Positions 1 through 64,000 of a DNA stretch of 64,000 bases are shown piece by piece. The DNA is taken from NCBI RefSeq assembly GCF_037042905.1, contig NC_087257.1, positions 20,274,001 to 20,338,000 of the forward strand, given 5' to 3'. Every line of letters begins with the position of its first letter. The first letter of the stretch is position 1. The stretch comes from Lytechinus pictus. Taxonomy: Eukaryota. The notes beneath the pieces are model-generated. The model did not search any database, had not been told where the DNA came from, and was given only the letters and a program-made list of their open reading frames with translations. Both the position numbers and the translations under genes were made by a program.

Positions 1-1819
1 CAATACTACCTTTGCCATTCATAGATCATCAAATACAATTCATTCCCTGAGAACATGTAGTTTATTATTCCGCATTTTTTGTCGGTAGGGGGTCTGAAAC
101 TTTTCTGCAGCAACATTGATGATGTGAATTCTTGGGCAACTGATAAAGTCCCCAAAGAATACCCAAAGGATCAAATCATACTACTTATAGATGCTTTGTT
201 ACAGTGTTAAACACTCAACCCGTTCCTCGGATATAATGTTAATGGAAGCCCCCTTGTAGACGTGAGTCAACACTTTTGCACGTTAAGAACCCACTCTAAT
301 ATTCGTACAAGTCTGATCTAGGGGAAAACCCGGGTATAATGGACCACCTGCATTCCCCCAATAATTTACACCGGGAGGAGAGTCCTGCCCGTCATAGTAT
401 TCTCAGTTCGCCTTTCGCCTCCCTTGTACAGGGGACCCCAAACAAAGAATGATTAGAATAATTGATTTCATAATATGAAATTATTTGTATGTATGAACCC
501 GATTAGGGTACGGGTCGAGGAAAAATAATAAGTGGTTTGCGGCCCAATCTACATACCTTCAGTTGGGTTACCCAAGGCAAAGAGGATCATCAATAAGAGA
601 AGTAATCTGATGCACTCTCCTTTGTTCATCATTTCCGAATGTCTATCAAAAAATAGATGAAAATAAAACATATGCTCCACTGGTCTCTAAAATAAATGAA
701 CAGTTACGAAACAACCATTCGAAAAATAAGTTACCTCAAACTTCCCTTGATAAAATACATGAAATAGTATACCCAGGTGCTCTGTGTCCGGACGATTGAT
801 TTTAAACGTCCATTCGGAAAAGTTACTAACTAAAATCTCATCAATTTTAGTACAAACTGTTTGGCAATATCAGAGAAAACAAACTTGAAGAAATTACAAC
901 TATTGAATTTATAATTTTTTGTGTAATTCAGACATACTAAAGAAGGCTACAAAATTTCAAGGTGTCCGCACACCCATCCTCCGTGACGCCATCTGCCCCT
1001 AATTGGTTTGTTGACCAGGATGCACGTTTAATGATTAACTAAAAAAAATCAAAACTTTCTTATTCTGCGTCTAATTTTGATGGAAATGTGTTGTTGTTGG
1101 TTTTTTTTATGTTGGTGGATGACTTGTTTTAAATACATCATTAGTTCGGCTTGACGTTGGAGGTTTAGACTGCCAGACGATTTTTTATTATTTCAGAAGG
1201 CAGATCGTCGCCTGTGGTATTTGCGAAATAAATATTGAAATATAATTATGTTCATTTCTTATTTGCATAGACCTTTTTGCTATTTTGCACTTTTTTTATT
1301 TTCAATACTTGAGGAGCGCATTAATTTCGTAACACATTTGAATTGAGTATTTCTGAGTGTTTAAACTAGAAATTAATGTGTTTGAATGTACTTGATTTTC
1401 AGGGACAATATTGACAGAATGACGTCTAATATTTTATGTAAACCTAGCTAAGTTGAAATTATGTCGGGGGATTTTTCGTTTTTCTCTCATTTTATTTTTG
1501 TGTATTCAGTCATTTTGATTTTTGAAATTGAATAAAGTTGAGGTAACATCAAGAAATCAAGTAAATTCAAATTAAAACTGTTAAAGTAATGAATACTAAT
1601 TAAATATTAGGCAATAATTTTCAACAATCTTCAAGTGATTTTAACTAATTATTTTTACAGTGCATTAACCATGTTAACCTTCCCAATGTTTACTGAGACA
1701 ACGTCATTTTAATGAGGTTTTAGATTGTGGATGGAACAATGTAAATTGTTTATTTTAATAAACCAAATAATACCTGTCAAAGTATTCTTACAGTCTACTG
1801 ATTTGAGACTGGGGGCATC

Positions 1820-2209
1820 AGGTAAATTGTCAATTCGTCCACTCACCACATGGTCTACCTTCCTTTAGTCTAATGCCATTCAGTCCATCAACATTTCTTG
1901 TAACAACCATTTGGTCCAATCTTCACTTCGTCTAATCACCAGTTCGTCTATTCACATTTCGTCTAATAACCAGTTGGTCTAATACCCATTTTCTTTTCAT
2001 TCATTTTGCACAATTAACACTTTAGTTTAATTAGACCACATGGTATATGGACTAAATGGCTATTGGACCAATTGGTTATTAGACGAAATGGCATTATACT
2101 ATTAATGAAAGTAGACCATGTGGTGAGTGGACGAACTAATGGTAGACCAAATGATATAGACGAGTTGACAATTGGACGAATTGGCATTAGACGATTTTGA
2201 AATAAACCG
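1820..2209. repeat. Palindromic MITE built of ~20-bp TTGGTCCAAT/TTCGTCTAAT repeats (related partial copies at ~2660-2970 and ~55630-55720)
   Basis: Inverted arms such as TTCGTCCACTCACCACATGGTCTAC versus GTAGACCATGTGGTGAGTGGACGAA. Confidence 0.6.
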
Positions 2210-3234
2210 GGGCATTATACCTCCTTCTTATGATGTCGGCCTTCGTTCGCGCCAAAATATAGCACTCACAGCCTTGAAAACATAACATACAAACCAGTAT
2301 AATAAAAAAAAAATGATCACTATTATTTACAAAAAAGCAAAGTTATTCGTAAAAAAATATTTCCATATTGATAACACAATTTATATTTTAGAATCTTTTT
2401 GTCATATACCATGAAGAAGTTGAAATGATGACATTGAAAGTCGGACGAATAGTGGATATTCATGCAACTTAATTCACTTGAGTAAGATGTCTGCAAAGAA
2501 ACATGTCTGCAAAGAAAATAAGTAAATTTTACTAAAAACTGCCAAAGTTATAAATACGTGAAGAGAAGCAGTTTCTTAACATAATTTAATTAAGCTAATA
2601 TCAAGGTATTTTATACAGAGGAGTTGGTATAAGGTGTACATGGTCTAAGACCTATACTTGGTCGGTATTTATGTCCACTACGTTTAAAACCGTTTGTCCA
2701 ATGACCATGTCGTCTTATGCTGTTTGGTCCAATATCATTTCGTTCAATAGTAATTTCATCCACTTCGTCAAAATGCCACTTCGTCCAATAGACATTTCGT
2801 CCAAATGCCATTTGGCCCAAAAGCTACTTCGTCCACTTGTCCAAATTTGGTCCAGTTTGGTTCAATACCCACTTGGACCAATTAATATTTAGTCCAATTA
2901 ATACCTTCTTGGTAAAACTGACAGTTGGTCCAATACCCACTTGGTCCAATGCTCATTTAGTCTAATGTGTATCAATCTATCGCGTGGTTATATCGCCCCT
3001 TGGCTCTGGCCTCTCATACACCCCTCCACCTCCACACATTCACCCCTTTTGTGAGCACTATTGACTTTCCAATATCAGATATACAATGCACAATAATTTT
3101 CTATTCATATCTCAAAATTAAAAAAAAATAAAGTTAAACAAAAACAAAACAACAAAAAATGCTACAATTCCGTGGATTTAAAGAACACGTAAATAATACA
3201 AGTGCCATGTCAAAATTAAATGACGCCTGATGCA

Positions 3235-3260
3235 AGAGAGAGAGAGAGAGAGAGAGAGGG
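3235..3260. repeat. (GA)n microsatellite
   Basis: Direct observation. Confidence 0.9.
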
Positions 3261-3976
3261 AGAAGGGGGAGGGGGATGAGCATTGGATAATTTGTGATTT
3301 TCATCAGGATCCATAAATGATTCAGGAGTACAATAAGAGAACATTAATTTATTGCTGGTCAGTGTGGAATTAGCATCAAATTGTCACCATGGCAAGTACG
3401 TCATGTAAGCTAGGTGAAGGACGTTAAAGTACTCAGGGAATCCTTGCTGCCCTTCTGGGATGAAAAAAAAAAGGGTTTCTCTGTAATATATATTAAAAAT
3501 CACGACATCATTGTCATTTTTTTTTTATTGTTTGGGGGTGTATTATGACATCATTTGAGATGGACACTAGAAAAGTGTACAAGTACAAGTGAAAATTGTC
3601 CCCATCAATCCAAAAGCAGTCACAATGGGCCTAAAGAAACTGACAAGCGAAATAACTCCTTTGTACCTGGCCATACAGCATGGAACAAGGGGCTGAAGTG
3701 GGTAGCTTGATAATCCCAACACTATTGTAAAGACGATCTATGTACGTCTAACAAGAGAGGACTTGGACCGCACAATTTCCCGTGATGAGCACGGTAACTT
3801 CACCAGCATTATAAACCTGTCACTCGCTCTTCCACAACAATGATTCACAGGCCAAAGACATCAGAAGACTCTGTACCACTGGCAAAAATGTTGACATCCA
3901 CTAATGGTTCCGCTGTTCGCCAATCGGATTGTTGATGTAAAGAAGCTGACCATGGCCATCAATGAAGCTTGCTAAC

Positions 3977-4092
3977 CAGTAGCGTACCGTGACTCGGAGG
4001 AGACAAAGCATTGGGGGGGCAAAGCATTGTTCACAGACAATGCACTGCCCCCCCCCAATGCTTTGTCTCCTGCGGTTCACGGTACGCTACTG
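3977..4092. mobile_element. hAT-like MITE (116 bp)
   Basis: Near-palindromic, CAGTAGCGTACCGTGA...TCACGGTACGCTACTG; perfect 8-bp TSD TTGCTAAC (3969-3976 / 4093-4100). Confidence 0.85.
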
Positions 4093-4291
4093 TTGCTAAC
4101 ACATTCTAGACCTGGGTGTTCAAACATGGACTGGATGATTCCTGAAGGAAAAGGTAAAAATGAGAGGAATTGTAGATACTGTCATATTCAAGTGCAGGAA
4201 TTGTGAATTTGAATCAACTGCTCTAAAGTTTTTTCAGAGAGATAGTTAAGACAGGATCAGGGAGAAAAACTGATGTAGACTCTACCAAACA

Positions 4292-6287
4292 CATAGGCGG
4301 ATCCAGGGGGAGGGTGGCCGAGGGGCCTGGCCCCCCCCCTTATTGGCGGAACAAAAAAGGAAAAGAAAGAAAAAAGGGAAAAGAGAGGAGAAAAATAAGA
4401 GGAGGAAGACGATTGAATAAAAAAGATTAAAATGAGGAGAAGACTTGAAAAATAAAAACAATTTTTCATGTCACTATATAAAATTTTCGCTCGCGCTTCG
4501 CGCTCGCATTGCCTGTTAGGTGATTTTTACATAACTTGTTCAATATTGAGCTTAAATATCAAGTTCGGAAGTCAATATACAAAACATATTTCCCCTCGGA
4601 AATCGAACTTTCATTATTTTGTGTGATTTACAAATTGATTTTTGTAAAGTGCTCTGTAAAAATGTCAGTTTTATGGTCTGAATATTAACATTTTCTGCTC
4701 GCGCTGCACGTTCGCAAATTTTTGACTTATCAGGTACTTATTATTTACGTGTATTCCATAAATTTGTCAAAATATCCCTTTTCAGGCCTGAATGTCAAAA
4801 CGTATCAGCTAGCGCTGCACGCTCGCATTTTGATTGGCGAGTTATGTATGTGTCAATAATGATTACACAACAAACTACTTAAATTCCCCTTTTCATGACA
4901 GTTTATCAAAAATTTCGGCTCGCGATATGCACTCGCATTAATTCTGCGCCCTCATTATGCATTAATGAATAAGATATCCATTCAATAATTAAATTGGCCC
5001 TTTTGTTTTATCTCGCGCTTAATTAGTAAGAGGAATAGAAAGATAGTCATCATTTTCATATGATGACATGTCCTAAGGATGTCCCGGTCCTATGTCAAAA
5101 CTCAAAGTGATAATAATGAAAAACAGCTCTTTATTAAGTGCAATCCATATCCATGTCACAATATTCCTACAAAGTGCTTTAAATATAGAGCTAAAATTTA
5201 CCCCTTTTTTTTAGATCGAAATATCAAATATTTTAAGCTCGCGCTTCGCACTCGCTTTGATTTTCATGATAAAGATGTATTTAGAATGCCTAGATTGGAT
5301 TAAGTCTTAAACACGCGCGCGCATCTTCTTGCGCTTTGTGCTTGCATTATTAATGTAGGAAGATCCCCTATCACTCATCCTTTTCATGATTTACAAAACG
5401 TGAATAATGTTCCGTTTTTAGGTCTAAATCTCGAATTTGTCTGCTCGCGCTTCGCGCTCGCATCAATTGTTTAGTTATATAGCTTATCCTGTTCACGATT
5501 ACAAATATTGATTAAAATTTTCCATTCTTAATGTAGAAATGTCAAAAGTTCAGCTCGCGCTCGCATTATTTGATTGTTGAAATATTTACGTCTCCATGGC
5601 TAAGTGCGAGCAGTCCTTAACTGGTAGGGCCTACCTTTTCGATCAGTTCAAAACGTCTATAAAAAAAATCTGCTCGCGCTTTGCGCTCGCATTATTAATG
5701 TAAGGAAGATACCCAATTACTCATCCTTATCATGATTTACAAAACATGAATAGTGTCTCGTTTCTAGGTCTAAATTTTGAACTTTTGTTAACTTATATAC
5801 CTATTCTGTTTAAGTAACAAAAAGTGCTTAGAATTTCCATTATTTAGGTGAAAATGTCAAAAAAATTTGATTGTTGAACTATGTAAGGTCTTCATGGCTA
5901 ACTGCAAGCAGTAGGTAGGCCTACCTTTTTGATCAGTTCAAAACGTGTATCAAAAATTTCTGCTCGCGCTTCGCGTTCGTAGTAATTATTTAGTTGCATA
6001 CACATCTTTTTCAGGATATCAAATATTGCCTAGAATGTTCAAATTTTAGGAAAAAATACATTAGATGAAAAAAAAATTGCTCGCGCTTCGCGCTCGCATT
6101 ATATAAATAAGGATTATGATATTATATATTTATGTTGAATTAAAAGAATAAAGCTAAAAAGTGGCCATGAGGACTAATCCTTCAGAGAAACAAACAAAAA
6201 TCATGTTCGAGCGGCCGATCGGGGAAATATGGCTGAAAAAATATTCCGGCCCCCCCCCCCTATTGGCGAAGGCTGGATCCGCCCCTG
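4292..6287. mobile_element. Non-autonomous DNA transposon with GGCGGATCCAG termini and an internal GCTCGCGCTTCGCGCTCGC repeat array
   Basis: TIRs CATAGGCGGATCCAG / CTGGATCCGCCCCTG; flanking direct repeat CAAACA; many ~110-bp units each carrying GCTCGCGCTTCGCGCTCGCA. Confidence 0.8.
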
Positions 6288-8309
6288 CAAACATGGTTCT
6301 ACAGGTGGAGCTAGCATATACCAAAACAGTAATGCAACGCTGCTGCAAGCAGAATTCTAACAGCAATGAGCATTCCAACCGGATCACTAAGCGGTTTCCA
6401 AAAAACAGCTAAAACATGTGATAACTTGATATCTGCCATTTTGACTAACATTAGCAAGTTATCAGTTAGATCTCTACAGTATTAGTACTTTTTAGTAGGC
6501 CTAACGTTAGATCTAACAATAAATACGAGATTTGCCTTTGTACCCAGACGTTTATTGCTGTAAAAATCCATATAAAAACTTCAAATTTGACCTTGCCATG
6601 TTGACTCAAAATCATATCTTGGAAAGATGTTGAAAGAGAATTACTAGCAATCAAATAAATGCTGGCCTGTTTATGTTTTGGTCTGCGATCTACACGTATT
6701 TTTTTTTATTACTACGCGCATGCTAGTCTTGCATTTAAGACCCCAATTTAGGCAAGTACCAAAATTACATGTAAAGTCAATGGCAAAAACTGGCATTTTT
6801 ATATTTGTTAGAGTATTTTGAAGAAAACGGCGCCTAGTTAGCTGCCTATTGGGTTTTCAAGATAAAACAGCATGACGGACATTCATTCAGGGTGTTTGCA
6901 CCCCTCCTTTTTAATCAGTTTCCTTCAAGCAGCATCCAACTAGCCCTGTTGACTGCACATTTCCTGTTCAGGCCACACACCACTAACTATTCCCCCATAT
7001 TAGGTTCATGTGTTAAAATGAGATTTGAAAGAAAAAAATTCGCCAAAAATAAGTCTTTATAATGACACCATCCAAACCTTTATCATTTGGTAGTTCATCC
7101 AATACCCTTCAAATGCTAAAAAAATCGAGCTACATGGGCTGAAAACCAGACTTCATGCAAACTTGGTTGTAGTCACAGTGATCACAGGGTTTCTTGGGCA
7201 ACTAATTAAGTTCCCATACAATCCAGCATTGATAAATTACTGCTATCCCATGGGATTGAACATATCCAGTAGTAATCCCTCACTATGCCCATATGAAAAA
7301 AAAAAATAGGTACGGGTCTAAGGGGGAATTCCGAAATTGCCGGATCCTATTTGTAGTGTGCGGCCTTCAGGGAAGAGGGACAAACGCAGATGGCGCTCCA
7401 TTCCAGATATAGACAAAACGAATTAAAGTGGGGATAAAATTTCATTGAAACTTGCTGTGAAAAAATAACCACAGGGTTAGTTTTTAATTTTACATACCAC
7501 ATAACTTGGAAGAAGTAGGTTTTTATACCCTTCACCTCCAAAATATAAAGGACCCTAACTTTGTGACTCGTGACAATCTTGACGCAGGCAATTAAGGTAT
7601 CAAGTTAAGACGAGTTACTTAGTATTGTACTTGAAAATCATAAGAAATTGAATTTAAATACGAATAAACCACATTCCTTTTTTTTTCGAAACACCATGTA
7701 TAATTGTCATTTGGAGCGGTCACACTTAATGCCTTTTTTAATTAGATTTCAACATAATCTCTGGTGCCCCTGAATCTTTAGTTGGTGCACTTTTTTATCA
7801 TGCACTCCTGCTCAAAATTACGTTATTTCCTGGTTGACTGTGATTGAGAAGTCACTTTTCAGTCATAACCCAATACTTTCGTGAAAAGAGCACAGGATAC
7901 GGATAAGCGTATCAAATCTTGAATTTCCGCTATCAATATCTGATTTTCTTAAAAACAAGTATACATCTTTTTAGAAAAATCAAAGGAGTAATTTCAAACC
8001 GGAGATTGCTTCTTCGGTCATAACCCGATGCTTTCGTGGCAGAGCGCAGGATACGGACGTGCGTAGCATATCTTTGCAGCGGAGATATTCAGGCGTAAAC
8101 AGGAACAAGAGATTCTTGTTTATATCGTTTATGGAACTACACGAGGAAGACGTAAAAACACAGAAGCATTATGTACCATTACCCCCCCCCCATATACAGT
8201 ATGTATATATAACAACCAGTTGCTTGGACTCATCACCAGTATATGCCAGTGGACAACTTATAGTCGCGATTTAATTGTTGGGACTTGACTGGAATGTCAT
8301 TAATTAGCA

Positions 8310-8446
8310 ATGGGTTATCTCGTCAATGATCGCTCGTTCGTCGTCGTCGTCGCCTTCTTCTCGTTGTTGGCCGTGATTCCTAGCTCACAGGCCGGAGGGT
8401 GTAGCTGCCCTCCCCTATGGACAGGCTTTGGTGAACACTGCTACAG
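8310..8446 (+). CDS. Echinoidin-like secreted C-type lectin, copy 1, exon 1 (gene join 8310..8446,13181..13355,14329..14568; 183 aa)
   Basis: Missed by the ORF track. Manual translation MGYLVNDRSFVVVVAFFSLLAVIPSSQAGGCSCPPLWTGFGEHCY(R): signal peptide plus the CPxxW...CY start of a long-form CTLD. Ends AG|GT in phase 2, matching the next exon. Confidence 0.88.
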
Positions 8447-8448
8447 GT

Positions 8449-10778
8449 CAGTGTTGTAGTCAAGGCATAAACCTCCAAGGCCAAGGCCAAGGCCAAGGCT
8501 TTAATTCCCAAGGCCAAGGCTTCAATACCCAAGGCTGAGGCCAAGGCATGGAAACCCAAGGCCAAGGCCAAGGCCTGAAAACCTCAAGGCCAAGGCCAAG
8601 GCCAAGGCATTTCAAACTTTAATAGGTGAGAGCGAGCGAACTGAGCGAGCAAAAATTTTGACTTTTGTACATGAAAAACAAAAATAATTTCATGGTAGAT
8701 TTAGACATAATTTTAAAATAATAATATAGTTACCTTTGTACATATAATTATTATTATTATGTTATTATTAAATTATTATTATAATTTATTATTTTTTATG
8801 TGATTTACATTGCAATAATTATTATTACCACGGTCTTCTGATCCTGGCGTGCCCGTTCTCAACGTATGTCATTCTCCACTCCCTGGGACAGGGGCGGCAG
8901 AACGTATTTTATTTGGGGGGGGGGGGTCTAAACCAAAAAGGGTACTTATATGTCAAAATTGGCATTTAGTGCAAACAGATGTTTTCAAAATGAGATTATC
9001 AACTACGTGAAGTAGTTGTGTATTTTGTGGAAATTGAGTTGACCAAAGCCTTTTTAGTGATTTCTCATTGATAAGACAGATATTTTGATTTAGTGGTTTA
9101 AAAAAAATCAATTTTGAAGTTGAAAAACTTGATGTTTGGTCAATTACAGGGCTAATCACTTTTAAAAGGACATCATTGCGAGATGTTGCCAGCGCGAATC
9201 ATAAGCAAAAACTTTTTGACATTGTGACATAAGAATTAAATATTCCGGGCTGTTTTTGTACTCGTGAAAAAGATGTGCATCTAACTAAGAATTAAGCGCG
9301 AGCTGAAATTTTTAATATACTGACAGGTCTGCAAAGTAAGCTGTTAAGGCCTGCATTTAGCATGTTTAGTGACTCATAAATATGATACATAACTCACCGA
9401 TCAAATAATGCGAGCGCAGAGCGCGAGCTCAAAAATTTGTGATATTCCAACCTGAAAATTTGACATTCTAAACATTTTTTTGTAAACAGGAACATATGAT
9501 ATTGAGTACCTTACATGTACCTAACAATAATTGATGCAAGTGCAGAACGCGAACCAAATATTTGTGATATTCTAACCTGAAAATTCTAAACATTTTTGTA
9601 ACCATGAATAGGATTAATACTGTACTAAACAATAAATGATGCAAGCGCGATCCAAAATTTGGCGATTTTCGAACCTAATTTACTATAAAAAAAATTTAAA
9701 AAAGAGGTCGGGGGTTCAAACCCCGGCCGCGTCAGACCAAAAGACGTTTAAAGATGGAAGTTGCTGCTACCCTGTTTGGCGTTCAATAATTAAAGGGATA
9801 GAGCCTTGTCGATCTGGCGCTGCACAGCGGCTGCCGGGCCCACGATCAATTGGGCAAAACAAATTTTAGGAGTATTTCATTTCTGGTGTCTATTTCGAAC
9901 AATAAAATATGGATTGAAGGAGTAAATGTGATATTATTTTCTTAACATATTGTCACAATCTATCACAAAAATTAGCTTTTCTTATAGTAAGAGGGTGAAG
10001 AATTTTGCTCGCTCTCTTCAATTGCTTTCAACTTTTTTTGGCAGAAATTTTGCTCTATATATATGCCATGCTTGGCCCCTCAAAACTTTTGGTTCATCAT
10101 GCCATTGACATAACCCATTTGGATATGATAAATTTGAAGATTGTGTTCAAGTTTACCAAATCTTTTCAGAATATCATTAATACTTAAAACATTCTTCTTG
10201 GCCAAAGGAAATAATACAATGAAAGTCCTTGTTATTATTCTTTATGAAAAATTGTTGTCAAAATTAGCTGTCAGATCTGTCAGAATTATTCCTGTCATCA
10301 AATCACTGTAATCTTTATCATAATGATTATTACCATCATTATCATCATTAGTCATGATTACAACACGTTACCAATAAATAATGCTATTTTTCATCATTAC
10401 TGTTTTCTTTGTCACATACATGAATATGATGATAATTCTTGATGATGGTGATAATCACAATTTATGGCACTGCTAGTACACTTACTACTGCTGACTGGAA
10501 GTAGTGCCATTGAATATACAGAACAATTACTAATAACATAGTAACATTTATAATTACTTAATTATTTAAAAACAAATGAAAGTACAAAAAACAAAATGCC
10601 TTGAAAAAGCCTTGAAAATGCCTTGAAAATGCCTTGAAATTTCAAGGCTCAAAATCCTCAAGGCCAAGGCCAAGGCCCTCTCAAGGCCAAGGCTTGAATG
10701 TTCAAGGCCAAGGCTTTGAAAAAGTAGGCCTTAAGGCGCCTTAAGGCCAAGGCCGAGCATCAAGGCACTACAACACTG
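8449..10778. mobile_element. hAT-like non-autonomous element (2330 bp) at the lectin 1 exon1/intron1 junction
   Basis: Perfect 12-bp TIR CAGTGTTGTAGT/ACTACAACACTG; 8-bp TSD CTACAGGT (8441-8448 / 10779-10786); subterminal (CAAGGC)n arrays; empty site in lectin copy 2; nested inserts inside. Confidence 0.9.
9703..9915 (+). mobile_element. 5'-truncated tRNA-derived SINE nested in the hAT element
   Basis: B-box-like GGTTCAAACC followed by GACCAAAAGAC...TGCTACCCTGTTTGGCGTTCA (recalled as a MetaSINE-like central domain) and an AATAAA-containing tail. Confidence 0.55.
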
Positions 10779-11016
10779 CTACAGGTATGGCAACAAAATC
10801 ATCAATTAAGTGATATTCTTTTTTGATAGATGCCATAAATCGCACAAAAAATGTAAATGAGATTATGATTTTTGAGCTTTGGGAGTTTGCATGAAGGTGC
10901 TACTAGGTAAAAAGCTTTTTTTGTTGTGTCGAGAAAAGGACGTTTACAGCTAGACTTACAAAACAAGCTCACTCCTTGATTGGCTGCGATGAACTGTCCT
11001 TGACTGTACAACTTTG

Positions 11017-11339
11017 GTTACACTTCGTAATTCCGATGGTTCGTTATTCCAAAGGTTCTTTATTACGAATGTTCGTAATTCCGAAACACGTATTAAAATT
11101 GCCTATATGTTGCCGTTCGTTAATCCAAAAACAAAAAAGGGGTTCGTTAATTCGAACATTTGTGGCGTTACTCCGAAGATTCAATATTCCGGAGGTTCGC
11201 CAATCCGAAAACAAAATAGGGTTCGTTATTCCAAAGGTTCGTAAGTCCGAAAACGAAATAAGGTTCATTATTCCAAAATTTCGTTAAACCTAAAATGAAG
11301 TAAGGCTCGTTATTCCCAAGGTTCGTTAATCCGATAAAT
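11017..11339. repeat. Tandem GGTTCGTTATTCCGAA-type repeat array (MITE arm)
   Basis: More than 12 degenerate copies of GTTCGT(T/A)AT(T)CCGAA; explains the overlapping spurious ORFs here. Confidence 0.65.
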
Positions 11340-11438
11340 GGAATAATATGTGGCGAATCCTGGAAAATGCATGAAGGGAAACCGTGTTGGATGGGATAGA
11401 AACACCGTTGTTGTTTAATTGATATGAGGATGGGAAGG

Positions 11439-11903
11439 CAGGGACGGCGAAACATGTGTTTATTGGGGGGGGGGCAAAGCCAAAAAGAGCACTTATATGT
11501 CGAATTTGGAATTTTGGTGCAAACGAATAATATCACCACGAAATTATCGGCGTGAAGTCGTGTGTTTTGTAGTAATTTAAGTTGAGCAAAGCCAATTTGA
11601 AGTGATTTCTGATTATAATAGGATATATATTTTAGGCTTTATTTCTCCGCGAGGGAGCACAGCGAGCGAGTGGTTTGGATGTGTTTTTTTTTTCAAATCT
11701 GAAGTGGAAAAACTCACTTTTTGGTTAATTATGACGCCTAATTACTGTATTATATTGTACTTCAAAAGGGGTATTTCATTTCGAAAAGGGCACATTTCAT
11801 TTTAAAAAGGACATTTTCCATATAAAAAAGGCATTTTTTCTTACGGAGAATTTCGGGGGAGGGGCAAGTGCCCCCTGCCCCTGGTTCCGCCGCGCCGCCC
11901 CTG
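11439..11903. mobile_element. CAGGG(G/A)CGGC-terminated non-autonomous DNA transposon (related 5' end at ~8889)
   Basis: CAGGGACGGCG...CGCCGCCCCTG termini; imperfect 8-bp flanks TGGGAAGG/TTGAAAGG. Confidence 0.55.
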
Positions 11904-12570
11904 TTGAAAGGGGCTGATCTATCGTTACGACGTGCGTTCACGTACGCATAATTCTCTCAGAGCATGCAGAGGGTGATCGTAGGCTTATGAGGCGAGTTCA
12001 TGACATTTATCCCGTTGCCAGTTAATGCGCTAGCCTAGGCTCGCCCTAGCCTGTGTAACATTTTTTTCTTGTTATTAATGGCAATTTGATAAGTGTTTAA
12101 GAATAACAGGGGGGTTACAGGCCCTACAGATCTGCTTTTCGTGTGCAAAATTTTTTTCCCGCGACACCCGCACCATACATGCATGTACATTACGACTGGT
12201 GGCTGGAGATATTCGAAATGCAGGACCTAATTAAAATACATTATGACATGGATAAGAAAGTGGTTTTTCAAACAAATCGAGTACATATGGAGTGAGGAAA
12301 AGGTTACTGATTTAAGGCTTAGATATAGATCATTACAGTGCATCGAATCGATATTGCATTTAATGTGGATTATTGGTGGATCTCTGGCATTTGATTCCAT
12401 GGGTCAAATCACCTCTCCAGCCGAAACCATTTCGCATGCGTTGATTATGCACACATCATGTATACGTGCGGGTTTTTTTCTTCTGTTTACTCCTACACAA
12501 ACAATATGCATCTAGCACATAATGGGCATTATGCTTTACTTTCCCCAGAAATGGGGATTAGATTCGAATT

Positions 12571-12858
12571 CCCGGGGGACCACTTCCATTGATGAGTGGA
12601 TACCAGGCACGACCATGCGGTTTCGAAAAGCACCCTAAACAAGAGAAGAAAGGATTTTCCAGATTATGAAAATGCATCTCTTAACAAGTGAAACCCTACA
12701 AGTATTGAAAACATATCCTCCTTTTTCAGTATTTTAAACATCGTTTTTTACACCCTTATAACGTTACATAGGCATATACGTAACGTACTTGCCCTCTCTT
12801 TCCCTTTTTACGCGTGGTCGCGCCTGGTATCCACTCTTCAATGGAAGTGGCCCCCGGG
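12571..12858. mobile_element. CCCGGG-terminated MITE
   Basis: ~45-bp TIR CCCGGGGGACCACTTCCATTGATGAGTGGATACCAGGC and its inverse at the right end; no clear TSD. Confidence 0.7.
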
Positions 12859-13180
12859 CGGCCTCTAGAGCTCTGGGAGGAACCAAATGTGGCTTTGGAA
12901 AGTCGTCCTAAATCGCTGTTACCATAGTAGCAACCAGAATTTCGCACACGAAACGCAAATTGAATGTTTCCGTTCCAGATGCGAAACGAAAAAAAATATC
13001 ATGTCACACAATTTGCATTGCAGGACAGAGTTTTACGACCATGACGACGGGCCCAAAAGTCTCTTCCAAAATCACCTACCGTCGCAAATAAGCGTTCGCG
13101 TTCTCCAACGAAAGGTCGGGACAGTCGCGGCCTGCGCCGCTAAACAAATTATTGCATAATTGTTTGACGTTTCATTTCAG

Positions 13181-13355
13181 GTTCTTCTCGATGAATATAA
13201 GTTGGTTCGAAGCGGAGAACCGCTGTCGTGATTTCACAGTCCCGTGCTCTGACGGGAGTACTGATGGTCTGTTTCAGGGACATCTCATCTCGGTTCATTC
13301 CCAGGAAGAATTCTCCTTCTTAAGCACGATGTACGAGTCACTCAGAGTCAAACGG
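13181..13355 (+). CDS. C-type lectin copy 1, exon 2
   Basis: tttcag acceptor; (R)FFSMNISWFEAENRCRDFTVPCSDGSTDGLFQGHLISVHSQEEFSFLSTMYESLRVKR; gtaag donor. Has the CTLD W-x-x-A-x-x-x-C and HLxS motifs. Confidence 0.92.
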
Positions 13356-13411
13356 GTAAGAGTGAACTCCATTCTTAAATGCATTGGCAGCAATATCGAA
13401 TCTGTCCCTTT

Positions 13412-14089
13412 AGCCCCTTTTAAAACTTCGCAGATCAAACACGGATCATCCCGGATTGTTAATCCGGGGTCATCCGTGGACAGTCCGGGATTACCGTGTA
13501 CACAAAGGCTACTAATTCGGCGCCATCCTTTACCGGCATATCCGGGTGAACAAATGAACATGTTCAGTGTTTCATCCAGGAGTACACGGACGCATAATCA
13601 TCCGCGTTCACCCTGTAGCCACCTTTTACAACCGTGTAGCTACCGAATGCCTCTGGGAAGCTCCTTGTAAGAACCGGGAGGTCCTTGTTAACACCGGATA
13701 TATCCGGGGTTGAAAATTTTCCATTGTATGCGTATGTGAACAATAGTCCGTGTTCATGGGCATGTACGTGTACGCTTCAGACGTTGCAAAAATGAAAGAA
13801 ACTTCAATCTTGGCCCATGCTCTAGAGATATCCCAGTAGAGCCTGTAAGCCACCGTGAAGGTCCGTGTAAGGTTCCAATAGAATCCGTGTATTCCGTGTT
13901 GACTCCCGGTAGCTTACCAAGCAGACCCATGTAGAAACCGTAATTTTCCGCACATTTCCTTGTTAATGCCCAGTTAATTCCGTATTTACTCCGGCAATAA
14001 AAGAAAAATATAGATTTTCCACCCTGGATGACCACGGATTGATATTCATGATGATCCGTGTTGCATCCTTGAAGGTGTAAAAAGGGGCT
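13412..14089. mobile_element. Harbinger-like MITE in lectin 1 intron 2
   Basis: TIRs AGCCCCTTTT.../...AAAAGGGGCT with degenerate ~70-bp arms and T/A 3-bp flanks; absent from the lectin 2 intron. Confidence 0.7.
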
Positions 14090-14328
14090 TAAGGGTCACG
14101 GTGGAAACCATACCCTACCACATTGTGGGCGCCGTGACGCGTCGGTCCAGTGGATAACGGGAGACATGTCTGAGAATAGGGGACACACAGGGACCTGGCC
14201 ATGAAGGATTGTTTATTGTTACTAGGGGTGCTGTGACAATTCTCAGCACCCCCAGTAACAATCCTGATCCTGACTTAATAAACAAATATGTATTATTGTA
14301 CTATTGTTGTCCTCCCCCCACCCCGCAG

Positions 14329-14568
14329 ACTGATAGACCGGTGTGGGTATGGATGGGTCTACACGACCGAGGTACGGAGGACTCGTATGAATGGATCGAC
14401 GGGACCGAACTGGACTTTACCAAGTGGGCCCCTGGGCAGCCAAACAACTACCAAGAACAGGATTGTTCTATGTTCAGACTAGAGGATGATGAATATTACT
14501 ATCATGATGTAGCCTGCGACGACAATATTAGAGTGGAAGCATTTATTTGTAAAATTCCGAAATGGTAG
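14329..14568 (+). CDS. C-type lectin copy 1, exon 3
   Basis: cgcag acceptor, phase 0; WMGLHDRGTEDSYEWIDG...WAPGQPNNYQEQDC...YHDVAC...FICKIPKW*. Has the WIGL-like motif and terminal CTLD cysteines. Confidence 0.93.
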   Translation, partial: TDRPVWVWMGLHDRGTEDSYEWIDGTELDFTKWAPGQPNNYQEQDCSMFRLEDDEYYYHDVACDDNIRVEAFICKIPKW

Positions 14569-15000
14569 CCAGCAGCGAAATAAGAAATAACGATTAAATT
14601 ACGTAGTGTCATTTTTTCTGACTATTCTTTTTTTTTAGATCCAGTAAGGTATGCGATTCTTATTCACTGGGTTCAAAACCAGATTTTTTTTGCATTTGCA
14701 ACATTGCATTTATATATCACCGGAAATTTTGTATTTACAATAGCACCCTCTCTTGTTCTGTTTCGAGGCGCTCAATAAGAATAGTTTTTTTTAAATATCA
14801 GAGATGATACATGTATATAAATGCAATAAAATAAACTCAAATTATACTTTCCAAATTTGTACGAAGTAAAGTATGTGTATAGAAATGAGGAGGTTTACTG
14901 ATAAGCAAAGCTTGTAGAATGTTGGTTACTTGATAACCGCGAGCAGGTGTTATTTAATTTAAATCATTTTGTAAAATCATATACTTGATACTGATGGTCT

Positions 15001-15290
15001 GTCCGTGGTGAAAAGAACACAGTGTCACGCAGTGTGATCACTATGTTCACATAGTGGACTTGGTGAAAATATCATTCACACTGCACAAATTCACAAATTC
15101 AACAGTGTGAAGACATTTTCACACTGTGGACTTTTCACACCTGTTCACAGCGTCTTCACATGGTCGACTATTGTGAATTGTGATCCATATACTGTTGAAA
15201 TGCTCAGATTTTAACAGCATGAACGCGTTTTCACATTGTGTTCCACAATGTGAACACACTGTCGGACAGTGTATTCTGTCCAGTAGGGGT
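15001..15290. repeat. CACAGTGTG-rich MITE (second copy at 50464-50756)
   Basis: Two dispersed ~290-bp homologous copies with inverted ends. Confidence 0.6.
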
Positions 15291-15394
15291 TGGTTACTTA
15301 CAAAATAGTTTTGTTAAGTAAAGAACGTGACGACTATTGAATACAACTTTCTGCATAGTTTTATAAAGCCGTTTGTAAGTCAAGAATGACTTTG

Positions 15395-15520
15395 TTCGAG
15401 TGATCTAAGACGCCCGACAACACCAACAGAGTCCGAGGTTCGATCCCCGGTACGACCCGTGAGGAAGACATTTTATCTCAATTGCTCTTTTATCCGGGGT
15501 CAAATGAATGAATGAATGAA
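15395..15520 (+). mobile_element. tRNA-SINE remnant
   Basis: B box GGTTCGATCC at ~15437 and a (TGAA)n tail. Confidence 0.4.
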
Positions 15521-16810
15521 AATGTCATATTAATACCTGCTTGTGCACTATATATATATAGTGCAGGATATATGGATGTGCGTGCGTGTCAATTCCTGAA
15601 ATTAAGCGATCTAACATACAGAAAACGATCGTGCATGTACGCTTACGAATTTAGACAAAATCAACCCATGTGATAATTCAAGTCACTTCTAATAGCAATT
15701 GTCTTCAACATGTTCAAGGAAAACTGGTATACTGGTTTTTGTTCCGTGAGCCAATCTTCTAAGATTTATGAAATATATATAGTTCAAATTTTAATTCCAG
15801 GTAAGCATTTATAAAAACAGAAGCAAAACAAATCCAAATACATTGTTGTATATAATAACGTAAAGGGTTAAATCAAATTATACCAAACTATTGAAATTTC
15901 AAAATAAGCAAAACATTTGTAAACAAATGAGGGGCCCACTATAAAGCAAAGCTTGTGGTTCACCTGATAATTGCGAACTGGTGTTTCTTTCTTAGCTTTT
16001 TAATGCATGATTAATTAAGGCAAAATACGGTAAAATGTATTATTTAGGACAAATTCAACACAAAATTCATAATTCATGTTTACATGGAATGATGATATAT
16101 CATACTTTTAAGATATATGATTTCTTAAAAAAACAGTTATAGAAGTTGGCTTTCCCTTTTACTGGTTCAAAATTTGGGAATTATTTTTCAAACGAAATAA
16201 TGAAATGTAATTCATTACAAAATTTCTTCTGAACGCATAATGATAGATTGTTAGATTAATGTATTCAATAACTTCTCTTCGTGTATATTTCCCATCGTTT
16301 TATGACTTGTGTATAAATCAATTTGCACATGCAATAACAGCTTAGAATAGAAAGGGGAGGCGGCTTACACTAAAAACCAGAACTTGCAGAGAAAGGGATC
16401 ATGTGTTATTTTGTTGATTCGATAACTGCAATTTGTACTGTTTATTTCATTCATAAATGTATTTTTGTTTTATTTTTCTATGTATTGTTTTTATATTGAT
16501 GATAATAAAAAGTGCTGATTTTATTTTAAATTAATAAATGAATCCAACAATTCTGCATTATTTTATAGTGAGACTAACTGAACTATCTCTATTTGAAAGC
16601 TGCTCAGGATATAAATATCTCAGAATCTGTTGTCTTAACTCTCTGATGAGTTTGTGTTAGTAAAAGCAAGACGTATTGCAGTTCGCCCAAACGCATTCGT
16701 ATCTTGCACTGCTTTATCTGAAGATGAATATCAATCTCTTGCTGAATATGCGCATGCAAGTCATCAGGCATGTGCTCAACCGAGATTGCAGGTAAACACC
16801 ACAAACTATA

Positions 16811-17346
16811 CAGTGCGTCCCACAAAAAAGGAAACCCTTTTTCAAAGAAAGATATCACAATTATTAGAGATGTTTTTACAATACATTTGTTATTCGTGGC
16901 AAGAGTGGAATCTCATCTCCCATTTGTAACCAACAGCCTAGCAAATAGTTCACGCATGGCAGATTACTAACAATAAATATTTAGGCATATCAGAAACGAT
17001 TTGCGCAGAAAGTTACGTGTGAATCTGAATCCACTATCATTTCAGGAATCATTAAGAGAATCGATAAAGAATACAAAAGAAATTCTAATGAGCCAATCGT
17101 CAAATATGCACGGTCGTCGAATCACGAACCAATCTTGTACAATTTTTCTGCGCAACCTGGTTTTGACATAAAAATTTCAAACTCGCCTTGCTCATTAAAA
17201 TGCGTGAAGTGTTCATCTCATATTAGGTATCAAAATAAAGAGGAATAATTGAATGATATAAATATGTAAATGAAATATCATAATTCATTGCCTTTGAATT
17301 AAAAAGACATGGGAATTCCAGTTTCTTTTTTTTCTGGGACGTACTG
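16811..17346. mobile_element. Tc1/mariner-like MITE
   Basis: TA|CAGTGCGTCCCACAAAAAAGGAAAC...GTTTCTTTTTTTTCTGGGACGTACTG|TA. Confidence 0.75.
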
Positions 17347-18158
17347 TATATGTAATAGCACAGTCACTTGCAAAACAGCAGAGAGGATAACATTTCACTA
17401 AAAATTGCTGTGAAAAATATGATTAAACCAACAAATTAACCATCTTGTTGGTTTCGTATTTAACATACCAAAACTTGGGAGAAGTAGGTTCTGTTCCCTT
17501 CACCTCCACCGTGACAGTCTTGATGCAAGCAAGGTGTCAAGTTAAGACCACCGAGTTACGTATATAATATTGTACTTAAAAATCATAAGACTTTGAATTC
17601 GAATTTGAATAAGTTAGAATAAACTATATTTCTGAAATAGCTGTTCTTTGAACTTTGGTTAATTTTTTTCGAAATACTCTGTATAATTGTCATTTGGAGC
17701 GGTCACACTTAATTTTTTTTTATAGAATTAACATACATAATTCCTAATTCAAAAGTCTCCTTAACTTTCAACACATTCTTTGGTGCCCTTGAAATGTAAC
17801 CTTTTCATGCACTCTTGCTCAAAATCATGTAATTTTCCTGGTTGACTATGATAACCCGTTGCTTTCGTGACACGAGCGCAGGATACGGATGTGCGTAGCA
17901 AATCTTGATAGCTCGATGGCCTGTTTCCAGCAGAGATATTTCCGTTGTAAACCGTAACTAGAGCTTGTAAACAATCCTTTTTTATATCGTTTATGGAACT
18001 TTACAAGCAAAATTTATCATTACCCCCCCCCCCTATATGCATATATGATAAACAGTTACTTGGACTCGTCAATTTGTATCAACCATCACCAGTATATGCC
18101 AGTAGACAACTTATAGCCGCGATTTGTTGGGACTTAACTGGAGTGTCATTAATTAGCA

Positions 18159-18295
18159 ATGGGTTACCTCGTCAATGATCGCTCGTTCGTCGTCATCGTT
18201 GCCTACGTCTCGTTGTTGGCCGTGATTCCTATCTCGCAGGCCGGAGGGTGTAGCTGCCCTCCCCTATGGACAGGCTTCGGCCAACACTGCTACAG
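18159..18295 (+). CDS. Echinoidin-like secreted C-type lectin, copy 2, exon 1 (gene join 18159..18295,20017..20191,20527..20760; 181 aa)
   Basis: MGYLVNDRSFVVIVAYVSLLAVIPISQAGGCSCPPLWTGFGQHCY(R); AG|GTATGG donor; same 137-bp length as copy 1. Confidence 0.9.
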
Positions 18296-18641
18296 GTATG
18301 GCACAAAATCGTCCATTTTAAAATAATGATATTCTTTTTTTTTTTATAGATGCCGTTAATCGCACAAAAAATGTAAAGGAGATTATGGTTATGTGAGCTT
18401 GAAAGTTTGCATGGTGTGTTGGTAAAGGACGTTTTATTTACAGCTAGAGACATGTCTCATAAAACAACTTCACTCCTTGATAAACTTGGCTATAATGCTC
18501 GAGAATGAACAAACGACAGAGATGGAAGAGCTTACATCAAGTCACAATTTCTCTACGGCGGCCGTACGGCGCTAGTCGAAAACAGCCGTTTTATTCATTT
18601 GTATTCAAGCAACTATTATGTAACTGGTAAAAAAATGTTAA

Positions 18642-19241
18642 GGGGATGGTCCGGGCTGAAAATATTTATATCTAAATAAATAGAGTAAAATTCACAGAGC
18701 AAAATGCTGAAAATTTCATCAAAAATGGATAACAGATAATGAAGTTATTGAATTTCAAAGATTTGCATTATTTCGGTGAAACAGTTCTAGGAATGTCTTC
18801 ATGAATATTTATTAGGTGGGCTGATGATGTCATATCCCCACTTGTTCTTTTGTATTTTATTATATGAAAATAGACTTATTCAAAATTATTCTACAAAGAA
18901 CTAAAACAATTGGATTGACAACTGATTAAGTGCATTTGTTATTAATTGCCACAACACATTTCATCATAATGGAGACACATCGTTTACACATATGTATAAA
19001 AAAATTAAAGAATTATGATTTCATGCAATAACATAAGAATAAGGAAAAGTGGGGATGTGGCATAATCAAGCCCACCTAATAAATATTCATGACAATGTGC
19101 ATATGACTGTTTTCACAAAATTTTGATAAACTTTAAAATTCAATCACTTCGTTATCCGATTTTGATGATTTTTCAGCATTGTCTTTTGTGAATTTTACTC
19201 TATTTATTTAGATACAAATAGTTTAAGCCCGGACCATCCCT
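18642..19241. mobile_element. Kolobok-like TTAA-flanked MITE (family shared with 49323-49904)
   Basis: TTAA TSD; termini (A/G)GGGATGGTCCGGGCT...AGCCCGGACCATCCCT; long imperfect TIRs; nested in a smaller palindromic element at ~18535-19297. Confidence 0.8.
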
Positions 19242-20016
19242 TTAAAACGGCTGTTTTAACTCGCCGTACTGCTGCGCCGTAGAATGTGACCGAGGTATAT
19301 GAATGTGGTATATTGGAACAGGAACGTGTCTGGTTGGAGTGAAAGTAAAGAAGATGTTGGAAAAAAGATGGAATTTTTATGACCTAGGCCCCTGTTATGC
19401 TTTGGAGCCGCAGATCACTGCAAATTTGAAGTCGCCTCGAGAATGTGGGGACATCTCGATAGTCCGCGGGGTCTAGGTCAATTTTTTTTTTACAATTTTT
19501 TATATTTCTCAGTCTGGGAAGGCGTCAGGCTGCCTTTTTATTTTTTTTTAAAGAGGGGTATTTCGCGAATGTCAAGTCGTCTCCGTGCTGGGTGCGTCCT
19601 TAGTCCACTTTCGACATATATTATGTCTACAAGGGTGTTCGGGGCCGTGTGAGGATGATCAAGAATAGTGTTGTGAAAATATATGGCCCAATTAAGATAC
19701 ACGTGAAAGTGGACTTAGGCCGGCCCCGGAGGCGCCTCGACATAACGTGTATCAGCTATTTTTGATTCCCGGATTGGACCGAGTCCATCTAAAACATGTA
19801 AAAGGCGACGTTTTTTCCGAACAATTAAAACCCCCGCACCTTCCTTTTATAGGGCCCTGCGTTTCCACCCATTTGAACACTGAATAATTCTCATTGTCAG
19901 TTTCAAATTGAATTCAGTTTTAGGCCCACGTCGCTGAAAGCCCGGTACGCCGCTGAACGAAACTCCCAATTATTGCACGTCTACACTTAATAATTAGGTT
20001 TGACCTTTCATTTCAG

Positions 20017-20191
20017 GTTCTTCTCGATGAATGTAAGTTGGTTCGAAGCGGAGAACCGCTGTCGTGATTTCACAGTCCCGTGCTCTGACGGGAGTACTGA
20101 TGGTCTGTTTCAGGGACATCTCGTCTCGGTTCATTCCCAGGAAGAATTCTCCTTCTTAACCACAATGTACGAGTCTATCAGAGTCAAGCGG
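20017..20191 (+). CDS. C-type lectin copy 2, exon 2
   Basis: tttcag acceptor and gtaag donor; 175 bp with 7 mismatches to copy 1 exon 2 by manual count. Confidence 0.92.
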
Positions 20192-20526
20192 GTAAGAGAT
20201 GGTCTCCATTCTTAAATCCATTGGCAGCAATATCGAACCCGCCCCCTAGCCAAATACGGGCGTCGGTCCAGTGGGGGAGGGAGGGACACGTATCTGAGAA
20301 TAGAGAACACACAGGGACCTGGGAGACCTGGTCATTGAAGATCATCTATTTTTACTAGGGGTGCGGTGACAACTGATTCTCAGCACCCCCAGTAATACAA
20401 TAATCATAGATGGCCAGGTACTGTGGGACACATACCGCCTTATGCACCGGAAGCCCTGTATTTCTTAGAATTGCATGGCCTGACTTAATAAACGCGTAAG
20501 TATCGTTGATTTCTTATTTTCGCCAG

Positions 20527-20760
20527 ATTGGTGTATCAAACTGGGTGTGGATCGGTTTACATGACCGAGGTACGGAGGACTCGTTTGAATGGATCGACGG
20601 GACCGAAGTGGAGTATACCCCCTGGACCCCTGGGCAGCCCAACAACTACCAAGAACAGGATTGTATTGTATTCAGACAAGAGGATGAATATCATTGGCAT
20701 GATGTGGCCTGCGACTACGATAGAGTGGAAGCATATATTTGTAAAATTCCGAAATGGTAG
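20527..20760 (+). CDS. C-type lectin copy 2, exon 3
   Basis: gccag acceptor; IGVSNWVWIGLHDRGTEDSFEWIDG...QPNN...WHDVAC...YICKIPKW*. Confidence 0.93.
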   Translation: MGVSNWVWIGLHDRGTEDSFEWIDGTEVEYTPWTPGQPNNYQEQDCIVFRQEDEYHWHDVACDYDRVEAYICKIPKW

Positions 20761-21412
20761 CCAGCAGCGAAATAGGAAATAACAACGATAAAATTACGTA
20801 GCGTCAATTTATTTGACCAGTTTTCTTTTTTTTCAGATCGAGTACGGTATGCGATTTCTATTTAGTGGATGGAAACCCAGATTTTTTTGTTGTTGTTGTG
20901 ACATTGCATTTATATATCACCAGAAATTTTGCATCTACAATAGCGCCATCTATTGGCTATTTCCGAGGTGCTCAATAAGAATTGAAAGGTAATTTTTAGA
21001 CATTAGAAGTGATATGCAATAGTGGTCATCATATCAAAATTCTAGAAATCGTCGGGCATTACCCCCCCCCCTACCTCCCGTTCCACACGTCCAATGTCAA
21101 GGGATTTTCAGATTAAAAACTGATTTCAGACTATTTCAACATAGGCCTATTATATCTGGTCATTTATAACACAAAATTCAGATCGGAAAGATGTCATTTT
21201 TTGTTGATTTTTATACTTTTTTAAAATCAATTCGAAGAGTCATCCCTGAACGTCGTATTCATATGAATTTCATGGTTCAGTTAAGCGATCACCCGTCAGC
21301 GCCGCCCAAACTCACAATTATCATAACGTTACGCCTATGGGACAAATCGTGAATTAGTCGCTTACTATTGCAATAACATAATATTATGTATGAAAATCGC
21401 TTTGGCACCACC

Positions 21413-21958
21413 CCCGGGAGGGGGGGGGGGTATATAATGCATAGTGGGTATGTGCCGCGGAGGGGACCCCCATTTTTACACTCAAATTTCAGTTCCAAGG
21501 CATAGCATTTTTGTCTTATTGAGAAAAAGAACAAAGAAAGCCGCTCCAAAGCATAGCATTTTCTTCTTATCGAGAAAAAGAAGAAAGATATCCGCTCCAA
21601 AGCTTCGCATATTTTTCGTTACGCCGTTCCAGTCGCATTGATCTGCTACAATGAGCTGCAATTTTGGTGAAAAGCAGCCGCAGAGCGCTGTCCGACCATC
21701 GCCCCTGCGCGAGCGTACCCGGGGCCTTGCCGCCGGGCTAGCTGCATCATGCACGCTTGCCCGTTCCGTAGGGATGCATACGCACTCACACGCTGGCGAT
21801 CCGTTCCAAGGACCCCCGTTTTCACAAACATTTGTAGTTCCGAAGCCCGTTCCGAGGACCCTCCTTTTTACAATAAGCCCGCTCCAAGGCCCCCGTTTTT
21901 GGTATCGCCCGTGGCACACCCTACCACTTTTTTGGTCGAGTACCCTCCCCCCCCGGGG
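21413..21958. mobile_element. CCCGGG-terminated element with a 9-bp TSD (MuDR-like)
   Basis: Direct repeat GGCACCACC at 21404-21412 and 21959-21967; G-run and C-run termini. Confidence 0.65.
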
Positions 21959-23299
21959 GGCACCACCAGATCTAAAATCCCCAACATTTTCTCATCCCCA
22001 TAATAACATTTTGCTCTATTTCCCCTTTTTGTGCGCGATATGTGTAAAATTCGCTTGTTTTTCTCACTTTTTAGGAATTTTTTATCGCAGTACTTGAAAA
22101 CGGTAGCAGACGAACCTTTGTTACCACCGCCAAAATAAAGAGTCTTACTTCATTTTTTTCTGATATAAGGGTCATTTGGATTGGATAAAAGTTCATCCTG
22201 TCATTTTTCACGTCGAATCAGATGTTCCCTTAGAACATTAGCCAAAACGGGAAGAAACCGCTGTCGCGAACACGCGATTACTACACACAAAACCTATAGC
22301 GTGTGCGCAACTAGTGCAGTGGCCTGGAAATAACTGTCATTTTAATGGTAAACAAACGCCACTTTTTATGAAAAGTAACATCTGTAGAACGAGCAGTATG
22401 AAATAATATCGCATTTAAATAACGTGCACTTCGTTTATTTGGAAGTATTCACAGGTATTAATTTTGTTCTTGTGCCGTGGCCTGTGCAGCTGAACGGTCA
22501 GGAGACTGTACCAACGGCAAATAGGGGTATTGAGTACCCGTCTAGTCTGGGCCGGGAGCACTTACGAAGTTACGGTGCGTGTGAAAGAATGTCTGTCTGT
22601 ACTGTGACAGTGACACTCCATGCACTGGATCGTCCCGTCCATAATCAGTATTGTTTACACAGGGCAAAACACCCCTTTTTGTTATAATGGAAGCGTCGAT
22701 TTCAATTTCAGTCATATTACTGCACTACAGTGTATCCCAAAACAAATGTTAATGGCTTTACTTTTATACAACTGGATGACAAATTATGTGATATGGTCCA
22801 ATAATCACAAAGGTAGGAATATTTTTCCATTACTTAAACCTCTCCATCCAAGTTTTGTATGTGCAATCAGGACGAGAACTGTCCGTCGAGCTATACTCCA
22901 CATGACTGATTGTGCACAGACTGCAGACATCCCTGTATCTTGACGGGCATCAAGTTGAAGGCAGATCTGCTAGACCATAATTACAGAAAAATGAATCTTT
23001 CAATATGTAAATGCTTATAAAACGAATGAATGTGAACAATAATAATATATGTACAAACTACGTAAACTAGACAACAAATACGGAACTTTTCAAGATGAGA
23101 TAATGTATTAAAAATTGTTTTAATTCATTTCCTTGTAATGATTGTTTAGGCCAAATGTATAAAACAAAAGCTAGTTTGCGATTATAAAATTATATACATG
23201 TGCAATATAATTCAGCAATTGTCACTCACATCATATATAAAAGTGTCGTGTGGGACACACTCTCTTACGTATTAGTCCGGTCTGAGCTTCAGCATTATA

Positions 23300-24295
23300 C
23301 AGTGCGTATCAAAAAAAAGTTTACACTTAGAAAAAATCCTGTAAAATTATATATTTGTAATATCCTGAAGATTTTCCACATTTTAACATTGGTACAGATC
23401 CATTTAAGCAATATAAATAACTGTCGAAAAATATTTCCGCTTGAGTGAGCACCACTTACTTTTGAAAAGTTAGTGAAAATCATTTTCGCAGAACTTTGAA
23501 ATAATTATGCAAATAAAAGTAGACCTTAATCATGAAGAACACGTGGGATTTAGCTAGTAAAATTGATTTGAAGATATTTTTTACCTTTTTTTAAACTTGT
23601 CTCTTTGCTCAAAACACTTCAAAGAGTGCATTGCGTCCCACCCCACTCCCCCACACACCGAGGCCATCATGACGATATTTTCTTTACACTGAGCTGTGAT
23701 TTACATGAAATGGCTTAGGCTTGATTTTCATTTTGATAATCATTGTCAAGCTTGGGAAAAGTGTGGAGAAACAAGTATTAAATGAGAAATGAAATGTAAA
23801 CCCACTTTAAATGATAAAAACTTAGTGAAAAAATGCTGGAGATGTCTGATATACATGTAAACTTTTGTTCAGATTCAGTTATGTCCTCACATCCAGCTGG
23901 CACAAAAAGGGTAAATGTTGTGCTTACTAAGTGTTAAAATTTCAATTTGGGTGGCAAAATTGTTACAAAATGCTTGAAAATATCTGTTTTATTTCAATAG
24001 ACTAAAAGTGCAAGGGAAATGTATGAGAAATGTTTCGCAGGGTAAGTTTGATTTCGCCCTTTCCCCAGTTCCCCTTGATACAGCGTGAAAACGAGCATTT
24101 CTGCGCAAGCAGATTTCCGCAAGCTTTACAAAAATGGACAGTGCTCACTCAAGTGTAACATTCTGTCAAAACTTTTACTTCCAATGGATAGATCAGACCC
24201 AACCCATGATTATATGTGAAAAAATTACACACATGTTGTATATTTTTTAATTCCCAGGGTTTTTTCAAAGTGTAAACTTTTTTTGATACGCACTG
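23300..24295. mobile_element. Tc1/mariner-like MITE (~1 kb)
   Basis: TA TSD; 29-bp TIR CAGTGCGTATCAAAAAAAAGTTTACACTT; longer imperfect arms. Confidence 0.88.
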
Positions 24296-26368
24296 TACAG
24301 TGGCAGGCAAACATATTCAGTAAACTTAAGTAAACACCTGGAGCGAATTTTGTTTCCCTCATGATAAAATGCAAATCGTAGGCCTACTTATTTATGTTGT
24401 CTGTACAATTTTCACTATCCATTCGCTAAGTTTAAGTTCCTAAAATATGGCACTAAACAGGTTGGCAAAGAATACTTAACGATACGGGCTGGAGCGGTGC
24501 TGGCGTTTCCCTTGCCAAAGTTTTCTCTCTACCTCTTACACCACCCCCTCCCCCTCTATTTCTCATTTTCTTCCGTCTCCTTTTGGTTTACTTCTCTGGC
24601 CATTCCCGGTTGCCCCCCCCCCCCCTCTCCCTTTTCTTGTATTTTTTTTTTTTTTGGGGGGGGGGTATGTCCTGTCCTTCGGTTTAATTTATTATAATTA
24701 TCTTGTTCTTGCAAGGTTCTTGTAACGTTTTGTCCCATATTGTCCTAATTGTTTTGCCTTGTCATACCTCGTTATTATCCAGCCTTATCTTAATTTCAGA
24801 GATTATAATATAAGTCATGACAGTCATAATTAATATTCCATGAACCGATATGATTTGTATATTATAAATATTCCGAATTTGTATCAATATATCACTTCTT
24901 CATTTATACAAGAGAACCTCCATTAAAATAACTACGCTCTACTAGAGGTTGCCATTTTATTTCATTATATTGTTCATTTAGTAAATTTGTTTTTGAATAT
25001 TTGAAATGAAGTAAATTATTCATCAATCAATTAATCAATCACAAAATTGCCTCGCTCTCAAAGTGAGAGGGGCCATTCATATCGTGTAAATGTTCAAGTT
25101 ATAAATAAAGTTTCTATCCCAAAGATTGAACAATTTAAAATGAGTATTTCACCATGTCCACCTTATTTTATTGTATTTGGGCGAATTAGAAACAATGATA
25201 ATTATAACGTTTACACCATTGTTATTAACATATGAATTTGAGAATCTGCATAAAAATTGTTATCCTACTTTCTCTCGAGCTCCTAAATGTATGTAACATT
25301 TCCAGAGACTTCAACTAAGTGTATGGTACAGATTACGATGTAATTCGTCAAAAATTATATCCCAAATGTTTTTTTATAAACAATTTGGATCACTATCATA
25401 CAGCAAAAACACTTAATAGTCTGCTTAATTCCGCCTCCCCCCGCCATGGTATTAGATTATTCATTGGTATAAACATGTAAATATTTACCAGCAGCTTTGC
25501 CAGCACACAATGAAAGGATACGGTTAAAAATGTTCACAAATGAAATACAAAGAAAATGTGTTAAATTTTATTAAACAAACTCATGATTAAATTGCATCAA
25601 GAGTGGAAACATACTTCGCAATGTAGTTCATAGATGGAAACAGATGGATAAAAGAGAGGGACATAAAGGGAGAGATAAGGTAAAAGTGAGATGTAGGATG
25701 ATAGAGCCAAGAGAGGGGGTTCAACAGGGGGAGGAAAAAAAATTGACACAAATACAAATCATTTTAAAAATTGCATAAGCACGACAATCAATGCTCCCGT
25801 TCATGAAAATTGTCAAAGAAAGTGATAGAGAGAAAGAGGAGAAGGGGGAGAAGAAGAGAATAAGAAGGAGGAGAAGAAAATATATTTCAGCACTATTTAA
25901 GTATATGCTCTAGTGTCAGCCTATTCAATCACTTTTTGCCAAACAAATAGAACTCAAGAAGAAAAGGTGGGGCAGCAGCAGTTGTATAAGGCCTATATAG
26001 AGCCTGAGTGCTCACCACCCCAGGCTAGCCGCCAGAGACTGTCACTGTATACCACACCCCATTGTAGGGACAACAAAGATTTGCATAAGAGTCCGTGCTA
26101 AAACAAAATCGTAGACTTTATGAACGTACGGAAATCAGGAGGGATGAGCAGGATACGATCACCCGAAAGGGCACACATATCCATCCGCATGCAATGCAAT
26201 GCATTCTGGACAGGCGTAAGTAAAGATCACATGATTTTATTGATTGAAATAATTCGTTAAAAAAGCCCAAATAACGTACCTAAATTCATAAAATGTGTTG
26301 TGGAGTAGGTTTCACGGTACACCATGTATCTTTCTTGGGCAAGTGTTGGTCCTGATAAAGGACCACCC

Positions 26369-26414
26369 AAACTCGACGTTTCGACAAGTGTGTTTTTGTC
26401 GTCTTCAGGAGATT
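26369..26414 (-). ncRNA. Minimal type I hammerhead ribozyme motif (Penelope-like element type)
   Basis: Minus strand reads AAUCUC-CUGAAGA-C-GACAA(AAACACAC)UUGUC-GAAA-CGUC/-GAGUUU: conserved core, 5-bp stem II, palindromic ACGU stem III, GUC cleavage triplet, short stem I. Confidence 0.65.
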
Positions 26415-27119
26415 GTTTTGTTGTATTGTGTATTGTAATATGTTCACAATGACATGTTCAAAATAATATATTTATTGTTTGTATTTCGCTCGCTTGTATC
26501 CGAAGTAAGTCTTAAGGAAGTGCTTCAATTTTTAAACTTGTCTAATGCCAAGTTTGGGTAATTGTCAATTTATTTTAATAAGTTTCACATTTCTATACTG
26601 AAAATTACAAGAAGAAAAACAAATCATGAATCATTGTGAGATGGGGTTATCATCCACTTTGTTCCTGGTCAATTATTTTCAAGTTAATACACACATAACC
26701 TGATCATGATCAGAGTGTCATCATGTTAGCTTATAATACACCTGATATGAGCACCACAATTCTAAAGTTCTCTAGTGAAAATAAAAATGTATGTTCCATC
26801 GCAAAAAAGAGGTGACTGTTGTTTTTTTGTTTTTTTGTTTTTTTGCAGGTTGATTTCTTAAACTCCTTTGGCTGCAATAACCGATATCATTTCATGTTCG
26901 AGGTTTCAAATCCAAGATTTGCTTCTTCAACATTATTTTGTTTGCCTTGCAGCTAGACCCATCGAATACAAATACCGTTTGTTCGGGAACAGTGAGGGTG
27001 TGTCGACGTCGGAGAGCCATTGTGCAGGTTGCATCCCCCTCCACACCATAATCCCGTAACTAGATTAACTACATTAATCTTAATAAGGAACATAGTCGTG
27101 GAAGATGATTTTTATAAGA

Positions 27120-27298
27120 TTAGCGTTCGATGGCGCAGATTTCGTATGGTTCTGGATTCATGGTGATTCCAGTCTCGCCACGCAAGCTTGGAGTGGGTTG
27201 ATTGAGTGGTAACCTGAATTCAAACTGCTGGAAGAGATTGGTGAACAGGAGGAAGGTTTCCATTTTAGCCAGCTGACTACCCACGCAATCCCGCCGAC
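27120..27298 (-). CDS. CYP2-clan P450 paralogue A, exon 4
   Basis: cag acceptor; completes the heme motif FGVGRRDCVG (FxxGxRxCxG); ends ...YEICAIER*. Confidence 0.95.
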
Positions 27299-27679
27299 CT
27301 GTATAACAACAGAAACATGAATTTCTTAGTTGACAATTAGCAAGCAGATTAGCATAAAGTAGTTTTAAGGTACCTCTGCTCATATAGACGCGCATACACG
27401 TATTTAAATCATGCAATTCCATTGAAGTTAATGTGCGAGTTTAATAGATACTTCCCTTAAACCCTTGGGAGGGGTGCCAACTTTAGCATGCTGCAAAGAC
27501 ATGGGCCCATTTTTTTTTAATAACGTACGATTAAGACTAGTTAAAAAGAATATCTAAAATTTTCCCAGTTCATCCAGAAATATGATAGTCTGGAGCATGC
27601 GTGAATTAAAATATAATGCTTGTATAAGACACTGTAAAAGGCCAATATTCTCTCTTTTATGAGGGGACAGAGCCTAGGG

Positions 27680-28623
27680 CAGGGGTTCTCAAACTACGGC
27701 CCGCGGGCGGAGCTTCTCTATCCGGCCCGCGAGACTGCTGTTTTTTTTTTAATCACTTTTAAGTCACAATATGAAACATAGCTCAATATGATTACATTGT
27801 GTATCCATGTAACCGTATTAAAAGTAATGGCAGTCAAATTAATTTGACTATTAAGCAAAGTTTAGTGGAGTATTTTCTGTCTGTTCTACTTTCTTATTAG
27901 ATGACCAGGGCTACAATGAAAAAGTAGTTTCACATCAAACGTTGATAACACGTTGCATTTGAAAACAGGTGCGCGCACATTCCAACACGCGATCAATTTG
28001 GTTAAAACGTAAGCTTAATTGCCGGTTCAGCTCTGCGTATTTTCTCAGGGGTACATTAGTCATCATTAATTATTAGCCAGGTCAAGATGGTATCAAATTC
28101 TGCAATTAAAAGAATGGTGAATACTGAAAATCGTGTTTTCCATGAAGAATGGACAGACAAGTATCATTCATTTTGCCACAATCGAGCACAAGGCCAATGT
28201 GTTGGCCAATCTACTTTGACTCCAAAAAAAATATTGATAGACCTACTGCAAAACATTATCTGTCTCTTCAATCATGTCAATTCTAGGTATGTGTTAAAAT
28301 TAACTTAGGTCATTGTGGGTACAATCTACATTCCTTTTAACAAAGTACTACAATTTTGTTGTCATTACTATTGACTCTCGCTGTATTTTGAAATCTTTTC
28401 TACTTTTGCCTGTGTTCCATGCATATGAAACTGTTATAAATTTGTTGGATTAAATTCTCCCAAAAATAAGGGCCAGATTGCACCAGAGAGCATCTAGGAT
28501 CCCGACCGCAAGGGTCTTCGCACTTCGCGCACATTTTTTTCTAAGTATTCACTTCACCCTGGCCCTTTCAGGTTTATTTCGAGTCTCATCTGGCCCTTCA
28601 AATAGAAAGTTTAAGAACCCCTG
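27680..28623 (+). mobile_element. hAT (Charlie/Buster-type) deletion derivative in CYP-A intron 3 with a transposase 5' stub
   Basis: TIR CAGGGGTTCT; perfect 8-bp TSD GCCTAGGG; ORF 28087 begins KRMVNTENRVFHEEWTDKY, like the N-termini of Buster/GTF2IRD2-type transposases. Confidence 0.85.
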
Positions 28624-29216
28624 GCCTAGGGTTTACAACAAACGATCAAAGCAGCTTTACGCTGCCACTTTCTTTAAAATCGAGGGTAAAAATGAAGACA
28701 TCTTTAAGAGTTGCAAAATTTCGCAAAAGAAAGGTTATTACACATCCTAGTCGGTATGCAAATATGCAAATAAGGGAAGACTGCATCCACTCACTAGTTC
28801 TTTTGCAATTATAATTATGTGAAAATATGGTGGAACTATTTTTTTTCCGTAGTACAATTAAAAAGAGTTTGATTTCTACGAAAATACACAATTATCATTC
28901 CTAATCCCGAAAGAGATTCATTGAAGAGTTTCCTTATTGTCAAATTAATCTGCACATGAATTAAATTATTTTATACATCATGATAAATTATTCAAATACC
29001 AAATAGTAATTTACTGCCACCATATCTTTTCATTCCATATCACCCGTGTTTTGCATGTAACTGATACAATAAGCCAACCTTTAAAATGTCATAGCGTTTA
29101 ATTTTTACTTCTGATTTCGGCAAAATTTTCGGCGTTAAAATTGTTTTTTCCATTCCTTCAGGCAACATGGGTGAACTTTTAAATCTCAAGTACAAATATA
29201 TTCTTTCCCTTCTTAC

Positions 29217-29544
29217 CGACACCGAATGGCATCCAAGCATCGTTCTTCTGAAACACTTTCCCATCCTCGCTGAGAAATCGGTCTGGGTTGAAATCTTCCG
29301 GATCCTTCCATTCTCGCGGATCATGATGAACAGCCCACAGGTTCGGAACAATGATGGCTCCTTTAGGAATCGAATAACCTCCCAAAGAAACGTCATCAGA
29401 AGTCATGTGGGGGACTGAGACGGGAAGAACGGGTCGAATTCTCATGACTTCAGCAAGGGTGGCATTGCAGTAGTGCAACTGTGGACGGTCCTCGGTTGTC
29501 GGTTGACGACCACGTCCAATAACAGTGTCTAATTCGGTTTGTAC
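29217..29544 (-). CDS. CYP2-clan P450 paralogue A, exon 3
   Basis: cag|VQTELD...; K-helix EVMR, PKG, FNPDRF (PERF motif), WMPFGV(G)|GTAAG donor in phase 1. Confidence 0.95.
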
Positions 29545-30405
29545 CTGCGTTGGTCATAAAGAAAATGTGTGGGTTTTTTCTCTCTTCATTGAGTGTCCTC
29601 CGAAAAGAAAGAATTTCAAATCATGAATGTTTACTTTCCCCTTGGTCTTAGTTTGGATAAAATCAGTGTGCCTAAACAAGCTAAAATGAAATTTATGCAG
29701 ACCTAAATGCACAGTGAGAAAAAAACAACAGAATAAACAAAATTGTGTATAAATGGAGGGGAGTAGGTGGTTCACGACCCACCTAAAATCACCACCGAAT
29801 GGGAAGAGAGAGGGTAAGGGAGAAAGGGTGAAAATTATATTATTTTTTAAATGTATTTTCAAAATCTATCACAAAATTAGCTTTCGGTACTAAAATAGTC
29901 AACGTTGCATGCTCGGGACTTACAAAATACACAATGTTTCTTCCCCTCAATCCTTTTAAGTCAATACACCACTGATTAAAAAACCCTGACCATACAGATA
30001 TCAAGGCTTGTCTTTTATTTTTCTTACTTTGCATTTTAGTCTGCAGAAATGCTCAGTGATATTAAATGAATATAAACGAAATGAAATTCGTAAAAAAATA
30101 ATGCGAATGATGGAAAAAACTTATATGCTCTCAATATCTATTTGAGATTATTATTGATTGATAGATGGGAAAAAACACCAAATACATTAAAATTGTAAAT
30201 ATAAGATATAATATAGAGAAAAAATATATATTCATTAATAAAGAAATCAAATTTTAGAAGGGAAAGATAACCAGAAGGAATCGGAATGTTATAACACGAA
30301 GAGGAAGGTTCGAGGAAAATACCAGCACAATCTATATAAAATTGAATAATTTCATTCAAATTCTTCATAAGGGTTTAATGGCAAATAATTTAAATAGGTC
30401 GCTAC

Positions 30406-31016
30406 CTTTTGTTGAACATCCGGGTGAATTGCTAAGAGGAGAATCGCCCAAGATGTAACAACTGCCGTGGTATCGGTACCTCCGAGAAAGAAATCCAGCA
30501 AAATCCGCCAAAGATACTCAACTTTGAATTCCTGGCGTATATCATCATCTGCTAGGAAGGCGTCGATAAAATCACGAATGTTCTCTTTCTGAAATGTCTC
30601 CTGATGGCTTTTGACATGAGACATCATGAAGTCCCTGTCGGCAAAGATCGTTTCACGGTAGTGCTTGTATTTCGGTGTGTGTATGAGTGATTCGAAGATG
30701 TTCACCGGATCTGTTTCTGGGATCAGTGAGACTGTGTCTTCAACTGACTTTAGAATCCCAATATACTCTGGATCATCGTACTCATATCGGCGACCAAATA
30801 GAAGCTGACAAATGATGTTCGCGGTGGCCTTATAGAGCATGATCGAAAGATCTGTGGGTTTTCCACGAATATTTCTGATTTCATCTGCAAGGTAACGTGC
30901 TTCAAGGTTGATCCGAGGCACTAGGCTCCGTTTTCCGAATCCAAAGGAGCGCAGAGCAGGAAGAGAGAATTTCCTTAAGTCACTCCAAGGCTTTCCATTA
31001 CTGAACACGATGGAAG
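30406..31016 (-). CDS. CYP2-clan P450 paralogue A, exon 2
   Basis: ttag acceptor; C-helix WSDLR, LRSFGFGK, RDFIDAFL, I-helix GGTDTT, HPDVQQK|GTAGC donor in phase 0. Confidence 0.94.
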
Positions 31017-31515
31017 CTAAGTTGGTAAGAAAATTAAAATTGAACGCATTACAATGATCACCCAAACCTTACATCAAACCATGAATTACCCTTTTTCAGA
31101 GCGAGAATATAGATATATTCCAGAACCTACACTTATTAACTTTAATTGATCTGGGAAGGAAAATTCATGATTCAGAGAACAATCCTCGCCCAAGTCCACA
31201 ACGGTTCTGAGAGAGGGGTGATGAAGCCCCTCCCATCAATAATTGGGTCAGTATTGTGCAAAAATTGAGTCACACTAACAATTTGGAAAATAAATAGTAT
31301 ACCTTGACCTCTCCCAGATCGATCTTTTCCTAATGGTCTTAGCCCACAATACCCCCTCTCCCGTCGATCTTTGAAATATATGTGTCGAGAACTTGTAAAA
31401 GTGTTGGAGTGAATGTGAATAATTTTATCATTGAAAATACTCCTTGACAAAAAAATACTTATTCAGTTTTATCAAACAATACCACCATGTTCTTTGGCCG
31501 AGAAGCAAACCTTAC

Positions 31516-31849
31516 CTTTCTTTTGAGGGTCTGGGATACCCCAGTTCAGATGACCAGCCACAAACCGATCAGAGAAGAATTCCCCAGACTTTGCAAGAGC
31601 CTGTCTCAAGCTGTCCTTGTCATTAAGAACAACAAAGAGAAATGACCCTCTCTTCAAACTGAAAACAGGACCATACTTCTTAGCCAGGTCTGTGTAGGCT
31701 TCATGGATGAGGTCCTCTTTAAATTTGTACCCAATGAAAGGGAGAGACCATGGTCCAGGTGGAAGTTTCTTTCGTCTTCGGATCAACAAGATGCAGAGCA
31801 GAAATCCCAATGCTCCAAGAAAAAAAGATGTGACTAACATATCACCCAT
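31516..31849 (-). CDS. Cytochrome P450, CYP2 clan (CYP2U/2J-like), paralogue A, exon 1 (gene complement join 31849..31516,31016..30406,29544..29217,27298..27120; 483 aa)
   Basis: ATG at 31849 (the ORF-track start at 31855 is TTG). N-terminal TM anchor, basic RRRKK, PPGPWSLPFIG hinge, KKYGPVFSL; G|GTAAG donor in phase 1. Confidence 0.93.
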
Positions 31850-33326
31850 TTTCAAATCGAAATTAATTTGATACAGATTATGTGGAACATAAGTTAGTAC
31901 CGAATGCCATCCTGCTGAATGTCACTACGATTCATCATTGTTAACGTAAAGGTAGAAAACGTAATTCGTGTGTAGGTACGTTTCGACCTGTGTCGTTTCA
32001 CCTCATATAATCTAAATAACAGAATGAAATATATTGAATTTTCTAGTGTCGAGAGAATACATTTATATATGATGTGATGTTAAACGTGGTTTACTTTGAA
32101 TCAACAAATACAAACACTCTTTTATTTACGTTCCAGGTTTAAAGTCTCCGGTCAAAGTTTCCGGTTTGTTAAACATTTGCAATTCAAAACCTTGGGAAGA
32201 GTCACGGACGAAGTAATAAAAGTGATAAAGGTAAACAAGTGATAAGAGAGGCTAATCACGAATTGAATTACTCTGATACCTATTTACTCATTTATTCAGA
32301 CATATTAAATCAATAGTATAGATCAGCTAAATTGTTCTACTTCATGTTCCTAGACATTAAAAACATCATATACACCAATACCAGTTCAAATTTTATAATT
32401 ATTATAAAAAAAGTTGTTCTTATTAAGAAGTATGTAGTACAAGATAGTTAACAATTTGTAAAATAATGTCATCTGTGCAGTTAAACTCATGTAGGCCTAC
32501 TTAAAAACCAAGTACACAATGTGCACTATATGAACTATAAATGTTGTATGCATACTTTAAATATAATTCAAATAATAATACCGAGGAAGCAAGGCTAAGC
32601 AACCAACCGAAATCGAGTTTTCCATGGTAAATATACAATTTGCAGTTGTAGTTGTAATTTCACCCTCCTGCTGAGGCAGAGGAGTTCCGACACTGGGAAG
32701 GAAAACCAAATTTGTACCCCGTCTTCTGCTTCCAACACCTGATTTTCAAAACTTAAGTTCCATTTCCCCAAGATGTGCACCCCCATACCACTTTAGTTCC
32801 ACCTCCCCAGCATGTGCACCTCCCCATGCTGAAACCAGCCTACGACATTGAATTGTATAGTTGATTTACGTTGTTTATTGCATATCATATTTCTTTGAAT
32901 GCACAGTTTCTTGTAATGCCCAGAATTTGGGACTGACATTTGATTGCACTTGAACGTAAGTTTCCAGCAACAATCTTAATTTCGGGGACTTAAAATAAAT
33001 TCAGGTGGACTGTAGTTGGGAACCAATCGAAATCTGGATTTAGTTTAAATCCTAAAGATTCATTTTTAATTTTTTTTTTTAAACCGAGACAACGCGATAA
33101 AATCCTGAAGGTGCTTCATAATACTAGTAGCACCCCGGCATCCCCGCTTCCCAGGGCCATGCATGTCTCTCTCTCTCTCTCTCTCTCTATCCCTCTCTCA
33201 CACATACACACGAAAGCCCATGCACATATATACTTTCATTCTCAAGACTCCTGGAATCTTTTAAGATCGAGGGCAAAAAAGGTAAATCTCATGGAAAAAA
33301 ATTGAAACTACTTTCAATAAAACATT

Positions 33327-33432
33327 CACTGTAAAAAATGAAGTGCTAATTTAGCACTTACAGTGCTTGTATAGTGACTGCACTACGAGTGCTGATTTTC
33401 TAGTTCAAATTAGCACTTCATTTTTTACAGTG
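33327..33432. mobile_element. EnSpm/CACTA-like mini-MITE (106 bp)
   Basis: 26-bp perfect TIR CACTGTAAAAAATGAAGTGCTAATTT; 2-bp TT flanks. Confidence 0.7.
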
Positions 33433-34172
33433 TTTAAGCCATTTATGTCATAAGATTATATATTTACGTTCCACACACGGATCATTCCTATTTACGTTTC
33501 CCACACGGATTATTCCTATTTATGTTTCCCACAAGGATAATTCCACCAAGCTCGCAAGATCCCATCTTGAACATTGAACATGTTTAAACTATGACAGATC
33601 ATTGTTCCCATGACGTAGTGCACATGGGCTATTTGCTTGCCATTTGTCATGGTGGTATCAAAGAACCCTCCATTATAATGGCCGGTATGTATCTGAAAAT
33701 GAGGGGGTGTCCGTTCTGAGTCACGTGACTCAGAACGGACGGATAACACTCTTGTTTACAGTGTTATCCCCCCCCAAAAAAAAAAAAAAAATTATAATAA
33801 TGATAATAATAAAATAAAGATATGATAATATAATAATAATGATGATGAAAATAGTTATCATCACTAGTATAATTACTATACATGTAATAGCAATGATAAT
33901 AGTAATGAATATCGTATTTACGCATGATGACCATTGATATTGTTTTTTTATCATAATTTTCTTATGTTTATTGCTAATGAATAAAACATTCGTTTCGGAA
34001 ACTATTACAAACAGATGTATTGAGATTATCGATTATCACTTCATTTCTTCTGGATTCCTTTATTCAAGCAGATGTATGATGTAAAATATGGGAAACATAC
34101 AAAAGAAAGGGGAATGGAAATTTAAATGAGTGTATAAAAGTGAAAATTAACCATGAAAACCAATAAAGATTT

Positions 34173-35284
34173 CTCAAAATAGCAATTTTTAGGTAAATGG
34201 TTCAAATATTCCAGCATGCGTTTCGCGCTCGCATTATTTATTTAGGCTTCAAGAAGTACCTAGTCTTCTAGACATGAGGCAAACATCTTCGGCCCTTTTG
34301 AAAAATTGTTCCTGATCCCTGCTCCTGGTCTACCAATCCACACACCGTCTTAATTCAGCCTTCTGACATCTATCAATTGACTCTACTCATTTCCGAAGGA
34401 TACTCTACTTCCTATATGTCCTAATCTCCACTTTCTCGCCTTTCCATTTCACTTCTACCTCTATCCATCCTTCTTAGTCCCTTTTCTAGGACATACCACA
34501 TTGTGTACCGTAAACAACGCGATTAATCTTGTTTTTTGGTTCTGATTATATTCCTTCAGATACGATTTGCCATGTAAATATAATATCATGCTGACCGACC
34601 ACAAACAAATCAATATTTGATTAGAAAAGAACACAGTATGCAAAGTCCAGCGGGGTGACAATGTCAAGCCATTGACCCCGGACCTGTTAAGTTTTACAGT
34701 TGCATTCTTGCTGTGTAAGTCATGTAAACCAGTAAAACTTATAAAATCTCTCAAAATAGCTAGTTTTTAGTAAACATTTCCTATATTTCAGTATGCGTTT
34801 CGCGCTCTCATGATTTATGTAGTCTTCACGAAGTACATAGTCTTCTAGAAATAGAGCTAACAGCTTCGGCCATTTTTTTCTTCAAAACCAGCACCCTTTA
34901 GAAAAACTGCTCCTGGTCTACCAATCCACAAACTGTCTCAATTCAGCCTTCTGACATCTCATTGACTCTACTCATTTCCGAAAGATATTCTGCTTCCAAC
35001 ATGTCATCCACTTTCTCGACTCTCCATTTCACTTGTCCCTCTATCCATTTTCCTTAGTCCTTTTTCTAGGACATACCACATAGTGTACCGTAAACAATGC
35101 AATTAACCTTGATTTTGGTTCTGATTATATTCCTTCAGATATGACTTGCCATGTAAATATAATATCTTATTGACCGACCACAAACAAATCATAACTTGAT
35201 TAGAAAACAACGCAGAATGCAAAGTCCAGCGGGTGACAATTTACAAGCCATCGACCCCGGACGACTTGTTAAATTTTACAGTTG
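34173..35284. repeat. Tandem ~580-bp duplication upstream of CYP-B
   Basis: 34173-34749 and 34750-35284 are collinear (e.g. CTCCTGGTCTACCAATCCACA, CTAGGACATACCACA, GCAAAGTCCAGCGGG). Confidence 0.85.
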
Positions 35285-35513
35285 TAAATTCAAATACATT
35301 GCACTTGTCGTTCTTAGATATGCAAATACGACTTTGTAATTCGGTATTTGATATGTTCGAGAACATGAACTCATAGTTCATTCCATATGCAAGTACACTT
35401 GGTTATTATTAAATAGATCGCCGAAACTGTTCGTAAGCATTCTTTACAGTTAACAGTTCCAGCTTCAGCTTCCGTTCGGTCGGCATTCGGTTTGCTTTTC
35501 ATCACATTTTAAG

Positions 35514-35847
35514 ATGTTTGACCCGTCAGTTACATCTGTATTCCTCGGTGCTTTGGTGTTTCTTCTTGTCTTCTGGTTAGCCCGGAAACCGAGGAATCTC
35601 CCGCCAGGACCTTGGTCGCTCCCGATCATTGGTTACCAATTCGGACCTGGCCTAATCCATGAAGCCTTTGTAGATCTGGCCAAGAGGTATGGTCCAATTT
35701 TCAGTGTTCGGAGGGGTGCGTTTCTTTTCGTTGTCTTAAATGACAAGGAGAGTGTTATACAAGCGCTGGTCAAGTCAGGGGAATTCACCTCAGATCGGTT
35801 CGTACCAGGACATTTCAAATGGTCAATTCCCAGAGCGGAAAATGATG
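35514..35847 (+). CDS. Cytochrome P450, CYP2 clan, paralogue B, exon 1 (gene join 35514..35847,41616..42229,42854..43181,43778..43956; 484 aa)
   Basis: MFDPSVTSVFLGALVFLLVFWLARKPRNLPPGPWSLPIIG...; same 334-bp exon and phase-1 GTAAG donor as paralogue A. Confidence 0.94.
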
Positions 35848-36241
35848 GTAAGATTTACTCTATTTTCTCTCCAGGACTTTCCACAATTGAAATGAAATGT
35901 CACTTGAGTCGAAATTTGAAAAGAAAATTTCTTTGACATTTGAACGTCATATGACACATTATAACTGTCTTCATGGAAGTACTTTCAAAAAATATTATTA
36001 GATTCAGGCCTTCGCTGGTAATCATGATAATAAAGTTTAAATCCAATCTCTCAAGTTTTGTTAATTTTGTTTATCCAGCATATGATTGAAATGTAAAATG
36101 AAAAAAATTGGCCGTTCCTTTTTAAACCTTTTAAGCTTACAGTACATGCCCTAATGGGGGGAAAATGACAAGATAAAAACGAAGTTTTTTTTTTCATTTC
36201 ATCCCTAAGTAGAACCATGGATAAACCAAGGTATTACCCAA

Positions 36242-38136
36242 TTAGTCCGGTCTGTTAGCGTCAAAAACACCCTACTTGTGGACACAGTGGACAAAAGCAT
36301 GATTTTTTCTCCAGACCTTTGTTTATGTATAAGAATTAAAAATGGGGTATGCTCCAAAAAATCTGGCTGCAGGAACAGTGAAAAAATGGGTGAAAATGTC
36401 AGAATTTATGAGTTTAGATTGGTCTGATATATAGACTAGCGCTAGTGCAAAACTCAATAGCAGTGCATTATTTTGCATTGGTTTAGTTCTTGAATTCAGA
36501 CCCTTTTTGAACAGATATTCTGTTTGTCCTCACATCTCAATGCACTAAATATCTGAATGCAGATGCTAAACAAGCCGAAGGGTGGCGGTGGAGGGGGTTG
36601 AATGTTGGTGTGTATGTACATATTTTGGTCTTGGTGTAAAGATGTGCAAGACACATTTTTTTGCATGTGTTGCCATGGTAACAGTGTATTATGGCAAAAT
36701 AAGGTTACAAATCTTGCAGTTAGAACTACTTCCTCTGTTTTCATCCGATTCTCATGAAATTTGGCACACACATTGGTCTTGAGGTGAAGATGTCTAAGAC
36801 ACATTTTGTGTGTCTTTCGGAAATTTTGTTGCCATGGTAACAACATAACATTTGGTGAAAATTGGGGAAAAAACCTTACAATTCAAACTGCTTCATCAGT
36901 TTTAAATCAATTCTCATGAAATTTGGCACACACATTGGTATTAAAGTAAAGATGTACAAGGCACTTTTTGTGATTGTTTCAGAAATTGTGTTGCCATGGT
37001 AACAACATATTATATGGCAAAATTTAGGTAAAAACCTTGCAATTTTAACTACTTCATCAGTTTCAAACCAATTCTCATGCATGATATGGCTCACACATTG
37101 GCCTTGAGATAAAGATGTGCAAGAACCTTTTTTTTTTTCATTTGTCAGAGAGTGCATTGCCTTGATAACCACATATAGCCAGAAATGCAGGGAAAACTCA
37201 TCAATTGTGGATCAATCTACTTCTCAGTTTTCAGCCTGTGCTCAGAAAAGTTTACACAAATATTCATTTTGGGTAAAGATTCACATTCAGTGTTAAAGGG
37301 GAATCCAGCCTTGGTCATAAAATGTTGTGTGGAAAAGGAGAAAAATAAGAATGGTGAAAGTTTGAAAGCAATCGGACAAGCAAAATAAAGTTATGGCTGC
37401 TTTAAAATTAAGATCCCTAAGGCTACTAGTATGTAGATTTCAAATTGATAATGGGTAAGTAAATTATGACAAGGGGTGAGGCCGCAAGGACAACTTTCCC
37501 ATTGGCCTTGTACTTTGATTTTTGGTTTTCTCCTAAATTTCATTGGGGCCGTAATATAAACCTGTTAGTATAATGCTTTATGTCCTCATGAAAGAAAGAT
37601 ACAATTTGAAGTAAAACTTTTGAAAAAGACATTTTAGTCAAATAATTATTTCTGTACATGGAAGAGTGGTCCTTCCCTTACATCATTATGACATCACATG
37701 TGCGGCCAATTTGAAGTCTTCATGGGTATATAGTGATTACCAATGTTTACAACTTTTATATATTCACAACTTTCTTATGGTTTGTCCGATATTGTTCAAA
37801 CTTTGACCTATTGTCTGATGTTTTCTTTTCCTCATAAAAACAAGTGTTTATTTGGTTTGGATTCCCCTTTAACATCATAAAATAGCGCAGGGTATTCATG
37901 GTATTAATCACCTTCAATAATATTTATAGGTTTTTTTTTTGGGGGGGGGGCGGAGGAGGTCCTTAAAAACTGACAACATAAAAATATAGAAGGTTAAAGG
38001 ACATGGCCATTAGGAACTTAAACACTCTTAAAGAAAGCACCCCTTCCATTTTTTTTTTGGGGGGGGCCTTTAGAAAATTGCCACATAAAGAGTAAAAGGA
38101 AATAATTACAACTAGGAACTGACCCCCCCCCCCCAA

Positions 38137-38167
<31 letters not shown>

Positions 38168-40999
38168 AAGAAAAATCCTTTACACTTCAGCGTATTAATT
38201 TAAAGCCTAAAACATTCTGGTTTGATAAAAGATCATTTCCGGTGCCCAATTAATCAACGTTTTATTTATCTCCTTCTACTCAGTCTTTGTTCATTTCAGT
38301 GTTTACTTTGACTTTCTTACATCACTTTTTGCACTTTTTGCACTTTAGAGCTTTACCATACCTTCTTGTTTTGTTTCCTCCCCCCCCCCTCTTTTCCTCC
38401 CTCTCTAAGTACATTTTTTTTTGGCTATTTTAATTCATTATTATCTAGCAACAATTATTCCATTTTGAATGCTTACACCTACACTGAAATATAATACCAT
38501 GTCATTTATTCTTTTCTTCATAATCTTCTAAACTCTATTTTGGCTACACTCTGTCCTAAATAATACTATTAGCTATATTTAATGTCTAGTTTAAAGAATT
38601 GAAGAAATGGCTGTCATGATATTATATTTCGGTAAAGGTGCATCAAATTCATAGTTGCAGCATTCAGTATGGAATAACTGTTGCTTGAAAAAAATGGATT
38701 TAGTTGTTTTCCGAAAATCCTCTGTGAAAATTTTAGTTATATCACTGAGTTTTCCCATTCCTGCAGTTACCACCATCTGAAAGGGATATGACTAGAATAT
38801 ATGTAGAGAAATAAAAGTCATCATTTGCTCAATGAACAGTGAATACGTTCGTCCTTACTCCAATGCAAAATTATTTGCATTTTTTGTGACAGTCAGATCT
38901 TGCATCCAACAATTTTGCTACTGAAACATAATATTCATTTTTTGACAATTATACTGAAAAAATTAAATGAAATAAAATTGAAGGCAAAAAATTATTGTGC
39001 ACATATGCATATTTTTGATATGGTATGCTATTGAGTCATGGATTTGCAAGTGAATTTCTAAAACAAGTGCAGAGATTTTTGTATATATATATATATATAT
39101 TTCTATAATTAGTTGCATGATTAAAGGTTCACTTTATAATATGTCAGAAAAAATATACTTGGAGAGAAGAGCGGGTAAAAAAAGGAGAGAGGAAACAAGA
39201 TGGTATGGTGAAGCTCAAAATCAAGAGTGATGTGATATAGTTAAAAAGAAAGAGTTGGAATGGAATATGAATAAAAGACTGAGTATGAGAATATAAATAA
39301 ACAATGATTAATTGGCTACTGTAAACAATTTTTTACCAAAGCAGAATGCATTAAACATCAAATGAATGGTCTGAACTCTGAAGTGCAAATGAATCTTTTT
39401 ACCTTTCAATGGGGGGGGGGGCATTTTTCTGCTCAAAAAATATATCAGCCCCATTTGTTTGCGGGGGGGGGGGGTTAAGTTCTTAGTCATAATCCTTTAA
39501 CTTTTACTTTTATGAGGTCATTTTCTAAAGACCCCCCCCCCCAAAAAAAGGGAGTAATGTCTCGCTTTAAAATACAAAGACCCCTGAGGGGCAAAGGCGT
39601 AGACTGGTTGAGCATAGGGAGATAGAAGTGGTATGGGGAGGGGTGCACATCTTGGGAAGGTGGAACTAAGGTTTGGAAAATCAGCCGTTGAAAGTAGAAG
39701 GGGTACACATTTTGTTTTGCTTGCCAGTGTTGGAACTCCTTTGCCAGAGCAGAAGGTTTCACATTCACCCAGTGTACCCCCAGCCTATGCCCTTGAGGGG
39801 ATGCTTATTTCAAGAGTGTTAATGGACACCGCCTTTAACCTTTATTTTGATGTCAGATTTTAAGGACCAATCCCGCTCCTCCCCCAAAACCTAGAAATAT
39901 TACTGAAGGTGATTAATATCCCCACACTCATATATTTTAATGCAGTTTAGAATTTAATATGAATCTTTACCCAAAGATGAATATTTTTTCCAACTTTTAT
40001 GAGCACTGACTAAAAAAGGGGGAAGTTGTTTGATCCACAATGAGTTTTCCTGCATTTCTGGCTATCATATGTGGTTACCATGGCAATATACTCTGACAAA
40101 TGCACACATAAAATGGTTCTTGCACATCTTTACCTCAAAGCAAATGTATGAGCCAAATTTCATGAGAAATGGTTCAAAACTGATGAAGTTGTTCAAATTG
40201 CAAGGTTTTTACCTAAATTTTGCCATATAATATGTTGTTACCATGGCAACACAATTTATGAAACACATACAAAAAGTGCCTTGTACATCTTTACTCTAAT
40301 ACCAATGTGTGTGTCAAATTTCATGAGAATTGATTTAAAACTGATGAAGCAGTTTGAATTGTAATTTTTTCCCCAATTTTCACCAAATAGTATGTTGTTA
40401 CCATGGTAACAAGATTTTTGAAAGACACACAAAATGTGTCTTAGACATCTTCACCTCAAGACCAATGTGTGTGCCAAATTTCATGAGAATTGGGTGACAA
40501 CAGAGGAAGTAGTTCTAACTGCAAGATTTGTACCTTATTTTTGCCATAATACACTGTTACCATGGCAACACAATTTCCAACACATGCAAAAAAAATGTGT
40601 CTTGCACATCTTTACCCCAAGACCAAAATATGTACATACACACCAACATTCAACCCCCTCCATCACCACCATTCGGCTTGTTTAGCATCTGCATTCAGAT
40701 ATTTAGTGCATTGAGATGTGAGGACAAACAGAATATCTGTTCAAAAAGGGTCTGAATTCAAGAACTAAACCAATGCAAAATAATGCACTGCTATTGAGTT
40801 TTGCACTAGCGCTAGTCTATATATCAGACCAATCTAAACTCATAAATTCTGACATTTTCACCCATTTTTTCACTGTTCCTGCAGCCAGATTTTTTGGAGC
40901 ATACCCCATTTTTAATTCTCATACATAAACAAAGGTCTGGAGAAAAAATCATGCTTTTGTCCACCGTGTCCACATAATTCCGCTAACAGACCAGACTAA
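36242..40999. mobile_element. 4.76-kb foldback (giant inverted-repeat) element in CYP-B intron 1
   Basis: Termini TTAGTCCGGTCTGTTAGCG / CGCTAACAGACCAGACTAA; arms traceable inward to about 38450 and 39130; ~160-bp subrepeats. Confidence 0.85.
37297..37868. mobile_element. Kolobok-like TTAA-flanked element nested in the foldback left arm
   Basis: TTAA|AGGGGAATCCA...TGGATTCCCCT|TTAA; the foldback arm homology resumes on both sides. Confidence 0.8.
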
Positions 41000-41615
41000 A
41001 TGGCGTAATAAGACAAACATTTTGAGGGGTGCAATATGGCGCATCGAGCAAAATTAATAAAAAGTTGCGAGCGAGCGAGCAAAAATTTCGACTTTTTTAT
41101 TACAAACATCTAACGTTGTTACTAGATTTTTACATTATATACAGTATATTATATGAATTTTCAGGGAAAAAATATATTTCACCCTTCTCTCTTTCCCCTT
41201 TTTTTTTTTTTTTTCTTGGTCGTGATTTTTTGTTTTGTACGCCACTGCTGGTATCACCATAATTACCATGGAAAGTAATGGTATATCTAAACGCACTTAC
41301 AAAGTTGAAATGGTTTTATCACCAACGGGAACTGTATCGTACTGAAACTATTGTGAAACCGTAGTTTCATAGTGTTAAAACTGAAGTGAAACCGTGGTAC
41401 TATACAGCACGATTTAAACGTCAAAAGTACATTATAACATGTCGTTTTACTATGTTTAAACCAATGAAAAACCATGGTATTTAGATGAATTTACAACAAA
41501 TAAATTCCACGAAACATTGTCAGAAGGCAAGACTCGGAGATGACTGAATTATGGAGACGAATCAGTGTTCCTGCTATTGTCTCTGAGACCTTTATCATTT
41601 TATTCTCTTACGCAG

Positions 41616-42229
41616 CTTCCATTGTGTGGAGTAATGGGAAATCTTGGTCTAACTTACGTAGATTCGCCCTTCCTGCCCTGCGCTCCTTTGGATTCGGGAA
41701 ACAAAGCATGGTACCCCAGATCAACCTTGAGGCACGATACCTTGCTGAGGAAATCAGGAATCTTCGAGGGGAACCCACGGACTTGGCATTCTTGCTCTGT
41801 AAGGCCACTGCGAATATCATTTGTCAGCTGTTGTTCAGTAGACGATATGAATACGGAGATGCAGCATTCAGGAAAGCGGTGGGCGCATTGGAAACGACTC
41901 TCTCCGCAATACCAGAGACCGACCCAGTCAACATCTTTCAAACACTCATAAATCTCCCCATCCCAAGATATAAAAGCTACCGTGAAGCCACGTTCATAGT
42001 TCGAGATTTCATCATGGGTAATCTAAAAAGTCACAGAGAAACCTTCCAGGCAGAAAATATCCGGGACTTCACCGACGTATACTTAAGTGACGACATCTCG
42101 AAGGAGTTCGAGTTTGATTGCTTCTGGAGAGCCATGCTTGATTTGTTTGGAGGTGGTACGGATACGACTGCGGTGGTTACCTCGTGGATAATTCTATACC
42201 TGGCGGTTCACCAAGACGTTCAAAGAAAG
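41616..42229 (+). CDS. CYP2-clan P450 paralogue B, exon 2
   Basis: cgcag acceptor; WSNLR, LRSFGFGK, GGTDTT, HQDVQRK|GTTTGC donor. Confidence 0.94.
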
Positions 42230-42853
42230 GTTTGCAAGTATTTATCACCATAAATAAATTGTATCTTTTCTATTATGCATACGTCCCAAAAATACAGAGA
42301 GGTAAAGAGGGTGATTCCATGCTTTTTTTTTCATTGTTATTTTCTGTTATGTTTGTGTCCCGTACGACACGCTACTATTTTTCATTTCAATTATGTTAAG
42401 TGCTGTTGTTGTTTTTTTATTCCCCTTCTCGTACTACTTGAGGATCATCTCCAATCAAGAAAATGTATACTTTCATGTCAAAAAGATGTAAAATTGTCAA
42501 AATGTCCTATATGACATAGCACGGAATCGCCATGGAATGATATGGGAAGATAAAACGTATGGTAGATATAGTGAGTGTCCTATATCATGTATATGACACA
42601 TTTTGTTTTCAATATGATTGTGAACACAATGCATAACGTGCAAGCATAGTAAGATGGTTGCATTAACCAGATTACATGTACAGCGGGGGGGGGGGTGATT
42701 TGCACTTTCATAAGATGCCGGATGATAACATTCCAACGATTAAATACCGGTAAAATGAATGACGAATCGAAACTTTCGTTTTCACCTATTCTTAAATCAA
42801 AATATCACGGAAATATTGACCCAGTACCTTCCGAATTTCCTTCATATATTCAG

Positions 42854-43181
42854 GTACAGGCTGAACTGGACGCGGTTGTTGGGCGTGGCCGTCAACCAAC
42901 TACCAAGGACCGTGAAGACCTGCCCTTCTGCGACGCTACTTTGCACGAAGTCATGCGGATTCGGCCAATTCTACCAATCTCGGTTCCCCACATGACTTCT
43001 GATGACGTTTCCTTGGGAGGTTATTCGATTCCTAAAGGATCCATCATTGTTCCGAACCTGTGGGCTGTTCATCATGATCCGCGGGAATGGAAGGATCCGG
43101 AAGAATTCAACCCAGGCCGATTTCTAAGCGAGGATGGGAAAGTATTTCAGAAGAATGATGCTTGGATGCCATTCAGTGTTG
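42854..43181 (+). CDS. CYP2-clan P450 paralogue B, exon 3
   Basis: ttcag acceptor; EVMR, FNPGRF, WMPFSV(G)|GTAAG donor; 328 bp as in A. Confidence 0.95.
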
Positions 43182-43777
43182 GTAAGATGATAATAGTTTG
43201 TCGCTCCACAACGCAAGCCGGATTCAAGAACATGCGAATATATTTATGTATTATACATTGCCGAATCATTTAATGAACAACCAAGTCTTTGTCGAAAGTT
43301 ACAGAATCAAAAGAGTAGTTTTCTCCCGGACTCTGGACAAACGGCATAGTTTGCCATTTTTCGTCACTCCGAAATTAAGGACGAAACTGCTGTACCGGGT
43401 TATCACTTTTCGACAAAGACCTTCCAGCTGTCTTTGTCATTTAACGGGTATTTTCAAGACCACGAAGTGCCCTACATCACAAAACATATTCACACACCCT
43501 TGTTATTTGACAATCGGGGACCCAATTATCATCGATCACCTAATTGGGGACGTGTGCTTGAATGTGGTCTCATACACTAATCTTGAGTTCATGATATGAG
43601 ATTCATTATCATTAGTCTGGTTGAAATAAAGCCAATAGTAATTGTCCACAAAACCAACAATTTCATGCTGAATGATAAATATCTTTCCACTGGATGAATA
43701 ATTGATGATAGTTTTTAAGCATCGTCATTTTTGTTATTTTTTTTTCTTTTTTGTGTCATTATTTCCATTTACTGCAG

Positions 43778-43956
43778 GTCGCCGTGATTGCGTGGGTAGT
43801 CAGCTGGCTAAAATGGAAAGCTTTCTCCTTTTCACCAATCTCTTCCAGCAGTTTGAATTCAGGCTTCCTTCTAACGATCCGACACCTAGCCTTCACGGTG
43901 ATATCGGGATCACTATGAACCCAATAGCTTACAGGATCTGTGCAGTAGAACGCTAA
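43778..43956 (+). CDS. CYP2-clan P450 paralogue B, exon 4
   Basis: tgcag acceptor; heme motif FSVGRRDCVG; ends ...YRICAVER*. Confidence 0.95.
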
Positions 43957-44392
43957 ATTAGTAGGCAAAGCTGTACCCAAAACAAGGCCATGTGAGCGAT
44001 TTTTATTTGGGGTGCTGGTTTGGAAGAAAACTTTTACCCAAAAAAAATGAAGAAAAAAAAACCCTGTTTTTACCAAAAATGGAGGTCGTTATGGGCAGGA
44101 AAAATGGACAAGCAACCCCCCCCCCCCTCCCCCCCCCAAAAAAAAAACACCCAGTTTCTCAGGATCATGATTTTTTTAAGTTTTCATTAGTACACGACGA
44201 ATTCTTTTGTGACAGTAAAGTTGACGATTGAACCATCTGTGCATGCGTCAACTTCGGTGCTTCTTCAATTCAATTCAATTTGTTTCAATTCAATTATTCG
44301 GCCCTGTAGCTTTTACAACTATTCGGATGTGAACCAGCTTCGCGCAGAAATTATAGAGTTTATTTGCGTTATATATATATATATATATATAT

Positions 44393-44623
44393 ACTCAACC
44401 CCCTCTGTTGTTATTTTTTGTTATCCTAGTGTAATCCTTCTGTTCTGTACCCTTTGTTACACATTATTTACTTTGTTGTTATTACGATTTTATTTGTATG
44501 GTTTTGTTCTATTTTGTTTGTTTCAATGCATTATAGGCCTGATGAAGGCCCCACTGGCCGAAAGCTCGCAATAAAAGAGATACTTGGAAGCTACGTCTAG
44601 CGTTAATGCTTGATTTATTTACG

Positions 44624-44625
<2 letters not shown>
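44393..44625 (+). mobile_element. Putative solo Penelope-like pLTR inserted in a (TA)n microsatellite
   Basis: ~230-bp T-rich segment carrying the hammerhead and poly(A) signal, flanked on both sides by (TA)n runs (~44370-44392 and ~44626-44654). Confidence 0.5.
44531..44575 (+). ncRNA. Minimal type I hammerhead ribozyme motif with overlapping AATAAA (Penelope-like pLTR type)
   Basis: UUAUAGGC-CUGAUGA-A-GGCC(CCACU)GGCC-GAAA-GCUC/-GCAAUAAA: conserved core, 4-bp stem II, palindromic AGCU stem III, CUC triplet; AATAAA at 44570-44575. Confidence 0.68.
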
Positions 44626-44660
<35 letters not shown>

Positions 44661-45210
44661 TCAATACGTCAACTTGAGTGCAAATGTGCAAATATATTAT
44701 GGATTTTTCGCTTCCACGACGCCCGACGGATTCAAGAACACAGAAAATATATTGTCAAATGCCCTTCATGTCAATGGACAACCAAGAAGCCTTTGTCGAA
44801 AATTGGTGAATCAAAACAGCATTGATTGTGGACAAACTACATACATGTAATAATTACGTCTGCTCCAGAATTTAGGAAGAAACTGCTGTGCCTATTCACC
44901 AATTTTCGAAAGAGACCTCACAGGTTTTTCCTTTCATTTGATGGGCATTTAAAATACATTTACATTGTTTTTTATCCGTCTTGCGTCGAAAATTCTCTAT
45001 TCGACACGATTTATAAGCAGGTCGGAAACACTACAGTACCAAGGACGTAGTTATCCATTCTTATGGTCACATCCGGCACTAAAAAAAAAAGCTCCTTGTT
45101 AGGAAAACAGAACTAACGAATAAAAAAACTTGTTATTCATTCACATCGTTGTGCGAAACTAGTTTCATCGTATCACAGTTATACTCCAACGAATTTGAAT
45201 ATAAATCTAA

Positions 45211-46639
45211 TACCCCTTTCATAAATCCAATTATGCGGCTAATAGCAGCATAATTTGGTCGTAAAATCGGAGGAGGACCAGAGTTATCCGCATTATTTTG
45301 ATGCTGCAATTATCCGCATAAAAGCATGGTGCGGTCACAAGGTCACCCTTTTCCAACACAACCGCATAGGAGGGGGCGTGTGCAGTTGTCATGACGATTA
45401 TCCGCCTTTTTCAGGACGGGCGCTCGTAAAAATAGTGCGGATTATTTTCGGAGTTTGTGAACGCAATTTTTATTGAATTATCCGCATTACTCTTAGGCGG
45501 CTAATTGGAGGATGGGTTTATGAAAGGCGGCTAATTGGAGGATGGGTTTATAAAAGGGTAATACCCCTTCATAAACCCATCCTCGAAATAGCATGCTGGC
45601 GACTTTTTTTTACAAATTTTCCCACATTGCTATGTTTTGCCCCTTAAAAATATTTGGTTCATTATGCAACCGGGTTGAATAAATGTGTTGTGTAAAAGTT
45701 CTATTCTGTATATGACCGCGATTTGATTAAAATAGCGGCAATCTGCGAGGTTTAAATGGCTTTGATATCAAGAAGTTTCGGGGGCTCCGCCCGGCCCCCA
45801 ACCACACAGCACTGCGTATGGAAGGGTTGGGTCATGGCCCCAAAAAGTTCTACAAACAAGAATTTAAAGAAAGGAGGAAAGAAAAGCAAAGGAAAAGTGT
45901 AGGATATGATTTTATTTACTGAATATAATGTCAAAAAATAGCTTAAAGTTAGATTCTCATGAAAAGGTGATTTTTTTCTCGATCGCTTCGCTCGCTCGGG
46001 ACTTATATAAAGCAGCTTTTTAGCACATGTGCTATACTGCTCCCCTGTTTTTTTTTCTTCTTTTTTTACTCTTCACGCTACTGCCACAAAGAATCCTGTT
46101 CACAGTGGCGTATCGTACAGACCACAAAAAAGGAATCTAAAGAGAGAAGAGTGAAATATATTGTTTTCTGGATATCATGTCAAAATCTATCACAAAATTG
46201 GATTTTTGTATTAAAAAGGTCAAAATTTTTGCTCGCTTGCAACTGTTTTTAAAGATAAATTCTGCCCGATACGCAATATCTGGCCTTCTCAAAATAGTCG
46301 CCTAATTACACCATTACGCCTGTTCATACCATGATATGACCGGGAAATTTTTGGCTCTTAACCCCCCCCCCCCTGGCCACCGACCCCTGTTACGCCGCTG
46401 GGCAACCGCACACACACCCTCCGATGCGGTTGTGTTGGAAAAGGGTGACCTTGTGACCGCACCATGGCAATTATCAACATTACTTTGAAATGCGTTCATA
46501 AAGTCAAAATCTGGTCCCGATGCCGCTATTATGCGGATAATTGCAGCGTCAAAATAATGCGGATAACTCTGGTCCTCCTCCGATTTTACGACCAAATTAT
46601 GCTGCTATTAGCCGCAACATTGGGATTATGAAAGGGGTA
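45211..46639. mobile_element. Inverted dimer of Harbinger-like MITEs with an outer TAA TSD
   Basis: TAA|TACCCCTTTCATAA...TTATGAAAGGGGTA|TAA; internal junction AAAAGGGTA-A-TACCCCTTC at 45552-45570; second copy interrupted by other repeats. Confidence 0.7.
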
Positions 46640-46749
46640 TAATAATGAGATATTAATAGTACCAAACTCCTTGATAGTACACAATGTTATTTTATTAATG
46701 TTTCAATAACATCTTTATTTAAAAAGACAAGGGACCCATTTCATAAACA

Positions 46750-47560
46750 TGATAAAGACTAGTTACAAAAACCAAATACACAATAGCTATAACATATTTC
46801 CTACCAGCCAATAATATTGAAGGACTTCATTAGCTTTTATATGATATTGCTCGTTTTTTATAACACGTTTTATGAAACGGACCAATGCACGTTTATAGGT
46901 TCTCAAATAAATTTGTCGGTGTCTGTGTGGAATATGATTGTCGTTATTCTCATTGTTTCTGATACTGTCCTGTAAACAATAATGAAAAACCCAATTCCTC
47001 AACATCGTAAAAAATAGCAGTAAACCAAATAACTATGTGATTCGATTTATTGTTTCACATTCCACAAAATATACATAGGCCTTCATCTTGAGCAATTAAG
47101 AACATGACAATAATTGCATTCCCTGTTTAACAAAGAAATGGAATATCTTGAAATATGAGGAACCTATAACAGAACATAGCCTGTAATTATAGTTTCCCAG
47201 TGTTTTATATCTTAATATCAATTAGTGATGTACCGAAAAATGAGCGAGTACTCGGAGCTGATGGTAAAACACACGCTGCAAAAGATGCTTTAATTACATT
47301 TTCCCAAAATATATTTGATAATTTCAAGATAAATATAGAGAAAGATATAAAGGTAGATATTAAGAATGGGCTTTTAATCACTTTTAGTGTCAGGAGGCAT
47401 TTAGTTATTTAATAATTAAAATCACTAGCGATTTATGATACTTAATTACAAATTATCTTTAATTCTGTTTTGAAAAAAAAAAGTTTCCTTTTCATAGTAT
47501 GCAATTGGAATGGTACCTACTATCATGCTGTAATATCTAATATACATTTCTTTTCATGCA
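46750..47560 (-). mobile_element. Highly degraded L1/Tx1-like LINE 3' remnant
   Basis: Frameshifted DEGLCIFCGM...ETI...LRNW, reminiscent of the ORF2 C-terminal zinc knuckle; weak. Confidence 0.3.
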
Positions 47561-48311
47561 GTTTTATTATTTTGTTTAATTTCTGACACATTTTTTCTAG
47601 AATATCTAAAAGTACTAATACAGTTTTACCAAAGTTTTCAAAGTTTCCGCAAATGTGGAAGTCGCAAATTATGATGCCTATTAATTTTGATTAGAGCGCT
47701 GATAGAATTTTAGATTTTTAAACATAAAATTTAAGAAATAAATAGGTTGATAAATCAGTGCAAGGTGGATTCAAAGCCATGTAGCGTGTCATCTACTGTC
47801 TTCATTTATTTAAGGGCAGATCAAGAACATATCATTTAGTTCGTTGACTAGTCAGATAACTAGCTCTTTACTCTGGTATTGCCTCTTTATTTTACGAATG
47901 ATTAAAGTTTTAATTGAATCAGTTGTTTAATGTTTAAAAAATTATCTGTCGCATCATTGTGGTAAAAAGTACTGTGTAAGAATCTATTTATGACTCATAG
48001 TACTGGGGTATCTAACATATCATCAGATATCTATTTGTCGAATCATGAACTGAAAAACAATGACACTAAAGATCACTATTATAACGGATAAGCACATGTG
48101 GGGCAGTGTATTTTCGCTTGGAAAAACCTGACATCTGATTGGAATACCATGATATTTTTTTCCAGTTTCTCACCAATTTCACATCTTCTGTCAAAAATCT
48201 TATTATCACTTTTTTTTAATTTATACACACAAACACTCTGGTGCTCATTTTGATTAGAACCTGTTCGAAGTAATTTGATCTCGTTAGCACTAGTGGTATT
48301 TAGGCTTATCT

Positions 48312-48502
48312 TTAAGGGCAGAGCTTATCTTGAATCCAAGTTGGTGCATAGGACATTGGCATCCAGATCAGATTCGCGTCCCAACCCACGGCGTATCGCG
48401 TCTTGGGCCACGTAGAAAACAGCGCATGCTCAATGGCGTCAGTCACTTTTGTGAAGTCACTTGACACCATAGAAGACAACAGGGAGCCTTTCTCATCAAT
48501 GA
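48312..48502 (-). CDS. SDR9C-like dehydrogenase, exon 5
   Basis: ...DFTKVTDAIEHALFSTWPKTRYAVGWDANLIWMPMSYAPTWIQDKLCP*: the HAL...P.TRY..GWDA tail typical of RDH16-like enzymes. Confidence 0.9.
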
Positions 48503-49065
48503 CTGAGGAAAGAAATGAAATGGAGTAAAATGCTCATATACATGTAACAGCAGCAATACAGCTATAAAGGTATATGTAATCTGGAGAAAAAAACTCGAGC
48601 GAACTAGTATTTCACATTCGTACATTTAATTCAAATTAGGGTCATCGGGGAGAAGTAAACTGAAAAAAAAATGTGAATAAGGATTAATAGTCTTATCTAA
48701 ATTCGGGTGTGAAAAAAATCAATAAAGGCCTCTAGGCAAACCTATTGGATGTACATTATTTATTTGAAAGGGAAAATGGGTCGAGAATACAGTTTATTGA
48801 GAGAATATCTTTATTCTAGAAAGGTTATTATTAAAAAAAACATTATTCCAAAATTGTGAAAAATCTTTTAAAATAATCATGCCAATTATTTTGTTACTTT
48901 TTCAAGGGGATCCACACTTATTATGTTTGGATGAAAATGAAATAAAATTCTTGAATTGATCGAATTTATTAAAGTTAAAATTTGGTCTCTGGCTTTGGAT
49001 ATAAACAGATGAAAGATAATCGCATTTATAATCAAAATATACGTTTTATAGAGATTGTTCCTTAC

Positions 49066-49235
49066 ATTTTTGTACCACCGTTTCTGGGAATTCCCTTTTC
49101 TCCTCATTAGAAAGTCGGTTCCAAAGAGACATAGTGTTTCGTGTTAGATGGTCCTTCGATGCCATATAAGTGTCAAAGAATCCTGGCTCGATGATGCTCA
49201 CTTTAAAGGAATACCCGAAATTCCTACGGTCTCTC
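49066..49235 (-). CDS. SDR9C-like dehydrogenase, exon 4
   Basis: RRDRRNFGYSFKVSIIEPGFFDT...LWNRLS...; ttcag acceptor and GTAAG donor. Confidence 0.9.
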
Positions 49236-49322
49236 CTGAAGGTTAAAAACGTAGAAGTGTGTTTCGGTCTGAAATGCCCCTAGTCACATCAACAAGACCG
49301 ACTCGAGACCGATCAAAGTTAA

Positions 49323-49904
49323 AGGGATGGTCCGGGCTGAAAATATTTGTATTTTACTACATAGAGAAGAATTCACTGAGCAAAATGCCGAAAATTTCAT
49401 CAAAATCAGATGACAAATGATAAAGTTATTGAAGTTTAAAGTTGAGCAATATTTTGTGAAAACAGTCGCCATGAATATTCATGAGGTGGGCTAATGATGT
49501 CACATCCCCACTTTCCATTTCTTATGTTATTACATAAAATCATAATATTTTCATTATTTCATACTTGTGTGAATAATATGTCTCCCTCATAATGAAATAT
49601 GTTGCAGCAATCAATATCTAATGCACTAAATCAGTTGTCAATCCAATTTTTCTAGTTCTTGGAGGAAAAGTTTTGAATAAACCTAATTTCATGTAATAAA
49701 ATACAAAAGAACAAGTGGGGGTGTGACATCATCAGCCCACCTAATGAATATTCATGACGACTGTTTTCACAAAATATTGCTAAACTTTAAAATTCAATAA
49801 CTTTGTTATCCGATTTTGATGAAATTTTCGGCATTTTGCTTAGTGAATTCTACTCTATTTATCTGTTTATTACGCTATAAATATTTTCAGCCCGGACCAT
49901 CCCT
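49323..49904. mobile_element. Kolobok-like TTAA-flanked MITE in SDR intron 3
   Basis: TTAA|AGGGATGGTCCGGGCTGAAAATATTT...AAATATTTTCAGCCCGGACCATCCCT|TTAA. Confidence 0.85.
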
Positions 49905-50463
49905 TTAATACAAACGAATGTGTGTTGCTGCCCTTTACGTTCGTTGGTTAATACGTTGTGGTATCACAGGCCTAATTCATTTCCAATAGACTCGTGTGTT
50001 AAAGTGGCACTTAAAAAGAATTCATAAATAATAAGGAGGATATTCGAGGGTTGAATGTTTACTACCAGTGGATAGGATAAATGTCTGACATTCCATATCT
50101 GACCAGAAAAGGGTACCTCGACCGGCTCACTTTAAAAATAAATCAGCATTTATGATGACTACACCTGACGGGATCAAATTCATCACTTGAGAGAGTAAAA
50201 TGGCCCTAATTCTTCCGCCAATAAAAATATAGTTCCATAGTGGTGATATATCTTTCCAATTTGGAAAAAGGAAGTTCAGTAGGTACCCTCCCTAGAATCA
50301 GTGTTAGATTGTCAGTCATATTCATTCATTTTTGTCAATCAGCATTATCAAATTTAAAAATTGAGAATGGATTGGGTCGAATGAATATTTTTTTGCCTGC
50401 CAGTTGTAATTAGGCCCGTGTGGCCTTGTTCGGTCGGTCGGTTTGCAGAAGATCGCGTTGATA

Positions 50464-50756
50464 CATCCGAGATAGAAAGAACAGTGTCACAGAGTGTGAT
50501 CACAGTGTGTTCATATAGTGTACTATGTGAAAATATTATTCACACTGTCCAAATGCTCAAATTCACCAGTGTGAAGATAATTTCACTGTGGACACCTCGA
50601 CAGTGTGACTGTGAACAGCGCGGCTATGCGAATAAACATGATATATGCGATTGACAATGTTGAAAATGCTCAAATTTAACAGTGTGGAGGCGATTTCACA
50701 TTGCGTGCCACACTGTGAACACAAACTCTGGGACACTGTTCTTTCCAGATGGGATG
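50464..50756. repeat. CACAGTGTG-rich MITE, second copy
   Basis: GAAAGAACAGTGTC...GACACTGTTCTTTC inverted ends; homologous to 15001-15290. Confidence 0.65.
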
Positions 50757-51650
50757 GGCAAACGGTGGTGTGACAACATCGTTAAGTATAAATGAACAGA
50801 CGGTGATTCATATTCAAGCTTAAAGGGAACCCCCCCCCCCCGCCTCCACCAAGTAAATGAATAATAAAAATAACAAGAAATGAAATAATAAACTAAAATA
50901 ATAAAGTACAGTAAACAAAATGAATAGGATGGAGAAAAAACAAACCAAACAACCTTGACGCTGAAATTTCATCATTGATGCGGGACAAAACGTAAAGCCA
51001 TTACAAACATTTGCTTAGTTTAAGAAATCAGTTATGCACACATTCTTGTCAACATGGAATTGAGGAACCAATTGTGTTATTCATTTTCTTTTGCAATTAT
51101 TGAGAATATATTTTTATTATGATTTCAAGCAGGTGTTTTACTCTTTCCTGATCACTTGGAATCGTTAATTTTGCATATTTTGAATTAGTAATGACACTCA
51201 ATTTGTATTAAAAAAAAAACTTTAAAAATATAATATATTCCACAACACAAACGAAACAAGTTTTTCACATTATTGCAAACTGATTATGAAAATTAGCTGA
51301 ATTTTAAAATGTTATAAACTTTCACATTTGCATTTGATGAACTTTTTAGCATTACACTTGTTCGGCTTTTCACTTTGTATCCAAATCAATTGTTTGTGTG
51401 TGGGGGTTCTCTTCTTATGAAAGATCGAAGTATCATTTGATTTCCTAGATCATTTTGGAGCTTGATATGGGCGCATATTCTTATTCTGAAACAATAATCA
51501 TGATAGTTGAAGGCAGAGTTGATATTTGTAATCTGTTGGGGACAGCATATGATGTATAAACTTTCATATTTCAATTCATTTATCGCAGATTCTAATTCAA
51601 TTTTCGTACATTTCACTTCAATCGTCGTACATTTCAATTCAATCATTGTA

Positions 51651-52353
51651 CATAGTGAGTCTGAATAAATGTCCCATTAGTTTGAAGTTGTCTTGTCAAA
51701 AGTTTGAACATCAGACTTATTGATATGTGCTGATAGAGTTATCTCCCCCCCCCCCCCCCGCTCAATTTGGTACCATTTTCATATGGATCTTTTCATGCAT
51801 ATTGACATCGAGACAATCTCCAGAAGGTCGTAAAATCACAGTGCGCCAAGTCACTGTGTGAGGAATTAAGAACGAAAAAGGTGTGAAAATGTGAAATGTG
51901 AGCATGCAGAAAGACACCTAACCTTCACACACAGGTACACCCACACCACACTCACCCTAACACACCCACCCACACATAAACAACACATCACCTCTCACAC
52001 ACCCAGCCACCACCCGCACACCCACATTAACTAATATAACTTTTACTTTTTTCAGAAGCGTGTGTGTGGGTGGGTGGAGGTGTGAATGTGTGTGTAGAGA
52101 TGGAATGATTGGTAGGTGTCTCTTTGTGTGCAGACTGTGCACATAATTACGCTGTTCACCCAGCAACTTGGCGCAACTGTGATTTTACGAATTTCTGAAG
52201 AACGCCACGTTCTCAGGCATGCATTCAAAGTTCTGTATGAAAATGATACCGAAATGAGCGTGGTGAATATCAGAACATATCAATAAATCTAAGGTTAGTC
52301 TTCATACTTTAGACAACTTCATATTAATGGGATTTTTTTTCTGACTCACTCTG
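51651..52353. mobile_element. Tc1/mariner-like MITE with ~200-bp arms and inner (CA)/(TG)-rich repeats
   Basis: TA|CATAGTGAGTC...GACTCACTCTG|TA; TCGTAAAATCACAGT versus ACTGTGATTTTACGA. Confidence 0.65.
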
Positions 52354-52401
52354 TACATTTCAATTTAAATTCAGTTTATTTCTTAATGAATATATAGTTA
52401 C

Positions 52402-52660
52402 CGCACATTGTCAGAAAATGCTTCTACTGCAAACTTTGACTCGCTGTATCCACCGGGGAGAGCAGCTAATCTCCCGGCGCAGCTGGCGACGTTGACTAAC
52501 CGACCACTGCTTTTCTTGAGAAGCGGTAAGAATGTCAGAGTAACATCGATGACACCAAATAGGTTTACCGCCAAAACCTTCTCGTAATCTTGCCGTTTGC
52601 TCAATTCCATAAGAGCGGCAATATTGGATACACCAGCGTTATTAACAACGCCCCAGAGAG
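52402..52660 (-). CDS. SDR9C-like dehydrogenase, exon 3
   Basis: LWGVVNNAG, VNLFG, GRLVNVAS, catalytic YSESK (YxxxK), EAFSD; phases match both neighbours. Confidence 0.93.
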
Positions 52661-53648
52661 CTGTATAAAAGATATGAAAATAATACAGTGGGGCTTTTTT
52701 TCATCATATTAAATACTGTAAACGGATTTCCTGGCCTTAACACAATTATGATGTACCATGTTCAATTATCTCGGGGTGTTTTTTAATTCATTGCCTTTTT
52801 TCTGCAAATAACTAAAAGATTTACAACTTGAATATTGTGTAAAACAGAATAAACGTAGTAGGATTTAGGGTAACAATAATAGTATGGCATGCAGGGCCCA
52901 CCGCTCTCATAAAATAGTTGGGCAAAATATGCCCAACTAATATCCAACCCTGGGCAACATACTGGGCACACAACTATGGGTGAAAATATGCCCAAATTTG
53001 GTAATAAAAGCTGATAATTGGGTAATAAATTTGCTCAATTGGATAACAATTGCCCAGAATATATAATACCAACAAACATTACCCAACACAGTGGACAGTA
53101 TGTTGCCCAACATTTTAAGTGTGCGGGAAAACAGTTCATAAGAGCTGAAGTGGCTACCCTCGTTATATAAGAATTACTATGCCACTCCCGATATTAATCT
53201 TAATTCAAACGTTATCCAAAGCATGGGTCTTCCACATACTTTAGAACGGAACCATACTGAGAAGATCTTTACAATTTTAGTACAACACATGGTTAAAATG
53301 ATAAGTTTCCTATGATCAGATAATGATTTGTTCTGAAAAAAAAACACTGTGCGTAGGGTGGGATTTGTATGCAAATGTATAACTTTGTATATTTTATAAT
53401 TTGTATAATTTTATAAATTTTTCATCTCCTTGACTGTTGTTTTCTTGAGAAAAAAAGTCCGGGCGTCGCGACTTGACTCGACCTCAGGTATCTTCATGAT
53501 GACTTTAGTTGAAGATACTAACTTACTGGACAATCCATGGTGTAGTATTGTATTGTGTAATGCAATGCAAGCGGTTTTCAATTTAGTGCGGAAAATCCCT
53601 ATCGTCATCTTACGAGTCAGATAGTAAAAAAAAATTGTAATCGTGTCA

Positions 53649-53918
<270 letters not shown>

Positions 53919-54879
53919 CTAAAAAGCAGTATGGCAAGTTCCCCCAAGTCTGCGCAGTCCCCCTTGTCTGCGCACACGCGTATCTGCGCGATTCTAGTAA
54001 AAGAAGATACGCAACGAGCATGAGCTTTACACATGCAATACATAGACAGGTATTCAATAAAAAATCTGACTCAAAATGGTGGAAAAATAATGAATTTAGG
54101 GCATTTCATGTGACGGTCTCAAAATGCAGCCTTTCTCATAAAAATCCCCAAATCGTGTGCAGAGTGAATGAGTGCGCAGACATGGGGTACCATTTTTTTT
54201 CAATCTGAAAATGACTGCCTGAGGTTTTTTCAAGAAAATCCTATATTTTCTTTCATTTTTTAATGAGAAGTTTGGTACACTTACTCTTAATAATAGAAGG
54301 AACATTATTAACTGAAAGATTTTGTGAAATAAGAAGAAATTAATGTTAAATCTTAACTCAAATTGTTAGGTGCGCAGACTTAGGGCCCACCATCATATAC
54401 CAAAAGAGAAGAGTATACATTCTGTTAATTACAATCACATGTGGTTCGAATAATGTATTCTAATTTTTTTTTTCATTTATAGGTTTTTGCAACATTTTTC
54501 ATAACTAAAATCTCGACAAGAAAATCCATATCTAGGATTTGACATAAAGATAATGAACCAATTATTTTGCATATAAAGTATTTAATGTATCAGACATAAA
54601 CAATTTAAGCCGGTATTTTCTATTATGCAAGAAATATGATGGTTTCAAGGGTCGTCACAAAAGCAAAGCTTGAAAGCGTACAGTAACAGCCCTGGAAAAT
54701 ATCCCAAATAATTATCTACTGTCATAAAACGTGCGCAAGTGAGTTGCTTGGTCATTAGAATAAGATTTTAGAATATAATAAGTTTTGTTGTTGTTTTCTT
54801 TTTACATCTTCTAGACAAAAGCCAATGTCTAATTAAAATAATAATGATAATAATAATATCAATATTCAATTTGATAGGT

Positions 54880-55230
54880 ATTGGTTTAATTGCGATTCTG
54901 TTATGGCTCGTTTAAATGAATAAAATTATCTTGTCTGCTTGATTGAATCCGGCAATGCGTTCCAAATATCAGGTTTAGTGTTCTATGTGCAAATAATGTG
55001 ATGGGATTATTTAAGTGAATATTATTGAATGTTCTTGTTAGATATGAATATAAATTGCAATTTTATGAAAATAAATCTGTGAATACTGGGGGAAGCATGT
55101 CATAATTATATTCTTGCATAAAACGTAATAATTGTAGAGTATTACTATCATTTATCTTAAATATTTTCAGACGATAGAAAAGAAGGTCTGTATGTAAAAA
55201 AAATGCAGCTTTGGAACAAATTCTAACCGC
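54880..55230 (-). mobile_element. CR1/L2-type LINE ORF2 C-terminal remnant
   Basis: AVRICSKAAFFLHTDLLFYRLKIFKINDSNTLQLLRFMQEYNYDMLPPVFTDLF fits the post-RT tail pattern (RAVRI...HT.PLF..L.I...FM......LP..F). Confidence 0.6.
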
Positions 55231-56247
55231 TGGGCCAAAAACTTCCATAATATTCTAGAATCCCACAACGAACTTAATAAACAAATTGTAAAGAACTACC
55301 TCAGCACAGCACGTCGTTTACACCCCCCCCCCCCCGTGCTACCAACTCCCTCCATGTACAGTGTACTGCCATCACACTAACTATTCAACCACTGAACTCT
55401 TAATTATAGTATATCAAAATTTACATGGAATTTATTACAATTCTGCCTTTTCCCACTATTTTTGGCATAATATTATAATTTGTACTTTCATGCATATTAA
55501 TGTGAATTCATTTTATTATCGAGGAATGTCCATCTCTTCACAGGTCAATGGTCTATTTTGATTTCATTTCACCTCACCCCTTCGGCTTATTTAGGCTTAT
55601 ATTCTCTTGGTCTGCAACTAGATTGTGGCTAAAATCCATTTGGCCCACACTACACCTGGTCCAATGCCCAATTCGTCTAATTCTTATTTAGTATAATGCC
55701 CAGTTGGTCTCATTTCCAATTCATATAGGAAAAACAACTTATCGTACCATAATGTAGTGGCAGTGCCAAAAATAGATTTATTTGAAATGGCAAGCATACG
55801 CAAGTGAAGACTCTTTCTTTTTTTGGCGGGGCAGGTGCTTGTCAGATTTTTCTGAACTCCGTACTAGCGCATGCATGAACGAATAAAAAAAGGGACTGCG
55901 CCGCGATACGACTTCAGCTAATAGAAAGGGGGCGACCAGAGGAGCTTGGAGAAAAGCAAGGGCCGTTGTACCGGGAGGGGGCTGCAGACCCACCCCATTT
56001 TTTTAAATCAACGTGTGCAAAAACAAAAGCGTAATAAATGACCAACAAGTTGTATTTCTTTCCAAGGCCAGCCCTCCCTCCCCCCCCCCCCCACCACCAC
56101 CACCTTTCGGCTCAGGCACTCCACACATTCAGAACTATTTCTCAGCCCCTGAAATGGCTAGGCATGTCTATCACATTCCACAAAAATAATTAGTGGATCG
56201 TGGAAAGGGCAAAACACTTTATTCTGTAATAAGAATTAGAAACTTAC

Positions 56248-56366
56248 TTGTCTTTGGTAATGTTATCCACGTAGGGTCTTCGTAAGAAGTATTCAATTAT
56301 TTTAGCAACAATGGCTCCAACGGTGAGAGCGGCCAACAACATGACGGGAGACAGGAAAGACATCAT
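56248..56366 (-). CDS. Short-chain dehydrogenase/reductase, SDR9C-like (RDH16/DHRS9/HSD17B6 group), first coding exon (gene complement join 56366..56248,53883..53657,52660..52402,49235..49066,48502..48312; 321 aa)
   Basis: Manual translation MMSFLSPVMLLAALTVGAIVAKIIEYFLRRPYVDNITKD(K): hydrophobic N-terminal anchor; GTAAG donor in phase 2. Confidence 0.8.
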
Positions 56367-56504
56367 TTTCACACCAACTGGATTTGAGAAAAAATGACAC
56401 AAAGCTAGAATAATACCTTACTGCGGCAGCCCGAACACGTACTGTGTTCGGGCTGCGTTGTGATTCACCCCGGCTCACCAGATCAAACCAGATCCCTTAT
56501 AAAA

Positions 56505-57500
56505 AAAATTGAATGGTATACCATTGAAATACCATACACCATACACCATTGAAACACCATTGATATACCATTGGAATACCATTCGCACAGCACCTATCAT
56601 ACACCAATGGTATACCATTCAAGCCCCAATGGTATACCATTCAAACTAATTTAAATAATTGGGACGTTACTATTACCATATTCATGAGCACCATTTACCA
56701 TTCATATACCATTGATCAAACACCATTCACCATTGATCTACCATGGCCACTATAGACAGGTTTACCATTGACCACCATTCAGCCACCATTCACTGGCCTA
56801 CCATTTACCATTCAGCCACCGTTCACTGGACACCATTGGTCTACTATTCACCTTACACCATTCACCATTCGCTAGCTACCATTCACCATACACCATTCAC
56901 GTACCATTCACCATACACCATTCGCCTACCATTCACCATACACCGTACACCTACCATTCACCGTACACCATTCGCGTACCATTCACCGTACACCATTCGC
57001 GTACCATTCACCATAAACCATTCGCCTACCATTCACCGTACACCATTCACCTACCATTCACCATACACCGTTCACCATTGCCCTACCATTCACCTTACAC
57101 CATTGACCTACCATACATTGTACACCATTGGCCTACCATACACCGCACACCATTGACCTACCATTTACAGTTCACCATTGGCCTACCATACACCATACAC
57201 CATTGACCTACCAATCACCGTACACCATTGGCTTACCATTTACCGTACACCATTGGCCTACCGTTCACTGTACACCATTGTCATACCATACACTCTATAC
57301 CATTGGTCAACCATTCAATTTACACCATTGGCCATACATTATAGACCACAAGTGTACTGTGAATGGTAGACCAGTGGTTTACACTGAATGATATACAGTA
57401 GACCAAAGGTGTACAATGTATAGTAGGCCAATAAAGTACAGTGAATGGTAGACCAATGGTGAACAGCATATATAGCTCGGGTTAATGGTAGGTTTGATAA
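56505..57500. repeat. (CACCATT/TACCATT) satellite with a ~22-bp higher-order unit and an inverted tail
   Basis: Units like CACCATACACCATTCACCTACCATT; inverted GAATGGTAGACC copies at 57355-57500. Confidence 0.85.
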
Positions 57501-58288
57501 TGGATTAAGTATGCACAAGAAAAAAATGATGAAAACAGTTATTTCAAGAACGTCAAATGTTTTTACTATAAGAAGTTTAAGTACAGCATAAATGGAACAC
57601 AGTATTCACAAGTATAGACTTTATAATTAAAGCACATAAGTTATGAATATATATGACTTTGCTCCTCGTTGACATCTATACTCTGTCAATCTTGGTATCT
57701 AAAATAAACATGTATCAAGACAGAGTTTAATTGAAAAACACAACAAATGTTCTCTCTGATGGCTTTTTACGTGGATTGAGTACTTGGCAAAACCACTGTT
57801 CTGCAAACAAACCTGATACTTGTAATACAATAACCTTGATTTTAAATCTGTTGTGTGTAATTGCTTTCACACAGCTACTTCAATGACATTAATAAAATAT
57901 TTTTTTTACTAATAAGTTCAAGTACAAAAGAGTGGAACCCAGTATTGACAAGTACATGTATGGCATAAAAGCACCAGCATCATGAATACATGTGACTGCA
58001 CGACTCTACAAGAGGTCAATGATTGCACTCCACATAGATATTATGTTAATCTTCCTATAAACAAATCTAAATGTAAGACAGAGTTTGGACAACAAACTGA
58101 TGAACACCAAATTTCGAAGATTAAACTCAAAATGTGTGATAGCCTTCACATGGCCAAATGATTAAAGGTAAAGAGTACCAAACTTAGAGGAAATAAATAT
58201 CCCCAAAAGGGGGGAAAATAGTACCCCCATAAAAATAGAACCTCCTAATATTTCTCTATTTACTTTTCACCTAAAAGATATATCAAAC

Positions 58289-58857
58289 GGCGTGTTTCTA
58301 CATAGAATCGTTAAAAGGTATTACCCGCGTAAGTATCCAGAATCCCGGAAAACTTTCCTGTAGAATTTTGTAGAAACAGACGCGATGCGGTTTATTGATA
58401 AACTGCTTCAAGCAAAATATGGTTTCTCATAACCATCTCTGAGAGGCGGTTATTGCCATGTTAATCCGTTCAACTTTTCTGTAAAAACACACGGCAAAAT
58501 AGCGTATCGTGTCTGGCGGAAGTGCTTAATCCCAAAAGTGCAATTTCGCAGTACATAAATTTGCACATTCTGGCCTTTTCGATCTCGCCAGCTGATCGTG
58601 CAACACGTATACCTGCTACATTGAGTGAGATCTACCACAAATTTTGAAAATTTTCCTAAGAAGATGCAATTTTGGACATATGTACAATGCAACGTGAGGT
58701 TATAGGTTGAATTTTCCGATTTCCGCCGTATTTGCAACGCGAAAAGCGAGTTAATCAGATTATTCGGTTTGTAGAAGCAGGTTGGTTTAAGGGCGATAAG
58801 GTTTTTCGAGTCCGGAAAAGATAAATCGTTTTTAATGATTTTCTGTAGAAACATGCC
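58289..58857. mobile_element. Harbinger-like MITE
   Basis: GGCGTGTTTCTACATAGAATCGTTAAAA versus TTTTAATGATTTTCTGTAGAAACATGCC. Confidence 0.6.
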
Positions 58858-59905
58858 AAAAGTTTATCATAAATACATTAAAGATACGTAAAGAAATAAA
58901 TAATATCTATATCAAAAATAGAATATATAGAATAATAGAATAATAAAGAATATATCATGAAAATAGAAAAAAAACAAGAAAAATAGCGACATCTTTTTTT
59001 GATATTTTGCAAATCATATAGAAAATAATTCTTAGTAGCACATCTATTTTTTAACTATTTCCCATAGTTCAAATATACAAGATTCCCACTTATTTCTTTT
59101 TTGTATATTTTTTTGTTGTGTTGAATCAGATGAATAACTCAACTATGTGTGAGAAATAATATAATTTTTGTCTTACACAGTATATCAGTAGTCAATCGTA
59201 ATTTTTTACAACCTAGCTTTGACAAAATTTGAATTCATATAATATAAAAAATATATAAATTGGGATCTTGTATATTCATGAGGACTTGCAGAGAACAGTT
59301 TTACCAAAAAATAACAACTTTAATTCGTCATAATTTTGTTAATCCTCATTCAATTTTGATGAAATTTTCAGTGTTTTTTTTTGTCTGATGTACTCTTTGA
59401 ATTTAAATCACATAACTTTCAGTCTAGAGTACCTAGCCCTTCAATCAAATGGGTTGGACGACCGGTTACATTTTACATATAACATAATTATAAGGAGAAT
59501 GAAGGGTCCATAGAAAGAAAGCATGAGGAAAGGGGAGATTTAGGTAGGAAGAGAATTAATCAGAAAAGCATAATGTTGACAATTTCGTTAAAATCTGATA
59601 ACAAAGTCTTTGATTTGAAGGTTTAGCAACATTTTGGGAAAAATTACTGGAATGTGCACATGATCGTCAGGAATATGTGTTAGGCTTATGTTATAAAATG
59701 AAATCATAATAATTTCATATTTTCGTACACGTGTGTATGATATGTCCCACGTAGCATAAAATGATTTCAAGCAATGCATGCGTTTACATTAAATAAATCT
59801 TCACTCCACTTTTTAGTTCTTGGAGGTCAAAATGTGAATAAACATGACTTCTTGTTATAAAATACAAAAAAACAAGTGAGGGTATGACATCAGCTTGTTA
59901 ACTGT

Positions 59906-60075
59906 GGGTGCGTCGTGGTCTAGTGGTTCTGACTCTCACCTTTCAACAGAGTGTCGTGGGTTTGAATCCTAGCAATGGTGTTTTCCTTCAGCAACACATT
60001 TATCCACTGTGCTGCACTCGACCAAGGTGAAGTGAATGCGTACCCGGCAAGATTAATTTCTTGCAGCTGTAATAA
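59906..60075 (+). mobile_element. tRNA-derived SINE
   Basis: Pol III A box TGGTCTAGTGG (59916-59926) and B-box-like GGTTTGAATCC (59959-59969), then a conserved-core-like body (CTCGACCAAGGTGA...GTACCCGGCA). Confidence 0.65.
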
Positions 60076-61228
60076 GGAATATGGGATGAAAACAATGCAA
60101 AGGACAGTATGTCAGCTACGGGTTCAAAACATCAATGCTTGTCGTGCGTGCAAGCTTTCTTGAGAAATTGATATATTTTTCTAAAATATCGAGAAATTTG
60201 CATAATACACTACCCTTCAATTGAATAGTACCAATTAACAAATATCAACAAAACATTTTGTACAATATGATAAAGAAATTCATGTTTAACCATAGATTAG
60301 CAGAAAATAACCCGTTATATTAATGGGAGGTTGCCCAAATGATGACAAATACCATACCACATGCATACCTGGGGCCAAAGTGTCCACCCCCCCCCGCCAG
60401 CATATTGATTTTTTTCCAGGGGGGGGGGGTGTTAGAAAGGACGTGTAATCCTATAAATGGGGATGACATTTGGTATTTTTCAGTATTTTTACCATTCCTC
60501 ACAAGTTTTTTTTTCAGCTATGCCACTGCAGGAGTACAATCTGTTTTCTTTAATGAAGCTTTGCAATTTTTTCCACTGAAGTGAATTCTTACACAATTAC
60601 CTTTCACAAACTCCAGTTGTTTTCTTGTAAACGGTTTTCTGTGTTCAACACCTGTAGTTTCCTTCCCAGATAATCCTGGACCATCTACATTATCATCCAG
60701 TGTATCCGTCGTCCAATCTTAAATGAAATAAAATCAATTTGAGTGTTGGAAAATATGCATGTGCAGATAGAAACAAAAATATAATACTAATATAGTAAAA
60801 CTTTCTTTAAGCTCCAAAATGCAATGATTCACTCATATACAGCATCATGATAATTTTTATTTCAACATATGCAGCAAATTTACTTGAAAATATGTTTGAA
60901 ATTGATGTCACAGAAATAAAATTCCCCCACCAAAGATTTTCTGTGTGTGCATGCTGGAAATATATAGATCAATATAACACAGTTACTCTGCTGCGTAACG
61001 TGTTTTGATCAGCAATCATGTAGATATGCAAGAGAAAATTATCTAATAGAAAAAGAATGATCTGAAGTCATATTTCCAGAGCAGCAGTTTTCAAAAGGTA
61101 GGCCTAATCAATTAATTGATAACATTCAATATGATTTTCTTTTCTTGGTATTGACAATCACAGTAACGGATCCAGATGGGCACAATTGACCTGTGCCCCC
61201 CCCCCCCACCTTGAGAGCAATAGTCAAT

Positions 61229-61646
61229 GGCCCGAATTCAAAAAGGTGGTTTTGAAAACCCCGGTTGAGTTTTATGGAGATTTCCTGTATAAATTAAGCT
61301 TATTTACAGCGTATATCAAAATATGTCCAATGTTGATGCGAGCTTTTGTCACAGTGCGCCAAATTGACGCCTGTTGCCGTGGTTATCCACGCTATTTTAA
61401 TCACGAGTCCACTGTTTTGAATTAACGAGTCCACTCTTCAAACAGTGGACTCATGAATAAAATAGCGTATCTAACCATGGTAACAGGCATCAATTTGGCG
61501 CACTGCGACAAAAACGCGCATCAGAATTGGACATTTTTTACACACGCGCCAGATACGTGCTAAATTAAGCGTAATTTATACAGGAAATCTGCATACACCA
61601 TGGACTCAACCGTGTGTTTTCAAAACCACCTTTGTGAATTCGGGCC
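61229..61646. mobile_element. PIF/Harbinger-like MITE
   Basis: AAT|GGCCCGAATTCAAAAAGGTGGTTTTGAAAA...TTTTCAAAACCACCTTTGTGAATTCGGGCC|AAT; almost fully palindromic. Confidence 0.85.
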
Positions 61647-61731
61647 AATGTGTTTAATGTAAATATGGCGTCTTTACACAAGTGTGTCCCTCCTTTTGAA
61701 AGTTACAGCAAATATTTCTAACGGAAATATA

Positions 61732-62145
61732 TACCGTGTTTACACTTAATCGGCTTTTTCATAGCGTGTAAAACACGATTAACTTGCATCGGCTCGCGGT
61801 TCAGAATCAGCAATTTGCACCACCAAAGTAGTAGGTTCAGAACCGCGAGCCGATGCAGAATCAGCTTTTTTACTACGTGTAAACAGAAAGCCGATTCTGC
61901 ATCGGCAATTGGTGCGCATTTCATTTACTTTACCATTGTGACATAATTGTAAGCGCACGGATCCAGCGTTGTCTTTATTATGACGTATTTTGTTGGTGAG
62001 CGTATCAATTGAGGTTTTTGACACGCGAGCCGATTCTGCACCGCAAGCTGTAACAGCGTGTAAATGCAGTGCAAGATAAACCAAAAGCCGATTCTGCATC
62101 GGCTTTTGGTTCTGAACCAAAAGCCGATCAAGTGTAAACACGGTA
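61732..62145. mobile_element. Harbinger-like MITE with AGCCGATTCTGCA subrepeats
   Basis: TACCGTGTTTACACTT(A/G)ATCGGCTTTT TIRs. Confidence 0.75.
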
Positions 62146-64000
62146 ATTGTCTCATACACAAGTAAAGATCTCTTTTTTTTGTGCTTGTTAAAGTTTCCTG
62201 GGAAAATGTGCCCCCCCCCCCTTGAGAAATCCAGGATCCGTCCCTGGACAATCATATGCCAGTGGGTGAATTCTAGACATTATTTTGGGCAAGTTTTTGA
62301 TCAGTAAATAAATAAACACAGATAAAAAGTGATCACAGGACAAACTTAATTTAAAAAAATATAATTAACTTTAAAAATGGATATGCCTAGCCCTATGAAA
62401 GGATCTCAGATTATTCTCCCGCACTAATGCAGTTTCACACCAGCCAACTTCGAGCAAAATTTTCCACCAGAAATTGTCTACACACATTTTGAGGTCAATA
62501 CACAGTATGCCCACCATTTTTCCAAACATCACGATCGGGAACGGCGGTATTTTGGCTCCATTCCCGATGTTATCGTAATGGTGGGAGCCATGCCGGGGTG
62601 GAATTCAGAGACCAGTGAGTTGGGGGGATTTTCCCCAGGCCAAGCCGGTCCGGGTTGAGAGCCAAAACAGCGAAGATCAGAAGCTGTTATGTCTCCGAAA
62701 AATACCAAATAAATACCAAGATAATGTGACCATTTACCACTATTCATGAACCAAGCTCATCTATTTTCTCGAATAATCTAACTTAATTTATCCTTTACAT
62801 GAATTTCAGCCACTTTGAGCAGTGGAAACAGCATTATTTTAGCTTTGATCTCGACGTCTTAGTTAAAATTCTTAGTCAGATTTTGCCAAACGAACGCAGA
62901 GGGCAGCAACACTGTTGACTTCGTGTTTGCGCGTTGTAATCGCTAACTTCAGCAAATATCCAAATAAATATACGGTGGAGTGAGACCCTAAATCTGATAA
63001 CTCGATTGATGAAATCATGGTGGAAGCCGGAATAAAGATGTTCCTGATGCTCAGTTAATTGATTCAGACAAATATTTAGGTTAAATTAGTTCGCTAACAT
63101 CGCAGGGTACGAAAGTGCATTAGGGATTAGCTGGGCCAGGTTTTTCTTAGGGCTGCAGCAGCGGTGTTGAGCGGTGGCTCCGAGTTCCGGGCCTATCCAG
63201 GACCCATAATTTTTTTGCTAAACCTTCCGGTCCGGGCTCAAGCCAGGTTATCTTTGCGGGCCCCAACATTAAACATTACGTTATCGTTCAAATTCTCAGT
63301 CAGACATCACTTTGCTTGGCTTTGCCATTATTTATAAGGACTGAAGTTAGCGACCAAAAGATTTGCCTGCGGCAGTTTGCATGATTTGGTTACGAACTTC
63401 AGTCCATATCAAAATTACGGCAAAGCAACGCATGAGGATTCGAACAATGACGTAGAGATCGAAGCCGATATACAGCTGTTCCCGATATTCGGAAAAGCGG
63501 TGTGCATATGGACATTCAAATGCAATTCAGACTTGATATGACATTTGAGAACAACATTTGGTGGTGAATTTTGCTCGAAGTTGGTCGGTGCGAAATTAGC
63601 GCCCAATCCCACGGAAAAATCCCAAGGAAAAAATTCAGAAATTGTGATTTTAGTCAGCTGGCATGGCTGAGTTCAGATTAGTATAGGCCCTTTTTGGGGG
63701 GGATACATTTACATATACTATGTAAACTACGAATTTTGTTTACAAACGTCAAAAACTATGCCAATTTTTATATTTGAACAAATTATATCGTATTCATATG
63801 TAATAAATATTCTAAAAAACCTTAGGCCTAACTAAGAAGAAAATATCACATAACTCACTAATACCAAAATCCCGCCATGTTTTCAGAACACTTCTTGATT
63901 TATCATGGAATATTTCTCTGCCTCAATTTCTAAAATATGTTAATTCCAAACAGTTGTAGGTTTTCTCTGAATAATTATTGCAGTCTCTCTAGAAAAATTG

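What the first reader, a model, noticed from the sequence alone, without database searches (positions are those of the whole stretch)
44531..44575. Hammerhead ribozyme overlapping the first canonical poly(A) signal of CYP-B
Seen: a hammerhead core in sense orientation ~580 nt after the CYP-B stop (CUGAUGA 44539-45, GGCC/GGCC stem II, GAAA, predicted cut after CUC at 44567). AATAAA starts 3 nt later, and I find no other AATAAA/ATTAAA between it and the stop (only an AGTAAA variant at ~44214). Known: minimal hammerheads with a palindromic stem III occur in Penelope-like element pLTRs and generally need to dimerise; a 3'UTR hammerhead is known in rodent Clec2 mRNAs. Inference: a pLTR inserted into (TA)n may supply both the poly(A) signal and a cut that severs the mRNA from it, giving an expression-dependent self-limiting switch.
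Basis: partly seen in the sequence, partly recalled or inferred. Interest (0 to 1): 0.8.

Follow-up and report, generated by a model that had tools for sequence, protein, structure and literature searches.

The report
Jumping-gene ribozyme tail ending a P450 mRNA
The hammerhead motif is real, but it is the standard minimal ribozyme in the tail of a very young Penelope-like retrotransposon that landed in the 3' UTR of a cytochrome P450 gene, where it probably supplies the mRNA's end signal and is unlikely to act as a regulatory switch.

Summary
CUGAUGA (44539-45), helix II GGCC/GGCC, GAAA, the AGCU palindrome, the predicted cut after C44567 and AATAAA at 44570 are all as described. AATAAA 44570 is the first canonical hexamer after the CYP-B stop at 43954-56.

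The motif sits in a 232-bp block (44394/6-44625/7) between two (TA)n runs. This block is the 5'-truncated 3' tail of a recently active Penelope-like element (PLE). The genome holds at least 48 copies at 95-100% identity. Longer copies have a GIY-YIG endonuclease ORF upstream, form head-to-head inverted pairs, show the PLE tail extension and insert into (TA)n.

The motif meets every published criterion of the dimer-dependent PLE "min-HHR". The genome holds about 1,500 such motifs against 23 for a reversed control, and helices I and II covary between families. Rfam models do not detect it.

The adjacency of ribozyme and poly(A) signal belongs to the element, not to the gene. Sister families keep AATAAA or ATTAAA 2-6 nt after the cut.

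One RNA assembly shows CYP-B mRNA running through the (TA)n into the tail, at least to 44527, with no signal beyond the element. The true 3' end could not be mapped.

The "self-limiting switch" is unsupported and unlikely. This scan has already found PLE min-HHRs elsewhere in this genome.

The parts
43778..43956 (+). Coding part of the last exon of CYP-B (heme-binding FSVGRRDCVG; stop TAA at 43954-56). The preceding intron is 43182-43777.
   Evidence: ORF list. Pfam p450 hit, E 4.5e-11. A spliced X1 contig joins 43151-43181 to 43777/8.
43957..44369 (+). Unique part of the CYP-B 3' UTR. It has no canonical poly(A) hexamer, only AGTAAA at 44214.
   Evidence: Hexamer scan. X1 contigs cover 43834-44106 and 44155-44527.
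44370..44393 (.). Left (TA)12 microsatellite, one half of the insertion target.
   Evidence: Sequence. Other copies of the element also abut (TA)n.
44394..44625 (+). 5'-truncated 3' tail of a Penelope-like retroelement. Both boundaries are ambiguous by one TA unit.
   Evidence: At least 48 genomic matches at 95-100% identity, four of them 100%. Longer copies have a GIY-YIG ORF upstream, inverted pairs and the tail extension.
44531..44538 (+). Helix I, 5' strand. C38-G68 and G37-C69 pair; U31-U34 could pair with A71-A74.
   Evidence: Sequence. Helix I covaries across families.
44539..44546 (+). Catalytic box CUGAUGA plus the unpaired A between A9 and G10.1.
   Evidence: Sequence. The extra nucleotide is a hallmark of PLE min-HHRs (PMC4209133).
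44547..44559 (+). Helix II (GGCC/GGCC, 4 bp) with loop CCACU.
   Evidence: Sequence. Other families use at least 9 different helix II sequences.
44560..44567 (+). GAAA box, the AGCU palindrome (15.1-16.1, with no loop 3) and C17. The predicted scissile bond is 44567/44568.
   Evidence: Sequence. 97 of the 100 listed genomic motifs have a palindromic GC or CG here.
44568..44575 (+). Helix I 3' strand, overlapping the poly(A) hexamer AATAAA (44570-75).
   Evidence: Sister families have ATTAAA at the same place or AATAAA 6 nt after the cut.
44576..44625 (+). Distal tail with the block GCTACGTCTAGCGTTAATGC (44590-44609), conserved between families, and a U-rich stretch. It is a possible cleavage site plus downstream element, or an RT recognition site.
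   Evidence: Alignment of tails from three families.
44626..44655 (.). Right (TA)15 microsatellite, the other half of the target.
   Evidence: Sequence.

Best explanation
Shown: a Penelope-like retrotransposon (PLE) that targets (TA)n microsatellites inserted very recently, in sense orientation and 5'-truncated to its last ~232 nt, into a (TA)n run about 415 nt into the 3' UTR of the P450 gene CYP-B. Shown: like the tails of its relatives, this tail carries a minimal type-I hammerhead with no helix III of its own, so it can only form through an intermolecular AGCU duplex. A poly(A) hexamer follows 2 nt after the predicted cut. Shown in one RNA data set: CYP-B mRNA now reads through the (TA)n into the tail and is not detected beyond the element. 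Inferred: the mRNA is cleaved and polyadenylated at the element's own AATAAA plus U-rich signal, an ordinary case of a transposon-derived poly(A) site. Inferred: the hammerhead, present as a single copy in this transcript, is a passenger that cleaves rarely or never. Any rare cut at 44567 would remove the poly(A) tail and destabilise that molecule. There is no evidence that this amounts to regulation.
For: The repeat has at least 48 matches at 95-100% identity, four identical over 232 bp.
Longer copies are head-to-head inverted, 5'-truncated pairs with their outer ends in (TA)n.
A 126-aa ORF about 870 bp upstream of the tail is a GIY-YIG domain with CxxC inside the core (29.3 bits against a cut-off of 22.6).
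Copies end either at (TA)n or in a constant extension, and their 5' truncation points vary. These are published PLE traits (PMC8557442; PMC11167929).
The motif meets all four non-descriptor hallmarks of PLE min-HHRs (PMC4209133).
The genome holds 1,496 such motifs against 23 for the reversed control.
Helix I pairs over a mean of 2.69 bp against 1.50+-0.19 with shuffled partners, exceeded in 0 of 2000 shuffles.
Sister tails at 86% and 55% identity keep ATTAAA or AATAAA just after the cut, together with a conserved distal block.
In X1, a spliced contig proves the run is RNA. A 390-nt contig matches 44155-44527 with no mismatch or gap, at depth 36 against 48 on the exon. Depth is zero from 44568 to about 44725.
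AATAAA 44570 is the only canonical hexamer between the stop and 45119.
Against: The true 3' end was not observed. The X1 contig stops at 44527, 43 nt before the hexamer, with no poly(A) letters.
Contig ends are not RNA ends. Position 44528 is G/T polymorphic among genomic copies, so the stop may be an assembly-graph branch with short tips clipped.
Three deep raw RNA runs, about 6% sampled, had no CYP-B reads at all, so start and end mapping was impossible.
No cleavage assay exists for this sequence.
Confidence: 0.75

Rival explanations
1. Two CYP-B mRNAs, or CYP-B mRNA and another PLE transcript, dimerise through the AGCU palindrome when abundant. The double hammerhead then cuts at 44567 upstream of the poly(A) signal or tail, giving concentration-dependent self-limitation of expression.
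For: The geometry is right. The cut site lies between the stop codon and the only canonical hexamer, as in the Clec2 3' UTR hammerheads (PMC6765202). The mRNA does include the motif region, or at least reaches 4 nt before it. RNA coverage in X1 vanishes near the motif.
Against: Single min-HHRs show no cleavage in vitro, and dimers or trimers show only low activity (PMC4209133; PMC6765202).
In Anolis, no RNA-seq reads begin or end at the PLE hammerhead site (PMC11167929).
The double-hammerhead structure is -15.5 kcal/mol, against -30.9 for the dimer MFE and -23.8 for two monomers. A GGCCU/AGGCC hairpin buries the core.
The intermolecular contacts are only 4 bp for helix III and 2 bp for helix I.
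No second motif of this family lies in the window on this strand.
The insertion is identical to four other copies, so it is too young to have been shaped by selection.
The module is generic to the element.
Confidence: 0.05
2. The motif is a chance match to a loose hammerhead descriptor in AT-rich UTR sequence and has nothing to do with ribozymes.
For: The loose pattern is expected 1.35 times per window by chance. No Rfam hammerhead family reports it even at E<=10.
Against: There is a 65-fold excess of the stricter design over its reversed control genome-wide.
The 15.2-16.2 positions are palindromic in 97 of 100 listed motifs.
Helices I and II show compensatory changes between families.
The motif lies in the tail of a GIY-YIG retroelement, exactly where PLE hammerheads are known to lie (PMC4209133).
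Confidence: 0.02
3. The 232-bp block is the terminal inverted repeat of a TA-targeting DNA transposon or MITE, not a retroelement tail.
For: Copies often occur as inverted pairs 0.2-5.7 kb apart with their outer ends in TA repeats.
Against: The interior encodes a GIY-YIG endonuclease of the PLE type, not a transposase.
The arms are 5'-truncated at variable points.
One arm often carries a constant extension beyond the other, which is the PLE tail signature (PMC8557442, PMC11167929).
Solo tails like this one are common.
Inverted 5'-truncated partners are a documented PLE arrangement.
Confidence: 0.03
4. The CYP-B mRNA 3' end lies inside the element but is made by something other than AATAAA 44570. 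Candidates are termination or processing in the (TA)n run, or a non-canonical site near 44530-44560.
For: The X1 contig stops at 44527 and nothing covers 44528-44617. Four other runs of the same study hold only 0.2 of the sampled words of 44468-44617.
Against: No poly(A) letters are attached at 44527. No hexamer variant lies in the 60 nt before it. Contig ends are unreliable, and a G/T branch sits at 44528.
Confidence: 0.15

Closest known systems
Minimal hammerhead ribozymes (min-HHR) of Penelope-like elements (Cervera & de la Pena 2014, PMC4209133; Lunse, Weinberg & Breaker 2017, known here only as a citation in PMC6765202)
   Same: It is a type-I hammerhead with CUGANGA and GAAA boxes, an unpaired nucleotide between A9 and G10.1, and a G10.1-C11.1 pair. 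The 15.2-16.2 positions are palindromic with no loop 3. It sits in the terminal region of a GIY-YIG retroelement. There are many solo copies from truncated elements and pairs on opposite strands.
   Different: Nothing essential differs. This is a particular young family in this genome. A poly(A) hexamer forms part of the 3' strand of helix I, a detail I did not find described in the papers read.
Discontinuous hammerhead in rodent Clec2 3' UTRs (Martick et al. 2008, as summarised in PMC6765202)
   Same: It is a sense-strand hammerhead whose cut site lies between the stop codon and the poly(A) signal, so a cut would remove the tail.
   Different: The Clec2 ribozyme has all three helices in one transcript, is conserved among species, and was shown to cleave and to lower expression. 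The motif here lacks helix III in cis, is a days-old (in evolutionary terms) transposon insertion, and is untested.
Transposon-derived polyadenylation sites in host genes (general knowledge, not checked in a paper here)
   Same: A TE inserted in a 3' UTR brings its own AATAAA and downstream element, and the host mRNA ends inside it.
   Different: The donor is a PLE tail, not an LTR, LINE or SINE, and the signal is immediately preceded by a ribozyme motif.
Animal non-LTR retrozymes (Cervera & de la Pena 2020, PMC7229834; bioRxiv 10.64898/2026.07.22.740005)
   Same: They are PLE-related sequences that carry type-I hammerheads working as dimers.
   Different: Retrozymes are tandem arrays that yield circular RNAs. 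This is a single 5'-truncated tail of an autonomous-type element, and its relatives have variable truncation points.

Membership tests
PLE minimal hammerhead (min-HHR) | Conserved boxes C3-U-G-A-N-G-A9 and G12-A-A-A15.1, with a U16.1-H17 cleavage dinucleotide | tested here: met
   CTGATGA 44539-45, GAAA 44560-63, U44566-C44567
PLE minimal hammerhead (min-HHR) | One unpaired nucleotide between A9 and G10.1 | tested here: met
   A44546. Criterion from PMC4209133.
PLE minimal hammerhead (min-HHR) | G10.1-C11.1 pair closing a helix II of at least 4 bp | tested here: met
   G44547-C44559 plus 3 more pairs
PLE minimal hammerhead (min-HHR) | Palindromic 15.2-16.2 with no or minimal loop 3, giving dimer-only helix III | tested here: met
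   AGCU at 44563-66. 97 of the 100 listed genomic motifs are palindromic at these positions.
PLE minimal hammerhead (min-HHR) | Consensus families within one genome that show compensatory changes in the helices | tested here: met
   At least 9 different helix II sequences and 16 helix I combinations. Helix I pairs over 2.69 bp against 1.50+-0.19 for shuffled partners.
PLE minimal hammerhead (min-HHR) | Located in the terminal repeat or tail of a Penelope-like element | tested here: met
   GIY-YIG ORF upstream in longer copies, with inverted pairs
PLE minimal hammerhead (min-HHR) | Self-cleavage as a dimer | not testable with these tools
   Energy models only: the active dimer is -15.5 kcal/mol against an MFE of -30.9
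Rfam hammerhead families (RF00163, RF00008, RF02275-7) | Covariance-model score at or above the gathering threshold | tested here: not met
   No hammerhead hit at gathering score over the whole window, nor at E<=10 on 421 nt. This is expected for a motif that lacks helix III.
Endonuclease-positive Penelope-like element | [quoted passage not shown] | tested here: met
   L031 5885-6262: PF01541 at 29.3 bits; IIY-LITCKKCHKQ-YVG. Signature from PMC8557442.
Endonuclease-positive Penelope-like element | Telomerase-like reverse transcriptase upstream of the endonuclease | not tested
   All fetched copies are 5'-truncated. No further genome letters could be drawn.
Endonuclease-positive Penelope-like element | Inverted 5'-truncated partner copies, an optional 30-40 bp tail extension, and microsatellite targets | tested here: met
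   compared with PMC8557442 and PMC11167929
Regulatory 3' UTR hammerhead (Clec2 type) | Cut site between the stop codon and the poly(A) signal, on the sense strand | tested here: met
   Stop at 43956, cut at 44567, AATAAA at 44570
Regulatory 3' UTR hammerhead (Clec2 type) | All three helices available within one transcript | tested here: not met
   No helix III in cis, and no second copy of the motif on this strand in the window
Regulatory 3' UTR hammerhead (Clec2 type) | Conservation at the locus, and a measured effect on expression | not testable with these tools
   The copy is identical to four other copies, which argues for a very recent insertion. No orthologue or expression test was available.
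Transposon-derived poly(A) site | Host transcripts end inside the element, downstream of its hexamer | tested here: inconclusive
   The X1 contig enters the tail as far as 44527, and there is no depth from 44568 to about 44725. No poly(A) junction was seen.

The most novel reading that the evidence does not exclude
In this genome, several PLE lineages place a host-type 3'-end signal immediately after the hammerhead cut site. The AGCU families carry AAUAAA or AUUAAA. An ACGU family carries a histone-like stem-loop plus a CAAGAAAGA box. In the family studied here the poly(A) hexamer is part of the 3' strand of helix I. Ribozyme folding and recognition by the 3'-end machinery could therefore be mutually exclusive fates of one RNA. 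One fate would be a processed mRNA for translation. The other would be an unprocessed or ribozyme-cut RNA that serves as retrotransposition template. Any host gene that ends in such a tail, like CYP-B, would inherit that choice.
Probability: 0.12. Interest if true: 0.6.

Novelty: new member of a known kind. Interest (0 to 1): 0.25.

Why it matters
The result turns an apparently exotic "ribozyme switch in a P450 mRNA" into a well-understood object: a fresh Penelope-like-element tail in a 3' UTR. Two points remain of modest value. First, it is a concrete and very young case in which a PLE tail appears to have taken over 3'-end formation of a host gene. Presence/absence alleles could show what such an insertion does to expression. 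Second, these PLE families carry a 3'-end processing signal right after the hammerhead. That arrangement may bear on the still unknown role of PLE ribozymes.

Tried and rejected
1. Rfam scans found no hammerhead family, either over the whole window at gathering score or over 421 nt at E<=10. The models do not fit motifs that lack helix III, so I used a descriptor with a reversed control instead.

2. The inverted pairs first suggested a TA-targeting DNA transposon with long TIRs. I rejected this after finding the GIY-YIG ORF, the variable 5' truncations and the tail extension.

3. An older, decayed PLE tail just upstream (44150-44371) could have offered a cis partner for dimerisation. The alignment score of 38 is no better than shuffles at 36+-6, so I rejected it. 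Only an 11-nt resemblance next to the TA run remains.

4. The CYP-A paralogue cannot serve as an "empty site". Only 89 nt of the coding exon align, and the 3' UTRs are unrelated.

5. Raw RNA-seq runs X21-X23 gave zero reads on the CYP-B last exon and UTR at about 6% sampling. RNA ends therefore could not be mapped.

6. A second run search over 44468-44617 aimed to see whether X1-X3 hold words past 44527. Those runs were not listed because of the four-per-study cap. Four other runs of the same study hold 0.2 of the words. This was inconclusive.

I did not try any other route.

8. The paper by Lunse et al. (PMC5785218) is not held. I used it only as cited in PMC6765202.

Full report
OBSERVATION

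- CTGATGA lies at 44539-45, followed by one unpaired A at 44546.
- Helix II is GGCC (44547-50) paired with GGCC (44556-59), with loop CCACT.
- GAAA lies at 44560-63. A63-G64-C65-U66 form the palindrome AGCU, with no loop 3.
- C44567 is the residue before the predicted scissile bond.
- AATAAA lies at 44570-75.

The gene context also holds. ORFs at 41540-42253, 42695-43273 and 43702-43956 are P450 exons (Pfam PF00067; E 2e-37, 1e-41 and 4.5e-11). The last exon carries the heme loop FSVGRRDCVG and the stop TAA at 43954-56.

A hexamer scan finds no AATAAA or ATTAAA between the stop and 44570. Only AGTAAA occurs, at 44214, and the next AATAAA is at 45119.

As a naked pattern the motif is not significant: there is one hit in the window against 1.35 expected. 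No Rfam hammerhead model reports it, even at E<=10 on a 421-nt search.

WHAT THE BLOCK IS

The motif sits in a block bounded by (TA)12 at 44370-93 and (TA)15 at 44626-55. Searching the window's own genome (812 Mb) with 44396-44627 gave 48 scored matches out of 237 candidates at 95-100% identity. Four of them are identical over all 232 bp.

Many copies form inverted pairs, with a minus copy on the left and a plus copy on the right, 0.2-5.7 kb apart. In the longest pair fetched (L031) the arms are mirror images of about 1.6 kb whose outer ends lie in (TA)n. About 870 bp inside each end lies a 126-aa ORF containing IIY-LITCKKCHKQ-YVG...RESYW...N. Pfam calls it a GIY-YIG domain at 29.3 bits against a cut-off of 22.6. 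[quoted passage not shown]

Copies end either at ...ACGCC(TA)n or continue into a constant extension beginning TACGTAGAACATGACG. Their 5' ends are truncated at different points.

Four features are published as the standard anatomy of PLEs (PMC8557442; PMC11167929):
- inverted 5'-truncated partners;
- an optional tail extension;
- microsatellite (TA)n targets;
- a hammerhead near the 3' end.

My first idea, a TA-targeting DNA transposon with long TIRs, is therefore rejected. The reverse transcriptase of this family was not seen.

IS THE HAMMERHEAD REAL?

Cervera and de la Pena (PMC4209133) defined the PLE "min-HHR". They listed features, not imposed by their descriptor, that argue against chance:
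- consensus families with compensatory changes;
- a conserved G10.1-C11.1 pair;
- palindromic 15.2-16.2 positions.

The motif here meets the three structural criteria directly (A44546; G44547-C44559; AGCU).

For the family criterion I searched the genome with CTGANGANG-N8-24-CGAAASSTH. This gave 1,496 hits against 23 for the same pattern read backwards. Of the 100 hits listed, 97 have the palindromic GC or CG at 15.2-16.2, although the pattern equally allowed GG and CC.

Across 26 distinct motifs with flanks, helix II uses at least 9 different sequences, and 19 of the 26 have 4 bp or more. The nucleotides flanking the motif pair as helix I over a mean of 2.69 contiguous bp. With shuffled partners the mean is 1.50+-0.19, and 0 of 2000 shuffles reach the observed value.

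This is a genuine member of the PLE min-HHR class. The failure of the Rfam models reflects the missing helix III.

THE RIBOZYME/POLY(A) ADJACENCY BELONGS TO THE ELEMENT

A sister family (L052), whose tail is 86% identical, has ATTAAA at exactly the place of AATAAA. A third family (L045/L060) is only about 55% identical and unalignable upstream of the ribozyme. It has a different helix I (UAC/GUA), a different loop II and a different residue 17. It still has AATAAA 6 nt after the cut and shares the distal block GCTACGTCT-AGC-T-AATGC before ending in (TA)n.

It is not specific to CYP-B.

The second hammerhead in the window lies at 26414-26369 on the minus strand, downstream of CYP-A. It belongs to another PLE family. 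It is followed directly by a GGTCCT/AGGACC hairpin and a CAAGAAAGA box. In a sister copy that hairpin is the only Rfam hit, to the histone 3' stem-loop at 15.8 bits, below the gathering score of 34. An earlier follow-up in this scan (s1-294504) noted the same histone-like signal elsewhere in this genome.

IS IT IN THE mRNA, AND WHERE DOES THE mRNA END?

Only one read-laying run was allowed. Three raw, rRNA-depleted RNA runs of the same species, about 6% sampled, had no reads on the CYP-B last exon or UTR. Start and end mapping was therefore impossible.

Run X1 (Logan contigs) is RNA. One contig joins 43151-43181 to 43777/8, which defines the GT-AG intron 43182-43777, and the intron has no depth. 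A 390-nt contig at depth 36 matches 44155-44527 with no mismatch and no gap. It therefore carries the unique UTR across the (TA)12 and 132 nt into the PLE tail. For comparison, the depth on 43834-44106 is 48.

There is no depth from 44528 to about 44725, including the unique sequence beyond the right (TA)n. So the insertion allele is transcribed as part of the CYP-B 3' UTR, and the mRNA is not detected past the element.

The contig end at 44527 lies 4 nt before helix I and 40 nt before the cut. It must not be read as an RNA end. Position 44528 is G in 29 and T in 2 of 31 genomic copies. An assembly-graph branch followed by clipping of short dead-end tips would give exactly this picture (my inference).

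A second run search over 44468-44617 did not list X1-X3 because of the four-per-study cap. Four other runs of that study hold 0.2 of the words. This is inconclusive.

The best reading is that the mRNA ends inside the tail, most simply at the element's own AATAAA, with a U-rich stretch at 44600-44620. An end produced by the ribozyme or at a non-canonical site cannot be excluded from these data.

DOES THE RIBOZYME ACT AS A SWITCH?

Six points argue against it.
1. The transcript holds one motif. No other copy of this family, and no other CTGATGA-type motif, lies on this strand in the window.
2. Single min-HHRs showed no cleavage in vitro, and dimers and trimers showed low activity, mostly at non-physiological Mg2+ (PMC4209133; PMC6765202).
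3. For an Anolis PLE whose hammerhead is active in vitro, no RNA-seq reads begin or end at the cut site (PMC11167929).
4. In nearest-neighbour energies the double hammerhead is -15.5 kcal/mol. It has intermolecular helices III (4 bp) and I (2 bp). The dimer MFE is -30.9 and two monomers total -23.8. The favoured folds use a GGCCU/AGGCC hairpin that buries the CUGAUGA box. Tertiary contacts are not modelled.
5. The copy is identical to four others and differs by about 1-2% from most. It is too young to have been shaped as a regulator and may well be polymorphic.
6. The module is generic to the element.

A rare cut would indeed separate the message from its tail, as in Clec2 (PMC6765202). I put a physiologically relevant effect at about 5-10% and an evolved switch lower still.

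COMPARISON AND NOVELTY

The object is a new copy, and a new family for this genome, of a known kind: the PLE min-HHR. The host-gene consequence is the familiar one of a transposon-derived poly(A) site.

It differs from Clec2-type 3' UTR ribozymes in lacking a complete ribozyme in cis, lacking conservation, and lacking any activity data.

One detail may be new; I did not find it in the papers read. In several PLE lineages of this genome a 3'-end processing signal directly follows the cut site, either poly(A) or histone-like. In this family the hexamer overlaps the 3' strand of helix I. That suggests, but does not show, a competition between ribozyme folding and 3'-end processing.

VERDICT

The element identity and the (TA)n target are supported. 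The poly(A) donation is plausible. The switch is not supported. Interest is low to moderate.

Noticed in passing
window 26369-26414 (minus strand), continuing to about 26310: A second PLE min-HHR lies downstream of CYP-A. It belongs to a different family (CTGAAGA-C-GACAA...TTGTC-GAAACGTC, with an ACGU palindrome), the same family as loci L051/L062. It is followed at once by a GGTCCT/AGGACC hairpin and a CAAGAAAGA box that resemble a histone mRNA 3'-end signal. In L051 the hairpin gives the only Rfam hit, Histone3 at 15.8 bits, below the gathering score of 34.
   Followed up: partly
L052 1416-1679 (-), L045 1416-1683 (-), L060 1351-1618 (+): Sister PLE tail families keep a poly(A) hexamer (ATTAAA or AATAAA) 2-6 nt after the hammerhead cut. 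They also keep a conserved distal block, GCTACGTCT-AGC-T-AATGC, before ending in (TA)n, although the sequence upstream of the ribozyme is unalignable in L045/L060.
   Followed up: partly
L031 2622-4700 (+): A 692-aa LINE-type reverse transcriptase ORF (FEKAFDS...RGVRQGDPLSPYLF...YADDMTIF) is nested inside the left arm of the inverted PLE pair. It is a separate non-LTR element.
   Followed up: no
loci L004-L030, the 40 nt after the PLE tail: About half of the copies do not stop at ...ACGCC(TA)n. They continue into a constant extension beginning TACGTAGAACATGACGCGCTGCAATACACG. In inverted pairs usually only one arm has it, which matches the published PLE tail signature.
   Followed up: partly
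window 44359-44369 versus 44614-44625: The 11 nt just before the left (TA)n (TTTATTTGCGT) resemble the last 12 nt of the PLE tail (TTTATTTACGCC). A wider alignment of the upstream UTR to the tail is not better than shuffles, so this may be chance or a target preference.
   Followed up: partly
window 44784-44837 and 45206-45250: Short segments have high RNA depth in all runs, with unrelated loose ends on both sides. These are probably pieces of expressed repeats, not part of the CYP-B transcript. 45210-45300 also matches 46640-46550 in inverted orientation at 96%.
   Followed up: no
window 43775-43863 versus 27213-27301: Only the first 89 nt of the last coding exon are shared (94%) between CYP-B and the inverted paralogue CYP-A. 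Similarity stops abruptly at 43863, where an X1 contig also diverges.
   Followed up: no
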